From assembly GCA_963810185.1 (NCBI GenBank), contig CAWEMJ010000007.1, forward strand, positions 125,347-189,346: a DNA stretch of 64,000 nucleotides, read 5' to 3'. The stretch comes from an uncultured Gemmatimonadales bacterium (GTDB lineage Bacteria > Gemmatimonadota > Gemmatimonadetes > Gemmatimonadales > GWC2-71-9). The translations under genes and the position numbers were made by a program. The first letter of the stretch is position 1. Every line of letters starts with the position of its first letter. The notes below the pieces were generated by a model. It saw only the letters and a list, made by a program, of their open reading frames with translations. It was not told the origin of the DNA and did no database searches. Shown one piece after another: positions 1-64,000 of the stretch.

Positions 1-174
1 ACCGGCGTGCCACTCGCAACCATCGTGCTCCCCGCGGCGCCAGAGGCGTTCGCCCCGGGCCGGTCGGAAATCCTGGATGTCTACGGCGACCGGCTGGCGC
101 TCCTGCGGGTAGGCGAGGAAGGAGAAGTATCGATTGAGGCGCGGAGGTTCTTCCCTGCTGAGACAACGCGCTAG
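1..174 (+). CDS. C-terminal part of a probable 6-bladed beta-propeller protein (5' truncated by the window edge)
   Basis: Frame 1 reads TGVPLATIVLP...EILDVYGDRLALLRVGEEGEVSIEARRF* to TAG at 172-174, similar to the C-termini of the neighbouring paralogs; its stop overlaps that of the convergent gene. Confidence 0.55.
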   Translation, partial: TGVPLATIVLPAAPEAFAPGRSEILDVYGDRLALLRVGEEGEVSIEARRFFPAETTR

Positions 175-1286
175 CGCACCTCCACTGATACTGCATACAC
201 AACCAGGTGCTGCTCCCCCTCCGCGTCCTCCAGCATGCCCAGCAGGTAATCAGTGCCGATCTCGTAGACTTCCACGTCTCCGGGGATGCGAAGCTCCCCG
301 AGGGTGCCGCCGGCGAGATCGAAGGCTTGGAGTCCCGTAACTCCGTCCCCGAGCGGCGACGTCACGACGAAAACCGCACCGCTGCCGTTGGCAAGGATCG
401 CGCGATACGCCGGGAGGTACTTTGGCATGGGGAAGCGCTTAAGCATGAACTCCCTCATGCTGGCGACCTGTTCCGCAGTGCCTGGCACAGTGTTGATCAA
501 ACTCGAAAGTGCCGCATCATACTCCGCCGCAGTGGTCGTCCGGCGCGCATTCCCCACATCAACCGACCGCAACATCTGGCCGGACCTGCCGTACAGTGAC
601 ACGACTCCAGTGTCGGCGGTACCCATGTAGATCCCTGCGTCGGTGACGGCAAACTGGGTGACGGCGCCCAGCGGCCAGATCTCCCCAGCCTGGACGTCGC
701 CCAGACCGCCGACCGAATCGCCATCTGCCGAGACCAGCACTGTCGTCCCGCGAACGGGCGGTGCTTCCGCGGTCGCGTTACCCACCGCCGATAGCGATGT
801 CCAAACGAGGTATTGCGCAGAGCCTGCGCAAAATCGGTCTACTGGATTGCCCGGGGGGCGATAGGACCGCAACAGCGCACCCGTGGCATCCAGTAGACTC
901 ATGCGATCATTCATGCGATCCCACACAAACAGCGTGTCCGGCGCGCACTGGCCAATACCGACGACGGAGCGAAACTCCCCCGGACCATCGCCACTCCGTC
1001 CGGACTGCCGGACGAGCCTGCCCATCGAATCGATGAACATCACCGCGTCAACACGACGATCGACCACCGCGACAATTCCGGACGACAGGCGTGTCGCGTC
1101 GGCGATGTTACCGAACACCGGAATGCCTTCGCTGTCGGCTGGGGCAATGGTTTGAATTGGGGTAGCGCTGATCGAGAGGAAGCCTGTGGCTGTCGCGCCC
1201 CCTGCGGATGGAGCGGAACGAGGTTCACCGGCGCAGGCGCAAAGGGCGAGCAGCGCGGCGGCGAGAATGGGGGAAGATCTCCACAT
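171..1286 (-). CDS. 6-bladed beta-propeller lipoprotein
   Basis: Lipobox-like LCAC, family motif GRSGDGPGEF, C-terminal 'EIGTDYLLGMLEDAEGEQHLVVY'. Confidence 0.75.
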   Translation of the reverse strand: MWRSSPILAAALLALCACAGEPRSAPSAGGATATGFLSISATPIQTIAPADSEGIPVFGNIADATRLSSGIVAVVDRRVDAVMFIDSMGRLVRQSGRSGDGPGEFRSVVGIGQCAPDTLFVWDRMNDRMSLLDATGALLRSYRPPGNPVDRFCAGSAQYLVWTSLSAVGNATAEAPPVRGTTVLVSADGDSVGGLGDVQAGEIWPLGAVTQFAVTDAGIYMGTADTGVVSLYGRSGQMLRSVDVGNARRTTTAAEYDAALSSLINTVPGTAEQVASMREFMLKRFPMPKYLPAYRAILANGSGAVFVVTSPLGDGVTGLQAFDLAGGTLGELRIPGDVEVYEIGTDYLLGMLEDAEGEQHLVVYAVSVEVR

Positions 1287-1350
1287 TCGAGTATTCTATC
1301 CCGGGATTCCGAATCCGGAAGACTCGCCAGAGGCCAAACAATCGTCCTTG

Positions 1351-1406
1351 GCGCCTCCTTGCGTCTTTGCGGTAAGAGCTTTTCACCGCAAAGGCGCGGG
1401 GAGCGC
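1351..1406. repeat. Long palindromic hairpin (TTGCGTCTTTGCGGT...ACCGCAAAGGCGC), REP-like
   Basis: Inverted arms read directly in the intergenic sequence. Confidence 0.6.
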
Positions 1407-1423
1407 GAAGAACTGCAAGAAAC

Positions 1424-1450
1424 CTGGAGCCCGGCGTTCGCCGGGGTGAC
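1424..1450. repeat. REP family C (CTGGA-CCCCGGC-N4-GCCGGGGTGAC)
   Basis: Related copies at 2791-2817, ~27232-27252 and as a doublet at 50554-50614. Confidence 0.65.
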
Positions 1451-1494
1451 GATTTGTGCACAGGTCGCTGTTCCCTGGTTTGCCGCTTCCCCGC

Positions 1495-2712
1495 CTATTG
1501 CCGCTTCACCTCATACACCACGACGACCGGCATCCCATCCCGGTCCTCCCCAATCGTCGCCACCCGGTCGGAGCCCCAGACCGTCTGATAGGAGACCCCG
1601 AAGTCCCTCGGCACCGGCACCGCGCCGAGGTACGCGCCGGTCGAGTCGAACACATCGAAGCGCGCCGCCGCACGGTTCCCGCCGTCGTCGGGCCGGACCC
1701 ACCGGTTCCGGCGGCCGTCCACCTGCAAGGACTCGAAGTAGGGCGCAGTGGTGGGAATGTCGGACAACTTGAATGCGTCCTCGACCGCCTTCCGTTCGAA
1801 CTGCTTCTCGAAGAGCCCGACCATCGAGTCGCGGATGTGGGTGCGGCGTTCGTCGCTCACCGCCACCTGCTTCGCATCCAGCGTGACCACCTGCGTGGTG
1901 TCGAGGCCGGTCACCGTCGCCAGGAAGCGGTACGCCCCGGTCCACGCCACTATGGCGCCACCGGCCGGATCCAGCGGAGTGCGTACCTCGGGAGCGAGCG
2001 GAATGGTGGTCATAAACATCCCCTGGTTCTTTCCGGTGCCGCTGGTAAGAGTCCAGTACTGCTGCTCGCTGGTGCGACTCGGCCCGGCGATCCTCATCGT
2101 GTCCACCAGGGTCCCGTCCAGCCGGTAGCGGAGGAAGTAGCTGTCGTTCGACTCGCCGAAATTCCCGGCGGGCCCCGAGGTCGGGACGTAGATCAGGGCG
2201 TCGCGACTGACCAGGATCGAGGACCAGTAGCAACAGCTGGAGGGCCAGCTCCGGATGAAGACCCCGGACGAATCGAAGACGCTCGTGCGACTCGCACTCG
2301 GATCATGCAACGCGAGCACCCCCGGTGCGGCCGCAATGAACGCCACCTTGAATTCTCCGGGCCCACCACCCTCCCGCCCGAAGCTCCGGATGTACCCGCC
2401 GTCCGGCCCAAACTGCTTGATGACGGCCGGCTTCTGGTCGGCCACGTAGATCCCACCCGCGGCGTCGAGCGCCACGCTCTGCGGATCGACCAACTCCTCC
2501 GCGCCCAGCCCCTCGGCGTCAGCTCCACCCACCCGGTAGAGCTCCACCAGCTTCCAGCCGGTAGTGTCGGCCCACCCGCTCGGGCCGCTGTTCCTCACTT
2601 CGACGACGCCATTGGGGAGCGTCGTGACGACAGGAACGGCCAGTTGGGGGCCGCGGTCGCCGCAGGCAAGCAACATCGATGATGAAACGCTGACGACTAG
2701 GCACCAACGCAT
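1495..2712 (-). CDS. 6-bladed beta-propeller lipoprotein (NHL-like)
   Basis: Start moved to the ATG at 2712; lipobox LLAC; PQSVALDAAGGIYVAD; FGREGGGPGEF. Confidence 0.75.
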   Translation of the reverse strand: MRWCLVVSVSSSMLLACGDRGPQLAVPVVTTLPNGVVEVRNSGPSGWADTTGWKLVELYRVGGADAEGLGAEELVDPQSVALDAAGGIYVADQKPAVIKQFGPDGGYIRSFGREGGGPGEFKVAFIAAAPGVLALHDPSASRTSVFDSSGVFIRSWPSSCCYWSSILVSRDALIYVPTSGPAGNFGESNDSYFLRYRLDGTLVDTMRIAGPSRTSEQQYWTLTSGTGKNQGMFMTTIPLAPEVRTPLDPAGGAIVAWTGAYRFLATVTGLDTTQVVTLDAKQVAVSDERRTHIRDSMVGLFEKQFERKAVEDAFKLSDIPTTAPYFESLQVDGRRNRWVRPDDGGNRAAARFDVFDSTGAYLGAVPVPRDFGVSYQTVWGSDRVATIGEDRDGMPVVVVYEVKRQ

Positions 2713-2744
2713 GGGGCTCCCGGGCCTGAGATGTTTGCGCTCGT

Positions 2745-2785
2745 CCCCCCTCTCCATCGTATGGAGAGGGGGACAGGGGGTGAGG
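2745..2785. repeat. REP family A (CCCCCTCTCC-N6-8-GGAGAGGGGGACAGGGGGTGAGG)
   Basis: Seven copies: 2745-2785, 7021-7061, 16282-16321 (inverted), 17460-17498, 17778-17818, 41783-41823, 58667-58705. Confidence 0.85.
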
Positions 2786-2831
2786 TCAAGCTGGACCCCG
2801 GCTTTCGCCGGGGTGACTGCCTTAGGGTCGA

Positions 2832-4025
2832 CTACAACCGATATCGCTCCAGGTACTCCAGGTCGTCCTTGTCCCGCCGGACAAGGTACACGACCCCTTT
2901 TCCGAACGCGACGAGCCGCGTTCTGGCCGGCAGCCGAACCTGCTTCACCAACTTTCCGGACGCATCGAACACGTAGTAGAGCGGCAGCGGATCGCTCGCC
3001 GGTGTGGAGCGGAGTTCCCAGAGTTCACCGGTCGGCGCGATGCGGACCGCATTGCCGGGAAACGGCGGCTTGGTGGCCGGCCACTGGATCGATGGATCGA
3101 TCGGTTGCGGCGTCATCTGCGCCGGGCTCACGGTCATCTTGCCGTTGTCGTTGTTGACCATGATGCTGCCACGTGCCGCCTGCTCCTGCCAGGCTTTCTT
3201 GTCCGCGTCGGTCACCTTGACCGGCGTGTAGGGCACCGTCGGCCCCGTCACCCGTTTGCCGTCGGCCAGCCACCATTGCACCTCGTCACCGGCAACGCGG
3301 GCAACCCCGATGCGCCCGTCCTGCGCCACGCCCCAGGCATCCTCCGGCGCCATTGGCACTGGGCGAATGTTGACCGAGCGGCTGTTGGCGCTCCCGCTTG
3401 CCTGGACGGTGGGCTTCGGTACCATCACCACGCCGAGGGTGTCGAACTGCTTGGTGCCGCGGTCATAGCGCACCACGCGCCCGGAATCCGAGAACTCCGG
3501 CGGCCCACCATCCATCCCGCCGCCGCGCCGTTCCCCGCGCGTGGAGTAGTAGAGGCGACCCTTGTCGTCGGCGCCGTTGGCGGCACGGAGGATCATCATC
3601 CCGCCACCGCCGCTGCCCTCGTCCATTCGAAAGGTGCTGACCGGCTTGCCCGTGGGATCGAGCAGGAGATAGCGCTGGTTGCCCATGTCATACACGACCG
3701 TGCTGTCGCCGGGAAAGGCGTAGACGCCGGTGGGGAAGAGGTACTCGGTCGGCCCGCTCCCCTCACGGGACAGCGCCGTGGCGGCGCCGGTCTTCAGGTT
3801 GATCTTCTGCAGGGTCCGGTCCCGCATGTCCGCCACGATCACGTCCCCGTTCTTCAGCTCGCGGAGCCCAACCACCTGGGTGAAGGGGTCCGAAAACGTG
3901 GCTTCGGGCTCGGAAAGCGTCTGGGTCGGGGTCTTCCCCTGCTGGGCGGCCAAAGTGAACGGGGCAAGCGCTGAGATAACGACGAGGAGGAACAGGGGGG
4001 CGCGCAAGCAAAGGCGTCGGGGCAC
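2832..4025 (-). CDS. Secreted 6-bladed beta-propeller protein
   Basis: Signal peptide, SREGSGPTEY motif, C-terminal 'FGKGVVYLVRRDKDDLEYLERY'. Confidence 0.75.
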   Translation of the reverse strand: MPRRLCLRAPLFLLVVISALAPFTLAAQQGKTPTQTLSEPEATFSDPFTQVVGLRELKNGDVIVADMRDRTLQKINLKTGAATALSREGSGPTEYLFPTGVYAFPGDSTVVYDMGNQRYLLLDPTGKPVSTFRMDEGSGGGGMMILRAANGADDKGRLYYSTRGERRGGGMDGGPPEFSDSGRVVRYDRGTKQFDTLGVVMVPKPTVQASGSANSRSVNIRPVPMAPEDAWGVAQDGRIGVARVAGDEVQWWLADGKRVTGPTVPYTPVKVTDADKKAWQEQAARGSIMVNNDNGKMTVSPAQMTPQPIDPSIQWPATKPPFPGNAVRIAPTGELWELRSTPASDPLPLYYVFDASGKLVKQVRLPARTRLVAFGKGVVYLVRRDKDDLEYLERYRL

Positions 4026-4109
4026 GGCGGAACCTCAGATAGGGTGGATTCAGAGAGGGAGGATGCGCGGGGAACCGGGCGGGTCGCAAGAGGCAGGGGC
4101 CTTGAGGCC

Positions 4110-4380
4110 GTGGGGCCGTATGGCCACGCCTATCGACAGGAACGCAATTTCGTGTGGGTGGGAGCGGCGTCCAGCCTGATGCAACGAAGTTGCGTCTGGT
4201 TGCGCCAGGGGTGGGCATGCGCCCACCCCGAGGGGGAGACGGTGCCTGGACGGGGTGGCCGTATGGCCACCCCTATCGGCAAGAACGCAATTTCATGTGG
4301 GTGGGAACGGCGAAAGGCCTGAACGAACGAGGTTGCGCCTGGTTGCGGCAGGGGTGGGCATGCGCCCACCCCGGGGGGAT
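4110..4380. repeat. Imperfect tandem duplication with a period of about 143 bp; each unit carries GGGGTGGGC-N-GCCCACCCC palindromes
   Basis: GGCCGTATGGCCAC..CTATCG..GAACGCAATTTC.TGTGGGTGGGA..GGCG occurs at 4114 and 4257; the same palindrome type occurs at 40970-40992 and 41076-41097. Confidence 0.85.
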
Positions 4381-4384
4381 GCTG

Positions 4385-4618
4385 CTACTGCGCTGCCAGC
4401 CGGGTATCCGTCATCCAGCGGCGCCGGAGCGGAGACTCCCGCTGCAGAAAGACCGTCTCGGCGCCGACCCCGCTGATCCGCTCGGCCGCCGGGAGTACAA
4501 TCCGACCGACTGAGGTCCCGGCGTCATCCACCAATCGAAAGGTAGGAATCGGGCTGTCTGTGGCGAGCATGACCATCGGGTCCTCCTTTCCAAGTTCACT
4601 TCCTTTGATGCCCTCCAC
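4385..4618 (-). pseudogene. Remnant C-terminus of a beta-propeller gene
   Basis: FRLVDDAGTSVGRIVLPAAERISGVGAETVFLQR resembles the paralog C-termini; no N-terminal part; flanked by repeats. Confidence 0.45.
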
Positions 4619-4652
4619 CCGGAAATGGTTGCAAAACGTGACTTGCTACCCG

Positions 4653-4692
4653 CTTCTGTCATTGCGAGGCCGCGTAGCGGCCGAAGCAATCT
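4653..4692. repeat. REP family B (GTCATTGCGAG-GCCGCGTAGCGGCC-GAAGCAATCT)
   Basis: 40 bp identical to 6918-6957; an inverted partner arm lies at 6970-7012. Confidence 0.85.
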
Positions 4693-4727
4693 GGGCAGTT
4701 TGTGCGCCAATTCCTTAGATTCCCGGC

Positions 4728-5798
4728 ATGCGGATTCCCTGCAGCGCCCGGTTCGCCCTCCTCGGCACCCTTCTCGCGGTCACTGGCTGCGGCAGCCGCG
4801 ACGCGCCCCCGCCCGACATTGCGCTCAGCCCCGCGCCTGACACCATCCAGACCACGCTCTTCGAGGCCACCGCCGGCGCCTGGCTGGGCGGCGACCGGTG
4901 GGCCATCCTCTCCCCGATCAATCAGCGGGTCGTCGTCCTCGATTTTGCCGACCGCTCGATGACGGACCTCGGCCAGGGGATGAAGCAGCCGTTCGACGGT
5001 CCGTTTTCCCTGTTCACCATGGGCGACGGCCTCTACGTGGGCGACTGGGCCCTCCGCAGGCTCACCGTCTGGAACCTCGAGGGGAAGTACGAGGCGGTGG
5101 TGCGAACCCCGGACATCACCAGGGGCACCCTGCCCCGCGCCCGTGACGGCCAGGGCAACTGGTATGTCCAGTTCAACCCGGCTCCCGGCCCCGACGGGAG
5201 CGGCAAGCGCGACTCCGCGGTGGTCGTGCGCTTTCCGCTCGATTTTTCGCGGGGCGACACGGTCCTCCGACTCTCCCCGCTCGACCTGGCCGAGGTGAAC
5301 GGCGACGCCGGCCGCCGGTTCGAACGCCGGGTCTTCAGCGGTGAAGACGATTGGGGAGTATCGGCGGACGGCAGTCTCTGGGTGGCGCGGGTCTATCCCA
5401 ACCGGGTGGACTGGATCAGCCCGGATGGCAAGGTGAAGAAAGGCCAGACGCTGCCCGACCGGGTGTTCACCATCACGATTTCCGATCGCGAAGCGTTTCT
5501 TCGGAAGTTCCCGCCGGAACTCCGTTCCGCCGCGGAGAAGGTCCCCTTCAGCCCGGTCAAGCCGCCGTTCGATGCCGCTTTTTCCGGCGGCGACGGCAAC
5601 GTCTGGCTGGAAAAGAGCCGCGTCATCCCCGACACGGTGCGCCGCTACCAAGTGGTCGGGCGGGATGGGCGGCTGAAGCAGTCGATTTCCTTCAACGGCT
5701 ACGGCTACGCCCTGGCGGCGAGCCCGGACGCGGTGCTGGTCAAGGAAGTCCAACCCCAGGGCATGCGCTTCCTGCGATACAAGCGTCCGCCCTCTTAG
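4728..5798 (+). CDS. Beta-propeller lipoprotein
   Basis: Lipobox VTGC; DDWGVSADGSLWVAR and KPPF...GDGNVWLE are shared with 2832-4025. Confidence 0.75.
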   Translation: MRIPCSARFALLGTLLAVTGCGSRDAPPPDIALSPAPDTIQTTLFEATAGAWLGGDRWAILSPINQRVVVLDFADRSMTDLGQGMKQPFDGPFSLFTMGDGLYVGDWALRRLTVWNLEGKYEAVVRTPDITRGTLPRARDGQGNWYVQFNPAPGPDGSGKRDSAVVVRFPLDFSRGDTVLRLSPLDLAEVNGDAGRRFERRVFSGEDDWGVSADGSLWVARVYPNRVDWISPDGKVKKGQTLPDRVFTITISDREAFLRKFPPELRSAAEKVPFSPVKPPFDAAFSGGDGNVWLEKSRVIPDTVRRYQVVGRDGRLKQSISFNGYGYALAASPDAVLVKEVQPQGMRFLRYKRPPS

Positions 5799-5828
5799 AT
5801 TGCCTGTCGACCCTGATACGGAGGTAGC

Positions 5829-6005
5829 ATGTCGAAGAAGGAAGACCAGCGGATCGCCCGGCTGGCCGAGAAGAACGCCGCCAAGATCAAGCCCCCGGTG
5901 GCGGAGCGGGCGGCCCAGTATGACTCCACCCTCCGGCAGAAGCCCGAGGAGATGGACTCCGAGACCCGGCGACTCTTCAAGGAAATGAAGAAGCGGGAGT
6001 TCTAG
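5829..6005 (+). CDS. Small charged hypothetical protein (58 aa, absent from the ORF track)
   Basis: GGAGGT RBS; MSKKEDQRIARLAEKNAAKIKPPVAERAAQYDSTLRQKPEEMDSETRRLFKEMKKREF; GC3-rich codons; next ATG directly follows the stop. Confidence 0.7.
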   Translation: MSKKEDQRIARLAEKNAAKIKPPVAERAAQYDSTLRQKPEEMDSETRRLFKEMKKREF

Positions 6006-6372
6006 ATGGCCTTCGTCCCTATGGTGCCACCCCAGCGTCCAGCCTCGGCGCGGGCGCAGGACCTCGGCCGTCGACTGAAGGCGGAGGTCGAAAAGTTCGA
6101 GGCCCAGTACCCCGGCACCAGCCGCGAGGACCTCCGTGCCGCCGCCGCGCTCGCCATCGGCGAGGAGTCGGTCACAGTGCCGCCCCGCCGGAAGGCAGCC
6201 GCGGTGATCGCGTCGCTGATCATCAGCATGGGACTCCTGAGCCTGCTGATGGAGTTCGCGACGCGAAAGGAATCGGGCTCGGCCGGGGCGCCATGGTCCA
6301 TCATGGCCGTGGCCATCGTGATCGTCTGTGTAGGGCGTGGTGGCGGCGGTCATCCGCCGCACGAGGCAGTAG
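6006..6372 (+). CDS. Hypothetical 2-TM membrane protein (probable +1 indel near 6333)
   Basis: Two hydrophobic segments; removing one G gives the ending VGVVAAVIRRTRQ*. Confidence 0.55.
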
Positions 6373-6448
6373 CCGCCCACACCACCCGGCGCTGGCGCAC
6401 CCGGGGTTCGAGCCGTAGTATGGGGCATCCCCACACAGGAGCGCGCCG

Positions 6449-6883
6449 ATGGCCACCGTCCGCGACCTGCTCGCTCGCAAGAGCGGCGAAGTCATCTCGA
6501 TCGCCCCCTCCGATACCGTCCTCACCGCCGCGCAGGTCATGAACCAGCACGGCATCGGCGGTCTCGTCGTCCTCGACGACGGGGCACTGATCGGCGTCTT
6601 TACCGAGCGGGATATCCTGCGGCGGGTGGTGGTGGCGGGGCGCAGTCCGGCGGACACGCCGGTGCGTGCCGTGATGACGGCTCCCGTCATCACCTGTCTC
6701 CCCGAGACCAGCGTCGAGGAGTGCGCGGCCATCCTGAGCGGGAAGCGCATCCGGCACCTGCCGGTCACCGATGCGCGCGGCCTGGTCGGGCTCGTCACCA
6801 GCGGCGACCTGCTGGCCTTCCAGGTGGCGGAGCAGACCGCCACCATCCAGTACCTCAACAGCTACATGTTCGACGTCAGGTAG
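6449..6883 (+). CDS. CBS domain protein
   Basis: GVFTERDILRR, IRHLPV, GLVTSGDL; RBS AGGAG. Confidence 0.9.
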   Translation: MATVRDLLARKSGEVISIAPSDTVLTAAQVMNQHGIGGLVVLDDGALIGVFTERDILRRVVVAGRSPADTPVRAVMTAPVITCLPETSVEECAAILSGKRIRHLPVTDARGLVGLVTSGDLLAFQVAEQTATIQYLNSYMFDVR

Positions 6884-6917
6884 GCAGCGGGGCAGCGGGG
6901 CAGCGGGACCGCAGCTA

Positions 6918-7061
6918 CTTCTGTCATTGCGAGGCCGCGTAGCGGCCGAAGCAATCTCGGTCCGGTACGAGATTGCTTCGTCAGCCCCTGCCGGGGCCTC
7001 CTCGCAATGACAAAACAGTTCCCCCTCTCCGCTTGCCGGAGAGGGGGTTAGGGGGGTGAGG
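6918..7061. repeat. Composite intergenic repeat cluster (family B doublet plus family A)
   Basis: GTCATTGCGAG...GCAATCT / GATTGCTTCG...CTCGCAATGAC followed by a family A copy, between convergent genes. Confidence 0.8.
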
Positions 7062-7094
7062 TCGATCGCAACAGGGGGCGGGGTGAGGGGTGGG

Positions 7095-7799
7095 CTAGAC
7101 TTGCGGCGGTTTGGGGTCCGTCGACCGGGTGCGTTCGGTCCGCCGCCGCCGCCCCTCCTCGTACCACCGGCGGGTGATCTCGCCCGCCAGCGTCGTATTC
7201 CCGATCCCGAAGGCGAGGCCGGTGGCCAGCGCCACCGCGCCGAGGATGAGCGTGAAGGCCGTCGTCACGATATCCTCGGCGACGCCCACCTGCTGCACCG
7301 CCATGAACACCGCAATCATCACCACGACGCCCTTCGACACCCGGGCCAGTGTGGGCACCCCCTCGACCCCGCCCGCCGACGCGACGATCAACCCGCGAAC
7401 GAATTCCCCGACGACGATGCCCAGGATGACGATGACAATGGCGCTGATCAGCGTCGGGATGAAGCCGAGCATGAGGCCGAACATCTCGTTGATGCTCTCG
7501 AGCCCGAGCGCCGTGCTGGACAGCAGGATGACGACCAGCATCACCAGCCAGAACGCGAGCTTGCCCACCGCGTGCACCGGATCGAGCGACGGCTCCGCCC
7601 GCTCCAGTCCGTCCGCGAGTCCGCCCTCCTTCGCGACGCGGTTGAAGTCGAGCTTGGCCAGCGTCCGGTCCACCCATTTCTCGATCTGCCGGGCCAGGAA
7701 GTAGCCGGCCAGGAGGAGTACGAGGGCCCCGACGATGGCCGGCAGGAAGAAGCTGAGCTGCTCCATGCCGTACGAGAGCCGCTCCCAGAGTTCGCTCAT
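7095..7799 (-). CDS. Conserved TM-helix protein (CmpX / small mechanosensitive channel-associated)
   Basis: FLPAIVGALVLLLAGY and FIPTLISAIVIVILG repeats, LAFGIG; ATG at 7799 overlaps the upstream stop. Confidence 0.8.
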   Translation of the reverse strand: MSELWERLSYGMEQLSFFLPAIVGALVLLLAGYFLARQIEKWVDRTLAKLDFNRVAKEGGLADGLERAEPSLDPVHAVGKLAFWLVMLVVILLSSTALGLESINEMFGLMLGFIPTLISAIVIVILGIVVGEFVRGLIVASAGGVEGVPTLARVSKGVVVMIAVFMAVQQVGVAEDIVTTAFTLILGAVALATGLAFGIGNTTLAGEITRRWYEEGRRRRTERTRSTDPKPPQV

Positions 7800-8833
7800 G
7801 GTGCCACCTCGATCACGAGTTTGCCGAACTGTGCGCCATCGGCCATGCGGCGGAAGGCGTTTGCCCCCTCCGACAGCGGGACCACCGAATCCACCACCGG
7901 CCAGAGCCGCCCCTCGGCGGCGTGCCGGGCCACTTCCTGGTACTCGCGGTCCCCGCCCATGGTGCTGCCCATCAGGTTCCACTGGTACCAGAACAACTTC
8001 CGCACATCGGTCGTCACCATCGGCCCGGTGGTGCCGCCGCAGGTCACCAGCCGGCCACCCCGGCCGAGCGCACGCAGTGACTTCTCCCAGGTGGCCTCGC
8101 CGACGTTGTCGATCACCACGTCGGCGTTGCGGCCGTCGGTCAGGGCGCGGACCGCCTTGGGCACATCCTCACGGGCGTGATTGAGCAGGTGGTCGGCCCC
8201 GAGCGCGCGGGCGCGCTCCAGCTTGGCGTCGGAGGAACTGGTGACGATGGCCGTGGCGCCGAGCAGCTTGGCGATCTGCAGGCAGGACTGCGCCACCCCG
8301 CCACCGATGCCCCAGATGAGCACCGTCTCGCCGGCGAGAACGCGGGCGCGCCCCGTCATCATTCGCCACGAGGTGAGCGCCGCAAGTGAAAACCCGGCGG
8401 CCTGATCCCACGGCATGGCGTCCGGCACCCGCGCGAGGTTGCTGGCGGGGACCACCACGTATTCGCCGACGGTGCCGGGGACGTGCTCGCCGAGCAGGGC
8501 ATAGCGGCGGCAGAGCGGCTGCTGGTCGGCGGCGCACAGATCGCACGCATTGCAGCCAATGCCGGGATTCATCATGACCCGATCGCCGACCGACCACCCC
8601 GTCACCCCGGATCCCACCGACTCGATGACGCCCGCCGCGTCGCTGCCGACGATATGCGGAAAGGTGTAGCTGATACCGGGGAGGCCGCCGAGGATGAAGA
8701 GGTCGAGGTGGTTGATGCCGGCGGTGTGGACCCGTACCCGCACGTCCTGGGGACGGCGGATTTCGGGAGCGGGCACCTCGGCGACGGTCAGGTCCTCCCA
8801 TCCGCCGAGCTTCGGCAGGACGAGCGCTCTCAC
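7796..8833 (-). CDS. Zinc-binding alcohol dehydrogenase family (MDR) protein
   Basis: GINHLD, GSDAAG, structural Zn CNACDLC...C, GIGGGVA. Confidence 0.9.
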   Translation of the reverse strand: MRALVLPKLGGWEDLTVAEVPAPEIRRPQDVRVRVHTAGINHLDLFILGGLPGISYTFPHIVGSDAAGVIESVGSGVTGWSVGDRVMMNPGIGCNACDLCAADQQPLCRRYALLGEHVPGTVGEYVVVPASNLARVPDAMPWDQAAGFSLAALTSWRMMTGRARVLAGETVLIWGIGGGVAQSCLQIAKLLGATAIVTSSSDAKLERARALGADHLLNHAREDVPKAVRALTDGRNADVVIDNVGEATWEKSLRALGRGGRLVTCGGTTGPMVTTDVRKLFWYQWNLMGSTMGGDREYQEVARHAAEGRLWPVVDSVVPLSEGANAFRRMADGAQFGKLVIEVAP

Positions 8834-11016
8834 CTGGTCCCCTGGAAGGACGCGGAGAGCACCTCACCCACGATGGTCAGCACGCGCGGCGGCTGGTCAG
8901 GCGCGAGGCTCTTGAGCTGGAACGAAGGCACCGGTGGCGCTTTCGCGTCGGCACCCGGCACGGAGACCGAGTACGCGAGCAGGACGCCGTCACCCGAGAC
9001 CGCCAGCGCGGTGACCCGGCCGGCCATCGACTGCAGCATGATCCGCTGTCCGTCGCCGGCCACGATGCGGAGGATGTCGCCGCGACCGGGGCGCTCCACC
9101 GCCACCGCCAGGTCGCCGTTGGGGAAGTAGGCCGGGTGCGATTCCGGTTCCGGCGTCCGGGTGATGGCGCGCGGGTCGGCGCCTTCGTTGCCCATCTCGA
9201 AGAGATCGGCGTTGCCGTCGCGCGTCGAGATGAAGGCGATGATCCGCCCGTCGGGCCGGAAGGCGGGCGACGAGTTGGCGCCCGGCCCGGCAGTGAGTTG
9301 CCGCAGCCCGGTCCCGTCGCCGTTCATGGCCCAGATCTGTTGGGCGCCCCCGCGGAGCGAGGTGAACGCGATGGTGCCGCCGTCGGGCGACCACGCCGGC
9401 TCCTGGTCCGCCTCAGGAGCGTCGGTGATGCGGGTGAGGTTCTTGCCGTCGGCGTCCATCACGTAGATGTCGGTGTTGCCGCCGACCGTGCCCGCAAAGG
9501 CGATACGGGTTCCATCGGGGGACCATCTTCCCTGCATGTTCACGTTGCCGTCGGCCAGCAGCGGGACCAGGGAGCCGACATCCTCGGCATCGACCTGGAC
9601 CAGGTCGGCCCCCGCACCGCGGCGTACGCTGACGAGGAGATCGTCGGTCACGAAGAGCCGAGCCGTGGCCGACGTTCCCCACGGGGTCCGCGCGGTGAGC
9701 GTGGCGGATCCGACGCTGCCGGCCGTCACGATGCCAGCGGCGTCCACCGTCGCGACCTCCGGCCGGTCGATTCGATACTCCACCTCGCCCGCGCGTCCGG
9801 TCGGACGACCCTCGGAGTCGAGGAGCGAAACGACCAGCGAGTCACGGCCCCCGGCAGCGAGGCGGAACCTGGGCCGCTGGAAGGCAAGGCCGCCTCCAAC
9901 GACCTCGACGTCCCAGACCGTCGGCTCGAATCCCAGGGTCGTCATGGTGAGCGTGGTGCGGCCCAGTCCGCGCGCGGTGAGCCGGCGCGCCGCGGGATCG
10001 AAGACCGCCACGGTGGTGTCGCCCACCTGCCAGTGAAAGCTGGGCTCCGCGATCGGAACGGAATCGACGGTCAGCGCCTCCAGCGTGAACGCGACGGCTC
10101 CGCCCGGGGTGATCCGCAGCGGGGCGCCGGGGGATGGAGCCAGGCGAAGGCGACTGATGGGCGGGTGAACGGTCACTCGCACGCTGCGCTGCTGGCCGTA
10201 GCCCAAGAGCAGGAGGTACGTCTCGCCTGGAGCGGCGCCATAGGCGATTCCCTCCCTGCTCACCCGGACGACGGCGGAGTCGCTGCTCCGCCAGACGAGC
10301 CCCGAGGTGACCGTGCGCCCGCCCTGTGCCGGCACGAAGACACGGATGGAATCAGTGCCGGCGACCGGGAGCACGAGGCGATCGGGTGTCACGGCGAGTG
10401 AGTCATCACGCACTTGGACGTTAACGGTGGCGGTCAGCCCACCCGGCCCGGTAGCTACCAACTGCGCCTGACCCACCTTGAGCGCGGTGACGTCGCCGTT
10501 CTCATTCACGAGCGCGACGGCGGGAGTCGTCGATTGCCAGCTCACATGCACTTGGCCGAGGCCCGACCCGCCGGGCGCCACCAGCGACATGGAGACCCTG
10601 GCGGTCTCGAGTCGAAGGAGCGTGAGAGAATCAGCCAGCGGGACCAGGCGGGCGCCGGTGGGAAGCTCTGGCACCGGTTCGGGTTCCGGCGGCGGTGGGG
10701 CACCCGTCACGGTGACCGACACGGTGAACTTCCCGGTGCCGGAGCGGATCTCGATGCGGGCATTGCCTGGAGCCACGCCGACGACCGTTCCATCCTTCTC
10801 CACCCTCACCACCCCCGCCTCCGACATTACGAAGGTGAACACCGGCTCCGTGAGCAGGTTGCCGTCGGCGTCGTAGGCGCTCAGGAAGAGTCGTTCCTGC
10901 TGCGCCACCTTGAGGCGGAGTTGTGCGGGGGTGACCTGCACCTCTACTGCGGCCTGTCCCCATAGAAGGGAGGGCAGTGCGAGGAGAAGAGCAGGTAGTA
11001 GTCGGGGGTGGATCAC
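8830..11016 (-). CDS. Secreted protein with Ig-like (Big_2) repeats and a TolB-like PD40 propeller
   Basis: Signal peptide; W.S....V..V...G.V repeats; WSPDG repeats with DIYVMDADG. Confidence 0.8.
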   Translation of the reverse strand: MIHPRLLPALLLALPSLLWGQAAVEVQVTPAQLRLKVAQQERLFLSAYDADGNLLTEPVFTFVMSEAGVVRVEKDGTVVGVAPGNARIEIRSGTGKFTVSVTVTGAPPPPEPEPVPELPTGARLVPLADSLTLLRLETARVSMSLVAPGGSGLGQVHVSWQSTTPAVALVNENGDVTALKVGQAQLVATGPGGLTATVNVQVRDDSLAVTPDRLVLPVAGTDSIRVFVPAQGGRTVTSGLVWRSSDSAVVRVSREGIAYGAAPGETYLLLLGYGQQRSVRVTVHPPISRLRLAPSPGAPLRITPGGAVAFTLEALTVDSVPIAEPSFHWQVGDTTVAVFDPAARRLTARGLGRTTLTMTTLGFEPTVWDVEVVGGGLAFQRPRFRLAAGGRDSLVVSLLDSEGRPTGRAGEVEYRIDRPEVATVDAAGIVTAGSVGSATLTARTPWGTSATARLFVTDDLLVSVRRGAGADLVQVDAEDVGSLVPLLADGNVNMQGRWSPDGTRIAFAGTVGGNTDIYVMDADGKNLTRITDAPEADQEPAWSPDGGTIAFTSLRGGAQQIWAMNGDGTGLRQLTAGPGANSSPAFRPDGRIIAFISTRDGNADLFEMGNEGADPRAITRTPEPESHPAYFPNGDLAVAVERPGRGDILRIVAGDGQRIMLQSMAGRVTALAVSGDGVLLAYSVSVPGADAKAPPVPSFQLKSLAPDQPPRVLTIVGEVLSASFQGTR

Positions 11017-11317
11017 TGGGGGAAGGTAAAGGAAGGGGGAGGAAGGAGAAAGAGGACTTTGGACTTGGAGGGGCGGAAAGCGGAAGAAGGAAGGAGAGAC
11101 CTAGCCTAAGTCAATGCTATACATGCGCTTATGGCGGGCCATCACGGAGGAGCGATCCATCAGCCTGGGCAGATTCGGTTGTCTGGGGACTTGGTGGAGG
11201 GAGTGGTGCTTGCAGAACCTCCGCGGAAGTGCGAGTAATTAGGGAGGAAACTACGCCCGCGCGACTTGCGCGGTCCGGCGACGGGGGGCGTCGCACCAGC
11301 AGGCGGAGGAAGTCACG

Positions 11318-11680
11318 ATGAACGACTTGGAAATGGGCTGGTCCGGCGCGGGATGGATGGATCCCATGCCGATGTCACCCGAAAAGGTAGCGACTCCGGC
11401 ACCGCCGCCGCCGCCACCTCCGGCTCCCGCTCCCAAGGCGGCGAAGGCGCCCGCCGTGAAGAAGGCGGCGAAGAAGAAGGCGCCCGCGAAGAAGAAGAAA
11501 GCCGCCAAGAAGCCTGCCAAGAAGAAGGCCGCCAAGAAGGTCGTGAAGAAGAAGGCGCCCGCCAAGAAGAAGGCGGCGAAGAAGGCCGCAAAGAAAAAGG
11601 CGCCGGCCAAGAAGGCCAAGAAGAAGGCGGTGAAGAAGGCCGCGAAGAAGAAACCGCCGGTCAAGAAGAGAGGGAAGTAG
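11318..11680 (+). CDS. Lys/Ala-rich histone H1-like protein
   Basis: GGAGG RBS, poly-Pro linker, KKAAKKKAPAKK repeats, followed by a terminator. Confidence 0.75.
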   Translation: MNDLEMGWSGAGWMDPMPMSPEKVATPAPPPPPPPAPAPKAAKAPAVKKAAKKKAPAKKKKAAKKPAKKKAAKKVVKKKAPAKKKAAKKAAKKKAPAKKAKKKAVKKAAKKKPPVKKRGK

Positions 11681-11688
11681 ATTCCTCG

Positions 11689-11716
11689 AGCGCCCCGGTT
11701 TCCCCGGGGCGCTTTC
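11689..11716 (+). terminator. Intrinsic terminator
   Basis: AGCGCCCCGG-tttcc-CCGGGGCGCT-TT. Confidence 0.6.
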
Positions 11717-11757
11717 CCTGCGGCCCCCTCGCACCCTCCTCACGCAACGGCAGGTCG

Positions 11758-13134
11758 ATGCCCGGAAGATCCTCCATCACCAGAGCGGCCGCGACACTAG
11801 CGAGCGTCGCGCTCTGCCTGACCCTCCTCGGCGCCTGCGCCGAGAAGGGCCCACCGCGCACCGCCCTGCTGGGCGCCACTATCCTCGATGGACGGGGCGG
11901 CACGCCGCTGCGTGACGGTGTGGTGCTGGTGCGAGGCGGGACGATCGAGGCGGTGGGCGCGCGGGGAGATGTCCTCCTCCCCCGCGGCACCAAGGAGGTG
12001 GATGTGTCGGGGAGCTGGATCATCCCCGGCCTCATCGATGCGCACGCCCACGTGGCGCCCTGGGCGCTGCAGCGGTATGTGGCGTACGGGGTGACCACCG
12101 TCCGGGACATGCACAACGACTCCGACAGCATCTTTGCGATGTCGGAGGCCGCCGACCTCGGCTCGGGGCTGAGTCCGCGCATCTACGCCGCCGGCGCGAT
12201 GATCGACGGCGCCCCCGCCACCTACCCAAATGCCACCGAAGTGACGGACACGCGATCGGCGCGGCAGGCGGTGGACCGTCTCTCGGTGGCGGGCGCGCAT
12301 CTCGTCAAGGTGTACACCCGCATCACGCCGGAACTCCTCGAGGCCATTGTCGATGAGGCACGGACCTTCCGGATGCCGGTGGCCGCCCACCTCGGACTGA
12401 CCGACGCACGGACCGCGAGCCGGCTGGGGGTGACGTCGATCGAGCACCTGAGCGGCGTGCCCGAGGCGGCCGGACGGCCGGACCCGCTCTTTGCCGCGCA
12501 CCAAGACGGGTTCTTTGCGGGATGGACCGCCTTCGAGCGGAGCTGGGCCACGCTCGATTCCGTCACCCTGACCCGGCTGGCGATCCAGCTCGCGGACACC
12601 AAGGTGACGATGGTGCCGACACTGGTGCTGCACGAAGTGTTCAGCCAGCTGGACGACACCACCTCGGCCACCAACCCCGACCTCCTCTCGGTGCCAGAGA
12701 AGCAGCGAGCGGCGTGGGACGTGCCCGAGATGATCGGCCGCGCCGGGTGGACACCGGCCGACTTCGACGCCTTCCGCCGAGGGCGTCCGATGCAGGACCT
12801 GTTCGTGCGGGCGTTCAGTCAGGCGGGCGGACGAGTGGTGACGGGCACCGATGCCTCGAACCAGATGCTGGTCCCCGGAGCCAGCGAGCACACCGAACTC
12901 GAGCTCCTGGTCCGGGCCGGACTCACTCCCGCCGAGGCGCTGCGGGCGGCCACGCGCGACGCGGCGGCGCTGCTGGGAGCCGACTCGCTCGGCGTGCTGG
13001 TGCCGGGAAAGGCGGCCGATCTCGTGGTGTTGAGCAAGGATCCGCTGGCGGACATCACCAACACCCGCTCGGTGACGCGCGTCATGATCCGCGGGCAGCT
13101 CATCCTGGCGGACTCGATCCGCAATCGCTGGTAG
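11758..13134 (+). CDS. Amidohydrolase family lipoprotein
   Basis: Lipobox LGAC, PGLIDAHAH, GVTTVRD, SIEH, GTDA, GKAADLVVL. Confidence 0.9.
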   Translation: MPGRSSITRAAATLASVALCLTLLGACAEKGPPRTALLGATILDGRGGTPLRDGVVLVRGGTIEAVGARGDVLLPRGTKEVDVSGSWIIPGLIDAHAHVAPWALQRYVAYGVTTVRDMHNDSDSIFAMSEAADLGSGLSPRIYAAGAMIDGAPATYPNATEVTDTRSARQAVDRLSVAGAHLVKVYTRITPELLEAIVDEARTFRMPVAAHLGLTDARTASRLGVTSIEHLSGVPEAAGRPDPLFAAHQDGFFAGWTAFERSWATLDSVTLTRLAIQLADTKVTMVPTLVLHEVFSQLDDTTSATNPDLLSVPEKQRAAWDVPEMIGRAGWTPADFDAFRRGRPMQDLFVRAFSQAGGRVVTGTDASNQMLVPGASEHTELELLVRAGLTPAEALRAATRDAAALLGADSLGVLVPGKAADLVVLSKDPLADITNTRSVTRVMIRGQLILADSIRNRW

Positions 13135-13140
13135 CCGGAC

Positions 13141-13506
13141 ATGGCACTCACCCGCATCGTCCTCGGCTGGATGGCTGCCTGGCTCCTCTTCCTGCTCTGG
13201 GAAGCGGTGGAGGGCAAGGTGGCCGGCGGGGCGCGCGAGCCCGGGCGTACCGTGCTCCGACGGGCACCCGGCGCCTATTTCATCGAGGCGCTGCTCTTCA
13301 CGCTGATTGCCGGGCTCTGGTTTGCGAGCCTGGGCCACGGCGGGTCGTGGCTGGTGTTCGGGTTAGTCGGGTTGCTGGTGGAGTGGGCGGCCTGGATGCG
13401 GGTGGCCGACATGGACGACACGCCGTTCCCGCCACTCGTCCATGTGCTCCTCGGCGGCCTTCGCGGCGCCGCAGCGGGCGGCGTCCTCTCCCTCATTCTC
13501 TCGTGA
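13141..13506 (+). CDS. Hypothetical membrane protein
   Basis: Four hydrophobic segments; tight operon spacing. Confidence 0.65.
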   Translation: MALTRIVLGWMAAWLLFLLWEAVEGKVAGGAREPGRTVLRRAPGAYFIEALLFTLIAGLWFASLGHGGSWLVFGLVGLLVEWAAWMRVADMDDTPFPPLVHVLLGGLRGAAAGGVLSLILS

Positions 13507-14441
13507 AGCACGCTCCTGCTGCAGCCGCGCTGGGGCGGCTGGAGGAGTTCTTTGCGCCGCGCAGTTCCCGCGCGGCCATCCTGGCGCGCGAGGCGCTGGG
13601 CCGCCCGGCGTCCGGCGACGGCGCGGCGCGCGAGGCGGTCATTGTCAGCCTGCAGAAGGGACTCCGCCCCGACGGGAGCGTCGGCGGCGCGGCGCTTCCC
13701 ACCATCTGGCGCGCCATCGAACTGTTGGAGCTGGGTCATTCCGGACAGGAACCCACCACCGCCAAGCTGATCACCTGGGTGCTGGGATTGGCGGGGCGGC
13801 CCGGGGCGTTCGGCGAGGGGTGCCATCCGGCGCGGCACGAGCAGAAGGCATGCGATCACTATTTGGCGGGGTTCTTCGCGCCGGCGCCGGACACGGAACG
13901 GCTGGCACCGATCACCATGCCTTGCGGCAAGACCTTCCGCGCGGAGGCGGCGGCGCGCTTTGCGGTGAGTTGCCTGGGGCTGCGCGCGGTGCTGATGGCG
14001 GGGCTGGCGGGGAAGGCGAGCGTCAAGAAACACCTGACGAGCCTGTCACTGCTGGCGGAGGTGTGGAACGACTGGGGCGGCTACTACGCGCCGGACCTGG
14101 TGAGTTCCGCCCTGCAGCCGATGGCCATTGCGCCACCGGCGCATCGCGGGGCCACGCTCAAGGCCGCGTTGTTCATTGCAGAGAACCAGCAGGACGACGG
14201 CACTTGGCCGAACGCCGACTTCTTTCACACCCTCGAATCACTGCTCGCGGCGAACACACCGCCGGCCCGGAAAGCGGTGGCGCAAGCGGTGCCGGCGCTC
14301 ATTGCCATGCAGCGGAAAGACGGCTCGTTCGGGGCGACGGCGCAGGAGGAGCGGGCGTTGATCGGGGTGAGGGTGCTGGTGATGGCGCTGGGCGGGGCAG
14401 CGGGGCAGCGGGGCAGCGGGGCGGGCGAATCGAAGAACTGA
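13503..14441 (+). CDS. Prenyltransferase/squalene-cyclase repeat (alpha/alpha toroid) protein
   Basis: GTGA overlap with the upstream gene; QW-like motifs NQQDDGTW, MQRKDGSF, LRPDGSV. Confidence 0.6.
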   Translation: MKHAPAAAALGRLEEFFAPRSSRAAILAREALGRPASGDGAAREAVIVSLQKGLRPDGSVGGAALPTIWRAIELLELGHSGQEPTTAKLITWVLGLAGRPGAFGEGCHPARHEQKACDHYLAGFFAPAPDTERLAPITMPCGKTFRAEAAARFAVSCLGLRAVLMAGLAGKASVKKHLTSLSLLAEVWNDWGGYYAPDLVSSALQPMAIAPPAHRGATLKAALFIAENQQDDGTWPNADFFHTLESLLAANTPPARKAVAQAVPALIAMQRKDGSFGATAQEERALIGVRVLVMALGGAAGQRGSGAGESKN

Positions 14442-14449
14442 GGGACGAC

Positions 14450-15187
14450 CTAGGAGGCTGCCCTGTAGATCCACCACACTCCCACCACGATGCTGCCGAG
14501 CCCGGCGAACCGCCCGATGGCGCGGCCCCAGCGGAGCGACGCAGCTGATGCGCGCTGGAACGCCGCCGCCGCCACCATCGCATACGCCGTCATCGCGATG
14601 ATGGTGCCGAGACCAAACGCCAGCAGATACCCCAGCCCCACCGCCCAGCGGTCCATCATCGTCACCGGGACGAGCGCCACGACCGCACTTGTGCCCGCCA
14701 GCCCATGCATCAGCCCCACCACCGTCATGCCGTGTCCGGCGTGGTCCCGATCATGGTGGTGGTGCCCTTCCGGAAAATGCGCCGGCGCGTGTGCCGCGTG
14801 CCCATGGTGTTCATGGGCGTGCGCAGAGGCCGGGGCTTGATGCGCATGCAGGTGCGCATGGTCCCCGTGTTCCTCCGGCGCGTGGAGATGTAACTTGCGG
14901 GCGCGGCGCATGGCCCAGACACCGACCGCCACGAGGAGCACCCCGACCAGTCCCTCGCCCAGGGCGTCGTAGCCGGCCGGCCAGCGGAGCCCCGTCGCGA
15001 TGAGGATGCCGCCGGCCACGAACACCGCGATCGAGTGTCCCAGCCCCCAGCGGAGTCCGAACCCGGCGGCGGTCTGGAGCGTGGGCCGGGTGCTGACGAA
15101 CGCCGTCACGGCGATCATGTGGTCCACTTCGATGGCGTGCGCCAGGCCGAGCAGGAACGCGGTGCCCAACAGGACGACAGGATTCAC
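14450..15187 (-). CDS. Ni/Co transporter-like membrane protein (UreH/NiCoT/RcnA-like) with a His-rich loop
   Basis: HAIEVDH, WGLGHS, HGLAG motifs. Confidence 0.8.
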   Translation of the reverse strand: MNPVVLLGTAFLLGLAHAIEVDHMIAVTAFVSTRPTLQTAAGFGLRWGLGHSIAVFVAGGILIATGLRWPAGYDALGEGLVGVLLVAVGVWAMRRARKLHLHAPEEHGDHAHLHAHQAPASAHAHEHHGHAAHAPAHFPEGHHHHDRDHAGHGMTVVGLMHGLAGTSAVVALVPVTMMDRWAVGLGYLLAFGLGTIIAMTAYAMVAAAAFQRASAASLRWGRAIGRFAGLGSIVVGVWWIYRAAS

Positions 15188-15216
15188 GATGCGCCTTTCA
15201 CGAAAGCAGTGCCCAG

Positions 15217-16472
15217 TTGCCTGATCAGGCCGTCGCCCAGCGGATCGGGGTTCGGCTCACGTCGCTGTCGCACGGCGCCGGCTGCGCCTGCAAGCTCGGC
15301 AGCGCCGAGCTCACGGAGGTCCTGCGCCACCTGCCGGGCGTCACCGACCCCCGGGTGCTGGTGGACGCCGCCTCGCGCGACGACGCGGCGGTGTTCCTGC
15401 TCACTCCCGACCGCGCGCTGATTGCCACCACCGATTTCTTCACGCCGATCGTGGACGACGCCCGGAGCTGGGGCGCCATTGCCGCCGCCAACGCGCTCAG
15501 CGACGTGTACGCCATGGGCGGCACCCCGCTCTTTGCCCTCAACCTGGTGGCGTGGCCCCGCACCGGCCTGCCCTTCGACCTGCTCGGCGAGGTGATGGCC
15601 GGCGCCGCCGAGGTGGCCCGGGAAGCGGGCTGCCTCCTCCTCGGCGGGCACTCGATCGACGACGCCGAACCGAAGTTCGGGCTCGCCGTGACGGGCGAGG
15701 TGCACCCCGATCACCTGATGACGAACGCCGCGGGCAGGGCGGGAGACTATCCTCGTCCTCACCAAGCCGCTCGGCACCGGGCTCCTGACCACGGCGCTCA
15801 AGCGGGACCGGCTCACGGAAGCGGACATCGCCCCGGCCGTCGCCTCGATGCGCGCCCTCAACGCCGGCGCCGCGCGCGCGGCCCGGGCCGCCGGTGTCCG
15901 CGCCGCCACCGACATCACCGGCTTCGGCCTCCTCGGCCACCTCGGCAACATCCTGGCGGGGAGCAAACTCGCCGCCGAACTCTGGGTGGAGAATCTGCCG
16001 GTACTGGAGCACGCGCGCCAGATGGCGAGATGAAGGAATGGTGCCGGGCGGCACCGCGCGCAACCTCGAGGCGGCCTCGGTCCTCACCACCTACGATGCA
16101 GATGTGACCCCGGCCGAGCGTATCTTGCTGTCCGATGCACAGACATCAGGGGGACTGCTGCTGGCGGTGAATCCGGAGCGGCTCGATGAGCTGCTCAAGG
16201 CGCTGAAGCGGGAAGGCACGTTGGCGGCGGCAGTGATCGGGAGGTTGGTCGAGGGGGAGGTTGGCGCCGTCCGCATTTCGTCCTCACCCCCTGTCCCCCT
16301 CTCCGGCAAGCGGAGAGGGGGACGCGGGATTGAGCCTGTGAGCGGCCGGCGCAGGGACTGGTCCGGAGGGGCGTCGGTCCGCGACCCCCGGAGCGACCGC
16401 GGCGCGGAGGGGGCGCGGACCGCAGGCCCGGAGGACCATCCCCAGCCGGACGCGAGGATTCAGGCCAGATGA
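15217..16472 (+). CDS. selD: Selenide, water dikinase (two apparent +1 indels near 15748 and 16028; 3' end uncertain)
   Basis: HGAGCACKL, DDAAV, TTDFFTPIVDD, ANALSDVYAMGG, GGHSIDDAEPKFG, TKPLGTG, TDITGFGLLGH, DAQTSGGLL. Confidence 0.9.
16346..16449. repeat. Rod-like imperfect hairpin of about 104 nt with GGA(G) internal loops
   Basis: Arms pair by inspection; related arms at 17512-17568 and 17726-17770. Confidence 0.6.
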
Positions 16473-16693
16473 GGTGGTCCGCCGAACGCTACGACCAGCT
16501 GGAGCACGCCTGCCGGAACGGGTTGCGCGTCATCGTCGAGCGCCGCGGCACGGAGTACATCGTGCTGGCCGACCGGGTGGCCAACGGACCCCGCGGCGAG
16601 GCCTTCCACGCCCGGCTGCCGATGACAGGAGAGATGATGGAGTTTCTGCTCAAGGAGATCGAGTGGTTCCAGGTCCTGAGGAACGACGGATGA
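16469..16693 (+). CDS. Small hypothetical protein (possible WYL/YolD-like fold)
   Basis: 74 aa, ATGA-coupled to rnhA; the fold is inferred from the sequence pattern only. Confidence 0.65.
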   Translation: MRWSAERYDQLEHACRNGLRVIVERRGTEYIVLADRVANGPRGEAFHARLPMTGEMMEFLLKEIEWFQVLRNDG

Positions 16694-17320
16694 GCCCGCC
16701 ACTCGCAGTCGCCGTGGTGCACCTCGACGAGAGCTGCCTCGGCAACGGCCAGGCGGGCGCCACGCCCGGCGGCGCCGGCGGACTCATCGAAACCGCCAGC
16801 ACGGGCGGCGTCCAGCGCCGCGACTTCTTCCTCCACGCTGCCGACACCACCAACAACCGGATGGCGCTGGCCAGCGGCATCGCGGCGCTGCAGCTCCTCG
16901 CCGGCAAGGGCCAGCGGATGCGGGTCCTGCTGGTGTCCGACTCGGAATACCTGGTGAAGGGGATGCGCGAGTGGGTGCCGGCATGGAAAGCTCGTGGCTG
17001 GACCCGAAAGGGCGGCCCCATCGAGAACCTCCCGCTCTGGCAACAGCTGGTGTCGTCGGCCGGCAAGCACGAAGTGCAATGGACCTGGGTGCGCGGCCAC
17101 CAGGGACACGCCAAGAACGAGTACGCCAACGACCTGGCTGTTGCGGCGGCCACCGAACAGCACACGTCGGACGGCGCCATCCCGTCAGGATTCGACACCT
17201 GGCTGGCTGGCAAGCGAAGCCGGGGCCAGTATCTCGAGTACGACGCCGATGCGGACATACAGGCGGCTGGCGAATCGGCTCGCTCGTGGGGACGTCATCG
17301 AATTGAGAGATGTCGAGTAG
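16690..17320 (+). CDS. rnhA: Ribonuclease HI (atypical active site; indel near 17258)
   Basis: DESCLGN..PGG, TTNNRM, SDSEY, W...GW, N..LWQQL, WVRGHQGH..NE. Confidence 0.85.
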
Positions 17321-17869
17321 CGCGCCCCTCGACCCGCTGCCTCCGGCACTGGAGCACGGCGAAGGGAAGATCCGCACAGAGAGCCCGTGAATTCGCGTGC
17401 CTCCGGAGCAACCAGGTCTTCGGGCCGCGGCAATCTTGCGACGGCACTTCCGTGACGTTCCCCCTCTCCGCTTGCCGGAGAGGGGGACAGGGGTGAGGAC
17501 GGTCGTCCACAGGCGCGGAGGGGGCGCGAACTGGGTTGGCCCGGCGGACCATCCCGAGCCGACCGACCGGGCAAGCCAGCGAGTCCCTCGACCTCGCCGG
17601 CCGTGGTCGTCGGCGTCGTCGGCTCCGGAAGTTCTCTAACCACCCCGCCCGACTCCCCTGCGAACTTCCTGCGCCAACGATCGCCATCCTCCCACGTCCC
17701 GCAGACTCGCTTGTGTTCGGGGTGGGCCGGCGAGGGGATTAGTCCGGAGGACCGTGGCGAGCCGACCGACTTGGGCTCCCCCCTCTCCGCTTGCCGGAGA
17801 GGGGGACAGGGGGTGAGGCCGGACTCGCCCAGACTGGCGACATCCCGAAAGTCCGGTGAGATTGCGTCC

Positions 17870-18640
17870 GTGACCACCCTCGACCCGCTCTTCCGGCTTC
17901 TCGTCCGCACGCTCTCGGAGCAGCACCCGACGCGCGTGCATCAACCGATATCCATCAACGAACTCCTCGACTCCATCCTGCCCTACCGGTTGGTCCGGCG
18001 TGAACTTGGCGTGGACAACGCGGAGGACTACGAAACGCTGCTCCTCCGGCTCTGCGCCGGCGAAGGCGACTTCATCCAGGCCGACCCCGGCACCCAGACG
18101 GTACTCCTCGCCGAGTTGCAGAAGCCAATGGCCGACTTGGCCCTGCTCCGGGTGTACGGCGACACCCACATCGTCCTCCGGACCGATCCCCTGTTGACCG
18201 CCCTGGACGTCCGCCCCGAGGAGCGCTACGCCCCGCCCGGCGCACGCACCTCGCCGCCGCCCGAGGCGCCGGAGGCGGCCGAGACGGAGACGGACGAGGC
18301 TTCGGCGCCGGAAGCGGATGGGCAGGACGGCGGGGCCGACGATGCGTGGGTGCCCGATCCGGTCTTCGAGGCCAACGCCGGGGCACTGGTCGCGAAAGCG
18401 CCGGAACCCGCCGAGCGTTCGGAAGATTTGGAAAGGCCGCCGGAGCCGGACACGCCATCGGGGCCGGCGAGGTGCCCCTTCTGCGGCGGACTGCTCCCAT
18501 CCCGGATGATGATCAACTTCTGCCCGCACTGCGGCATGGCGCAGGACGTCGGCAGCTGTCGCGCTTGCGGTGCCGATATGGATGTCGGCTGGCGCTACTG
18601 CGTCAGTTGCGGTGAAGACGCCCAGGGAGGGATGTCGTGA
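17870..18640 (+). CDS. Double zinc-ribbon domain protein
   Basis: CPFC, CPHC, CRAC and CVSC at the C-terminus; acidic linker. Confidence 0.8.
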   Translation: MTTLDPLFRLLVRTLSEQHPTRVHQPISINELLDSILPYRLVRRELGVDNAEDYETLLLRLCAGEGDFIQADPGTQTVLLAELQKPMADLALLRVYGDTHIVLRTDPLLTALDVRPEERYAPPGARTSPPPEAPEAAETETDEASAPEADGQDGGADDAWVPDPVFEANAGALVAKAPEPAERSEDLERPPEPDTPSGPARCPFCGGLLPSRMMINFCPHCGMAQDVGSCRACGADMDVGWRYCVSCGEDAQGGMS

Positions 18641-19704
18641 CGCGAGCCAGGATTGCCATCATCGCCGGCGACGGCATCGGGCCCGAGGTGATCGACGCGG
18701 CGTTGCCGGTCATCGAGGCGGCGGCGCATTCGGAAGGCCTGGCGCTCGACACCGAACGGCTGCCCTATTCAGCGGATCACTACCTCCGCACCGGCGAGAC
18801 CCTGCCCGACGAGGCGTTCGAGCACCTCCGGGACGACGTGGACGGCATTCTCGTCGGCGCGCTGGGCGACCCGCGCGTCCCCGGCAACGAGCACGCCCGG
18901 GATATCCTGCTCGGTCTCCGCTTCCGGCTCGATCTCTACATCAATTTCCGCCCGACCCGGCTCTTCCACCCCAAGCTCTCGCCGCTCCGCGCCGACCGCC
19001 GCACCGACGGCGGGAGCACCGCCATCGATTTCGTCATTTTCCGCGAGAACACCGAGGGGCAGTACCTCGGCAAGGGCCGCTCGGAGAGCCTCGGCACGCC
19101 CGACGAGGTGCACGTCTCGGAAGAGATCAACAGCCGGAAGGGTGTCGCGCGGATCATCGAGGCGGCGTTCGCATGGGCGGCGGCGCACGGGAAGACCCGC
19201 GTCACGATGAGTGACAAGTCGAACGCCATTCCATTCCAGAGGATTTGGGGACGGCTCTTCCAGGAGATCGGAGAGCGCTACCCGACCATCCAGCGCGAGC
19301 ACCGCTACGTGGACGCGCTCGCGCTCGAGCTGGTGCGCGAGCCGGAGCGGTTCCAGGTCATCGTCACCACCAACCTCTACGGCGACATCCTGTCGGACCT
19401 GGGCGCGGGGTTGATCGGCGGGTTGGGGATCGCCGCCAGCGCCAATCTGCATCCGGGCCGCGCCGGACTGTACGAGCCGGTGCACGGTTCGGCGCCGCCG
19501 CTGGTCGGGAAGGGCGTCGCCAACCCGATGGCCACCGTCCTCACCGGTGCGCTGATGCTGGAGCAACTGGGATGCACGGCTGGTGCGGCCAAGCTGGAGC
19601 GGGCGGTGGAACGGGTGGTGGCCAGCGGGCCGCTGACGCCGGATCTCGGCGGCCGGGGCAGCACCGCCGAGGTGGCGCGGGCACTGCTGGAGGCGCTCAG
19701 CTAG
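18637..19704 (+). CDS. Isocitrate/isopropylmalate (beta-decarboxylating) dehydrogenase family
   Basis: GDGIGPEV, RENTEG, DKSN, NLYGDILSD, EPVHGSAP; no leuCD nearby, so the substrate is uncertain. Confidence 0.9.
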   Translation: MTRARIAIIAGDGIGPEVIDAALPVIEAAAHSEGLALDTERLPYSADHYLRTGETLPDEAFEHLRDDVDGILVGALGDPRVPGNEHARDILLGLRFRLDLYINFRPTRLFHPKLSPLRADRRTDGGSTAIDFVIFRENTEGQYLGKGRSESLGTPDEVHVSEEINSRKGVARIIEAAFAWAAAHGKTRVTMSDKSNAIPFQRIWGRLFQEIGERYPTIQREHRYVDALALELVREPERFQVIVTTNLYGDILSDLGAGLIGGLGIAASANLHPGRAGLYEPVHGSAPPLVGKGVANPMATVLTGALMLEQLGCTAGAAKLERAVERVVASGPLTPDLGGRGSTAEVARALLEALS

Positions 19705-20348
19705 GCGGCGGCCGCTTTGGTGGCGAGGAGTTCGGCGCCCAGTTCGCGGATGGAATCGAAGGTCTGCTGGGCCGCCAGCACGATGGGCTCGACCTCGGCG
19801 GCCGGCAGGTCGAGCGCATCCATGGCCGCCTTGAATTGCTGCCAGCGCGCCGGCTGCCCATCACCGTAGGGATCGAGGTACGCCGAGCCCTCGCCGGTGG
19901 CCGGGAGCTGGTAGGCGGGCCGCACTTTCCGCGCGATGAACTTCGACCCGTTGGTACTCCCCTCCAATACATAGAGGATGCCGAGCAGGGCCAGCGGCTG
20001 CGCGGTGGCCAGTTGATCCATGCGCGTCATCATCGCGCGGGCGGCGGGAAGCGCCGGCTGGTCCGTCGCCGACCCAAGGAAGGCGAGGTCCTTCTGGAGC
20101 GGCGCGACCTTGCGGCGTCCGTCGTCGAAGACGCTCTTGAGTTGGGGGTTCCGCGTGACCAGCCGATCCAGGTGCGCTTCCAGGGCGGCGTGGATGTGCA
20201 GCATCTGCCCGAGCCAGTGGACGTAGAGCGGCCGAGGCAGGGTCCCGCGCACGAACTGCTGCTGGAATTCATGCTGCTCGGCCAGGCGATGGTGGCTGGC
20301 GGTGCTCTCACGCAGGGTGAGCATGGTGCCTGGGTTGTCGGTGTTCAC
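19701..20348 (-). CDS. Biliverdin-producing heme oxygenase
   Basis: LRESTASHH..AE (proximal His), L..DL.FL, YVLEGSTNGS. Confidence 0.85.
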   Translation of the reverse strand: MNTDNPGTMLTLRESTASHHRLAEQHEFQQQFVRGTLPRPLYVHWLGQMLHIHAALEAHLDRLVTRNPQLKSVFDDGRRKVAPLQKDLAFLGSATDQPALPAARAMMTRMDQLATAQPLALLGILYVLEGSTNGSKFIARKVRPAYQLPATGEGSAYLDPYGDGQPARWQQFKAAMDALDLPAAEVEPIVLAAQQTFDSIRELGAELLATKAAAA

Positions 20349-20455
20349 TGAAGCGCCACCAGCAGCGCCGGGATGATGAGCCACATGAGCCCCTTGAAAA
20401 GGAAGAACAGAACACCAACAAGCCCGAGTCTAGCCAGGACAGGGCGAAGTCGCAT
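20345..20455 (-). CDS. 36-aa single-TM peptide (absent from the ORF track)
   Basis: MRLRPVLARLGLVGVLFFLFKGLMWLIIPALLVALQ; its TGA overlaps the heme oxygenase GTG. Confidence 0.6.
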   Translation of the reverse strand: MRLRPVLARLGLVGVLFFLFKGLMWLIIPALLVALQ

Positions 20456-20457
20456 AG

Positions 20458-20474
20458 ATGAGAATCACTCGCAA
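20458..20474. promoter_or_regulatory. Fur-box-like operator
   Basis: TGAGAAT-C-ACTCGCA resembles the 7-1-7 consensus TGATAAT-N-ATTATCA; lies in an AT-rich patch upstream of the heme oxygenase unit. Confidence 0.6.
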
Positions 20475-20596
20475 GTAGTTTCTATTGCGACTAAACTTCT
20501 CTTGATTGCCTGATCCTGTCAAGCAATACTGTTCGCTGACCGGTTGAAGCGGCGTAGATTCACACCGTCGTCCTTCACCCACGCGCGGAGCGTTCC

Positions 20597-21046
20597 ATGC
20601 GCATCCTTCGACTCGTTCCCCTGGCGCTGCTGGCAGCCTGCAGCTCGGGTAGCCCGAGCAGCGCCTCCCCGACGCCCGCCCCGGCGTCGGGCGGCGCCGA
20701 ATCGGCTGCCGCCACGACCTGCCCCCTGGCCGTCGGCACCTCGGTGCTATCTACCTCGTTCACCTCCTCGGGAGAACGCGCATCGGTCGCGCTCCAGGCG
20801 GGGTGTGTCTACTGGGCCACCACCGACGTCAGCGGTGTCCTGCTGCAACTCAGGCCCCGGAGTTCCGGAACACAGCTGCCGTATGTGGGCCAGTTGATGA
20901 GCGGCGGCGTGCAGGGCGGCAGCACCTGGGAGATCCGCGCGACGATCAGCGGCGAGTACAACGTCTGGGTCACCGGTGCGCCGTCCGGACGGGCGGTGAA
21001 GCTCTCCGTCGTGGTCCGCGGCGATAACGCCCCGAAGGCAAAATGA
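20597..21046 (+). CDS. Hypothetical lipoprotein
   Basis: Lipobox LAAC, Ser/Pro linker, beta-rich domain. Confidence 0.7.
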   Translation: MRILRLVPLALLAACSSGSPSSASPTPAPASGGAESAAATTCPLAVGTSVLSTSFTSSGERASVALQAGCVYWATTDVSGVLLQLRPRSSGTQLPYVGQLMSGGVQGGSTWEIRATISGEYNVWVTGAPSGRAVKLSVVVRGDNAPKAK

Positions 21047-21077
21047 CGTTGCGCACTGGCGCCGGGAGGCGCACGCC

Positions 21078-21683
21078 ATGACCACCGGACGACTCGAGGC
21101 CTTCAGCGATGGCGTGCTGGCCATCATCATCACCATCATGGTGCTCGAGCTGAAGGTGCCGCACGGCACCGATTTCGCCGCGCTCCGCCCGCTCATCCCG
21201 GTCCTCCTGAGCTACGTGCTGAGCTTCATCTACCTCGGCATCTACTGGAACAATCATCACCACATGATGCACGTGGTGCACCGGGTGAGCGGCGGCGTCC
21301 TGTGGGCCAACCTGCTTCTCCTCTTCTGGCTGTCGCTGGTGCCGTTCGTCACCGGATGGATGGGTGAGAACCACTTCGCGCCAGCCCCGGTGGCTCTCTA
21401 CGGCGTGGTACTGCTGATGGCGGCTTTGTCCTATACTGTTCTGGTCCGGGCGACGCTGCGAGTGGAGGGCCCCGACTCCATGCTGGCCCGGGCCATCGGA
21501 CTGGATCGCAAGGGCAACCTGTCCCTGCTGCTCTACTGCGTCGGGATCGCGGCGTCGTTCTTCGCCACCTGGCTGTCCGGTGCCATGTACATCATCGTGG
21601 CGCTGATCTGGCTCATTCCGGACCGGCGGATCGAACGGGTGTTGGGCGTGCATCAAACCCCGAAGCAGGGGCACGCCCCCTGA
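21078..21683 (+). CDS. TMEM175 family potassium channel protein
   Basis: RLEAFSDGVLAIIITIMVLEL, YWNNHH. Confidence 0.92.
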   Translation: MTTGRLEAFSDGVLAIIITIMVLELKVPHGTDFAALRPLIPVLLSYVLSFIYLGIYWNNHHHMMHVVHRVSGGVLWANLLLLFWLSLVPFVTGWMGENHFAPAPVALYGVVLLMAALSYTVLVRATLRVEGPDSMLARAIGLDRKGNLSLLLYCVGIAASFFATWLSGAMYIIVALIWLIPDRRIERVLGVHQTPKQGHAP

Positions 21684-21771
21684 CCCGCTCGGCCGCCGGG
21701 CAGTAGGTTCACGCATCACCCGCGGGGCCCAATCCGGGCGCCGCCGTTCTCCTCCTCACCGAGGTGGTCCC

Positions 21772-22023
21772 ATGGATACCCAGAGCCTGATCGTATTCCT
21801 CATCATCGGCGTCGTGGCCGGATTCCTGGCCGGCAAGATCATGAAGGGCGGCGGCTTCGGCCTGGTCGGCGACCTGGTGCTCGGGGTCATCGGCGCCTTC
21901 GTCGGCGGATGGGTGTTCGGGATGCTCGGAATCCTGCCGGTCGGGATCCTCGGTACCCTGATTTCCGCGACCGCCGGCGCGGTGCTCCTGCTCTTCCTGA
22001 TCAGGCTCGTCAAGAAGGCCTGA
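21772..22023 (+). CDS. GlsB/YeaQ/YmgE family stress membrane protein
   Basis: GVVAGFLAGKIM, LGVIGAFVGG, ATAGAVLLL. Confidence 0.9.
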   Translation: MDTQSLIVFLIIGVVAGFLAGKIMKGGGFGLVGDLVLGVIGAFVGGWVFGMLGILPVGILGTLISATAGAVLLLFLIRLVKKA

Positions 22024-22110
22024 CCGCCGAATTCTGCCTTCCTTGAACGGGGGGTCGGTTCGGGCCATCTTTCGGGCCTCGACCGACCCTCCTTCAGGAA
22101 GGGCACTACG

Positions 22111-23316
22111 ATGAAAACGCAGGGCCAGCAGTCCGACGTCCTCTTCCTGTCCGGATCCCGCACCGGGTTCGGCAGTTTCGGCGGCACCCTCAAGGATTTC
22201 ACCGCGACCTCCCTCGGCGTCGTCGCCGCCCAGCACGCCCTGGCCAAGGCCGGGGTCGAGGGCGCCGCCGTGGACCACGTGGTCTTCGGCAACGCCCTCC
22301 AGACCAGCGCCGACGCCATCTACCTCGCCCGCCACGTGGCGCTCCGCGCCGGTCTCCCCATCGAGACGCCGGCCGTGACCGTCAACCGTCTCTGCGGCTC
22401 CGGCTTCGAGTCGATCATCCAGGGCGCCCAGCAGATCCTGCTCGGCGAGTCGAAGATCGTCCTGGCCGGCGGCGCGGAATCGATGAGCCAGGCACCGCAT
22501 GTGGTGCGCGGTGCGCGCTGGGGGCTGCGCCTCGGGCCGGCGCCGCCGTTCGAGGACCTGCTCTGGGAGTCGCTCAAGGACCCCTTCTGCGGCTTTTCCA
22601 TGGCGGAGACGGCGGAGAACCTGGCCGACAAGTACAAGATTTCCCGTGCCGAGGTGGACGCCTACGCGCTCACCAGCCAGCAGCGCGCCAAGGCCGGGTG
22701 GGATGGCGGATTCTTTGCCGACGAGCTGGCTCCCGTCCCGATCCGGAACCGGAAGACGAAGCAGGATGAGCCGTGGGGGGCCGACGAGCATATGCGGCCC
22801 GACACCACCGCCGAGGGGCTGGCCAAGCTGGCGCCCTACTTCAAGAAGGACGGCGTGGTCACGGCCGGCAACGCCTCCGGCATCTGCGACGGCGCCGCCG
22901 CGGTGGTGCTGGCCAGCGAAGGGGCCGCCAAGGGGCTCAAGCCGATCGGCCGCCTGGTGGCGTGGGGCATCGCCGGGGTGGAGCCCAAGTACATGGGCAT
23001 CGGCCCCGCGCCGGCGGCGCGGAAGGCGCTCGCCAAGGCCGGCCTGACGCTCGACCAGATGGACCTGGTCGAAGTGAACGAGGCGTTCAGCGCGCAGTAC
23101 GTGGCGGTCGAGAAGGAACTCGGCCTCGACCGCGCGCGCACCAACGTCCACGGCGGCGCCATTGCCATCGGTCACCCGCTGGCCGCCAGCGGCACCCGGA
23201 TTTCCCTGCACCTGCTGCACGCGCTCCGGAAGCTCGGCAAGCGCTATGGCCTCGGCAGCGCCTGCATCGGCGGCGGCCAGGGTGCGGCAGTCATCGTCGA
23301 AGCCTTCCCGGTCTAG
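22111..23316 (+). CDS. Acetyl-CoA C-acyltransferase (thiolase)
   Basis: [27 protein letters not shown]. Confidence 0.95.
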
Positions 23317-23326
23317 GAGTACCTTC

Positions 23327-24184
23327 ATGCCGATCATGCTGATGGCCCTGATGATTGCGGTCGCCTACTCCTTCGCCAGCCTGCGCGTCCTCAAGCAGTA
23401 TGAGCGCGGCGTGGCCTTCTTCCTCGGGAAGTACTGGGGCACCAAGGGGCCGGGGCTCTTCTTCCTGCCGGCCGGGTTCGCGAGCGTCAAGCGGGTGTCG
23501 CTCCGGATCATGGCGCTCGACATTCCGCCGCAGGACGTGATCACCCGGGACAACGTGTCCCTGAAGGTGAACGCCGTGCTCTACATGAAGGTGGCCGATC
23601 CGCAGCGGGCGGTCATCGAGATCGAGGACTATCTCTACGCCACCAGCCAGCTGGCGCAGACGACGCTTCGTGCCGTGCTGGGCGAGGTGGAACTCGACGA
23701 GTTGCTCAGCGACCGGGAGAAGATCAACGCCGTCCTCAAGCGGATCATCGACGAGCGGACCGACGCGTGGGGCATCCACGTCTCCGCCGTCGAAGTGAAG
23801 GACGTGGACCTGCCGGAGCAGATGAAGCGCGCCATGAGCCGCCAGGCCGAGGCCGAGCGCGAGCGCCGCGCCAAGGTCATCTCGGCGCAGGGCGAGCTGC
23901 AGGCATCGGAGACGCTGGCGCAGGCGGCGCGCACCCTGGCCACTGAGCCCAGCGCCATCCAGCTGCGGTACCTGCAGACGGTCACCGAGATCGCCGCCGA
24001 GAACAACTCGACGACCATCTTCCCGATTCCGATCGACCTGATCCGCCCCTTCATGGAACTGGCCGACCTGAAGATCGCGAACATGAAGGGAATCGCCTCT
24101 GGCGGCACGCCGGCGCTGCCGGCGCCCGACCTCCTGGCGGGCCTGCCGCGGATCGAAGCCGGCGCCAAGAAGGAAACGACCTAA
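23327..24184 (+). CDS. Slipin/SPFH (band 7) family protein
   Basis: [38 protein letters not shown]. Confidence 0.92.
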
Positions 24185-24190
24185 CCGGAC

Positions 24191-25015
24191 ATGGCGGACC
24201 TGCCCGCGCGGATCGACCGCGCCGCTCTCGACCGGATCATCCAGCGCGCCGCTGAACTCCAGACCGGCGAGCATGAGCTGGGCGACGACATGACCGAGGA
24301 CCAGGTACTGGCCCTCGGCCGGGACGTCGGCATTCCTGCCCGCTACCTCCAGCAGGCGCTCATCGAGGAGCGGGTGCGCACGGAGCCGGCGGAATCCCGG
24401 TGGCTGGACCGCACCATCGGCACCGCCAAGGTCACCGTCGACCGGGTGGTGATGGGGTCTGCCGACCTGCAGGAGCATGTGCTCCTCGACTGGATGGAGC
24501 GCACGGAGCACCTGCTCATCCAGCGACAGCAGAGCGGGCGGATCACCTGGGAGCAGATGGGCGGTTTCCAGGCGGTGCTTCGCATGTCGGCGGCGGCCCT
24601 CAGCGGCGGCGCCCGCGCCATGCTGGACAAGGCGAGTGTGGTGACCGCCACGATCACCCCGCTCGAGGCGGGGTACTGTCACGTGCAGCTGAGCGCCGAC
24701 CTGCGGCCGACGCGGGCCGCCTTCATCGGCGGCGCGGCAGCGCTGGTGTCAGTGGGCGCGGCGGCCACGATGGTGCTTGCGGTGCTCAGCGCCTTCCCTC
24801 CGGTGCTCCTGGTGCCGCTGCCGGTGGCCTTGGCCGCCGGCTACGCGGCGACACGGCCCTACGCCGGCGTCGCCGAGCGGGCACGGCTCGGGCTGGAGCG
24901 GGCGCTCGACCAGCTGGAGCGGCGGGGCAACCGCCCGCTGCCCGCCCCGCAGGACACGCCCCCCAGCATGATCACCTCACTCGTGCAGGAAGTACGCAAA
25001 GCCCTCAAACCCTGA
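24191..25015 (+). CDS. Hypothetical membrane protein
   Basis: IIQRAAELQ..LGRDVGIP N-terminus, two C-terminal TM segments; operonic position. Confidence 0.7.
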   Translation: MADLPARIDRAALDRIIQRAAELQTGEHELGDDMTEDQVLALGRDVGIPARYLQQALIEERVRTEPAESRWLDRTIGTAKVTVDRVVMGSADLQEHVLLDWMERTEHLLIQRQQSGRITWEQMGGFQAVLRMSAAALSGGARAMLDKASVVTATITPLEAGYCHVQLSADLRPTRAAFIGGAAALVSVGAAATMVLAVLSAFPPVLLVPLPVALAAGYAATRPYAGVAERARLGLERALDQLERRGNRPLPAPQDTPPSMITSLVQEVRKALKP

Positions 25016-25031
25016 ACCACCGGAATTCATC

Positions 25032-25919
25032 ATGGCAGAAATCAAGAAGGTCGGCGTGCTCGGATGCGGCTTGATGGGCAGCGGCATCGCCCAGGTGGCC
25101 GCCACCGCCGGCTACACCACCGTCGTCCGCGACGTATCGGACGCCGTCATGGCCAAGGGCAAGGCCGGCATCGCCAAGTCACTCGACAAGTTCGTGGAAA
25201 AGGGGAAGCTCGCCGCCGCCGACCGCGACGCTACCCTTGCGCGTCTCTCCTACGTGACCGACGTGGCCGCGCTCAAGGACTGCGACATCATCATCGAGGC
25301 GGTCACCGAGGACCTCGACCTCAAGAACGACCTCTGGAAGCAGCTCGACGCCCTCTGTCCCGCGCACACCATCTTTGCCAGCAACACCTCGAGCCTGACC
25401 ATTGCCGCCATGGCGTCCGCCACCAAGCGGGCCGACCGGTTCGTAGGGCTCCACTTCTTCAATCCGGTCCCGCTGATGCAGCTGGTGGAGGTGGTCCGCA
25501 CCGTCACCACTTCCACGGCCACCTTCGACCGCGCGCTGGCCTTCGGCAAGAGCCTCGGCAAGGAGGCGGTGGCGGCCAAGGACAATTCCGGCTTCATCGT
25601 CAACCTCCTCCTGGTGCCGTACCTGCTCGACGCCATCCGGGCGCTGGAGCACGGCGTGGCCAGCACGGTGGACATCGACAACGCCATGAAGCTCGGCTGC
25701 GGCTACCCGATGGGTCCGCTCACGCTGCTGGACTTCGTGGGCAACGACACCACGTACAAGATTGCCGAGATCATGTTCACCGAGTACCGCGAGACCCGCT
25801 ATGCGCCACCGCCGCTCCTCAAGCGGATGGTCATGGCGGGCTACTACGGCCGGAAGAGCGGCAAGGGCTTCTACGACTACGCCGCCAACCCGCCGGTGCC
25901 GGTCGATCTGGGGGTCTGA
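25032..25919 (+). CDS. hbd: 3-hydroxybutyryl-CoA dehydrogenase
   Basis: GCGLMGSGIA, SNTSSL, GLHFFNP, GYPMGP, GRKSGKGFY. Confidence 0.9.
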   Translation: MAEIKKVGVLGCGLMGSGIAQVAATAGYTTVVRDVSDAVMAKGKAGIAKSLDKFVEKGKLAAADRDATLARLSYVTDVAALKDCDIIIEAVTEDLDLKNDLWKQLDALCPAHTIFASNTSSLTIAAMASATKRADRFVGLHFFNPVPLMQLVEVVRTVTTSTATFDRALAFGKSLGKEAVAAKDNSGFIVNLLLVPYLLDAIRALEHGVASTVDIDNAMKLGCGYPMGPLTLLDFVGNDTTYKIAEIMFTEYRETRYAPPPLLKRMVMAGYYGRKSGKGFYDYAANPPVPVDLGV

Positions 25920-25923
25920 CACC

Positions 25924-26608
25924 ATGATCCTTTCTATGCTGCTCCACGGCGATGCCGCCGCGTCCGGCGGACTCTTCGGCTACGACGCGCCCACGGCTGC
26001 ACGCGGTGATCAACGACTTTCCGCCCGCCCTGCTGGTGGTCGGCGTCCTCTTCGAGCTGGCCTACCTCTTCACCAAGCGGGAGAGCCTCCGCACGGCGGC
26101 GTACTGGTCGCTGGTGGTCGGCGCGGTGAGCACCGCGGCGGCGCTCTTCTCGGGCCTGCGGGCGGAGGACGCCATCCAGCATGGCGAGGCCATCCATGAG
26201 ATCATGGAGACCCACGAGCGCTTCGCCTGGATCACTCTCGGCTTCTTCGGCGTGGTGGCGGTCTGGCGGGTGTTGCGTGAGGCCAAGATGGGCCGGCAGG
26301 AGCGGTGGGCCGTGGCGCTGATCGGCGTCGTGGGGCTCGGCTTCCTGGTGGCCACTGGGCGGGAAGGCGGCGAACTGGTGTTTGACCACGCCGCGGGCAT
26401 GAGCACGGAGGCGATGCAGGCCGAGATCATGAACCGCGAGGCCGGGCACGAGCACGCGCCGGGCGAGGAGCACGACGACGCTGCGGCGGTGCCCGGGACG
26501 ACCGACAGCGTGCCGGAGCACCAGCACGACGACTCGACGGCCGCAGACTCGACAGCGGCGAAGCCAGCGCACACTCACGCGCCCGGCACTCCGGAGCACA
26601 AGGACTGA
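25924..26608 (+). CDS. DUF2231-like membrane protein with a His-rich tail (indel near 25992)
   Basis: LHAVINDFP, HE..A, TG..GGELVF.H; the N-terminus MILSMLLHG is in another frame. Confidence 0.75.
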
Positions 26609-27225
26609 TGCGCACTGCCCCGCTGCCCCGCTGTCCCTGCTGCTGGCCGCTGCTCTGCGCCTGCCAGCCGTACACCACGCGCCCGGCATTCGGGCCGTTG
26701 CCGAGCGCGGCGGAAGCGGTGGTGGACCTGGACGTGGCGAAGGCGACGACGGTGCTGGCAGAGCAGCTGAAGTCGGATTCGATCCCGGTCAGCCGGGTGG
26801 AGCCGACGGACGGCTATCTCGAAACGCCGTGGTTCAGCACGCTGACCGGCAAGGAGACCACCGAGCGGGTCCTCGGTGACAGCGTCGTGCGGGTGCGGGG
26901 ATGGGTGAACGCCTACGGGAAGGAACGGGGATCGATCCGGGTGGAGACGGCGGTGCGCCCGCTTGCCAATCCGTCGCTGCCGCCGCGGGCGCTCGATCAG
27001 CAGGCCCCAGCAGACAACCCGGTGGCGATCCGGGTGGCCAAGATCCTCACCGACATGGCGCGGCGGTATCCAGTGCCTGGTGCCGAAGAGCCTGTGGCGC
27101 CGCCGGTTCGCGCGCCCGGTGATTCGACGAAGCCCGCCGCCACCGACTCCACGCCCGGGACAAAGGTCGTCAAGCCATTCCGCGGGCCGCCCGGAGCACC
27201 CCCGGCGCCGGCACCGAGCCCGTAG
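26608..27225 (+). CDS. Hypothetical lipoprotein
   Basis: LCAC lipobox-like sequence, GYLETPWF, Pro-rich tail. Confidence 0.65.
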   Translation: MRTAPLPRCPCCWPLLCACQPYTTRPAFGPLPSAAEAVVDLDVAKATTVLAEQLKSDSIPVSRVEPTDGYLETPWFSTLTGKETTERVLGDSVVRVRGWVNAYGKERGSIRVETAVRPLANPSLPPRALDQQAPADNPVAIRVAKILTDMARRYPVPGAEEPVAPPVRAPGDSTKPAATDSTPGTKVVKPFRGPPGAPPAPAPSP

Positions 27226-27262
27226 CCTCGCCCCCCTGTCGCCGGGGTGACGATTTTCTCGG

Positions 27263-28093
27263 TTACCGCCCCCCTGCCCCGCTGCCCCCCTGCCCCGCCT
27301 CACTCACAAACACCTTCACCCACTTCTCCAACTGCTCCAGGTCCAACCCGGCGTCCTTGCACGGTCCGGCCGGCAGCGTCATCGTGAGCCCCAGCACCGG
27401 CACGCGCCCGGCCACGTCGTGTAACCCACTCACCATGTCCCGCTCGCAGGCCACCGCCACGATGGCGCGGGGCCGGCGCTCCTTGATGACCCGGCGGGCC
27501 AGCTGCCCCCGCGTGGCCACGAACACCGGCACCTCGTACTTGCCCGAAAGCGCCAGGACGCCCTCGATGGCGGGCTTCGAGAGGCAACGGGGAATGAGCA
27601 GGAGCAGTTCGCCCTTGCCGACCGCCTTGGCCCGGACCACGGCGAGCGCGTTGTACACCTTCACCGCGGCATTCTCAACCCAGTCGCGCCGGCCAAACCG
27701 GTCGGCCACGCGGGAGGTCACGCTCATCAGCCGGAGGAAGGGGCCCCGTTCGGCAAGCACGGCCGGAAGCAGGGACCATCCGGAGGCATAGCTGAGCAGA
27801 ATCAGCAGCCACCAGAGCCACGACGCCCCCGACACGAGGCCGAGTCCAATCCAGAGGAACGTCGGTACCCCGGGCAGGAGGAGGCCGATCCGGGGACCGA
27901 GCAGGTAGAGGCCCAGGGCCACGACGCCGAGTGCCGCGGCGAGTCCCGCCGCCGACCACTGGAAGAAGAGACCTGGCGGAGAGTCGTAATTGCCCTGGTT
28001 CGGCAGCGGGTTGCCGTCCCACTCGTCCCATTCATGGCCGAGTCGGCGGTCCACTTCGATGCGGATCAACTGGGGACGGGCGGTGTCTGACAT
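27263..28093 (-). CDS. DUF116 domain protein
   Basis: LLIPRCL, VATRG..AR, AVACERD..SG, GPCKD. Confidence 0.85.
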   Translation of the reverse strand: MSDTARPQLIRIEVDRRLGHEWDEWDGNPLPNQGNYDSPPGLFFQWSAAGLAAALGVVALGLYLLGPRIGLLLPGVPTFLWIGLGLVSGASWLWWLLILLSYASGWSLLPAVLAERGPFLRLMSVTSRVADRFGRRDWVENAAVKVYNALAVVRAKAVGKGELLLLIPRCLSKPAIEGVLALSGKYEVPVFVATRGQLARRVIKERRPRAIVAVACERDMVSGLHDVAGRVPVLGLTMTLPAGPCKDAGLDLEQLEKWVKVFVSEAGQGGSGAGGR

Positions 28094-28163
28094 GGGAACC
28101 CAAGATAGCAGGCGGTCGGGCGATTCGCTTGGCGGCGGCGGGGCACGGCCGTACGTTTCGGCC

Positions 28164-29772
28164 ATGCTGAAGGGACCTCGTTTGCAGGGCCAGTTCAGGA
28201 CCGACGAGCGCGCGCGCGCCGCCTATGCGGAGGGCGCGGGGATCTACCGCATCGTGCCGGCGGCCGTCGCGGTGCCAGCGGATGTGGCCGACCTCCAGCG
28301 GCTGGTCCGCTGGGCAGCGAGCAGCGGCACGTCGCTCGTGGCGCGAGGCGCCGGCAGCGCGATGGGCGGGGGCAACGTGGGGTCCGGAGTGATCGTGGAC
28401 CTCAATGCACTCGCCCCGGCGCGACTCGAGGTGCACGCCGCGGACCGGAGGGCGTTCGTCTCCGCCGGAATCGCTGCCGGCGCACTCGACGCCGCCGCCC
28501 GGCAGCACGGCCTCCGGTTTCCCCCTATGCCATCGAGCGGCACGCTGGGCCACGCTTGGCGGCATGGCGGCCACCAACGCCGCCGGCGCGTCGGCGGTCC
28601 GGTCCGGCAGCGTGCGTCAATGGATCAGCGCGCTGGAGTGGGTCGGAGCCGATGCCGAACTGAATCAATGGACGCGCGGGGATGCCACGCCGCTCCCACC
28701 GCGCTGGGCCGCGGTCCAGGACCGCATCCGTGCCGCTGAACCGGTGATCCGCACCCGGTATCCCCGGGTCCGGAAGAACTCCTCCGGCTACGCCGTGGAT
28801 GCCGTGCTCGAGTCCGGCGACCTGCTGGACCTGCTCATCGGATCGGAAGGCACCCTCGGATTCATCACCGGACTGGAGTGTCGCCTCGCGCCGCTGCCGG
28901 GCGCCACGGCGGGACTGCGCCTGGCCCTCCGCTCGCTCGACGACCTGGCCGACGTGGTGAATGCCCTGCTCCCCCTCCGGCCATCCGCACTGGAATTGCT
29001 CGACAGCACCTTCCTCGACCTGGTGGCCAGGGAGGGGGGCCGCGTCCCGGCGCTGGCCCGCGGCGCCGACGCGATCCTCCTCGTCGAGTTCGAGCGCGCC
29101 ACCGACGCCTCCGCGCGCGGCACCGTGGGTGACGCCGTCCGCGCCGTGAGCGCCTGGACCAGCGAGGTGGAAACGGCCATCACGCCGGAAGACTCCGAGG
29201 AACTCTGGCAGATCCGCCATGCCGCCAGCCCGATCCTCGCCCGGCTCCCGAAGACCCACCGCTCGATGCAGGTCATCGAGGACGGCGCCGTGCCGGTATC
29301 CCGGCTGGCGGACTACGTCCGTCTTGTCCGGCAGGTCACCCATGCGCACGGCCTCGGCGCCGTCGTCTTCGGCCACGCGGGCGACGGCAACATTCACGTC
29401 AACCTGCTGGTGGACACCACCAGGACCGGTTGGGAAGCCGGGGTGAGCTCGGTGCTGCGGGAAGTTTCCACCGGCACGGTGGCCCTCGGCGGCACCCTGA
29501 GCGGCGAGCATGGCGACGGCCGCCTCCGGGCCGGTGCGCTGGAATCGGTCTTCGGGCCAGACCTGCTGGCGCTCTTCCGCGACATCAAGGCCGCCTTCGA
29601 CCCGGCAGGGATCCTCAACCCGGGCGTCAAGCTCCCCGGCGGCGACGACCCCGTCACCCGACTCAAGGCCGGCGCCGCCGCCGTGAGCATTCCCGACGAC
29701 ATTGCCCTGGCGCTCCGCGACATCGAGCGCACCGGCGGCTACGCACGCGCACGCCTGGAGCTGGCCTCATGA
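28164..29772 (+). CDS. FAD-binding oxidoreductase, GlcD/D-lactate dehydrogenase-like (indel near 28542)
   Basis: [50 protein letters not shown]. Confidence 0.88.
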
Positions 29773-30564
29773 AGCCCTACCTCGACCTCCTCTCCCGCAT
29801 CCTCGACACCGGCGTGGCCAAGGCCGACCGGACCGGCACCGGCACGCTGAGTGTCTTCGGGCACCAGATGCGGTTCGACCTGGCGGCGGGATTTCCCATG
29901 GTCACTACCAAGAAGCTCCACATGAAGTCCATCGTGTACGAGCTGCTCTGGTTCCTCAGAGGGCGACACCAACGTCCGGTACCTGCAGGACCATGGCGTG
30001 AAGATCTGGGACGAGTGGGCCGACCCCGCCGGCGAGCTCGGACCGGTGTATGGCCATCAGTGGCGCTCCTGGCCAACCCCGAACGGCGGGCACATCGACC
30101 AGATCAGCCAGGTGCTCGAGGAGATTCGCCGCAATCCCGACTCCCGGCGGCTGATGGTGAGCGCCTGGAACGTGGCCGACATTCCCCAGATGGCCCTGGC
30201 CCCCTGTCACGCCCTCTTCCAGTTCTACGTGGCGGACGGGAAGCTCTCCTGCCAGCTCTACCAGCGGAGCGCCGACGCCTTCCTCGGCGTGCCGTTCAAC
30301 ATCGCCTCCTATGCCCTGCTCACCCTGATGGTGGCCCAGGTGACCGGATATCAGCCAGGGGAGTTCATCCACACCTTCGGCGACGCCCACCTCTATACCA
30401 ATCACCTCGAGGCGGCGCGGCTCCAGGTATCGCGGGATCCACACCAGCTGCCCCGCATCCGGCTGAACCCCGCCGTCACCTCCCTCTTCGACTTTCAGTA
30501 CGAGGACGTCGAGCTGCTGGGCTACGCGCCGCATCCCCATATCCCGGGGAAGGTGGCGGTGTGA
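29769..30564 (+). CDS. thyA: Thymidylate synthase (indel near 29961)
   Basis: DRTGTGT, ELLWFL, GPVYG.QWR, MALAPCH, YQRSAD.FLGVPFN. Confidence 0.95.
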
Positions 30565-31058
30565 CCATCTCCCTGGTGGTGGCCGTCGCCGAGAACGGCG
30601 TGATCGGGAACGGGAACGCCCTGCCCTGGCGTCTCTCCGCCGACCTGCGCCGGTTCAAGGCGCTCACCCTGGGGCACACCGTCATCATGGGGCGGAAGAC
30701 GTTCGAGTCGATCGGGAAGGGACTGACGGGCCGGCGGAACCTGGTGGTGAGCCGGAATCCGGAGTTCCGGCCGGAGGGGGCGACGCGGGTGCCGAGCCTC
30801 GAGGTGGCGTTCGCCGAAGCGGGACCGGCGGGCGAGGTGTTCGTCATCGGCGGCGCCGACATCTACCGGCAGGCGCTCCCGCTCGCCGAGAAGATCTACC
30901 TGACGCTCGTGCGGGCTGAGCCCGAGGGAGACGCGCACTTTCATCTCCCCGAGGGAAATGAGTGGGTGCTGGTCTCCTCCGAGCTCCGCGGGGCGGACGA
31001 CAAGAACGAATTCTCCTCGGAGTTTCGGGTCTACAAGCGAAAGAGGACTGGGGACTGA
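30561..31058 (+). CDS. folA: Dihydrofolate reductase
   Basis: [31 protein letters not shown]. Confidence 0.95.
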
Positions 31059-31115
31059 GGACTGAGGACCGAGTGCACAGCCAACCTCAGTCCTCAGTCC
31101 TCGAACCTCAGTCCT
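31043..31115. repeat. Heptamer tandem repeat (GAGGACT)n with an inverted (AGTCCTC)n arm
   Basis: Read directly; a similar array at 58638-58662 and a degenerate one at 11053-11069. Confidence 0.8.
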
Positions 31116-31146
31116 GAATTCAGGTCCCCAATCCGCAAAAAATCTA

Positions 31147-31175
31147 TTGTGCTTCGCTCCCCTATTTCTTAACTT
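31147..31175 (+). promoter_or_regulatory. Sigma70-type promoter candidate for the ATP-grasp/GNAT/KamA operon
   Basis: TTGTGC-17 bp-TAACTT in an AT-rich patch. Confidence 0.55.
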
Positions 31176-31243
31176 GGTATCCGACAACAGCAAGCACGCC
31201 GGCTCGCCGCAATCCGGTGGCAGCCTTTTTGGAGGGGGAGTGT

Positions 31244-32347
31244 TTGGGAGTTCGTATCGGACTCGCCTACAACCTGAAGCCCCAAGCCGCAGCGATCGCT
31301 GCGGGAGACTTCGCCTCCCCTGTTGACCGGAACAACGCGCTCCGCGCCCTCCGCACCGATCTCGATCAACCCGATCTCTACGCCGAGTGGGACGAACCCG
31401 GCACCATCGATGCCGTCGAGCGCGCGCTGCAGCCGCTCGGCCAGGTCATCAGGCTCGAAGCCGACGCCTCCTTCCCGCAGAAGCTCGCCGATGCGCGCCC
31501 CGACTTCGTGTTCAACATCGCCGAGGGGCTCTACGGCCCCAACCGCGAGGGACACGTCCCCGCCATCTGCGAGTTCTTCGGCATCCCCTGTCACGCCTCC
31601 GATCCGCTGGCCCTCGGGCTCGCCCTCCACAAGGGGCGCGCCAAGGAGGTCATGGTGGCCCGTGGCGTTCCCACGGCGCCTTTCCGGATCGCCGAGTCGG
31701 TCGCCGACGCCGCCACCTGCACGCTCCCCTTCCCGGTGTTCGTCAAGCCGGCGTGCGAGGGGTCCGGCAAGGGCATCACGGTGGACAACCTCTGCCACGA
31801 CCGCACCGCGCTGGTCGGCCGGGTGGAGCACCTGCTCACCACCTACCGCCAACCGGTGCTCATCGAGGCCTGGCTGCCCGGAGCGGAGTTCACCGTGGCG
31901 GTGCTCGGCAACGGACCCGAGGCGCGCTGCCTTCCGATCGTCGCCATGGACTACGCGGACCTCCCCGAGGGAGCCCCGCCGATCTACGGCTACGAGGCCA
32001 AGTGGATCTGGGACACCCTCGACACTCCGCTCGACATCTACGAGTGCCCGGCCCAGATCCCGGAGTCGCTTGCCCGGCGGATCCGCGAGGCGTCGCTCGG
32101 CGCCTATCAGGCCCTGGGGTGCCGGGACTGGTGCCGCATCGACGTCCGCTGTGACGCCGACGGCAACCCGATGGTGGTCGAGCTGAATCCCCTGCCCGGC
32201 ATTCTCCCCGACCCGCGGGACAACTCCTGCTTTCCCAAGGCGGCCCGCGCCGCGGGCATGGACTACGACGAACTGATCCAGACCGTGGCGGACATCGCCT
32301 GGCGGCGGATCACCGGCCGGCGGCTGCTCGCCGAGGTGGCGGCGTGA
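31244..32347 (+). CDS. D-Ala-D-Ala ligase-like ATP-grasp enzyme 1
   Basis: Probable TTG start after GGAGG; VFNIAEG, FVKPACEGSGKGI, YGYEAKW, RIDVR, ELNPLPG. Confidence 0.88.
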   Translation: MGVRIGLAYNLKPQAAAIAAGDFASPVDRNNALRALRTDLDQPDLYAEWDEPGTIDAVERALQPLGQVIRLEADASFPQKLADARPDFVFNIAEGLYGPNREGHVPAICEFFGIPCHASDPLALGLALHKGRAKEVMVARGVPTAPFRIAESVADAATCTLPFPVFVKPACEGSGKGITVDNLCHDRTALVGRVEHLLTTYRQPVLIEAWLPGAEFTVAVLGNGPEARCLPIVAMDYADLPEGAPPIYGYEAKWIWDTLDTPLDIYECPAQIPESLARRIREASLGAYQALGCRDWCRIDVRCDADGNPMVVELNPLPGILPDPRDNSCFPKAARAAGMDYDELIQTVADIAWRRITGRRLLAEVAA

Positions 32348-33351
32348 AGGTCGTCATCCTGCACGACGGCGGCGGCGAGGAGTGGAGCGCGGCCGACGTG
32401 GCCGCCGTCCTGGGCAACATCCGGGAAATCGAGCAGATCCTCCGCGCCGCCGGCCACAGCACCGAGACGGTGCCGGTCCATCTCGGTGAGCTCGGCTGGC
32501 TCGATCGTTGCCAGAAGGCCGACCTGGTGTTCAACCTGTGCGAGGGCATCAACGGCTACTCGCGCTTCGAAGACTACGTGGTGGCCGCTCTCGAGCTGGC
32601 CCGGGTGCCGTTTACCGGCTGCCGGTCCTGGCCCATCACGATCTGCCACCGGAAGCACGTGGCCAACGCCCTCCTCCGGGACGCCGGCGTGCCGGTGCCG
32701 CCCTTCGCGCTGGTGCACGGGCCGGTGGTGCCCGAGGGCCTCCGGTTCCCGGTCATCGTCAAGCCGTCCATGGAAGACGCGAGCATCGGGATCGACGAGG
32801 GGTCGGTCTGTCACACGCCCGAGGCGCTCCTGGAGCGGCTCGCCAAGGCGACGGCGCAGTGGGAAGACGTGCTGGTGCAGGAGTACGTGGCCGGGCGGGA
32901 GTTCAACGTCGGCTTCGTGGGCAGCACCGCGCTTCCGATCTCGGAAATCGACTTCACCGGCCTCGGCGAGGGCAAGCCGCCCATCGTGACCTACGCGGCC
33001 AAGTGGACGGCGGGGAGCGACTACGACCTGCACACCGTTCCGGTGTGCCCGGCGCGGGTCGATGCGGCTACGGCCGACCTGCTGGTCCGCGTCGCAGAAC
33101 GCGCGTGGCGCGCCATGGCAAAGTGCGAGGGCTACGGCCGGGTGGACATCCGGCTCGGCGCGGACGGCACGCCGTGGGTGCTGGAACTGAATCCCGATCC
33201 CGACCTCTCGAGCGACGCCGGCCTGGCGCGCATGGGCCGGGCGTACGGGTGGGACTATTCGACGCTGGTGCTGCAGGTCGTGGACGAAGCGATGGCACGG
33301 GGCCGGGTCGCGCTCGCCGAGGGCGCCCTCGCGGGGCGAATCACCTCGTGA
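32344..33351 (+). CDS. D-Ala-D-Ala ligase-like ATP-grasp enzyme 2
   Basis: GTGA overlap; VFNLCEG, IVKPSMEDASIGI, TYAAKW, GRVDIR, ELNPDPD. Confidence 0.88.
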   Translation: MKVVILHDGGGEEWSAADVAAVLGNIREIEQILRAAGHSTETVPVHLGELGWLDRCQKADLVFNLCEGINGYSRFEDYVVAALELARVPFTGCRSWPITICHRKHVANALLRDAGVPVPPFALVHGPVVPEGLRFPVIVKPSMEDASIGIDEGSVCHTPEALLERLAKATAQWEDVLVQEYVAGREFNVGFVGSTALPISEIDFTGLGEGKPPIVTYAAKWTAGSDYDLHTVPVCPARVDAATADLLVRVAERAWRAMAKCEGYGRVDIRLGADGTPWVLELNPDPDLSSDAGLARMGRAYGWDYSTLVLQVVDEAMARGRVALAEGALAGRITS

Positions 33352-33848
33352 CGCGTGCGGCCGTGGCCACCCGCCTCCGGGCACTGACCGCCGCCGACCG
33401 CGGTCGGCTCGCGGACATTTCGCGGGCGGTCGGGCTCTTTCGCGACGACGAAGTTCCCGTGGCGCTCGAAGTCTTCGACGCCGCGGTGGCGGGTAGCCCT
33501 GATTACACGGCGCTCGGCGTCGAGGCGGACGGCCAGCTGGCGGGATGGATCTGCTGGGGACCGACGCCCTGCACCCTGGGCACCTGGGACCTCTACTGGA
33601 TGGCGGTCGATCCGGCGCTGCACGGGCTCGGACTCGGCACCCAGCTGGTCGATGAGATGGAGCGCCGCCTGCAGGGTCAGGCGCGCCTCGTGGTGGTCGA
33701 GACGGCGGGCCGGGCGGACTACGCACCGACGCGCGCGTTCTACGAGGCCCGTGGGTATCGGGCCGTCGGGCTCATCCCGGATTTCTACGCGCCGGGAGAC
33801 GACCAAGTGACGTTCGTGAAGTACTTCGAGGTCCCCGCAACAACCTGA
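33348..33848 (+). CDS. GNAT family N-acetyltransferase
   Basis: GTGA overlap; LYWMAVDPALHGLGLG (acyl-CoA motif), TRAFYEARGY. Confidence 0.9.
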   Translation: MTRAAVATRLRALTAADRGRLADISRAVGLFRDDEVPVALEVFDAAVAGSPDYTALGVEADGQLAGWICWGPTPCTLGTWDLYWMAVDPALHGLGLGTQLVDEMERRLQGQARLVVVETAGRADYAPTRAFYEARGYRAVGLIPDFYAPGDDQVTFVKYFEVPATT

Positions 33849-33863
33849 GGATGGGGTACAGGC

Positions 33864-35039
33864 ATGGAGACTTGGCAGGAAGTCCTGCGTAAGAACTCGA
33901 TCGCGTCGCTCGATACGCTCGCCAGCAAGTTCGGCGCCGAGAATTTTCCCGAGCTCGACCGGCTGCGGCTGGCGGCGGAGAATTTCGAGTTCCGGATCTC
34001 GCCGGCCATGGTGGAGCTGATCAAGTCCCCCGACGACCCGATCTGGCGCCAGTACGTGCCCACCGTCGAGGAGCTCGAAGTCCACGACGGCATCGTGGAC
34101 TCGCTGAACGAGGACGAGGACAGCCCGGTGCCGAACATCACGCACCGCTATCCCGACCGGGCGCTCTTCCTGGTCAGCCCCGTCTGCGCCAGTTACTGCC
34201 GGTTCTGCACCCGGCGGCGCAAGGTGGGCGACCCCGAGAAGATCCCGATGTCGCAGTTCGAGTCGGCCTTCCAGTACCTGGAAAGCCACACCGAAATCCG
34301 CGACGTCATCATGTCGGGCGGCGACCCGCTGCTCCTGAACGACCGGAGGCTGGACGCCATCCTGTCGCGGCTCCGGAGCATCAAGCACATCCAGATCATC
34401 CGGATCGGGAGCCGGGTCCCCTGCCACCTGCCGGAGCGGATCACCCCGGAACTCTGTGCAACGATCAAGAAGTACCACCCGGTCTGGATCAACACCCACT
34501 TCAACCACCCCGACGAGCTCACGCCGGCGGCGGTCAAGGGATTGGGCATGCTGGCCGACGCCGGCATCCCGCTCGGCTGCCAGACGGTGCTCCTCCGGGG
34601 CGTCAACGACACCCCCGAAGTGATGAAGCAGCTGATGCACCGCCTCATGATGGCCCGGGTGCGGCCCTACTACATCTACATGGCCGACCAGGTGGCGGGG
34701 GCCGAGCACTTCCGGACCAGCGTGCAGACCGGGATCCAGATCATGGAGTCGCTGCGCGGCTGGACCAGCGGTCTGGCCAACCCGCAGTTCGTCATCGACG
34801 CCCCCGGCGGCGGCGGGAAGATTCCCCTCCTGCCAGAGTACGTCATCTCGATGAGCGACGAGGAGGTCGTCCTGCGCAACTTCCGCGGCGAGCAGTTCGT
34901 CTACAAGCAGCCCAACGAGGAGCTGGCGGTGGCGGCCATGCGCCGGCGCACCGACCCGGAGTATCTCTTCCAGCCGACGCTGCAATTGAAGAAGCGGGCC
35001 AAGCGCGCCAGCAAGGTGCCCAAGCGCAAGCTGGCCTGA
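33864..35039 (+). CDS. kamA: KamA-family radical SAM protein (lysine 2,3-aminomutase-like)
   Basis: HRYPDR, CASYCRFCTRRR, SGGDPL, HFNHP, QTVLLRGVND, DAPGGGGKIP (PLP lysine). Confidence 0.9.
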   Translation: METWQEVLRKNSIASLDTLASKFGAENFPELDRLRLAAENFEFRISPAMVELIKSPDDPIWRQYVPTVEELEVHDGIVDSLNEDEDSPVPNITHRYPDRALFLVSPVCASYCRFCTRRRKVGDPEKIPMSQFESAFQYLESHTEIRDVIMSGGDPLLLNDRRLDAILSRLRSIKHIQIIRIGSRVPCHLPERITPELCATIKKYHPVWINTHFNHPDELTPAAVKGLGMLADAGIPLGCQTVLLRGVNDTPEVMKQLMHRLMMARVRPYYIYMADQVAGAEHFRTSVQTGIQIMESLRGWTSGLANPQFVIDAPGGGGKIPLLPEYVISMSDEEVVLRNFRGEQFVYKQPNEELAVAAMRRRTDPEYLFQPTLQLKKRAKRASKVPKRKLA

Positions 35040-35074
35040 GCGCCGGGCACCACTCTGGTGCAATCCTGGAAGAC

Positions 35075-35106
35075 ACCGCCCGGCCATCGCCGGGCGGTTT
35101 TGTTTT
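35075..35106 (+). terminator. Intrinsic terminator closing the KamA operon
   Basis: ACCGCCCGGC-catc-GCCGGGCGGT-TTTGTTTT. Confidence 0.85.
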
Positions 35107-35169
35107 CCCCTCTTGCCCCCGGCTCGTTTCGGTTGAACACTTGGGCTGACCCCATTTCGGAGCAGACCC

Positions 35170-35475
35170 ATGGCGCTGGGCGGCAAGAGCTGGGACGAGT
35201 GGATCGCGCAGTACGCCACCAGCCACCAGAACCCGGTCAACCGGGTCTGTCACACCATCGGTATCCCGCTCATCGCCGTTTCGATCCCGCTCTTCCTGGT
35301 CGGTATCTGGGTGCCCGGCTTCTGGCGGATTCCGCTCACGCTGTTCGTGGTGGGCTGGGTCTTCCAGTTCATCGGCCACGCGTTCGAGGGCAAGCCGCCG
35401 GAATTCTTCAAGGACTGGCGGTTTCTCTTCGTGGGGCTTCGGTGGTGGGTGGCCAAGCTGCAGGGGCGGGCGTGA
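35170..35475 (+). CDS. DUF962/Mpo1-like membrane protein
   Basis: Y..SHQNPVNR.CH..GIP, QFIGH.FEGKPP. Confidence 0.88.
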   Translation: MALGGKSWDEWIAQYATSHQNPVNRVCHTIGIPLIAVSIPLFLVGIWVPGFWRIPLTLFVVGWVFQFIGHAFEGKPPEFFKDWRFLFVGLRWWVAKLQGRA

Positions 35476-36056
35476 TGATGGACCGCCGGGAGCTACTCGC
35501 GCTGATCGGTGGAGCCGGGCTGGCGGGGTTCGCTTGCCGGCCCGACAGGGAACAGGACGACCCCTCAGTGCAGCTCGCCCAGGGCGGCCCGCCCTACCAG
35601 TTCAAGGCGCTCAACGCTCACCAGGCGGCGACCGTCACGGTGCTGGTCGATTGCATCATCCCAGCCACCGGGACCCCAGGCGCCGCGGCGGCGGGCGTGC
35701 CTGAGTTCATCGATGTCATCGTGGGTGAGTGGTACCACCCGGACGAGCGGGCGCAGTTCCTGACCGGGCTTGGGGAGCTCGACCAGCGGAGCACCACGCT
35801 CGGATCGACCCGGTTTCTCGAACTGGACGCCGCGCAGCAGGTGGCGCTCCTCCAGACGGTGGAGGCCGAGGCGTTCGCGGCCCGAAAGGCCGACCCCGCG
35901 GCACCGACCCCTTTCTGGCTCCGGCTCAAGTCGCTCACCGTCTACGGGTATTACAACTCGGCGGTGGGCTCCCTTCAGGAGCTCGACCGGCCGGCCATCC
36001 CGGGGCGCTTCGACGGTTGCGAGCACCTCCCCGCTGCCCGCCCCGGAGGGCTCTGA
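35475..36056 (+). CDS. Gluconate 2-dehydrogenase subunit 3 family (Tat-exported small subunit)
   Basis: DRRELL Tat motif, IIP.T.TPGA..AGVPEFID, K.LTV.GYY.S..G. Confidence 0.85.
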   Translation: MMDRRELLALIGGAGLAGFACRPDREQDDPSVQLAQGGPPYQFKALNAHQAATVTVLVDCIIPATGTPGAAAAGVPEFIDVIVGEWYHPDERAQFLTGLGELDQRSTTLGSTRFLELDAAQQVALLQTVEAEAFAARKADPAAPTPFWLRLKSLTVYGYYNSAVGSLQELDRPAIPGRFDGCEHLPAARPGGL

Positions 36057-37738
36057 TGCCGAAGGCCTATGATGCGATTGTAGTCGGCTCCGGCATCAGC
36101 GGCGGCTGGGCCGCCAAGGAACTGACCGAGCGGGGACTCAACACGCTGGTGCTCGAGGCGGGCGGACCGATCGACCCGGCCAAGGACTATGTGGAGCACG
36201 TGCCGCCCTGGCAGCTCCACTTCCGGGGCTACGGCGACCGGCAGAAGCTGGCGCGCGAGCAGCCGGTGCAGAAGGACTGCTACGCCTGCGACGAGTGGGG
36301 CAGCAAGTTCTTCGTGAACGACCTCGACAACCCCTACACCACCGACCCGACAGAGCCGTTCCGCTGGATCCGCGGCCGCCAGGTGGGGGGGCGCTCCATC
36401 ATGTGGGGCCGGCAGGTGTACCGCTGGAGCGACCTCGACTTCACCGCCAACCTCCGCGACGGCCACGGCACCGATTGGCCGATCCGATACGCCGACATCG
36501 CGCCGTGGTACAGCTACGTCGAGCGCTTCATCGGGGTGAGCGGCGAGCGCCTCGGCCTGTCCCAGCTCCCGGACGGCGAGTTCCTCCCGCCGATGCAGCT
36601 CAACTGCGCCGAACGGCATGTCCGGGACAAGCTGAAGACCGCCTTCGGCGGCGAGCGGCACCTCACGATCGGCCGGGCGGCCATCCTGACCCAGGACCAC
36701 AACGGCCGCAAGGCCTGCCACTACTGCGGCCCCTGCGAGCGGGGGTGCATCACTCACTCCTATTTCAACAGCATCGGCTCCACGCTTCCGGCGGCTCGAG
36801 CCACGGGGCGACTCACCCTCAGGCCCCACAGCGTCGTCCACAGCGTGATCTACGACCCGAAGCAGGGCCGCGCTACGGGCGTACGGGTCATCGACGCCCA
36901 GACGATGGAAGCGACGGAGTTCCAGGCTCGCGTGGTCTTCCTCTGCGCCTCCGCGCTCGAATCCACACGAATCCTGCTCCATTCCACCAGCCCGGAGTTC
37001 CCGAACGGCCTGGCCAACTCGAGCGGCCAGCTCGGGCGCAACTTGATGGACCACGTCATGGGCGGCGGCGCCAGGGGTACGATCCCCGGCTACGAATCGG
37101 AGTGGATCTACGGCAACCGGCCGAACGGGACCTACCTGCCACGGTTCCGCAATGTCACCAAGTCGCACCCGGGATTCCTGCGCGGATACGCTTTCCAAGG
37201 CGGCGGCGGCCGCAGCGACTGGGGGCGAGGCAGTTCGTTGCCGGGGATCGGAAAGGAGTTCAAGGCGTCGCTCCGGGAGCCAGGCCCGTGGCGCTTCAGC
37301 TTCTACGGCTTCGGCGAGTGCCTGCCCAACCCGGAGAACTTCATCGAGCTCGACCCGGTCGTGAAGGACAAGTGGGGGATTCCGGCGCTCCGCATTCACT
37401 GCAAGTGGCGCGAGAACGAGCGCGCCCTGCTCCAGGACATGTCGGTGACGGCTGCCGAGATGCTGGAGGCGGCTGGCGCCACCGACATCGGCTCGTTCGT
37501 CGAGGACAATCCGCCCGGACTCACCATCCACGAAATGGGCACCGCACGAATGGGGCGGGATCCGTCCACCTCCGTCCTCAACGCCAACAATCAGGCGCAC
37601 GACGTGAAGAACCTCTTCGTGACCGACGGCGCCTGCATGGCGTCGTCCGCCAACCAGAACCCGTCCATCACCTACATGGCGCTCACCGCCCGGGCCGCCG
37701 ATTTCGCCGTGGCCGGCATGAACCGGGGAGAACTCTGA
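36056..37738 (+). CDS. GMC family oxidoreductase (glycoside 3-dehydrogenase-like)
   Basis: GSGISGG, GGRSIMWGRQ, CHYCGPCERGC, IHEMGTARMG, NPSITYMA. Confidence 0.92.
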   Translation: MPKAYDAIVVGSGISGGWAAKELTERGLNTLVLEAGGPIDPAKDYVEHVPPWQLHFRGYGDRQKLAREQPVQKDCYACDEWGSKFFVNDLDNPYTTDPTEPFRWIRGRQVGGRSIMWGRQVYRWSDLDFTANLRDGHGTDWPIRYADIAPWYSYVERFIGVSGERLGLSQLPDGEFLPPMQLNCAERHVRDKLKTAFGGERHLTIGRAAILTQDHNGRKACHYCGPCERGCITHSYFNSIGSTLPAARATGRLTLRPHSVVHSVIYDPKQGRATGVRVIDAQTMEATEFQARVVFLCASALESTRILLHSTSPEFPNGLANSSGQLGRNLMDHVMGGGARGTIPGYESEWIYGNRPNGTYLPRFRNVTKSHPGFLRGYAFQGGGGRSDWGRGSSLPGIGKEFKASLREPGPWRFSFYGFGECLPNPENFIELDPVVKDKWGIPALRIHCKWRENERALLQDMSVTAAEMLEAAGATDIGSFVEDNPPGLTIHEMGTARMGRDPSTSVLNANNQAHDVKNLFVTDGACMASSANQNPSITYMALTARAADFAVAGMNRGEL

Positions 37739-38580
37739 TGGCATCGCGACGGGATGCCTTGCGCACCCTCTCCTCGGCCGCCCTGGTGGCCGCGCTCCCC
37801 ACCTGGGCTGTCACGGATCGCGCCGACCGGCTGAAGCGGATTGGCGTGCAGCTCTACACCGTCCGCGACGCCCTCAAGGCCGATTTCGACGGGACGCTCC
37901 GGAAGGTCGCCGCCATCGGATACAAGGAGGTCGAGTTCGCGGGCTACATGGGGCGAACCCCGGCGGAGGTGAAGCGCTCCCTCAAGCAGGCGGGCTTGAG
38001 CGCCCCCGCCGAACACGTGGACCTCGAGACGCTCGAGAAGGACTGGAACGCGACGATCGAGGCGGCGCACACCGTCGGGCACGAGTACCTGGTCGTCGCC
38101 TGGATCGACGCCGCCCGGCGAAGCACCATCGACGAGTACAAACGCATCGCCGACATCTTCAACCAGCTCGGGCGGCAGGCCAACGCCGCCGGCCTCCGGT
38201 TCGGGTATCACAACCACGCCTACGAGATGGCCCCCCTGGAGGGGCAGGTCCCGTATGACGTGCTCCTCCAGAACACCGACCCGGAGCTCGTGTGCTTCGA
38301 GATGGACCTCTACTGGACAACCGATGGCGGCAAGGACCCGCTGGCCTACTTCGCGAAATACCCCGGCCGCTTCCCGCTGGTCCACGTGAAGGACCGGACC
38401 GCCAACGGCCAGATGGTGGACGTCGGACAGGGAACAATCGACTGGGCGGCGATCTTCGCGCACCGGAAGCAGGCCGGCATCAAGCACGAGTTCGTCGAGC
38501 ACGACGAGCCGGGCGACCCGTTCGCATCGATCACGGCGAGCTACGACTACCTCCGGGCACTCCGGTTCCCCAATGGGTGA
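37738..38580 (+). CDS. Sugar phosphate isomerase/epimerase family (TIM barrel), Tat signal
   Basis: SRRDAL, GVQLYTVR, YHNH..E, EMDLYW, HVKD, VEHD. Confidence 0.9.
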   Translation: MASRRDALRTLSSAALVAALPTWAVTDRADRLKRIGVQLYTVRDALKADFDGTLRKVAAIGYKEVEFAGYMGRTPAEVKRSLKQAGLSAPAEHVDLETLEKDWNATIEAAHTVGHEYLVVAWIDAARRSTIDEYKRIADIFNQLGRQANAAGLRFGYHNHAYEMAPLEGQVPYDVLLQNTDPELVCFEMDLYWTTDGGKDPLAYFAKYPGRFPLVHVKDRTANGQMVDVGQGTIDWAAIFAHRKQAGIKHEFVEHDEPGDPFASITASYDYLRALRFPNG

Positions 38581-38587
38581 GCGCGGA

Positions 38588-39466
38588 ATGAGTCGACGAG
38601 AGATGCTGGCTGCCTCGGCCGGCGCCATCGTCCTGGGCTCGGTGCCTGTCGCCGGGGCCGCGGTGGCTCCGGAACCACGCGCCGCTCCCGGTGGCGCATC
38701 GGCGTCTCCGCTCAAACAGTCGGTGTCGTACTGGCCGTTCGAGTCCATTCCCCTCCCGCAGTTCGCGCGGGAGCTCAAGGCGATCGGCTTCAGCGCCGTG
38801 GACCTGCTCCAGCCGGAGCAGTGGCCGGTGGTGGCCGATGCCGGGCTGGTCTGCTCGATGGGCTACCCGAGCCAGCGGCGCGATTTCCTCACCACCGGCT
38901 TCAACGACCCGGCCAACCATGCCATGCTGCTCGGCGAACTCGAGGCGACGCTGCCGCGTGCCGCCGCGGCTGGCGTGCCCAACGTGATCGCGATGTTCGG
39001 CAACCGGAAAGGGCGCGCCGACGACCTTGGCCGCGACGCCTGTATCGAGGGGCTCAACCGGATCAAGGCGCTGGCCGAGGATGTGGGCGTGACGATCTGC
39101 ATGGAGCTGCTCAACAGCCGGGTGGACCACGCCGACTACATGGGCGACCGGTCGGAGTACGGCGTGTCGGTCGTGTCGGCGGTCAACTCGCCCCGGGTCA
39201 AGCTCCTCTACGACATCTACCATATGCAGATCATGGAAGGCGACATCATTCGGACCATCCAGGGCAACGCCGCCTGGCTCGGGCATTACCATACCGGCGG
39301 CGTGCCCGGGCGCCACGAAATCGACGGGACCCAGGAACTCAACTACCACGCCATCTGCGAGGCCATCAAGGGCACCGGGTACCAAGGCTACGTGGCGCAC
39401 GAGTTCGAGCCGACGCGCCCGCCGATGGAATCGCTGCGACAGGCCTACGAGATCTGTCTCGTCTGA
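38588..39466 (+). CDS. Hydroxypyruvate isomerase-like TIM barrel protein, Tat signal
   Basis: SRREML, ELLNSRVDH.DY, LYDIYHMQIMEGD, PGRHE. Confidence 0.88.
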   Translation: MSRREMLAASAGAIVLGSVPVAGAAVAPEPRAAPGGASASPLKQSVSYWPFESIPLPQFARELKAIGFSAVDLLQPEQWPVVADAGLVCSMGYPSQRRDFLTTGFNDPANHAMLLGELEATLPRAAAAGVPNVIAMFGNRKGRADDLGRDACIEGLNRIKALAEDVGVTICMELLNSRVDHADYMGDRSEYGVSVVSAVNSPRVKLLYDIYHMQIMEGDIIRTIQGNAAWLGHYHTGGVPGRHEIDGTQELNYHAICEAIKGTGYQGYVAHEFEPTRPPMESLRQAYEICLV

Positions 39467-39497
39467 CCGCAGTCCCACTCTCACAAGGAGACCGACG

Positions 39498-39860
39498 ATG
39501 GGCGATGGCATGCTGAAGGGCCTGTCCAAGCCGACGATGATCGGCACGGTGTTGCAGGTCGCCATGATCCTGCTCGGCAAGGTGAGCCCGATGGTCGGGC
39601 AGAATTTCGCGATCGGCGGCACCAGCATCGCCGCGATCACCGGTGTCCTCGCCTCGATGATGGGCAAGCCGGCCGGCATGGGCGGCGCGGCGGGCGGTGG
39701 CGCCGTCGCGGCCGGGGTCAGTGCGCTCATCGGCACGGTGGTGTCGATGGCGACCGGCCAGACCGGCATGGAGACGATCGCGATCGGGACCGGGAGCTCG
39801 GTGGTGGCGGGTGCCCTCGGTGGTATCGTGGGACAACTCCTCGGCGGCAAGAAAGCGTGA
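39498..39860 (+). CDS. Gly-rich hypothetical membrane protein
   Basis: AGGAG RBS; four Gly/Ala-rich hydrophobic segments. Confidence 0.65.
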   Translation: MGDGMLKGLSKPTMIGTVLQVAMILLGKVSPMVGQNFAIGGTSIAAITGVLASMMGKPAGMGGAAGGGAVAAGVSALIGTVVSMATGQTGMETIAIGTGSSVVAGALGGIVGQLLGGKKA

Positions 39861-40969
39861 GCGTGTTCCCTCGCAGGCGCGTCACGGCGGCCGCGGTCCT
39901 GCTCCTCGGGATCGCGGCCGCGGTCGCGCCGGTCTCGGCGCAGACGCCCGCCGACACCAGCCGGACGGTCGTGCTGATCGTCACCGACGGCTTCCGCTGG
40001 CAGGAGCTCTTCGGCGGCGCCGACTCCGCGCTCAACAACAAGGAGTTCGGCGGCGTGGAGGATACCGCCGCCCTCCGGCGCGCTTACCTGGTGGGCAGCG
40101 CCGAGGCGAACCGCCGGGCGCTGATGCCGTTCATGTGGGAGGTCGTCGCCAGAGATGGGCAGATCTACGGGAATCGAGCGCTCGGCAGCATGGCCGTCGT
40201 GACCAACGGACTGAAGTTCTCCTATCCCGGTTACAACGAAATGCTGACCGGCCGGCCCGACCCCCGTATCGACAGGAACGACTATGGCCCGAACCCCAAC
40301 GTGACCGTCTTCGGGTGGCTGGCCGGCCAGCCCGGTTTCACCAACCGAGTGGCGGCGTTCGGCACCTGGGACGTCTTCGCCCCGATTTTCAACCAGGAGC
40401 GCGCGCGGATGCTCGTCCGCGCCGGCTGGGAGCCTCCCTTCCCCGGCGCCACCGACCCCCCGCGCGTCCTCCTCGATTCCCTGTATGCCACCACCACCCG
40501 AGTCTGGCCGGAAATGCCCTACGACGCCTTTATGCAGGCGGTCGTGGCGACGTACCTGCCGAACGAGCGCCCCCGGGTACTGTACATCGGCTACGGCGAG
40601 ACCGACGAGTGGGCCCACGAGCGCCGCTACGACCACTACCTCACCTCGGCGCACCGGGTGGACGGTTTCATCCGCGACCTGTGGCAATCAATGCAGGCCA
40701 TGCCGGAGTACGCCGGGAAGACGACCTTCATCATCACCACGGATCATGGGCGCGGCAGCGGGCTCAAGGACTGGACGGATCACGGGAAGGACGTCGAGGG
40801 GGCGGAGAACATCTGGATCGCGGTGATGGGGCCGGACATTCCCGGGCTCGGCGAACGGAGGAACGTCCCGTTCGTGACCCAGGCGCAGGTGGCCGCCACG
40901 GTGGCGGCGGCGGTAGGGATGGACTGGGCCAAGGCCTCCGGCGCGGCGCCTCCGCTTCCGCTTCATTGA
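39857..40969 (+). CDS. Alkaline phosphatase superfamily protein (secreted)
   Basis: Signal peptide, DGFRWQE, SYPGY.E..TG, ETDEWAH, TTDHGRG. Confidence 0.88.
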   Translation: MSVFPRRRVTAAAVLLLGIAAAVAPVSAQTPADTSRTVVLIVTDGFRWQELFGGADSALNNKEFGGVEDTAALRRAYLVGSAEANRRALMPFMWEVVARDGQIYGNRALGSMAVVTNGLKFSYPGYNEMLTGRPDPRIDRNDYGPNPNVTVFGWLAGQPGFTNRVAAFGTWDVFAPIFNQERARMLVRAGWEPPFPGATDPPRVLLDSLYATTTRVWPEMPYDAFMQAVVATYLPNERPRVLYIGYGETDEWAHERRYDHYLTSAHRVDGFIRDLWQSMQAMPEYAGKTTFIITTDHGRGSGLKDWTDHGKDVEGAENIWIAVMGPDIPGLGERRNVPFVTQAQVAATVAAAVGMDWAKASGAAPPLPLH

Positions 40970-41098
40970 GGGGTGGGCTCACGCCCACCCCTCGCCTGAG
41001 GACACGCGACTTCGTGATCGGTAGGACAGTAGCGAAAGCGGATTCCGCGCTCCGAGATTGCGTCGACCACCGACAGGGGTGGCCGTGAGGCCACCCCG

Positions 41099-41716
41099 TC
41101 AGAACACGAACATCACTCCGCCGCTGAACTCGCCCTGGGTAAAGAAGGTGCTGTTGGAGGCGACGATGACACACCCGCCGGGAAGGGTGCACCAGAAATC
41201 GGTATCGCTGTAGAGGGAGCTCATCCAGAGCCGGGCCTGGGCGCGGAGCCCGACGTTGCGGCTCAGGTAGGTCTTGATGCCGAGGGCCCCGCCGAAGGAG
41301 AAGAGCCAGTCGTCGCCGAGTCCGGACGATTGTGGTGAGAGGTGGGTGGTGCCGACCGTCAGGGCAAAGAAGGGCTTGGTATTCTCGTTGTTCCCGAACT
41401 CGAGCGCCCCACCGATCTGGAAATACTCGATGGCGGCGTCGCCGACTGTCACCTCTGGGGCTAGATCGGCGTCGAACAGGATGTTCGTGTCCTGACGGCT
41501 GTAGACGAACTCCACCAGACCATCGCGCTTGACCCGATAGCCGATGGTACCGCCCCAGGCGAAGCCGTCGTTGGCGATGAACTTCCCGTTTTCGCTGTTC
41601 ACCGTGCCGCCGTAGCGATAGCCGGCGGTGGGGGTGAATTCCCAGGTAGTCTGGGCGCGGAGGGAAGTGGTGGTGGCGACGACCAGCAGGACTGCCAACA
41701 GACCGAACCGATGCAT
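41099..41716 (-). CDS. Outer membrane beta-barrel protein
   Basis: Signal peptide, alternating beta strands, terminal Phe. Confidence 0.8.
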   Translation of the reverse strand: MHRFGLLAVLLVVATTTSLRAQTTWEFTPTAGYRYGGTVNSENGKFIANDGFAWGGTIGYRVKRDGLVEFVYSRQDTNILFDADLAPEVTVGDAAIEYFQIGGALEFGNNENTKPFFALTVGTTHLSPQSSGLGDDWLFSFGGALGIKTYLSRNVGLRAQARLWMSSLYSDTDFWCTLPGGCVIVASNSTFFTQGEFSGGVMFVF

Positions 41717-41862
41717 GGATACTCCATCGCTGGTTGAACACTGCACTCAATAGTAAGCGGGACGTTTGCTGTCGGTGATGTTCCCCCCTCTCCACATGGT
41801 GGAGAGGGGGACAGGGGGTGAGGAATAGCGCGGGAGCCCGGCGCCCCCCATCTTAAGGGTCA

Positions 41863-44571
41863 ATGACCACACAATTCGACCGCGTCGCCGCCGCCCTGGC
41901 TGACCACTTCCGGCTCGAGCGCGAGCTGGGCCAGGGTGGCATGGCTACCGTCTACCTCGCGGAAGACCTGAAACACCGCCGCAAGGTGGCGGTCAAGGTG
42001 CTCCGCCCGGAGCTGGCTGCCTCCCTGGGCCCCGATCGGTTCTTCCGGGAAATCGAGGTCGCGGCCCAGCTGCAGCACCCCCATATCCTGCCGCTCTTCG
42101 ACAGCGGCGCCTCGGGCCGAGCCGCGGCTTCAGCCGCGGACGACGATTCTCCGGAGTTCCTCTGGTATGCCATGCCGTTCGTGGACGGCGAGACCCTTCG
42201 CGACCGCCTGGCGCGCACCGGCGAGCTTCCGGTCCACGACGCCGTCCGGATTCTCATCGAAGTGGCCGATGCCCTGGCCCACGCCCACAAACACGGAGTG
42301 GCCCACCGGGACATCAAGCCCGAAAACATCCTCCTCTCCGGCCGTCACGCGCTCGTCAGCGACTTCGGCGTGGCCAAGGCGGTGAGCGAGGCCACCGGCC
42401 GCCAGCAGCTCACGACCGCCGGTGTGGCCCTCGGCACCCCCGCATACATGGCCCCGGAGCAGGCCGCTGCCGACCCGCACCTCGACCACCGGGTGGACAT
42501 CTACGCCCTTGGCGTGCTGGGCTACGAACTCCTGACCGGCCGAACGCCGTTCAGCGGCCGTACCCCGCAGGAGACGCTTGCCGCCCATGTGATGCAGACG
42601 CCCGAGGCGGTCTCCCGGCTCCGACCCGGAATAGCGCCGTCGCTCGAAGCGATCGTCATGAAGTGCCTGGCCAAGCGACCTGCAGACCGGTTCCAGAGCG
42701 CGGAGGAGCTGGTGGCGGCGCTGGAACCGCTGGCCACGCCGAGCGGCGGCATGACGCCGACCTACACTCAGCCGGTGACGGGTGTGGCACCCCTGGTGCC
42801 GGCGGGTCGCAAGCGGGCGGTGAGAGTGGCGGCACTGGTCATCGTGCTGGGGAGCCTGGGGATGCTGTTGACCCGGCGGGCTGGCAGCGGACCCGAGGTG
42901 ACGCTGACCAAGACCACACGCCTCACCAGCGCACAGGGCCTGGAAATCCTGCCTGCCATCTCGCCCGATGGACAATTCTTGGCGTACGTCGCCGCCACGG
43001 TGGATGGCGCGGAGATATTTCTGCAGCCCACCGACGGCGGGCGGGCGGTCAACATCACCGACAGCCTGCCCGGCGCGCAGATTTCGCCGGCGTGGGCTCC
43101 CGATGGTAAGCGACTGGTGTTTGTCTCCTTCGAGCGGACAGGGGCCAGCATCGTCACGATGCCCCCGACCGGCGGCGACGTCCGTCGGCTCTACAGTGTC
43201 GGCTACGGCGGAGGGTTTCCTCTGGCGCCGAAGTGGTCGCCCGATGGGTCGCGCATCGCGTTCGAGCAGGGAGACAGCGTCCTGGTCATGGCCGCTGACG
43301 GGAAGACGCTGACTCTCCTTGCACGGGTCAGAAATGCCCATTCACTCGCCTGGTCCGCCGATGGCCGCTGGCTGGCCGGTGTGCGGGGCAACCCTCAATT
43401 CGTAGTCCCGGGCAGCAGCATCGGAAACCTGGCGGCAAGCACCGTCTTCGTCCTGTCCGCCGAGGGTGGGACGCCGACGATGGTGAGCGACTCGACCACG
43501 CTCAATGTGTCTCCTCAGTGGTTGCCGGGCGGACACGAGCTGCTCTACCTGTCGAGCGGAGGCGGCGGCCGGGACATCTACCAGCGATCGATTGACCGTG
43601 GTGGGAAGGCGGTGGCCCCCCCCCGGCGTGTCACGACCGGGCTGGACGCCCATACGTTCGCCCTGTCGCCCGATGGCAAACGGCTGGCCTATTCGAAGTA
43701 CACCCGCGACCTCAACGTCTGGATGGTCCGTCTTCAGGCCACTGGCAGCGTGAATGCGCGGTCCGCCGTGGCGATCACCCGGGGCAACCAGGCCAGTGAA
43801 GTGATGCGGCTCTCCCCCGACGGCAAGTGGCTCGTGTACGACTCCGACCTCAACGGCAACGGCGACCTGTTCATCGTGCCTTCGGACGGCGGCACTCCCC
43901 GTCAGCTGACCGACGACCCCGCCGACGACCTGGCCCCAGATTGGTCTCCCGACGGGACCCAGATTGCGTTTCACTCGTTCCGTACGGGGAATCGCGACGT
44001 CTTCACGATCGGTTCCGACGGCAGCGGGCTGGCGCAGGTCACGACCGACACCCTGAGCGACTGGTACGCCGCCTGGGGCCCGGATGACAATACGCTCGCC
44101 TTCAGTCGGGGAGATGGCTCCGATCTGACCATTGTCGAAACACGGAGACCGTCGAGGTCAGCGCCCTGGGGCCCCACAGCAGCCCTGGGCACCGGGCTCG
44201 CGACGGACATGACATACGATCGCGCTGCCTACATCCACGTCGAGGTGGACAGCGTCATCGCGTTCGTCGCGACACCCTCCGGCGGTGGCACCTCCACCAC
44301 GCTCTATCGGCCCCCGCGCTGGTTCGAGCCGAATTGGAGCCGCATGGGGCCCGACGGCCAGACGCTGTACGCATTTTCCCCTGACTCCCTCGGCGACCCG
44401 GCCTACTGGGCCGTGGATCTCCGCACCAAGGCCCTCCGCAAGGTCGTCGCCTTCGATCATTCCGAAGCCAGGTACGTTCGCGGCGTGTCCGACACCGACG
44501 GTGAGCGTTTCTACTTCGTCGCGGGAGAGCACCAGGCGGACATCTGGGTGGCGGAGGTTGAGGAGAAGTAG
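41863..44571 (+). CDS. Hanks-type Ser/Thr kinase with a TM segment and a TolB-like PD40 propeller
   Basis: LGQGGMATVY, VAVK, HRDIKPEN, DFG, GTPAYMAPE; WSPDG repeats. Confidence 0.93.
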   Translation: MTTQFDRVAAALADHFRLERELGQGGMATVYLAEDLKHRRKVAVKVLRPELAASLGPDRFFREIEVAAQLQHPHILPLFDSGASGRAAASAADDDSPEFLWYAMPFVDGETLRDRLARTGELPVHDAVRILIEVADALAHAHKHGVAHRDIKPENILLSGRHALVSDFGVAKAVSEATGRQQLTTAGVALGTPAYMAPEQAAADPHLDHRVDIYALGVLGYELLTGRTPFSGRTPQETLAAHVMQTPEAVSRLRPGIAPSLEAIVMKCLAKRPADRFQSAEELVAALEPLATPSGGMTPTYTQPVTGVAPLVPAGRKRAVRVAALVIVLGSLGMLLTRRAGSGPEVTLTKTTRLTSAQGLEILPAISPDGQFLAYVAATVDGAEIFLQPTDGGRAVNITDSLPGAQISPAWAPDGKRLVFVSFERTGASIVTMPPTGGDVRRLYSVGYGGGFPLAPKWSPDGSRIAFEQGDSVLVMAADGKTLTLLARVRNAHSLAWSADGRWLAGVRGNPQFVVPGSSIGNLAASTVFVLSAEGGTPTMVSDSTTLNVSPQWLPGGHELLYLSSGGGGRDIYQRSIDRGGKAVAPPRRVTTGLDAHTFALSPDGKRLAYSKYTRDLNVWMVRLQATGSVNARSAVAITRGNQASEVMRLSPDGKWLVYDSDLNGNGDLFIVPSDGGTPRQLTDDPADDLAPDWSPDGTQIAFHSFRTGNRDVFTIGSDGSGLAQVTTDTLSDWYAAWGPDDNTLAFSRGDGSDLTIVETRRPSRSAPWGPTAALGTGLATDMTYDRAAYIHVEVDSVIAFVATPSGGGTSTTLYRPPRWFEPNWSRMGPDGQTLYAFSPDSLGDPAYWAVDLRTKALRKVVAFDHSEARYVRGVSDTDGERFYFVAGEHQADIWVAEVEEK

Positions 44572-44575
44572 GTGG

Positions 44576-44662
44576 GGGGCAGCGGGGCAGCGGGGCAGCG
44601 GGGCAGCGGGGCAGCGGGGCAGCGGGGCAGCGGGGCAGCGGGGCAGCGGGGCAGCGGGGCAG
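44576..44662 (+). repeat. Tandem octamer (GGGGCAGC), about 11 copies
   Basis: Perfect array; shorter arrays at 6884-6907, 14392-14422 and 55827-55860, and inverted arrays at 26615-26634, 27269-27298 and 53171-53203. Confidence 0.95.
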
Positions 44663-44704
44663 GAAGCTCAAGTATCGGGGTGAATCCGCAAGCCGGAGAA
44701 ACTG

Positions 44705-46990
44705 TTGAACTCTCGTTCAAGTTCAGTTCTCGCGCTCCTGTTTGTCGCACTGAGCACTGGTGCGTCGGCCCAGACCCCCCTCCCGCTCATCCCCTACCCT
44801 CAAACGGTCATCCGGAACACCGGCGCCGTGGAACTGGCGCGCAGGCTCCGGCTCGAGGCGCCCCGACCCAGTTCGCTCCGCGCGCTTGGCACCTACACCA
44901 GCGATCTGCTGCAGGCCGAACTGGGATGGCGGCCGGACATCGTCAGCGGCCCTTCCCGCCCCGCCGGGCTCACCCTCAAACTCACCCTCCCCGATTCGAG
45001 CCTCGGTAACGAAGGCTACCGACTGAGCAGCCAGACGTCCGGCGTGGTCATCGAAGCCCCGACCCAGGCCGGGCTCTTCCACGGGCTCCAGACGTTCCGC
45101 CAACTGCTCCACGCCGGCGCGCCCGGCACGGTGCCGAGGGTCGAAATCCGCGACACACCACGTTTCCCGTACCGCGGCATGCATCTCGACGTGGCCCGGC
45201 ATTTCTTTTCAGTAGCCTTTGTCGAGCGGTACATCGACCTCCTCTCCCGCTACAAGTTCAACACCTTCCACTGGCACCTGACCGACGACCAGGGCTGGCG
45301 GATCCAGATCAACCGCTACCCGAAACTCACGGAAGTCGGATCCTGCCGCCGAGAAACGGTGGTGGAGCGAAACTTCGACCCCTACATCGGCGACAGCACG
45401 CGCTATTGCGGCTTCTACACCCAGGCCGAGATCCGGCAGGTGGTGGCCTACGCCGCCGCTCGGCACATCACCATCATCCCTGAAATCGAGATGCCGGGGC
45501 ACTCGCAGGCGGCCATCGCCGCCTACCCAGAGCTGGCCTGCACGCCGGGCCCGTTCGAGGTCAGTACCGTCTGGGGCGTCGACGAGGACATTCTCTGCCC
45601 GAGCGAGGCCACCTTCGCCTTCCTCGAGGGAGTGCTCACCGAGGTGATGGCGCTCTTTCCGGGCCCCTACATCCACATTGGCGGCGATGAGGCCCCGAAG
45701 GCCCGGTGGAAATCGAGCGACCTGGCGCAGTCCATCATCCAGCGGGAGCAGCTGGCGGACGAACACGCCCTCCAGAGCTGGTTCATCCAGCGGATCGAGC
45801 GGTTCCTCAGCGCCCACGGCCGCCGGCTCATCGGCTGGGACGAGATCCTCGAAGGGGGCCTGGCGCCGGGCGCCACCGTCATGAGCTGGCGCGGCGTGAG
45901 CGGCGGGATCGCCGCGGCGCAACAAGGGCACGACGTGATCATGACCCCAACCAGTCATGCCTACTTCGACTATGCGCAGGGGGAGCCGGGCCTCGAGCCG
46001 TTCTCGATCGGCGGCAACGTGCCGCTCGAGCGGGTCTACGCCTTCGAACCGGTCCCGGCGGTCCTCACCCCGGCGCAGGCCGCACATGTTCTTGGCGCCC
46101 AGGGCAATGTCTGGACCGAATACATGGCCACTCCCAACCGGGTGGAGTGGATGATCTTTCCCCGCATGTTGGCCATGGCCGAAGTGACCTGGAGCCCCGC
46201 CTCGGCGCGGGACTGGGAACGATTCGTCCAGCGGCTACCGGCCGCCCTCGCCGCACTCGACCAACTCGGCGTCAACTACCGGGTGCCCAACGTGCTGGGG
46301 TTGGAGCGGAGCCGCCTGACGCTCGCGGACACCGCCGTCGTCTCCCTCAGGAGCCCACTGCCGGACGGCCAGGTCCGCTACACGCTGGACGGCACGATGC
46401 CGACGGTTTCCTCCGCGCTGTACACCGGCCCGCTGACGCTCCCGGTGGACACCGCGGGCACGGTCGTCACTGCCGCCGTCTTCCTGGCAAGCGGCGCGTC
46501 GAGCCCACCGCGCCAGGCCCGGGTGAGCCGCACCACGCTCCGCCCCGCCGCGCGCGCGCCCTCCGCCCCGCTCACGCCGGGGCTGCGGCTCGCCTACTAC
46601 GAAGCGAGCTTTCCGAGCGCCCGGGCCGTGGCCACCATTGCACCGACGCGCATCACGACCGCAGACGCGGTCGCCCTGCCCGGCTTCCAGCGCGCCGAGA
46701 CCTATGGGCTTCTCTTCACCGGCTACCTCCGAGTCGAGCGGGCCGGGTTGTACACCATCGCCCTCACGTCGGACGACGGCAGCGTGCTCGAAATCGGCGA
46801 CCGGGTCGTGGTGGACAACGACGGCTGGCACTCGGAGGCGGAACGCACCGGGATGATTGCGCTCGAGGCCGGCATCCACCCGCTGACCGTCCGCTTCGTG
46901 CAGGGGAGCGGCGGGTCCGCCCTCTCCGCCACCATTGCCCCCGAAGGCGGGGCCGCAGTCCCGCTGGCCGGCGCGTGGCTCGCGCAGTAG
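44705..46990 (+). CDS. GH20 beta-N-acetylhexosaminidase with Fn3-associated and PA14 domains
   Basis: RGMHLDVARHF, HWHLTDDQGWR, PEIEMPGH, HIGGDE, WTEY; SDDGS..VVDNDG.H. Confidence 0.93.
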   Translation: MNSRSSSVLALLFVALSTGASAQTPLPLIPYPQTVIRNTGAVELARRLRLEAPRPSSLRALGTYTSDLLQAELGWRPDIVSGPSRPAGLTLKLTLPDSSLGNEGYRLSSQTSGVVIEAPTQAGLFHGLQTFRQLLHAGAPGTVPRVEIRDTPRFPYRGMHLDVARHFFSVAFVERYIDLLSRYKFNTFHWHLTDDQGWRIQINRYPKLTEVGSCRRETVVERNFDPYIGDSTRYCGFYTQAEIRQVVAYAAARHITIIPEIEMPGHSQAAIAAYPELACTPGPFEVSTVWGVDEDILCPSEATFAFLEGVLTEVMALFPGPYIHIGGDEAPKARWKSSDLAQSIIQREQLADEHALQSWFIQRIERFLSAHGRRLIGWDEILEGGLAPGATVMSWRGVSGGIAAAQQGHDVIMTPTSHAYFDYAQGEPGLEPFSIGGNVPLERVYAFEPVPAVLTPAQAAHVLGAQGNVWTEYMATPNRVEWMIFPRMLAMAEVTWSPASARDWERFVQRLPAALAALDQLGVNYRVPNVLGLERSRLTLADTAVVSLRSPLPDGQVRYTLDGTMPTVSSALYTGPLTLPVDTAGTVVTAAVFLASGASSPPRQARVSRTTLRPAARAPSAPLTPGLRLAYYEASFPSARAVATIAPTRITTADAVALPGFQRAETYGLLFTGYLRVERAGLYTIALTSDDGSVLEIGDRVVVDNDGWHSEAERTGMIALEAGIHPLTVRFVQGSGGSALSATIAPEGGAAVPLAGAWLAQ

Positions 46991-47021
46991 TTTCCCGAAT
47001 CCCTTCACCCATGGCTTCCCG

Positions 47022-48716
47022 ATGACCCTCCAGGACCAGCGGAAGGTGTACGACGTCTGCATCGTGGGCTCCGGCGCCGGCGGCGGCATGGCGGCCTACA
47101 TGCTCACCCAGGCCGGGGCGAACGTCGTCCTGCTCGAGGCCGGGGGCCCGTGGGACAACGCCACCGACTCCGCCATGCTCACCTGGCCGTTCAACTCGCC
47201 GAAGCGCGGCGCGGGCACCAAGGAACGCCCCTTCGGCGAGTTCGACGCCTGCATCGGCGGATGGGACCTCCCCGGCGAGCCGTTCACGGTCGCACCGGGC
47301 TCCAAGTTCGGCTGGTGGCGGGCCCGCATGGTGGGCGGCCGCACCAATCACTGGGGCCGTATTTCGCTCCGGTTCGGGCCCGACGACTTCCGCCGGAGGA
47401 GCCTCGACGGTCTGGGCGACGACTGGCCAATCAGCTACGACGACTTGGCGCCTTACTATGACCGGGTGGATGACCTCATCGGCATCTTCGGCAGCGCCGA
47501 GGGGCTTCCAAACCATCCCGACGGTCATTTCCTGCCGGCGCCCAAGCCCCGCTGCTACGAGCTGCTGGTCAAGCAGGCCTGCGACAACCTCGATGTGGCC
47601 TGCATCCCGGCGCGGCTGTCCATCCTGACCCAGCCGCTCGGCAACCGGCCAGCCTGCCACTACTGCGGGCAGTGCAACCGCGGCTGCGCGGTCAACGCGA
47701 ACTTCTCCTCCACCAACGTCTTGATCCCGCCAGCCATGGCCACCGGCCGGCTCACCCTGATCACCAACGCGATGGCCCGCGAGGTGACCGTCGGATCGAA
47801 CGGGCTGTGCGACGGGGTGACATACGTCGACAAGTCCACCAACACCGACCGGCATGTCCGGGCCAAGGTGGTCGTCCTCGCGGCCAGCGCCTGCGAATCG
47901 GCTCGGCTCCTCCTCAACTCCAAGAGCCGGAAATTTCCCCACGGCCTGGCCAACTCGAGCGGCGTGGTTGGAAAGTACCTGACCGATACCACCGGGACCG
48001 ACGTGGCGGGGTTCATCCCCAAGCTGGAGAACGGCATTCCGCACAACGAGGACGGCGTGGGGGGCGGGCACCTCTACAGTCCGTGGTGGCTCGACAACAA
48101 GAAGCTCGATTTTCCGCGCGGATACCACATCGAAATCTGGGGCGGACGGGGCCAGCCGTCGTACGGCTTCATGGGCGGCATCGAGAACTACCCGGCCTTC
48201 GGTGGCTATGGAAAGGATCTCAAGGATTCCTACCGCCGGCTCTACGGCACCACCATCGGCTTCAGCGGCCGAGGGGAGATGATCCCCAACGCCGACTCGT
48301 ACTGCGAGATCGACCCCGATACCAAGGACCAGTGGGGCATCCCGGTTCTCCGGTTCAACTGGAAGTGGAGTGACTACGAGTACAAGCAGGTCAAGCACAT
48401 GCAGGAGACCTTCCGCGCGCTGATCGCCGAGATGGGCGGCGAGGTGTTCAGCCCGATGCCCACGGCCGAGGAGGGCTATGGGATCGCCACGGGGGGCCAG
48501 ATCATCCATGAACTGGGGTGCGTCCGCATGGGGAACGACCCCGGCTCCTCCGCGGTCAACGCCAACTGCCAGGCCCACGACGTGAAGAACCTCTTCGTGG
48601 CGGATGGCGGGCCGTTCGTGTCGCAGGCCGACAAGAACCCGACCTGGACCATCCTCGCGCTCTCGATGCGCACCTCCGAGTACATCACGGCCCAGCGCCG
48701 ACAGGGGGCCCTGTGA
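47022..48716 (+). CDS. GMC family oxidoreductase
   Basis: GSGAGGG, GGRTNHWGR, CHYCGQCNRGC, IIHELG..RMG, KNPTWTILA. Confidence 0.92.
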   Translation: MTLQDQRKVYDVCIVGSGAGGGMAAYMLTQAGANVVLLEAGGPWDNATDSAMLTWPFNSPKRGAGTKERPFGEFDACIGGWDLPGEPFTVAPGSKFGWWRARMVGGRTNHWGRISLRFGPDDFRRRSLDGLGDDWPISYDDLAPYYDRVDDLIGIFGSAEGLPNHPDGHFLPAPKPRCYELLVKQACDNLDVACIPARLSILTQPLGNRPACHYCGQCNRGCAVNANFSSTNVLIPPAMATGRLTLITNAMAREVTVGSNGLCDGVTYVDKSTNTDRHVRAKVVVLAASACESARLLLNSKSRKFPHGLANSSGVVGKYLTDTTGTDVAGFIPKLENGIPHNEDGVGGGHLYSPWWLDNKKLDFPRGYHIEIWGGRGQPSYGFMGGIENYPAFGGYGKDLKDSYRRLYGTTIGFSGRGEMIPNADSYCEIDPDTKDQWGIPVLRFNWKWSDYEYKQVKHMQETFRALIAEMGGEVFSPMPTAEEGYGIATGGQIIHELGCVRMGNDPGSSAVNANCQAHDVKNLFVADGGPFVSQADKNPTWTILALSMRTSEYITAQRRQGAL

Positions 48717-49288
48717 CCGACTTCTCACGGCGCGAGATGCTCGGCCTCCTCGGCGTGGCGCTGGCCGCCGGTGCCGCCGGCTGCCGGCCCGAGACGATCC
48801 GCAAGGCCGCGCAGCGCGCCACCCCGTACACCCCCACCTTCTTCACCGAGGGTGAGTATGCCACCGTCACGGTGTTGGCCGACCTCACCCTGCCGGCGGA
48901 CAAGCGCGGGCCGAGCGCGAGCGAGGCCGGCGTGCCGGAGTTCATGGACTTCGTCATGACGGAGGAGATGGACAACCGCGAGCGGATGCGGACCGGCCTG
49001 GCCTGGCTCGACGCCGAGTCGACCACCCGATTCGGGAAACAGTTCGTGACGGCGTCGGTGCGACAGCAGAAGAAGATCCTCGACGACATCGCCTGGCCGA
49101 AGCGGGCCAAGCCGGAATTTGCGGAAGCGGCGACGTTCTTCAACGAGTTCCGGAACCTGACCGCCACCGGCTACTGGTCGAGCAAGGTCGGCGTCGAGGA
49201 CCTCCAGTACATCGGCAACACGGTGGTGCCCGAGTGGACGGGCTGTCCCGAGCCCCAGCTCAAGAAGCTGGGCGTCAGCTACACCTGA
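48713..49288 (+). CDS. Gluconate 2-dehydrogenase subunit 3 family (Tat)
   Basis: SRREML, SASEAGVPEFMD, LTATGYWSS..G..DLQYIGN. Confidence 0.87.
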   Translation: MTDFSRREMLGLLGVALAAGAAGCRPETIRKAAQRATPYTPTFFTEGEYATVTVLADLTLPADKRGPSASEAGVPEFMDFVMTEEMDNRERMRTGLAWLDAESTTRFGKQFVTASVRQQKKILDDIAWPKRAKPEFAEAATFFNEFRNLTATGYWSSKVGVEDLQYIGNTVVPEWTGCPEPQLKKLGVSYT

Positions 49289-49299
49289 ACGGAGCTTTC

Positions 49300-50540
49300 A
49301 TGGCCAAGCGTCGTCTCGGCGTCGGATTCATCGGCAGCGGATTCAACACCCGATTCCACATGCAGGCCTGGCAAGGGGTACGCGACGCCGACGTCCTCGG
49401 CGTCTGGAGCCCCAACCGGAAGAACGCCGCGGACGCCGCGGCGCTGGCCCGCAGGCTCGACGTCGGCGCCGCCAAGGCCTACGGCTCCATCACCGACATG
49501 GTGGCCGACCCCGCCATCGACGCCATCTGGCTCTGCGGACCGAACCACGCCCGCCTCGAGAACGTCGAGGAACTCACCGACGCCGTCCTCCGCGGCAAGG
49601 GTGAACTCATCGGGCTCGCCTGCGAGAAGCCGCTCGGCCGCACCGTGAAGGAGGCGAAGCAGGTCGCCGCCATGACGAAGAAGGCGGGCCTCCAGCACGG
49701 CTACCTCGAGAATCAGCTCTTCAGCCCGCAGGTGGAGCATGGTCGGCAACTGCTCTGGGCCCGCGGCGCCGCTACCACCGGCCGGCCCTACCTGGCGCGC
49801 GCGGCGGAGGAGCACAGCGGCCCGCACATGCCCTGGTTCTGGCAGGGCAAGCTGCAGGGCGGCGGCGTCCTCAACGACATGATGTGCCACTCGGTGGAAG
49901 TGGTGCGCCATCTGCTCACCAAGCCGGGCGCGCCGCGCTCCTCCGTGCGCCCGGTGGCCGTCACCGGTCGCATCGCCAGCCTCAAGTGGTCCCGGCCGGA
50001 ATACGTGCGCCGGCTCAAGAAGACCATGGGTCCTCGGTGGACTACGCGCGGCATCCCGCCGAGGACTTCGCGAGCGTGACCATCGAGTTCGAAACCGACA
50101 CCGGACACACCGTCATCGGCGAGGCCACCACATCGTGGAGTTTTGTCGGCGCCGGGCTTCGGCTCTCGGCCGAATTGCTCGGTCCGGAGTATTCCATGAC
50201 CTGGAACACCCTCGACAGCGGGCTCAAGCTCTTCTTCAGTCGGGAAGTGAAGGGGCGGGAGGGGGAGGACCTGGTCGAGAAGCAGAACGCGGAGCAGGGC
50301 CAGATGCCGGTGGTGGCCAACGAGCCGATGGCCTATGGCTACGAGGCCGAGGACCGCCACTTCGTGCGCGTCTTCCTCGGCCTGGAGAAACCGAAACTCA
50401 CCTTCGATGACGGCGTCGAGGTAGTGCGGACGCTGATGGCGGCCTACATGAGCGCCGAATCAGGGAAGACCGTCAAGTTTCCGCCGCGCGGGCTGGAGGC
50501 ATTCGTGCCGAAGGTGGCCAAAGGGACCTGGAAGCCGTAA
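49300..50540 (+). CDS. Gfo/Idh/MocA oxidoreductase (indel near 50030)
   Basis: GFIGSGF, CEKPL, GGGVLNDMMCH; the C-terminus continues in the 49884-50540 frame. Confidence 0.88.
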
Positions 50541-50553
50541 CGCCATCCTTCCG

Positions 50554-50614
50554 CCGTCACCCCCGCGAACGCGGGGGTCCAGTCACTGGATTCCCGCTTT
50601 CGCGGGAATGACGG
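50554..50614. repeat. REP family C doublet (GTCACCCCCGCGAACGCGGGGGTCC / GGATTCCCGCTTTCGCGGGAATGAC)
   Basis: Inverted pair between convergent genes; may also act as a bidirectional terminator. Confidence 0.8.
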
Positions 50615-50624
50615 CTCTCCCGAA

Positions 50625-51965
50625 TTACAACGTCCATCCCTTCCGATACTCCGGCGTCACCCATCGCTCCGGCAGCGTCATGTTGGTGACGGCGCCCGTC
50701 GTGGAATTGAGTTCGAGTGTTTGCCCCGCCCGGATGGCCAGCACGCCCAGCAGCACCATTTCCGTCAGGTTGCCGGCGTGGCCGTCGAAGTTCGACAGCG
50801 CGGCAGGCCCACCCTTGCAGGCCGTAATCCACTCGTCGTACACCCCCTTCGAGCGCGGGTACACCACGAGCGGCGGATTGGCCCGCACCTCGGCGTCGCG
50901 CTTCGGGTCGAGCAGGACAGGATCCTCCCCATACATCCCGGCAACCACGGCGCCGTCGTCCCCGATCCAGAGCTGCCCGCCGATATCCGCAGGCGGCCAC
51001 GCCATCGTTTCCGGCAATCCCTTCGGCTTCGGCGGACGGAGGTCGCCGTCCCGCCAGACCACCTTCACCGCCGGGCGCTTGCCCTTGGCCGGGAACTGGT
51101 ATTCCACCCGGCTCGACTTGGGCGCGGATTCCAGGTAGAGCTCGGTGGACTCCGGGATGATCCGATCGGGGTAGCCGAGGTCGAGAATCCAGTAGGCGGC
51201 GTCCATGCCGTGGCAGGCCATGTCACCCAGCGCCCCGGTGCCGAAGTCCCACCATCCGCGCCAGCGAAACGGTGCATAGGCCGGGTTGTACGGCCGTTCC
51301 GGCGCCGGGCCGAGCCAGAGGTTCCAGTCCATGGTGAGCGGCGGGGCGTATAACTCGAGTGGCCGGTCCAGCCCCTGCGGCCAGATCGGCCGGTTGGTCC
51401 AGTACTGCACCTCGCGCACGGTGCCGATGACACCGGCCTCGATCCACTCGCGGAGGATGCGTACCCCGTCGCCCGCATGCCCCTGGTTGCCCATCTGGGT
51501 GGCCACCTTGGTCTTGGCGGCCTGCGCCCGGACGGTCCGCACCTCGGTCAGGGTGCGCGCCAGTGGCTTCTGGCAGTACACGTTCTTGTTCAGGCGGAGC
51601 GCCATCATCGTCGCCGCGGCGTGGCTGTGGTCCGGAATGGTGATGGTCACGGCGTCGATGTTCTTCTGCTCCAGGTCGAACATTTCGCGATAGTCGCGGT
51701 ACTTCCTGGCCGCCGGATATTTCCGAAAGGTCTCTTCGGCGCTCTTGAGGTCCACGTCGCAGAGGGCGTAGATGTTCTCTCCAGACACCCCCTTCACGTC
51801 GCTGGCTCCCATGCCGCCCACCCCGATGCAGGCGATGTTGAGCTTGTCACTCGGTGCGGTGTAGCCAGGCCCGCCGAGCACATGCCGGGGCACGATGGTG
51901 AACGCGGTGCTGGCCGCCGCGACAGAGCCCACGAACTCGCGTCGCGAAGTGTCGGTCTTCGTCAT
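50625..51965 (-). CDS. Tat-exported Gfo/Idh/MocA oxidoreductase
   Basis: SRREFV, IGVGGMG, PDHSH, CQKPL, TQMGNQG, WLGPAP, GALGDMACH. Confidence 0.92.
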   Translation of the reverse strand: MTKTDTSRREFVGSVAAASTAFTIVPRHVLGGPGYTAPSDKLNIACIGVGGMGASDVKGVSGENIYALCDVDLKSAEETFRKYPAARKYRDYREMFDLEQKNIDAVTITIPDHSHAAATMMALRLNKNVYCQKPLARTLTEVRTVRAQAAKTKVATQMGNQGHAGDGVRILREWIEAGVIGTVREVQYWTNRPIWPQGLDRPLELYAPPLTMDWNLWLGPAPERPYNPAYAPFRWRGWWDFGTGALGDMACHGMDAAYWILDLGYPDRIIPESTELYLESAPKSSRVEYQFPAKGKRPAVKVVWRDGDLRPPKPKGLPETMAWPPADIGGQLWIGDDGAVVAGMYGEDPVLLDPKRDAEVRANPPLVVYPRSKGVYDEWITACKGGPAALSNFDGHAGNLTEMVLLGVLAIRAGQTLELNSTTGAVTNMTLPERWVTPEYRKGWTL

Positions 51966-51976
51966 GATGGATTCCG

Positions 51977-53209
51977 TCAGGCCGGGGTGGAGGCCCGCGG
52001 AGCGGCGGGCCGGAAGAGAAACGCGAAGATGACGAGGATGACGACCGCACCGACGGCGGGCACCTGCCAGATGCCGTGCCAGTCGTGGCCGCCGTCGGGA
52101 AGCACGAAGTGCTGCACCACGCGGCCGGAGGCCCAGGCGCCGATCAGGTAGCCCACGCCCTGGGTCAGAAAGGCCAGGAATCCCTGCGCCGCGGCCCGGA
52201 TCCGCGGGCCGGCCTGCTCGTCGGTGTAGATCTGGCCCGTCACAAAGAAGAAGTCGTAGCAGATGCCGTGGAGCAGGATGCCGGCGTACAGCATCCAGAC
52301 GGCCGGACCGGTGTTGCCGAAGGAAAAGAGGAAATACCGGACCGCCCAGGCGAGCATGCCGACCAGGAGGATGCGGCGGACGCCCCAGCGCGACAGGAAC
52401 CACGGCAACAGCAGCATGAAGCCGATCTCGGACATCTGGCCGAGTGTCATCTTGCTGGCCGGCTCCGCCATGCCAATCTCGTTGAGGTAGAGATTGGTGA
52501 AGGCGTAGTAGAACTGGAGTGGGATGCAGAGCAGGAACGAGCCGAGGACAAAGGTGGCAAAGGACCGGTCCTTGAGCAGCGCCAGCGCGTCGAGGCCGAG
52601 GATGTCGCGGACGCTGAACGGCTTGCCGGCGGCGTGGGGCGGCGTGTGCGGCAGCAGCAGGCAAAAAAGACCCAACACCACAGACGCGCCGGCGGCCAGC
52701 TGCATTGGCGCGGCGGTGGCCTCCAGCCCCATCCGCCCCACCACCAGCCCCGCCACGATCCACCCGATGGTACCGAGGACACGAATGGCGGGAAATTCCT
52801 TCCCGGGGTCGCGCACATGATCGAAGGCGATGGAGTTGGTCAGCGCCAGCGTCGGCATGTAGCAGAGGCCGTACCCGATGAGCACCAGGTAGAAGGAATT
52901 GAAAGTGGTGAGGGTCGAGGCCCACCAGAGCATGGCGGCGCCGGCCAGGTGCAGCAGCGCCAGGATCCGCTCGGTGGCGAAGAAGCGATCAGCCACCATG
53001 CCCACAAAGAAGGGCGACACGATGGCCGCGATGGCCAGCGCGCCGTAGGCCAACCCGATCTGCTCGCCGCCGAACTGGAGCGTGGTGCCGAGGTAGGTGC
53101 CCATGGTGACGAACCAGGCACCCCAGATGAAGAACTGCAGGAACATCATGATCGACAGCTTCGTCTTTACTGCCCCGCTGCCCCCCTGCCCCGCTGCCCC
53201 CCCGGTCAC
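51977..53209 (-). CDS. MFS nucleoside:H+ symporter family permease (YegT/NupG-like)
   Basis: [39 protein letters not shown]; GTG at 53209 overlaps the upstream stop. Confidence 0.9.
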
Positions 53210-53928
53210 GGAGTGACCTTGATCTTGATATCGCGGAACGCCACTCGCCCGCCGTGGCTCTGCAGCGCGATGTGCCCCGTCGCCGCCTTTCCGAAGCCGG
53301 GCCACTTCGAAAACTTGCTCTTGGCCACCCGGTCGTTGAAGTCGGCGCTGCCGAGAACGTACTGTGCCGCCAGCGTGCCGTTGAGCCAGTGCTGGACCTC
53401 GTTGCCATTGATCACGATTCTCGTCGCGTTCCACTGCCCTGCGGGCTTGACCAGCCCCTCTGGCGCGGGATAGAGCGCGTACACCGCGCCGGCCGCCGTG
53501 ATGCGCGTGAGCCCGGGTGGCTGACCGGCGTCGTCCAGGAGCTGGAATTCGGGGCCGGTCCAGTAGGTCTCGTCCTCCGCCTCGGTGACCCGATAGAGGA
53601 TGCCGCTGTTCCCCTTCGGGGCAATCATCCACTCGAGGGTCAGCTCGAAGCCGGCGTACGTCCGGTCGGTGAGGAGATCCACCCCATCACCGACGCAGGT
53701 CAGCGCGCCGTCGATCACCGTCCAATTGGCCGGCACCGAATCCATCCGGAACCCCCGCCAACCCGTCGTCGTGCTGCCATCGAACAGCAGCTGCCATCCC
53801 GCCGAGCGCTCGGCCGGGGTCACCGTGTTATGCGCGGCCAGCTGGGCGGTCAGGGGCACGGGGGCGCTCAAGGTGGTTGCGAGAAGGACGACGGTCAGAA
53901 GCGCTCGGCCGGACGGGGGCAGGGTCAT
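53206..53928 (-). CDS. DUF1080 protein (3-keto-glycoside hydratase/hydrolase family)
   Basis: GWQLLFDG...[34 protein letters not shown]. Confidence 0.92.
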
Positions 53929-54072
53929 CAGGGGCTCGGCAATGGGGGACGGGGCGACGAAACGGCCTTCGATATGTTCGCACCCGCCGGGCGGCTTGGC
54001 AAGCGCCAGGGGCTGGAAAAGCGGCCCCGGGGGGTGCATACTCTCCCCTCCACATTCTCTCCCGGAGTCCGC

Positions 54073-54561
54073 ATGCGCCGCCTCGTTGCCTCCCTGTTGC
54101 TGCTTCCCGCTCTCGCCGCCTGCCAGCCTGCCGCCCCAAAGGTGGATGTGGCGGCGGAAGAGCAGGCCATTCGCGCCCAGGTGGCCGCCTTCAACGCGGC
54201 CATCGTGGCCTACGACACCGCCGCCGTCGCCGGTATCTACGCCCCGGACGCCGTCCTGATGCCGCCGAATCAGGGACGGCAGACCGGCACGGACTATCTC
54301 TGACGCAGATGATCGCCGGTCTGCAGCCCCTCAAGGCGACGTTCGTGCGTCACGCCCGTCGCCATCATGGTGACCGCCTCGGGCGACCTGGCGCTGGAAG
54401 AAGGCACGTGGAAGACCAGCATCCCGATGGCGGACGGCACCGCCTTCGAGGACAACGGCAAGTACCTCGTCGGCTGGAAAAAGACCAACGGCGCCTGGCT
54501 GATCCAGTACGACATCTGGAACAGCGACAACGCGCCGCCGGCACCGGCGGCCGCCAAGTAG
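54073..54561 (+). CDS. DUF4440/SnoaL-like lipoprotein (indels near 54295 and 54350)
   Basis: Lipobox [30 protein letters not shown]...WLI..DIWNSD. Confidence 0.8.
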
Positions 54562-54602
54562 CAGGGTCGGACCTCAGGAGGTGTTCGGGGGGTAGAAGGC
54601 GC

Positions 54603-55071
54603 ATGCCAAATGCCCCCGAACACCGCCTGACCTGCAGCCTGACCATCCCGCTCCCCCGGCCGCAGGTCTTCGAGTTCTTCGCCGATGCCGCCAACCTCGG
54701 GCGGATCACCCCGCCCGAGCTCGGCTTCGAGATTCTCACTCCCCAGCCGATCGCCATGCGCGCAGGTACGCTGATCGACTACCGCATCCGGCTTCACGGC
54801 CTCCCCATGCGCTGGCGCACGGAAATCAGCCGATGGGATCCCCCGTTCTCCTTCGAGGACGTCCAGCTGCGTGGCCCTTACGCGCAGTGGATCCACCGGC
54901 ATAGTTTCACGGAGACGCCGGGCGGCACGCTGCATCGAGGACGAGGTCCGCTACCGCCTGCCCTTCGGCCCGTTGGGCCGGCTGGTGCACCCGCTCGTCC
55001 GGCGCCAGCTCGACCGTATCTTTCGACATCGCACCGATGTCGTCCGCCGACTCCTGCTCGAGGCTGCATGA
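54603..55071 (+). CDS. SRPBCC family protein (indel near 54933)
   Basis: VFEFF..A.NL..ITPP, W...[25 protein letters not shown]. Confidence 0.85.
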
Positions 55072-55826
55072 CACCCTGGGTCGCCCGGCTGCTGTTCCTC
55101 AACGCCGTGATGTATCTCCTGACCCTGGCCGTTCCTCCGCTGGGCGACGCCTTGATGTTTGTGCCGGCGCTGATCCTGAGCCGGCCATGGACCATCGTCA
55201 CCTACATGTTCCTCCACGGCAGCCTCGGCCACATCTTCTTCAACATGCTGGCGCTCTTCTTCTTCGGGCCCCGGCTCGAGGCCCGGCTCGGAAGCCGCCG
55301 CTTCATCGGGCTCTACCTGGCCAGCGGCGTCATGGGCGCGCTGGCCTCCTTCACCAACCCGATGATCGGTGTCATCGGCGCGTCGGGTGCGGTGTACGGC
55401 GTCATGTTCGGCTTTGCGCACTACTGGCCGCGCGAGGTGGTCCACATCTGGGGCGTGCTACCGGTGGAGGTCCGCTGGCTGGTGGTGGGAATGACGGTGC
55501 TGTCGCTGGTCTCGGGCTTCGGCGGCGCGGGCGACGGCGTCGCCCACTTTGCGCACCTTGGGGGATTCCTTGGCGCGTGGATCTATCTCAAGGTGCTGGA
55601 CCGGACCAGCGGCGCCCGGCGCTTCCAGGCGCGGGCCGTGGCCTCGACGCCATCGCTCGCCACGACGTCCTCGGCCGTGGCGCGCTGGTCACATATTCAG
55701 CGGGAGGGGCTGCACCCCGTCAACCTCGAGGAGCTCGACCGGGTCATGGCCAAGCTCCAGCGGGAGGGCGTCGCTCGGTTGACGGACACTGAGAAAGAGT
55801 TCCTGGAGAGGTTCAGTCAGCGGTAG
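55068..55826 (+). CDS. Rhomboid family intramembrane serine protease
   Basis: [26 protein letters not shown]. Confidence 0.93.
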
Positions 55827-56003
55827 GCGGGGCAGCGGGGCAGCGGGGCAGCGGGGCAGCCACGAAAAGGGAGCTTTACCCCGGCGAAAGCCGCGAGCTA
55901 CCCCCCCTCCGCATATCGAGCCTTGGCATCCAGCCGATCGACCCTCCACCCCTTCCCTCCCCCATACACTGTCGTGGAGAGCCACTCCTGCTCTGTCTCG
56001 ATC

Positions 56004-56789
56004 TCACTTTCGCGTGAGGGACGTGTACCACGCCTTGGGCTGACTCCCATCCCCATTGCTCCATCGATACCGGCGCTGTTTCAGGACGTCCTTCTTGTCG
56101 AACGGGGCGTTGAGCGCCCACACCTTGTACGACGGCGTGCGCGCCGATTCCAGCAGGAGCTTCATCGGCAAGGTGCCGTCGTCGAACGGTTCCTGCAGGA
56201 GCCGAATGACGGCGTGACAGTCGGCGTCGGCGCGGTGGCCGTCGAAGAAGAGCCCGCAGCGCTTCATCATCAGGAACTCGAGCGCGCCCGAACTGGCGCC
56301 CAGCGCCTTCCACGACACTTCCCGCTGCGAGCAGGCCCAGGCCTTCCCCTTCGAGGCCGGCAGCCGGCGATCGACGAACGGCCGGTCGAATGCGGCGTTG
56401 TGGGCGATGATCAACCCCGCCTCGGCCATCAGTTTCCCTACCGCCGCTTCGTCAATCGACTTGCCAGCCACCATCGCGTCGGTGATGCCCGTGAGTTGAG
56501 ATACCTCGACCGGGATCGGCCGGCCCGGGTCCTCGAGAAAGCTGACCGCCTCCCCCACCGCCAGGATACGGCCGCTGTCTTTTTCGTACTCGAACGGGAC
56601 TCCGCAAAATTCAATGATTCGGTCGCGCGCGGTGTCGAGACCCGTCGTTTCGACGTCGATGACGACGGCACTGGCCGTGGGAGACCCATCGCCGGTGTGG
56701 TATCGCGCCGGTGGCACAAATCGGCGCAGCACCCGGTAATCGGGTGAAGCATCGAGTTGCGCGGCGAGCGCCTGAAGCTTGTCTTTCAT
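56004..56789 (-). CDS. DEDDh 3'-5' exonuclease (DNA Pol III epsilon-like); the true 3' end is probably near 55900, hidden by indels
   Basis: DVETTG, AHNAAFD, HRA..DC, PFDKKDVLKQRRYRW. Confidence 0.88.
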   Translation of the reverse strand: MKDKLQALAAQLDASPDYRVLRRFVPPARYHTGDGSPTASAVVIDVETTGLDTARDRIIEFCGVPFEYEKDSGRILAVGEAVSFLEDPGRPIPVEVSQLTGITDAMVAGKSIDEAAVGKLMAEAGLIIAHNAAFDRPFVDRRLPASKGKAWACSQREVSWKALGASSGALEFLMMKRCGLFFDGHRADADCHAVIRLLQEPFDDGTLPMKLLLESARTPSYKVWALNAPFDKKDVLKQRRYRWSNGDGSQPKAWYTSLTRK

Positions 56790-58396
56790 CGACGCGGACC
56801 CGCGCGCCAGGTGCGCAGGTCGCTCAGCCAGGAGTAGGGGTTGATCGTGACCCCTTCGATCCGACGCGATACCCCCGCCGTCTGCACCGGCGCGTACAGG
56901 AAGAGCGCCGGCGCATCGGCGTTGAGCGTATCCATGGCGGCCCGGTAGAGCGGCGCCGCGCTGGTCGTGTCAGGCGCCAGGATCGCGCGAGCGAACAATC
57001 GGTCGAATTCCGGGTCGTCGTAGAGGCCGTAGTTGAGCTTACCCCATCCGCCGCGTGTCCACTGATCGGCCAGTCCGCGCGGACTCGGCTCGTCGAGCCA
57101 CGCCCCGATGTAGCTGTCAAATGTCCCTTTGGTCAGCCGCTCGTTGAACACCGGGAAATCCACCGCGGTGATCGTAACCTCCACGCCGAGGGTCTTCCAG
57201 GACTGTTGCAGCGCCTGGGCAAGGTCCCGTCGGGTCGGGCTGGTGCCCGGCACGAGGATGTCGAAGCGGAGCGCCTTCCCGCCGCGGAGCCGCATGCCGC
57301 CGTCGCGCCGCAACCACCCGAGCGAGTCGAGGAGGGCGGAGGCCGCCACGGTGTCATACGGCAGCGTCCGAATCCCGGGGCGGTTGATCCAGAGTAATTG
57401 CGACATCGGGCCGGGGGGCGCGACGGTGCCGGGGCCGAACACGCCGGCCGCCAGCAATTGCCGGTCGATGCCCATCGACAGCGCGCGTCGGAGTGCGCGG
57501 TCGCCCAGGAGCGGATGGCGGTTGCCCTTTGCGTCCTGGAGCCGGAAGCCGAGGAATCCGTACGCCGCCGACGGGTATCGGACCAGCTGCATCGTCGTAT
57601 CGGCCGCCACGCGCGCCACGCGGGACGGCGGTCCGAGTTGCTCGACCGCATCCGCTTCATCGGCCAGCAGCAGGTTGACGGCGGCGTCCGGATCGGGGAC
57701 AAAACGCCACACCACGCGATGGATCGGTGGAATGGCGTTCGGCACCGCTTCGAGCCGGAGCGATTGCCCACGCACCCACTCGACCACCTGGTACATCCCG
57801 CTCCCGACGATGTGCGCGAGCGCGGTGTCCGCCGCCCACTGTCCCCGGGGCAGCGCCTCCCAGATGTGCGCCGGCAGGATGCGCACATGCCAGGTGGCGT
57901 CGTACCACTGTTCCGGATAGGCCCGCGCAAACCGGACGAGGACCGTTGCGGAGTCCTGCGCCTCGACCATCACCTGCCCGGTCAGCGCGGGGCCAGCCTC
58001 GGTTTCCAGCGCCGGATCGGCGTACGCACCGAAGGAGAAGACGACATCGGCGGCGGTGACCGGTACGCCGTCCTGCCAGCGAGCGCCCGGCCGCAGGTGA
58101 AACCGGAGCGTGAGGCTGTCCACCCGTTCCCACCGGTCCGCGAGCGCGGGACGGTAGCCCGCCGGGTCGATCGGTGCGGCGTCCGGCGCCAGATCGGCCA
58201 GCCGCTCGAACACCTGGTCGGTGATGTCCCGCCCGACCGTCTCATAGATCAGTGGGGGAAAGAGGGTCGAGGGTTCTCCGGCGGCGGCGATGACAAGGGT
58301 GCCGCACTCGTCGCACGACGGCGCCTGCTCACGAACGCAGGAGGCGAGCAGCGCCAACGGGACGGCCCATGCCCACCCGCGCCGCCAGTCGCTCAC
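56786..58396 (-). CDS. Peptide ABC transporter substrate-binding lipoprotein (family 5)
   Basis: LASC lipobox, F.LRPGARWQDG.PVTAADVVFS, LRRAL..GIDR; no permease genes adjacent. Confidence 0.88.
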   Translation of the reverse strand: MSDWRRGWAWAVPLALLASCVREQAPSCDECGTLVIAAAGEPSTLFPPLIYETVGRDITDQVFERLADLAPDAAPIDPAGYRPALADRWERVDSLTLRFHLRPGARWQDGVPVTAADVVFSFGAYADPALETEAGPALTGQVMVEAQDSATVLVRFARAYPEQWYDATWHVRILPAHIWEALPRGQWAADTALAHIVGSGMYQVVEWVRGQSLRLEAVPNAIPPIHRVVWRFVPDPDAAVNLLLADEADAVEQLGPPSRVARVAADTTMQLVRYPSAAYGFLGFRLQDAKGNRHPLLGDRALRRALSMGIDRQLLAAGVFGPGTVAPPGPMSQLLWINRPGIRTLPYDTVAASALLDSLGWLRRDGGMRLRGGKALRFDILVPGTSPTRRDLAQALQQSWKTLGVEVTITAVDFPVFNERLTKGTFDSYIGAWLDEPSPRGLADQWTRGGWGKLNYGLYDDPEFDRLFARAILAPDTTSAAPLYRAAMDTLNADAPALFLYAPVQTAGVSRRIEGVTINPYSWLSDLRTWRAGPRR

Positions 58397-58602
58397 GCGC
58401 CGCCCCCCTCTTCCGGAATCACCATCCAGAGCACGATGTAGACGAGGATGCCGGGAAAGGCGACGGAGACGATGGACGCCACCACGTATCCCGCCCGCAC
58501 CAGTGTCGGGTCGAGATCGAAATACTCGGCAAGCCCGCCGAGCACGCCGGCGATCATGCGATTCTTGGTGGATCGGTGGAGGGGACGCGTTGAGCCGGTC
58601 AT
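58393..58602 (-). CDS. PspC domain protein
   Basis: LHRS..NRMIAGVLGGLAEYF.LDPTLVR, YIVLWMVIPE. Confidence 0.92.
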   Translation of the reverse strand: MTGSTRPLHRSTKNRMIAGVLGGLAEYFDLDPTLVRAGYVVASIVSVAFPGILVYIVLWMVIPEEGGGA

Positions 58603-58826
58603 TCGGGATCCCTCAGTGGAAGATTGACCGCAATATAAGGACTGAGGACTGGGGACTGAGGATTGGCCCCCTCTCCGCTTGCCAGAGAATGGGACGGGGG
58701 TGAGGCTGGTTTGTTGCAACGAATCATTACACCCGGTATTCTTCCGATGCGATCCTGACGGTCGCCTGGATCTGTCAAAGCCATGTAAAGCGTTAATATG
58801 CAATACGTTACGGTCTTTGGACTTGA

Positions 58827-58841
58827 TGGCACCCCGGTTGC
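58827..58841 (+). promoter_or_regulatory. Sigma54 (-24/-12) promoter
   Basis: TGGCAC-CCCGG-TTGC matches TGGCAC-N5-TTGC exactly; lies 57 bp before the ATG at 58898; IHF-like ATGCAATACGTTA at 58798-58810. Confidence 0.8.
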
Positions 58842-58897
58842 GAACAGGGGGAACCGAGCAGCGTATCCGTTCACTCGATTCCTCTGGAGGTTTTATC

Positions 58898-59677
58898 ATG
58901 TCGCGCACCATTCGTCTGGCCGGCGCCTTGGCCCTGGCCGCTACACTCGGCGCCTGTGACTCTTCGTCCGGCCCAGCCAACCAGGGCTCCGCCGTCTCCC
59001 TGGCCATCGCCACCAGGCCCGGCGTCGCCGCTCCAGCCCCCGGCGGTCCGCAGCTGAGCGGCGCGCCCGTCACGTACGACGACGGCACCAATATTCTGGT
59101 GATCAACAGCGTCGAGATGGTCGTCAAGGAAGTTGAACTGAAGCGCTCGGAATTTCCCTCGCAGTGCGACAGCACGGCGACCGAAGACCAGTGTGAGGAG
59201 CTCGAGTCGGGGCCGTACCTCCTGGACCTCCCCCTCACCGGCGGCGCCACCTCCGTCGTGACCGTGGACGTGATCCCGGGCACCTATGACGAGTTCGAGT
59301 TCAAGATCCACAAGCCGTCGGATGACGCGGAAAACGCCGCCTTCCTGGCCGCCCATCCCGATTTTGACGGCGTGAGCATCCGGGTCACCGGCACCTGGAA
59401 CGGCGCGGCCTTCACCTACGAGTCCGATCTCGACGCGGAGCAGGAGCAGGAGCTGGTGCCGCCGCTCGTCGTAACGGACGCCGGGACCTCCGACTTTACC
59501 CTCTACATCGACATCGGCACCTGGTTCCGCACCAGCGGCAACATGCTGATCGATCCGTCGAGCGCCAATAACGGCGGCCCGAATGAGGGCGCAGTCAAGA
59601 ACAACATCGAGAACTCGTTCCAGTCCTTCGAGGACGAAGACCACGATGGCGAGGACGACCACAGCGGCGAGGGCTGA
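58898..59677 (+). CDS. Acidic beta-rich hypothetical lipoprotein
   Basis: GGAGG RBS, lipobox LGAC, Asp/His-rich tail. Confidence 0.8.
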   Translation: MSRTIRLAGALALAATLGACDSSSGPANQGSAVSLAIATRPGVAAPAPGGPQLSGAPVTYDDGTNILVINSVEMVVKEVELKRSEFPSQCDSTATEDQCEELESGPYLLDLPLTGGATSVVTVDVIPGTYDEFEFKIHKPSDDAENAAFLAAHPDFDGVSIRVTGTWNGAAFTYESDLDAEQEQELVPPLVVTDAGTSDFTLYIDIGTWFRTSGNMLIDPSSANNGGPNEGAVKNNIENSFQSFEDEDHDGEDDHSGEG

Positions 59678-59697
59678 TCTGACACGTACGATGGCGC

Positions 59698-61035
59698 ATG
59701 ACTGAGCGCATCCCGTGGGTGGAAGTGGTCGTGGTTTCCGACAGCTTCCAGGGTGCGCTCACCGCGTTGGTGACCGAGGTGGGGGGCCGGCTGCGCGTGC
59801 GGCCCCCCGGGGGCGGAGCCCCATCTGACACCCCCGCCGCGGTGATGCTGCTGGCGGGGGGACGGGAAGGCGAGGCCCTGGCGCAGTTGCCGGCGCTGGA
59901 CGGGGCTCCCTGGTACTTCATCGGCGCGGCGGCGGATCATCGGCTCGCCGCCGCCGCCATCCGGGCAGGCGCAAAGGACTACCTCGTCCTGCCCGAAGAC
60001 ATGGATCTGTTACGGCGCTCGATCGAACGGGACGTTCAGGCGGCGCGCGCGAAGGTGAACGCGGCAGAGTTCGCCGCCGCGGAGAATGCCGACACCGGTT
60101 TTGCGGCCATCGTCGGCCGGAGTCCCGAGCTGACCGCGGTACTCGACCAGGCGAAGCGGGTGGCCGGCCATCGCGATGTCACGGTGCTGCTCGGCGGGGA
60201 GACCGGCACCGGCAAGGAACTGCTGGCGCGCGCCGTCCACTACGCGAGCCCCCGCGCCGCCGAACCGTTCGTCGAGGTGAATTGCGCGGCGATTCCCGCC
60301 AACCTCCTCGAGAGCGAACTCTTCGGACATGAGCGCGGCGCGTTCACCGGTGCCGTCGCCGCCAAGCCGGGACTCTTCGAGCAGGCACACGGTGGGACGC
60401 TTTTTCTCGACGAGATCGGGCACCTGCCGCTGGAGCTCCAGGTCAAGCTCCTGCGAGCGCTGGAAAGCCGGGAAATCAGGCGGGTCGGCGGCACCACCAC
60501 CAAGAAGGTGGACATCCGGTTGCTGGCCGCCACGCATCTGGACCTGGCGCAGGCGGTGAAGGACCGGACGTTTCGGGAGGACCTGTACTACCGGCTGAAC
60601 GTGGTTCGGCTTGTCCTGCCGCCGCTTCGGGAACGGGGCGCAGACCTCGAGTTGCTGGCGGAGACCTTCGCCGCCGAACTGGCGAACCGGTACGGCCTGC
60701 CGATTCCGGTCCCCGGCGCCGAGTTCCGGGCCGCGCTCCGGGCGCACCGCTGGCCCGGGAACGTGCGCGAGTTGCGCAACGCGATGGAACGGGCACTGGT
60801 CCTCTCGGCGCCGGGCGTGTTGCAGGTGTCGGTGCTCGACTTCGGCGCGACGCCGGCGGTGGAAGCGACCGCGCCGAACGGCACGCTCCCCTTCCCCGCC
60901 GACCTGGCCACGATCACGATGGCCGCGGTGCAGGCGATGCTCGACGTCTGTGACGGAAACAAGAGCGCCGCCGCACGCCGACTCGGCATTTCGCGCCCCC
61001 GGCTGCAGCGGGTGCTCGACCAGCAGGACGAATGA
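59698..61035 (+). CDS. Sigma54-dependent enhancer-binding protein (degenerate receiver, AAA+, Fis HTH)
   Basis: [61 protein letters not shown]. Confidence 0.95.
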
Positions 61036-61064
61036 TGCGACGTGACATCCTGAAAGGATTTTCC

Positions 61065-61673
61065 ATGCGACGTGCCCGCTTCCTTCCGCTCATTCTTGCA
61101 GCCGCCGTGGCGGCCTGCAGCGACGCCGGCGCGCCGAACACCGGCGGCGTCAAGCCGCCGGGCGAGCTCACGATCATTCAACTGCCCGCCACCAGCCCGC
61201 CGATCTGGAATCCGGTGGCCTCCTTCTACGCGAAGAAAGGCACCGACCGGGAGCTCCGGATGTACTTCACCGCACCAGGCGGCGGCCAGGGCGAGGAATA
61301 CATGCGCCTTCGGGTCGACGCCGGGAGCCTGTACAAGCGCCCGGACGGAACCCTGTTCCAGGTGGGCGACTCGGTACTCATCACCGTCACCGCCGATCCG
61401 CAGCAGATCGATTTCAACTTTCAGCCCAGTGGGTTGACCTTCAGCTCATCCGTGCCGGCCCAACTCAAGATCGAGTATGCCGAAACCGGCGGCGATCTCG
61501 ACGACGACGGCGACGTGGACACGGATGACACCGCCATCGAGCAGGTCATCGACCTCTGGCGCCAGGAACAGGCCGGCCAGGATTTCGTGAAGCTCGGCGC
61601 CGTCAAGGTCGAGGAGCTCGACGAGATCGAGGCCGATATCCTCGGCTTTACCCGGTACGCGATCGCCTACTGA
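61065..61673 (+). CDS. Hypothetical lipoprotein
   Basis: Lipobox VAAC; F.PSGL.F; DLDDDGDVD (Dx[DN]xDG-type motif). Confidence 0.78.
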   Translation: MRRARFLPLILAAAVAACSDAGAPNTGGVKPPGELTIIQLPATSPPIWNPVASFYAKKGTDRELRMYFTAPGGGQGEEYMRLRVDAGSLYKRPDGTLFQVGDSVLITVTADPQQIDFNFQPSGLTFSSSVPAQLKIEYAETGGDLDDDGDVDTDDTAIEQVIDLWRQEQAGQDFVKLGAVKVEELDEIEADILGFTRYAIAY

Positions 61674-61680
61674 CGACCTG

Positions 61681-62574
61681 ATGACCACGCCTCCCGCCGC
61701 CGACCCCGGCACCGTCCTCCGCGACGCCACCGCCGCGATGCGCCAGGGCAACCTGCGAGGCGCCTCCGCGCTCGCGGCGGCGGCGGAGGCACGCTTCCGC
61801 GCGCGTGGCGATGCGGATGGACGGATGCGGGCGGAAAACCTCCTCGGCGCGGTCGCGTGGGAAACCGGACAGGTCGGCGACGCCGAACGGTACTTCGGCA
61901 CCGCGCTCGAACTCGCCCATGGGCTGGACGACAGCCTGATGACGGCGCGCGCCTCCAACAACCTCGCGTCGGTGGCGCACCTCACCGGCCGCCCCGACCT
62001 GGCGTTGAGCCTCTACCGCACCGCCCTCCTCTCCTATCAGCGACTCGGCGATCGGCGTGGCATGGCGGAGACGTCGCACAACCTCGGCATCGCCTTTCGC
62101 CAGCTGGGACAGTGGACCGATGCGGAGCGGGCCGCCGAGGAGGCGGTGCGCCACGCCGATCAGTCCGGCGATGCCGCGCTGCGGGGGCTCGCATTGGTGG
62201 GTTTGGCCGAACTGCATCTCGAACTCAAGGCATGGCCGCTGGCCGAACGGGAAATCGAGCGGGCGGCCGTCCTCGCCGCTGAGGGCGACGATCCGATCGG
62301 TGTCGCGGAAGCCAGCCGGCTTCGTGCCCTGCTCCACCTCGGGCTCGGCCATGCCGTTGCGGCGCTCCGTGAAGCGCTGGCCGCCCGGGACGAGGCACAT
62401 AGGCTCGGGACCGCGCTGCTGGAAGCGGAATGCACGAGCGTGGCCGCGCGCGCGGCACGTGCGCTCGGGAACGGTGACCAGGCAGAGGGTTTGCGTGCGG
62501 AAGCGGAGGCAGGGCTGACGCGACTGGGGGCCGCCGGACTGCTTGAGCGGTTGAGAAAACAGTGGGGCGCCTGA
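61681..62574 (+). CDS. Tetratricopeptide repeat protein
   Basis: Repeated NLLG/NNLA/HNLG helices; no signal peptide. Confidence 0.85.
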   Translation: MTTPPAADPGTVLRDATAAMRQGNLRGASALAAAAEARFRARGDADGRMRAENLLGAVAWETGQVGDAERYFGTALELAHGLDDSLMTARASNNLASVAHLTGRPDLALSLYRTALLSYQRLGDRRGMAETSHNLGIAFRQLGQWTDAERAAEEAVRHADQSGDAALRGLALVGLAELHLELKAWPLAEREIERAAVLAAEGDDPIGVAEASRLRALLHLGLGHAVAALREALAARDEAHRLGTALLEAECTSVAARAARALGNGDQAEGLRAEAEAGLTRLGAAGLLERLRKQWGA

Positions 62575-62591
62575 TCGGCGCCCCTTTTGTT
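62564..62591 (+). terminator. Intrinsic terminator
   Basis: GGGGCGCC-tgatc-GGCGCCCC-TTTTGTT between convergent genes. Confidence 0.7.
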
Positions 62592-62598
62592 CGGCAGG

Positions 62599-64000
62599 TC
62601 AGTGGCCCTGCTCCTCCTTGTGTTCTTCCGCCACCCGCGCCACCACGTCGGGCGGCGCCTCGACGTACCCGTGGAAGGAGTGACGGTAGGTGCCCCGCCC
62701 GTGGGTGATCGAGTACAGCGTGGTTGAGTAGCGATAGAGTTCGGACTCCGGCACCACGGCCCGGACCTTGGTCAGGCGGCCATCCGACTCGGTACCCAGG
62801 ATGTGTCCGCGGCGCGCGCTCAAGTCGCCCATCACGTCGCCGAGCACGTCCTCCGGCGTCCACACCTCCAGGTCGGCCAGTGGCTCGAGCAGCACCGGGC
62901 GCGCGCTCGGCGCCACGGTCCGAAACGCCAGGATGCCGGCCATCTTGAACGACATCTCGTTCGAGTCCACGTCGTGATACGACCCGTCGAAGCACTCGAC
63001 CTGGAAGTCCACCACCGGATACCCGGCCACGACCCCTCGCTCCGCCGACTCCTGGATGCCCCGATCGACCGCCGGGATGTACTTGTTGGGGATGACCCCA
63101 CCCACGATCTTGTCCACGAATTCGTAGCCGGCGCCGCGCGGCCTCGGCGCAATGCGGATCCAGCAATCCCCATACTGCCCCCGCCCGCCGCTCTGCTTCT
63201 TGTGCTTGCCCTGCCCCTCCGCCTTGCCCTTGAACGTCTCGCGATAGGCGATCCGCGGCCGGGCCAGGTCGGCATGCACCCCGTACTTCTGGGTGAGCCG
63301 GCCGAGCAGGATTTCGAAGTGCCGCTCGCCCATTCCATGGATCAGCGTCTGCCGCAGTTCGGAGTTGTACTCGAAATGGAAGGTCGGGTCCTCCTCGTGC
63401 AGTCGGTGCAGCCCCGCCGCGAGCTTGTCTTCCTCGCCCCGCTGCTTGACCACCACGGCGGCGGTGGCGACGGCGTCGGGAAACGGGATCGGCGGGAGCC
63501 GCACCGGGGCATCCCGCAGACAGAAGGTGTCGCCGGTGTGGGTGTTGCGCAGCTTGGCCACCGAGCCGATGTCGCCTGGATGGAGCTCGCCCACCTCCAG
63601 CCGCTCCTTGCCCTGCTGCACCGACAGGTGGTTCAGCTTCTCCGCCACCTCGTGTTCCGCGTTCCAGACCTCCGCCCCGTTGCGCAGGGTGCCGGCATAC
63701 AGCCGGAAGAGGGTGACGTCCCCGACATGGGGTTCCGAAGTCGTCTTGAAGACCCGGGCGACCAGCCGCGCGTCCACCGGCGCGGGGAGTTCCGACGGAG
63801 CGGGCAGCAACTCGACCAGGCTGGTGAGCAGGGCGCGGATGCCGTAGGTAAGCTGGGCGCTGCCCACGAACAGCGGGACGATCGCCCCGGACAGGACCGC
63901 CTTCTTGAGCGCCGCGATCACCTCGGCCCGCGGGATTTCCTCGCCGTTCAGGTATCGCTCGATCAGGACGTCGTCCGTCGCGGCCACCGTCTCGACCAGC
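62599..64000 (-). CDS. fusA: Elongation factor G paralog (5' truncated by the window edge)
   Basis: GMGERH, AYRET, KKQSGGRGQYG, DGSYHDVDS.EM.F, LLEP; not followed by tuf, so probably a second EF-G. Confidence 0.9.
   Translation of the reverse strand, partial: LVETVAATDDVLIERYLNGEEIPRAEVIAALKKAVLSGAIVPLFVGSAQLTYGIRALLTSLVELLPAPSELPAPVDARLVARVFKTTSEPHVGDVTLFRLYAGTLRNGAEVWNAEHEVAEKLNHLSVQQGKERLEVGELHPGDIGSVAKLRNTHTGDTFCLRDAPVRLPPIPFPDAVATAAVVVKQRGEEDKLAAGLHRLHEEDPTFHFEYNSELRQTLIHGMGERHFEILLGRLTQKYGVHADLARPRIAYRETFKGKAEGQGKHKKQSGGRGQYGDCWIRIAPRPRGAGYEFVDKIVGGVIPNKYIPAVDRGIQESAERGVVAGYPVVDFQVECFDGSYHDVDSNEMSFKMAGILAFRTVAPSARPVLLEPLADLEVWTPEDVLGDVMGDLSARRGHILGTESDGRLTKVRAVVPESELYRYSTTLYSITHGRGTYRHSFHGYVEAPPDVVARVAEEHKEEQGH

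Follow-up and report, generated by a model that had tools for sequence, protein, structure and literature searches.

The window, a 64,000-nucleotide stretch of DNA from an uncultured Gemmatimonadales bacterium, carries a widespread, uncharacterised cassette of four genes which, at what we judge to be about an even chance, would make a small, cytoplasmic, N-acetylated di- or tri-amide of beta-lysine. None of its products (the ATP-grasp ligases lig1 and lig2, a GNAT acetyltransferase and a KamA-family aminomutase) is a housekeeping or known-pathway enzyme. All of this chemistry is deduced from the protein families, from a handful of aligned residues and from domain fusions; which substrates are used and in what order, where acetylation occurs, how large the product is and what it and the leader do are our inferences. 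An initial annotation of this DNA had proposed a beta-amino-acid peptide pathway whose product it could not name. That interpretation is partly supported: our preferred candidate is a small amide or peptide of beta-lysine that carries an acetyl group, and the open literature searched yielded neither a characterised product nor a description of the cassette.

Organization of the cassette

The four co-oriented genes are laid out as initially described, with two GTGA overlaps and one 15-bp gap (33849-33863) in the ORFs and sequence reads, and the strong terminator is found as a G+C-rich stem followed by a T-tract (Table 1). For lig1, the in-frame TTG at 31244 appears a likelier start than the GTG at 31217 in the ORF list (31217..32347, 376 aa), because GGAGG lies ahead of it at 31231 and most close homologues are likewise 367 aa long. 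In metatranscriptomes from three studies, contigs from close relatives (92-99% identical) span all four genes and cross the lig1/lig2 and GNAT/KamA junctions, with the proviso that RNA-library contigs can contain DNA and cannot prove a single transcript. The neighbours in the window are housekeeping genes (thyA, folA), and no transporter, peptidase or carrier gene was found to adjoin the cassette recurrently across related loci.

Table 1. Features of the cassette and its flanks (positions within the window).
Feature	Position	Strand	Basis
Promoter-like footprint TTGTGC-N17-TAACTT	31147..31175	+	phylogenetic footprint upstream of lig1
Leader hairpin (31201-31225), then T5 (31226-31230)	31201..31230	+	fold -14.0 kcal/mol
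Shine-Dalgarno GGAGGGGGAG	31231..31240	+	sequence read
lig1, Ddl-superfamily ATP-grasp ligase, 367 aa	31244..32347 (TTG start)	+	PF07478 118.2 bits
lig2, second ATP-grasp ligase, 335 aa	32344..33351	+	PF07478 86.4 bits
GNAT, small acetyltransferase, 166 aa	33348..33848	+	PF00583 45.6 bits
KamA-family radical-SAM, PLP-dependent lysine 2,3-aminomutase, 391 aa	33864..35039	+	PF12544 82.3 bits, PF04055 49.3 bits
Intrinsic terminator	35075..35108	+	10-pair stem (35075-35098), 9 G-C pairs, loop of 4, tail TTTTGTTTTCC

A conserved leader upstream of lig1

The promoter candidate claimed ahead of lig1 has a mixed outcome: an E. coli-type consensus promoter scan made no call at 31147-31175, but the footprint there, preceded by an A-tract (~31136-31142), is kept in most related loci within a block CTATTG[T/C]G ... 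TTTC[T/G]TA.... T[AG]TTGTG stands upstream of lig1 in 48/80 sequences, and the entire block from footprint to Shine-Dalgarno in 52 of the 81 searched; TATTG[TC]G-N15-18-TAnnnT occurs only three times in the bacterium's own genome. Of the 78 sequences that extend far enough upstream, 53 have a G+C-rich hairpin, a run of T5-8 and a Shine-Dalgarno, and related loci carry GTAGAGG or GTAGGAGG at the position of the last. The hairpin cells are paired in 86.7% of cases compared with 26.7-69.2% in slid controls, and two of its pairs show compensatory changes, in 15 cells. A whole-leader nhmmer profile has this site as its sole match in the genome (E 8.3e-15), and no Rfam family matched the leader. This combination of promoter-like footprint and hairpin with U-tract, conserved with compensatory changes and, as a whole leader, unique in its genome, is new. 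The hairpin and T5 are terminator-like, and would be either an attenuator or a 5' stabiliser.

Two ligases divergent from Ddl

Both ligases have the common fold and ATP-grasp catalytic residues of Ddl and Van enzymes, and match PDB Ddl chains at E 2.8e-30 (lig1) and E 1.1e-20 (lig2). Their claimed divergence from Ddl is borne out: no Ddl or Van model scored over its cut-off for either protein (best Ddl model 171.6 for lig1 and 120.4 for lig2, against 243), and the signature motifs are found in the translations (FNIAEG and AKW in lig1; FNLCEG, AKW and ELNPDPD in lig2). Residue positions in the ligases and in KamA were mapped through sequence alignments, not structures, and we assume that their roles follow Ddl and LAM numbering. 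Mapped in this way, the catalytic set (Lys, Arg-x-Asp, Glu-x-Asn) is present in both ligases. In lig1, the residues for ATP, for Mg and for catalysis are retained, as are counterparts of Ddl Glu15, Ser150 and Ser281; it departs from Ddl at Tyr216, which is Trp, at His63, which is Glu, and in four extra residues inserted after NPLPG. In lig2, Ser150 and Ser281 are both replaced by Ala and Tyr216 again by Trp, and an acidic loop, ELNPDPDLSSD, occupies the place of the Ser281 region; the His63 position is acidic in both ligases. The lig2 rows form their own clade in a quick tree (97 SH-aLRT), and the two ligases are old paralogues, each of them conserved from locus to locus. As had been claimed, they lie outside any mur or dcw cluster in the window; a separate true Ddl is encoded elsewhere in the genome (183.6 bits), and neither lig1 nor lig2 is this cell-wall enzyme.

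Two distinct ATP-grasp enzymes that are always paired, and often fused in other lineages into a single protein of 650-790 aa, might instead alternate in the manner of cyanophycin synthetase to build an oligo- or poly-amide with beta-lysine, which GNAT would cap or regulate; the donor-side pocket of each ligase has acidic residues, which would favour a cationic monomer used repeatedly. We consider such a polymer improbable. There is no component for primer binding or export and no membrane component, no depolymerase recurs nearby, the Ddl fold shuts around two small substrates, and an acetyltransferase or decarboxylase as fourth enzyme better fits the finishing of a small molecule.

The aminomutase and the acetyltransferase

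KamA scores 289.1 bits against TIGR00238 (cut-off 199.2); its best model is AblA (455.7, under the cut-off of 525.4), and EpmB gives 229.7 against a cut-off of 369.3. The diagnostic motifs initially reported are in the translation (CASYCRFC, YYIYMAD, FVIDAPGGGGK). In an alignment to lysine 2,3-aminomutase 2A5H (378 bits) the CxxxCxxC cluster cysteines, both Asp positions for the side-chain amine and the PLP lysine are all matched, which argues that KamA is built for lysine. Only positions 1-62 of the 127 in the LAM_C profile are matched, the C-terminal part being replaced by a basic tail that is conserved in near-clade orthologues and ends in KRKxA.

The three known KamA contexts had been described as absent, and the same was found in the bacterium's own genome (85% complete): AblB (TIGR03827) gave no match, EpmA none over cut-off, BKACE/Kce was not found, and the cassette KamA is the sole KamA-family gene. 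The tip residue of EF-P is Asn which, together with the EpmA result, means that EF-P is not a possible target at its usual site.

The AblB model has 266 positions and no match in the 166-aa GNAT, in agreement with the claim that known AblB is longer. The best NCBIfam match of GNAT is a weak one to RimI (38.2 bits against a cut-off of 86.4), and another weak match is to the tabtoxin resistance protein (24.8 bits). We found a solved structure, PDB 2R7H, for an orthologue (94 bits, E 8.9e-26, residues 5-156), which is new for this cassette; the two have in common the block C[W/Y]GPTP.T.GT[W/Y]DLYW[M/I]AV. 2R7H is a structural-genomics entry, from what we take to be a Desulfovibrio, deposited as 'putative D-alanine N-acetyltransferase of GNAT family', and a literature search judged by titles found no function in print for it.

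GNAT and KamA adjoin across the 15-bp gap, AblA is the best KamA model, and N-epsilon-acetyl-beta-lysine is already an established solute, cited for Pelobacter ablA/ablB in PMC3543383. These two genes alone could then make the AblA/AblB osmolyte N-acetyl-beta-lysine, the ligases being unrelated or loosely coupled. We give this reading little credence, given the size of GNAT and its lack of any AblB match. Loci of the phylum that lack an adjacent KamA, moreover, still have GNAT with lig1-lig2, and elsewhere GNAT is fused to lig2 and not to KamA, which is itself fused to lig1.

Conservation, fusions and variants

In Gemmatimonadota loci with room, lig2 follows lig1 in 74/74 and GNAT follows lig2 in 69/69; for this phylum, lig1-lig2-GNAT is the invariant core. 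An aminomutase adjoins in 57 of 65 loci: 53 canonical KamA genes, one partial match (L010, 97% identical) and three divergent KamA-like genes (28% identical) in place of the canonical one. Five genomes of the remaining eight loci were searched and held only a divergent KamA-like gene, under the family cut-off and in two cases ~10-17 kb off, so that beta-lysine is perhaps not the sole or obligatory building block. A set of 55 unrelated metagenome loci has lig1 with lig2 in 33 cases and both with KamA in 23; in 15 loci, some of them 13 kb long, a lig1-like gene stands alone.

Domain fusions in other lineages join KamA to lig1, lig1 to lig2 and lig2 to GNAT. Ten long matches scanned comprised six tandem ATP-grasp proteins and four KamA/ATP-grasp fusions, in both orders, and one locus (L098) has two fusion genes in succession, KamA-lig1 and then lig2-GNAT. 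Another lineage has a new variant cassette, in which a decarboxylase pair, with a LysA/FslC-like decarboxylase, takes the place of GNAT; this sister variant is consistent with a small amino-acid amide. Synteny and fusions together show that the four genes form a single functional unit, as initially suggested, with qualifications for the loci where KamA is divergent or not adjacent, for the decarboxylase lineage and for the lone lig1-like genes.

Streptothricin acetyltransferases acetylate a beta-lysine amine and so give self-resistance, and the cassette GNAT could likewise serve self-protection rather than biosynthesis, were the product a secreted, antibiotic-like beta-lysine peptide. Toxin clusters do combine ATP-grasp L-amino-acid ligases with KamA-like genes, an example being the Pbo cluster with pboF/pboG (PMC8473136), and the weak match to the tabtoxin resistance protein points the same way. 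Such a role is nevertheless very improbable: there is no exporter and no further tailoring gene, the cassette lies amid housekeeping genes, and it is vertically inherited and strongly conserved (KamA 75-97% identical over 80 loci; lig1 in 102/125 genomes of its own family). In the phylum as a whole it is patchy (136/301 genomes; 0/99 in eight families).

A macromolecular target is unlikely, although better placed than the other alternatives. The ligases would modify peptidoglycan, a capsule polymer or a protein with beta-lysine or a short branch, in the way of RimK, D-aspartate ligase or EpmA, and GNAT would cap the new amine. The best-known Ddl-superfamily member serves the cell wall, RimI is a protein acetyltransferase, and the basic tail of KamA could be a recognition or attachment site. 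In addition, a lig1 relative on a rhizobial plasmid (36% identity) adjoins a CapA-family gene, and the variant cassette includes a 441-aa gene that faintly resembles MurL (muropeptide epimerase; 36.6 bits against a cut-off of 700). Against this, the cassette and the DNA beside it in the window are free of mur, dcw, lipid-carrier, flippase and secretion genes, no such gene recurs at other loci, the usual EF-P site is excluded, the KamA-lig1 fusion fits channelling of a free small substrate, and decarboxylases of the variant's type (LysA, FslC) act on free or N-acylated amino acids.

Discussion

Besides the Ddl and Van ligases and the GNAT structure 2R7H, three known systems come closest to the cassette. 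Methanogens and some bacteria make N-epsilon-acetyl-beta-lysine with AblA/AblB, likewise a KamA-type aminomutase and an acetyltransferase in one operon with a cytoplasmic beta-lysine derivative as the likely end product. The cassette differs in a KamA that falls under the AblA cut-off and lacks the C-terminal part of LAM_C, in a GNAT outside AblB, and in two obligatory ligases that are fused to KamA and GNAT in other lineages. EpmB/EpmA also has a KamA-family enzyme feeding beta-lysine to an ATP-dependent ligase, but EpmA is a LysRS paralogue whereas the cassette ligases are ATP-grasp enzymes. NAGGN synthesis uses AsnO and Ngg, in which a GNAT and an ATP-grasp dipeptide ligase are fused: these two activities yield a small solute, an N-acetylated peptide, and a further enzyme then removes the terminal carboxylate charge. 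The cassette resembles this in its acetyltransferase and ATP-grasp ligase, sometimes fused, and the decarboxylase of the variant could remove such a charge; NAGGN differs in its ligase subfamily, in using glutamine and not a beta-amino acid, and in having no aminomutase and one ligase instead of two.

In the small-amide pathway that we favour, the operon would be driven by its own promoter, and the leader hairpin and U-tract may gate transcription or stabilise the mRNA. KamA would convert L-lysine to beta-lysine, which lig1, with ATP, would join through an amide bond to a partner still bearing its carboxylate. lig2, whose acceptor loop is acidic and lacks the carboxylate-binding serine, would couple a cationic amine through another amide bond, and GNAT would acetylate a free amine that is left, to give a metabolite resembling a compatible solute or a polyamine.

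The operon of two paralogous Ddl-superfamily ATP-grasp ligases (lig1 and lig2), an acetyltransferase (GNAT) and a lysine 2,3-aminomutase-type enzyme (KamA) is a real, self-contained unit under regulation of its own, with functional links among its parts. Most likely it makes a small beta-lysine amide or peptide that carries an acetyl group; we give this role an even chance.

Organization of the operon

ORF and sequence reading of the unit at 31147-35108 confirmed the layout described in the initial annotation, four co-oriented genes with GTGA at two junctions and a 15-bp gap at the third, and found the unit closed by a strong terminator, a 10-pair G+C-rich stem followed by a T-tract. In Pfam, the Ddl C-terminal ATP-grasp domain scored 118.2 bits in lig1 and 86.4 bits in lig2, and the last gene, KamA, matched Radical_SAM and LAM_C. 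The flanking genes (thyA/folA, a DUF116-like gene and an FAD oxidase on the 5' side; a small membrane protein and sugar-oxidation genes on the 3' side) are unrelated to the cassette, and named homologues agreed on the placement of the host in Gemmatimonadales. In the 5' flank, a +1 frameshift at the G-run AGAGGGCGAC interrupts thyA; the N-terminal part reads ...ELLWFLRG and the remainder resumes one base further on, which reflects either an assembly homopolymer error or a pseudogene.

Coordinates of the operon and of related or neighboring features (window positions unless a contig or locus is named)
Feature	Position	Strand	Remark
lig1	GTG 31217 or, likelier, TTG 31244, to 32347	+	
lig2	32344..33351	+	
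GNAT	33348..33848	+	
KamA	33864..35039	+	
KamA basic tail	34920-35036	+	
Terminator	35075-35108		
thyA frameshift	29955-29998		G-run at about 29961-29963
Octamer inverted repeat	31040-31113		between folA and operon
Third Ddl-like ligase	own-genome contig C8, about 370274-370840		L003 1453-2535, minus strand
Promoter-like arrangement	own-genome contig C13:14494-14600		
446-aa KamA-like gene	L042:9631-10971		also L023, L046
Sister form	L122:2894-5595		also L102, L103, L113, L114, L118, L121, L123
lig1 relative on plasmid	L096, pNGR234a 6896-9978		

The aminomutase and the acetyltransferase

KamA scored 289.1 bits on the KamA family model TIGR00238 (cut-off 199.2) and aligned with the clostridial lysine 2,3-aminomutase structure 2A5H at 378.1 bits, with CASYCRFC opposite CSMYCRHC, YIYMAD opposite YIYQCD and FVIDAPGGGGK opposite FVVDAPGGGGK. 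By this alignment the cluster cysteines (CxxxCxxC), the PLP lysine and both Asp positions of 2A5H are all matched, as had been read from the sequence initially; the two Asp positions are those that we take to bind the substrate epsilon-amine in lysine 2,3-aminomutase. The clostridial enzyme is a tetramer whose C-terminal domain carries Zn-binding cysteines. In KamA, only positions 1-62 of the 127 in LAM_C are matched, the 2A5H alignment stops at residue 350, and the last 41 residues are basic and free of Cys. It is because this C-terminal part is absent, with the basic tail in its place, that KamA falls below the cut-off of the AblA equivalog TIGR03820 (455.7 bits against 525.4). Near-clade orthologues end in a conserved basic ...KKRxKR...KRK(T/S/L)A, and a more distant KamA clade ends ...EPVLVG rather than in a basic tail.

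The 166-aa GNAT scored 45.6 bits on PF00583 (cut-off 20.7), and its translation contains HGLGLG; the acetyl-CoA motif of GNAT enzymes is Q/R-x-x-G-x-G/A. A solved orthologue exists (PDB 2R7H, 94 bits), deposited as a putative D-alanine N-acetyltransferase; judged from the titles returned by our literature search, we found no paper on it.

Known contexts of beta-lysine

The established fates of beta-lysine are few: fermentation, N-acetyl-beta-lysine, EF-P modification and some antibiotics. The initial annotation had stated that the known KamA contexts are absent here. In this genome, which is 85% complete, neither AblB nor Kce nor an EpmA above its cut-off was found, and the search for KamD was uninformative.

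The rival that the operon makes plain N-acetyl-beta-lysine would draw on the presence of an aminomutase and an acetyltransferase, and it fits less well than the acetylated amide or peptide: the AblB model TIGR03827 was absent among the model matches of GNAT at E up to 0.01 and had 0 matches in the genome, with a positive control in 6 of 14 genomes. A second rival, modification of a macromolecule, likewise fits less well. For EF-P, the EpmB score, EpmA partner and tip Lys of EpmB/EpmA-type beta-lysylation were all missing in this genome: KamA reached 229.7 bits on the EpmB equivalog against a cut-off of 369.3, the best match to the EpmA model was a 748-aa frame with 243.7 bits (cut-off 286.9), and the EF-P loop reads HRTPGNLRAF, the Asn of which is presumably the tip, the usually modified position, by E. 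coli numbering. With respect to fermentation, Kce (BKACE) had 0 matches in this 85% complete genome (control positive in 1 genome); KamD also had 0 matches, and its control was likewise silent everywhere. An antibiotic with self-resistance, a further rival, fits less well too. The Pbo cluster described in PMC8473136 resembles the cassette in pairing a KamA-like gene with an adjoining ligase, there an L-amino-acid ligase, but its genomic context differs. ablA and ablB of Pelobacter are treated in PMC3543383.

Divergence of the ligases from Ddl

Both ligases scored far under the cut-offs of all Ddl and Van models, including NF002378 (lig1 171.6 and lig2 120.4 bits; cut-off 243) and TIGR01205 (136.2 and 109.7 bits; cut-off 245.65), and a better Ddl sits elsewhere in the genome (183.6 bits on PF07478). 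Like Ddl, lig1 and lig2 keep the ATP-binding lysines, the Arg-x-Asp and the Glu-x-Asn Mg ligands in pairwise alignments, and the same residues are invariant or nearly so across the ligase family alignments A1 and A3. Alignment with the Ddl of this genome and the E. coli DdlB chains, a comparison of sequences only, indicated that they differ from Ddl at the substrate site. At the columns of Glu15, Ser150, Tyr216 and Ser281 (E. coli DdlB numbering), which we take to be the Ddl substrate-site residues, lig1 has Glu, Ser, Trp and Ser and lig2 has Ala (with a nearby Asp kept), Ala, Trp and Ala; the His63 column holds an acid in both. Furthermore, lig1 carries a 4-residue insertion after NPLPG and lig2 an acidic loop, ELNPDPDLSSD. 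The divergence from Ddl claimed initially is borne out at the level of model scores, aligned residues and a separate Ddl in the genome, and the acceptor sites of lig1 and lig2 themselves appear visibly different.

In a quick tree, the lig2 rows and a third paralogue split from the lig1 rows at 97 SH-aLRT, with true Ddl as a long outgroup and the labels lig1 and lig2 assigned by our own HMM sorting. This third ligase, 360 aa long and of lig2 type, carries AKW and EVNPNPD and lies away from the cassette, its divergent neighbor being a 298-aa ORF to which no family was assigned. The tandem fusions described below suggest a heterodimer of lig1 and lig2; complex prediction from A1 and A3, run without controls, gave a best score of 0.20 against a mark of 0.32, which weighs neither for nor against it.

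Conservation of the cassette in Gemmatimonadota

We surveyed the best 80 of 582 related loci, found with a 7-row alignment; a 26-row alignment held no usable conserved stretch for a cross-phylum survey. Among these 80, 78 bear Gemmatimonad- titles, and the remaining two, titled Bacillota and Solirubrobacterales at 72-73% identity, probably reflect binning or labelling. The implied co-occurrence of the four genes stood in full for the first three: wherever there was room in these best 80 loci, lig2 followed lig1 (74/74) and GNAT followed lig2 (69/69). It stood in part for KamA. The fourth slot, in the 65 of these loci with room, held a canonical KamA in 53, a partial, 97%-identical match in one (L010) and a 446-aa KamA-like gene, 27-29% identical, in three, and no aminomutase adjoined the cassette in the other eight. 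Five of those eight genomes were searched, and each had only a KamA-family match under the cut-off, in two cases some 10-17 kb from the cassette. The 446-aa gene sits directly after GNAT, in the slot otherwise held by the canonical KamA; on TIGR00238 it reaches 155 bits, under the cut-off. It retains CxxxCxxC and YFYMCD, and VCDVPFVGK replaces VIDAPGGGGK.

In the phylum sample, whose counts take in three unpublished genomes (G062, G187 and G162), lig1 was present at E up to 1e-60 in 136 of 301 genomes: 102 of 125 in the family of the host, 30 of 69 in a second family and 0 of 99 in eight other families.

A conserved leader precedes the operon

Across related loci, the block 5' of lig1 is conserved, and the neighboring intergenic DNA is not. 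It opens with an A-tract and CTATTG(T/C)G, followed after 17 bases by a TA...T hexamer. A spacer of about 20-45 bases separates this from a hairpin rich in G+C, behind which come T5-8, either GTAGAGG or GGAGG, and finally the start codon. The hairpin, T-run and SD were found together in 53 of 78 sequences; 86.7% of stem cells were paired, against 26.7-69.2% with the partner slid, and compensatory double changes occurred at two pairs (15 cells). A profile of the block found a single site in the genome, at the operon. A consensus sigma-70 scan gave 0 promoter sites, and only conservation argues for the promoter candidate. The hairpin starts about 19 bases past the putative transcription start, which makes a riboswitch of the classical kind unlikely, and by eye we found no conserved tiny ORF in Gemmatimonadota leaders that could serve as a leader peptide. 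Two readings are left: the leader may be an attenuator that answers to some trigger, or it may stabilise the 5' end and supply a U-rich enhancer.

In Rfam (E up to 1, 30500-35400) the leader matched no family; the matches in this interval were chance-level miRNA/IRES ones at the repeat hairpin (31013-31131). Upstream of the operon lies an inverted repeat of GGACTGAG / CTCAGTCC octamer repeats, and the same spot in related loci holds other short tandem repeats, such as TCCGTCC, CACTTTT or CGACCATCTT units. The only other CTATTGCG...TATCTTTAG arrangement in the genome like that of the promoter block, on contig C13, is followed by two ORFs of 95 and 60 aa, the latter with an H-box-like RHDLANPLSAL; with only these two small ORFs of no clear function downstream, we treated it as chance rather than as a second regulated site.

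Each of the four genes is covered by metatranscriptome contigs (four runs in three studies) that share 92-99% identity with the window, and two junctions, lig1/lig2 and GNAT/KamA, are spanned as well. The contigs stem from close relatives and may contain DNA, so a single transcript is not proven by them.

Fusions and variant loci beyond the phylum

The survey of named genomes was nearly all Gemmatimonadota, and wider spread therefore draws on several weaker sources: unnamed representatives, one Myxococcota name, Atlas labels and metagenome contigs. A search of 1.84 billion representatives returned 992 proteins at E up to 1e-30. Ten long matches were scanned, comprising six tandem ATP-grasp proteins, one of which bears the Myxococcota name, and four KamA/ATP-grasp fusions in both orders. 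Atlas cluster labels, which are leads only, named Ignavibacteriota, Bacteroidota, Bacillota and Chloroflexota. With one fusion protein as the probe we found 55 metagenome loci, of which 33 have lig1 together with lig2, 30 have KamA and 23 have all three. One of the loci, L098, holds the entire pathway in two genes, KamA-lig1 and lig2-GNAT. The fusions chain the domains KamA-lig1-lig2-GNAT, and the pathway probably runs in this sequence, in which KamA would act first, followed by lig1, lig2 and finally GNAT. A rival in which the two ligases build a polymer fits less well than a small amide or peptide.

A lig1-like gene stands alone in 15 of the 55 metagenome loci, some on 13-kb pieces, which counts against strict coupling. 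In six loci (L124, L125, L128, L143, L145 and L149) a lig1-like gene without lig2 or KamA has a conserved housekeeping neighborhood of a GDSL hydrolase, a class II Asp/Lys/Asn-type tRNA synthetase, DnaJ and RmuC.

In a sister form, seen in 8-9 loci, lig1 and lig2 are followed by genes for a 441-aa protein and a PLP decarboxylase and then by KamA, and GNAT is absent. Its decarboxylase scores 155.3 bits on LysA and 107.7 bits on the N-citrylornithine decarboxylase FslC, both under cut-off. No Pfam family matches the 441-aa protein, which resembles MurL only faintly (36.6 bits) and bears a PP-loop-like motif, SFGKDS. By analogy, a small amide with its amino-acid end trimmed would fit this form. 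The L102-L123 type loci could not be assigned to archaea; their SRP54 scored similarly on bacterial and archaeal/eukaryotic models, both under cut-off. A plasmid search gave 13 rhizobial matches at 33-37% identity. The one that was opened, a 36%-identical ATP-grasp relative of lig1 on pNGR234a of Sinorhizobium fredii NGR234, is no instance of the cassette: it adjoins a CapA-family gene, with transposases and insertion sequences around.

Implications

Our full-text literature search found no description of the cassette. The likeliest place of an earlier comparative-genomic mention would be the work of Iyer et al. 2009 on amidoligases, which may describe this neighborhood. One joint reading, a speculative one that we consider rather improbable as a whole, is that the two ligases form an assembly line that needs no template, often in one or two fused polypeptides, and that the cassette makes a hitherto undescribed class of beta-lysine amides, small and either cationic or zwitterionic. 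These would be acetylated here and decarboxylated to an acyl-diamine in the sister form, and would serve as a stress solute or polyamine substitute in many phyla, with a dedicated leader terminator that arose or was kept in at least two phyla. The operon spans less than 4 kb, is self-contained and has a GNAT orthologue with a crystal structure, which makes the question directly testable. The conserved four-enzyme unit would add a new fate to the few established for beta-lysine. Taken together, its fusion in several combinations, its spread far beyond one phylum and its own regulated leader here point to an abundant, unnamed metabolite, the putative setting of which is the bacteria of soil, sediment and sludge.
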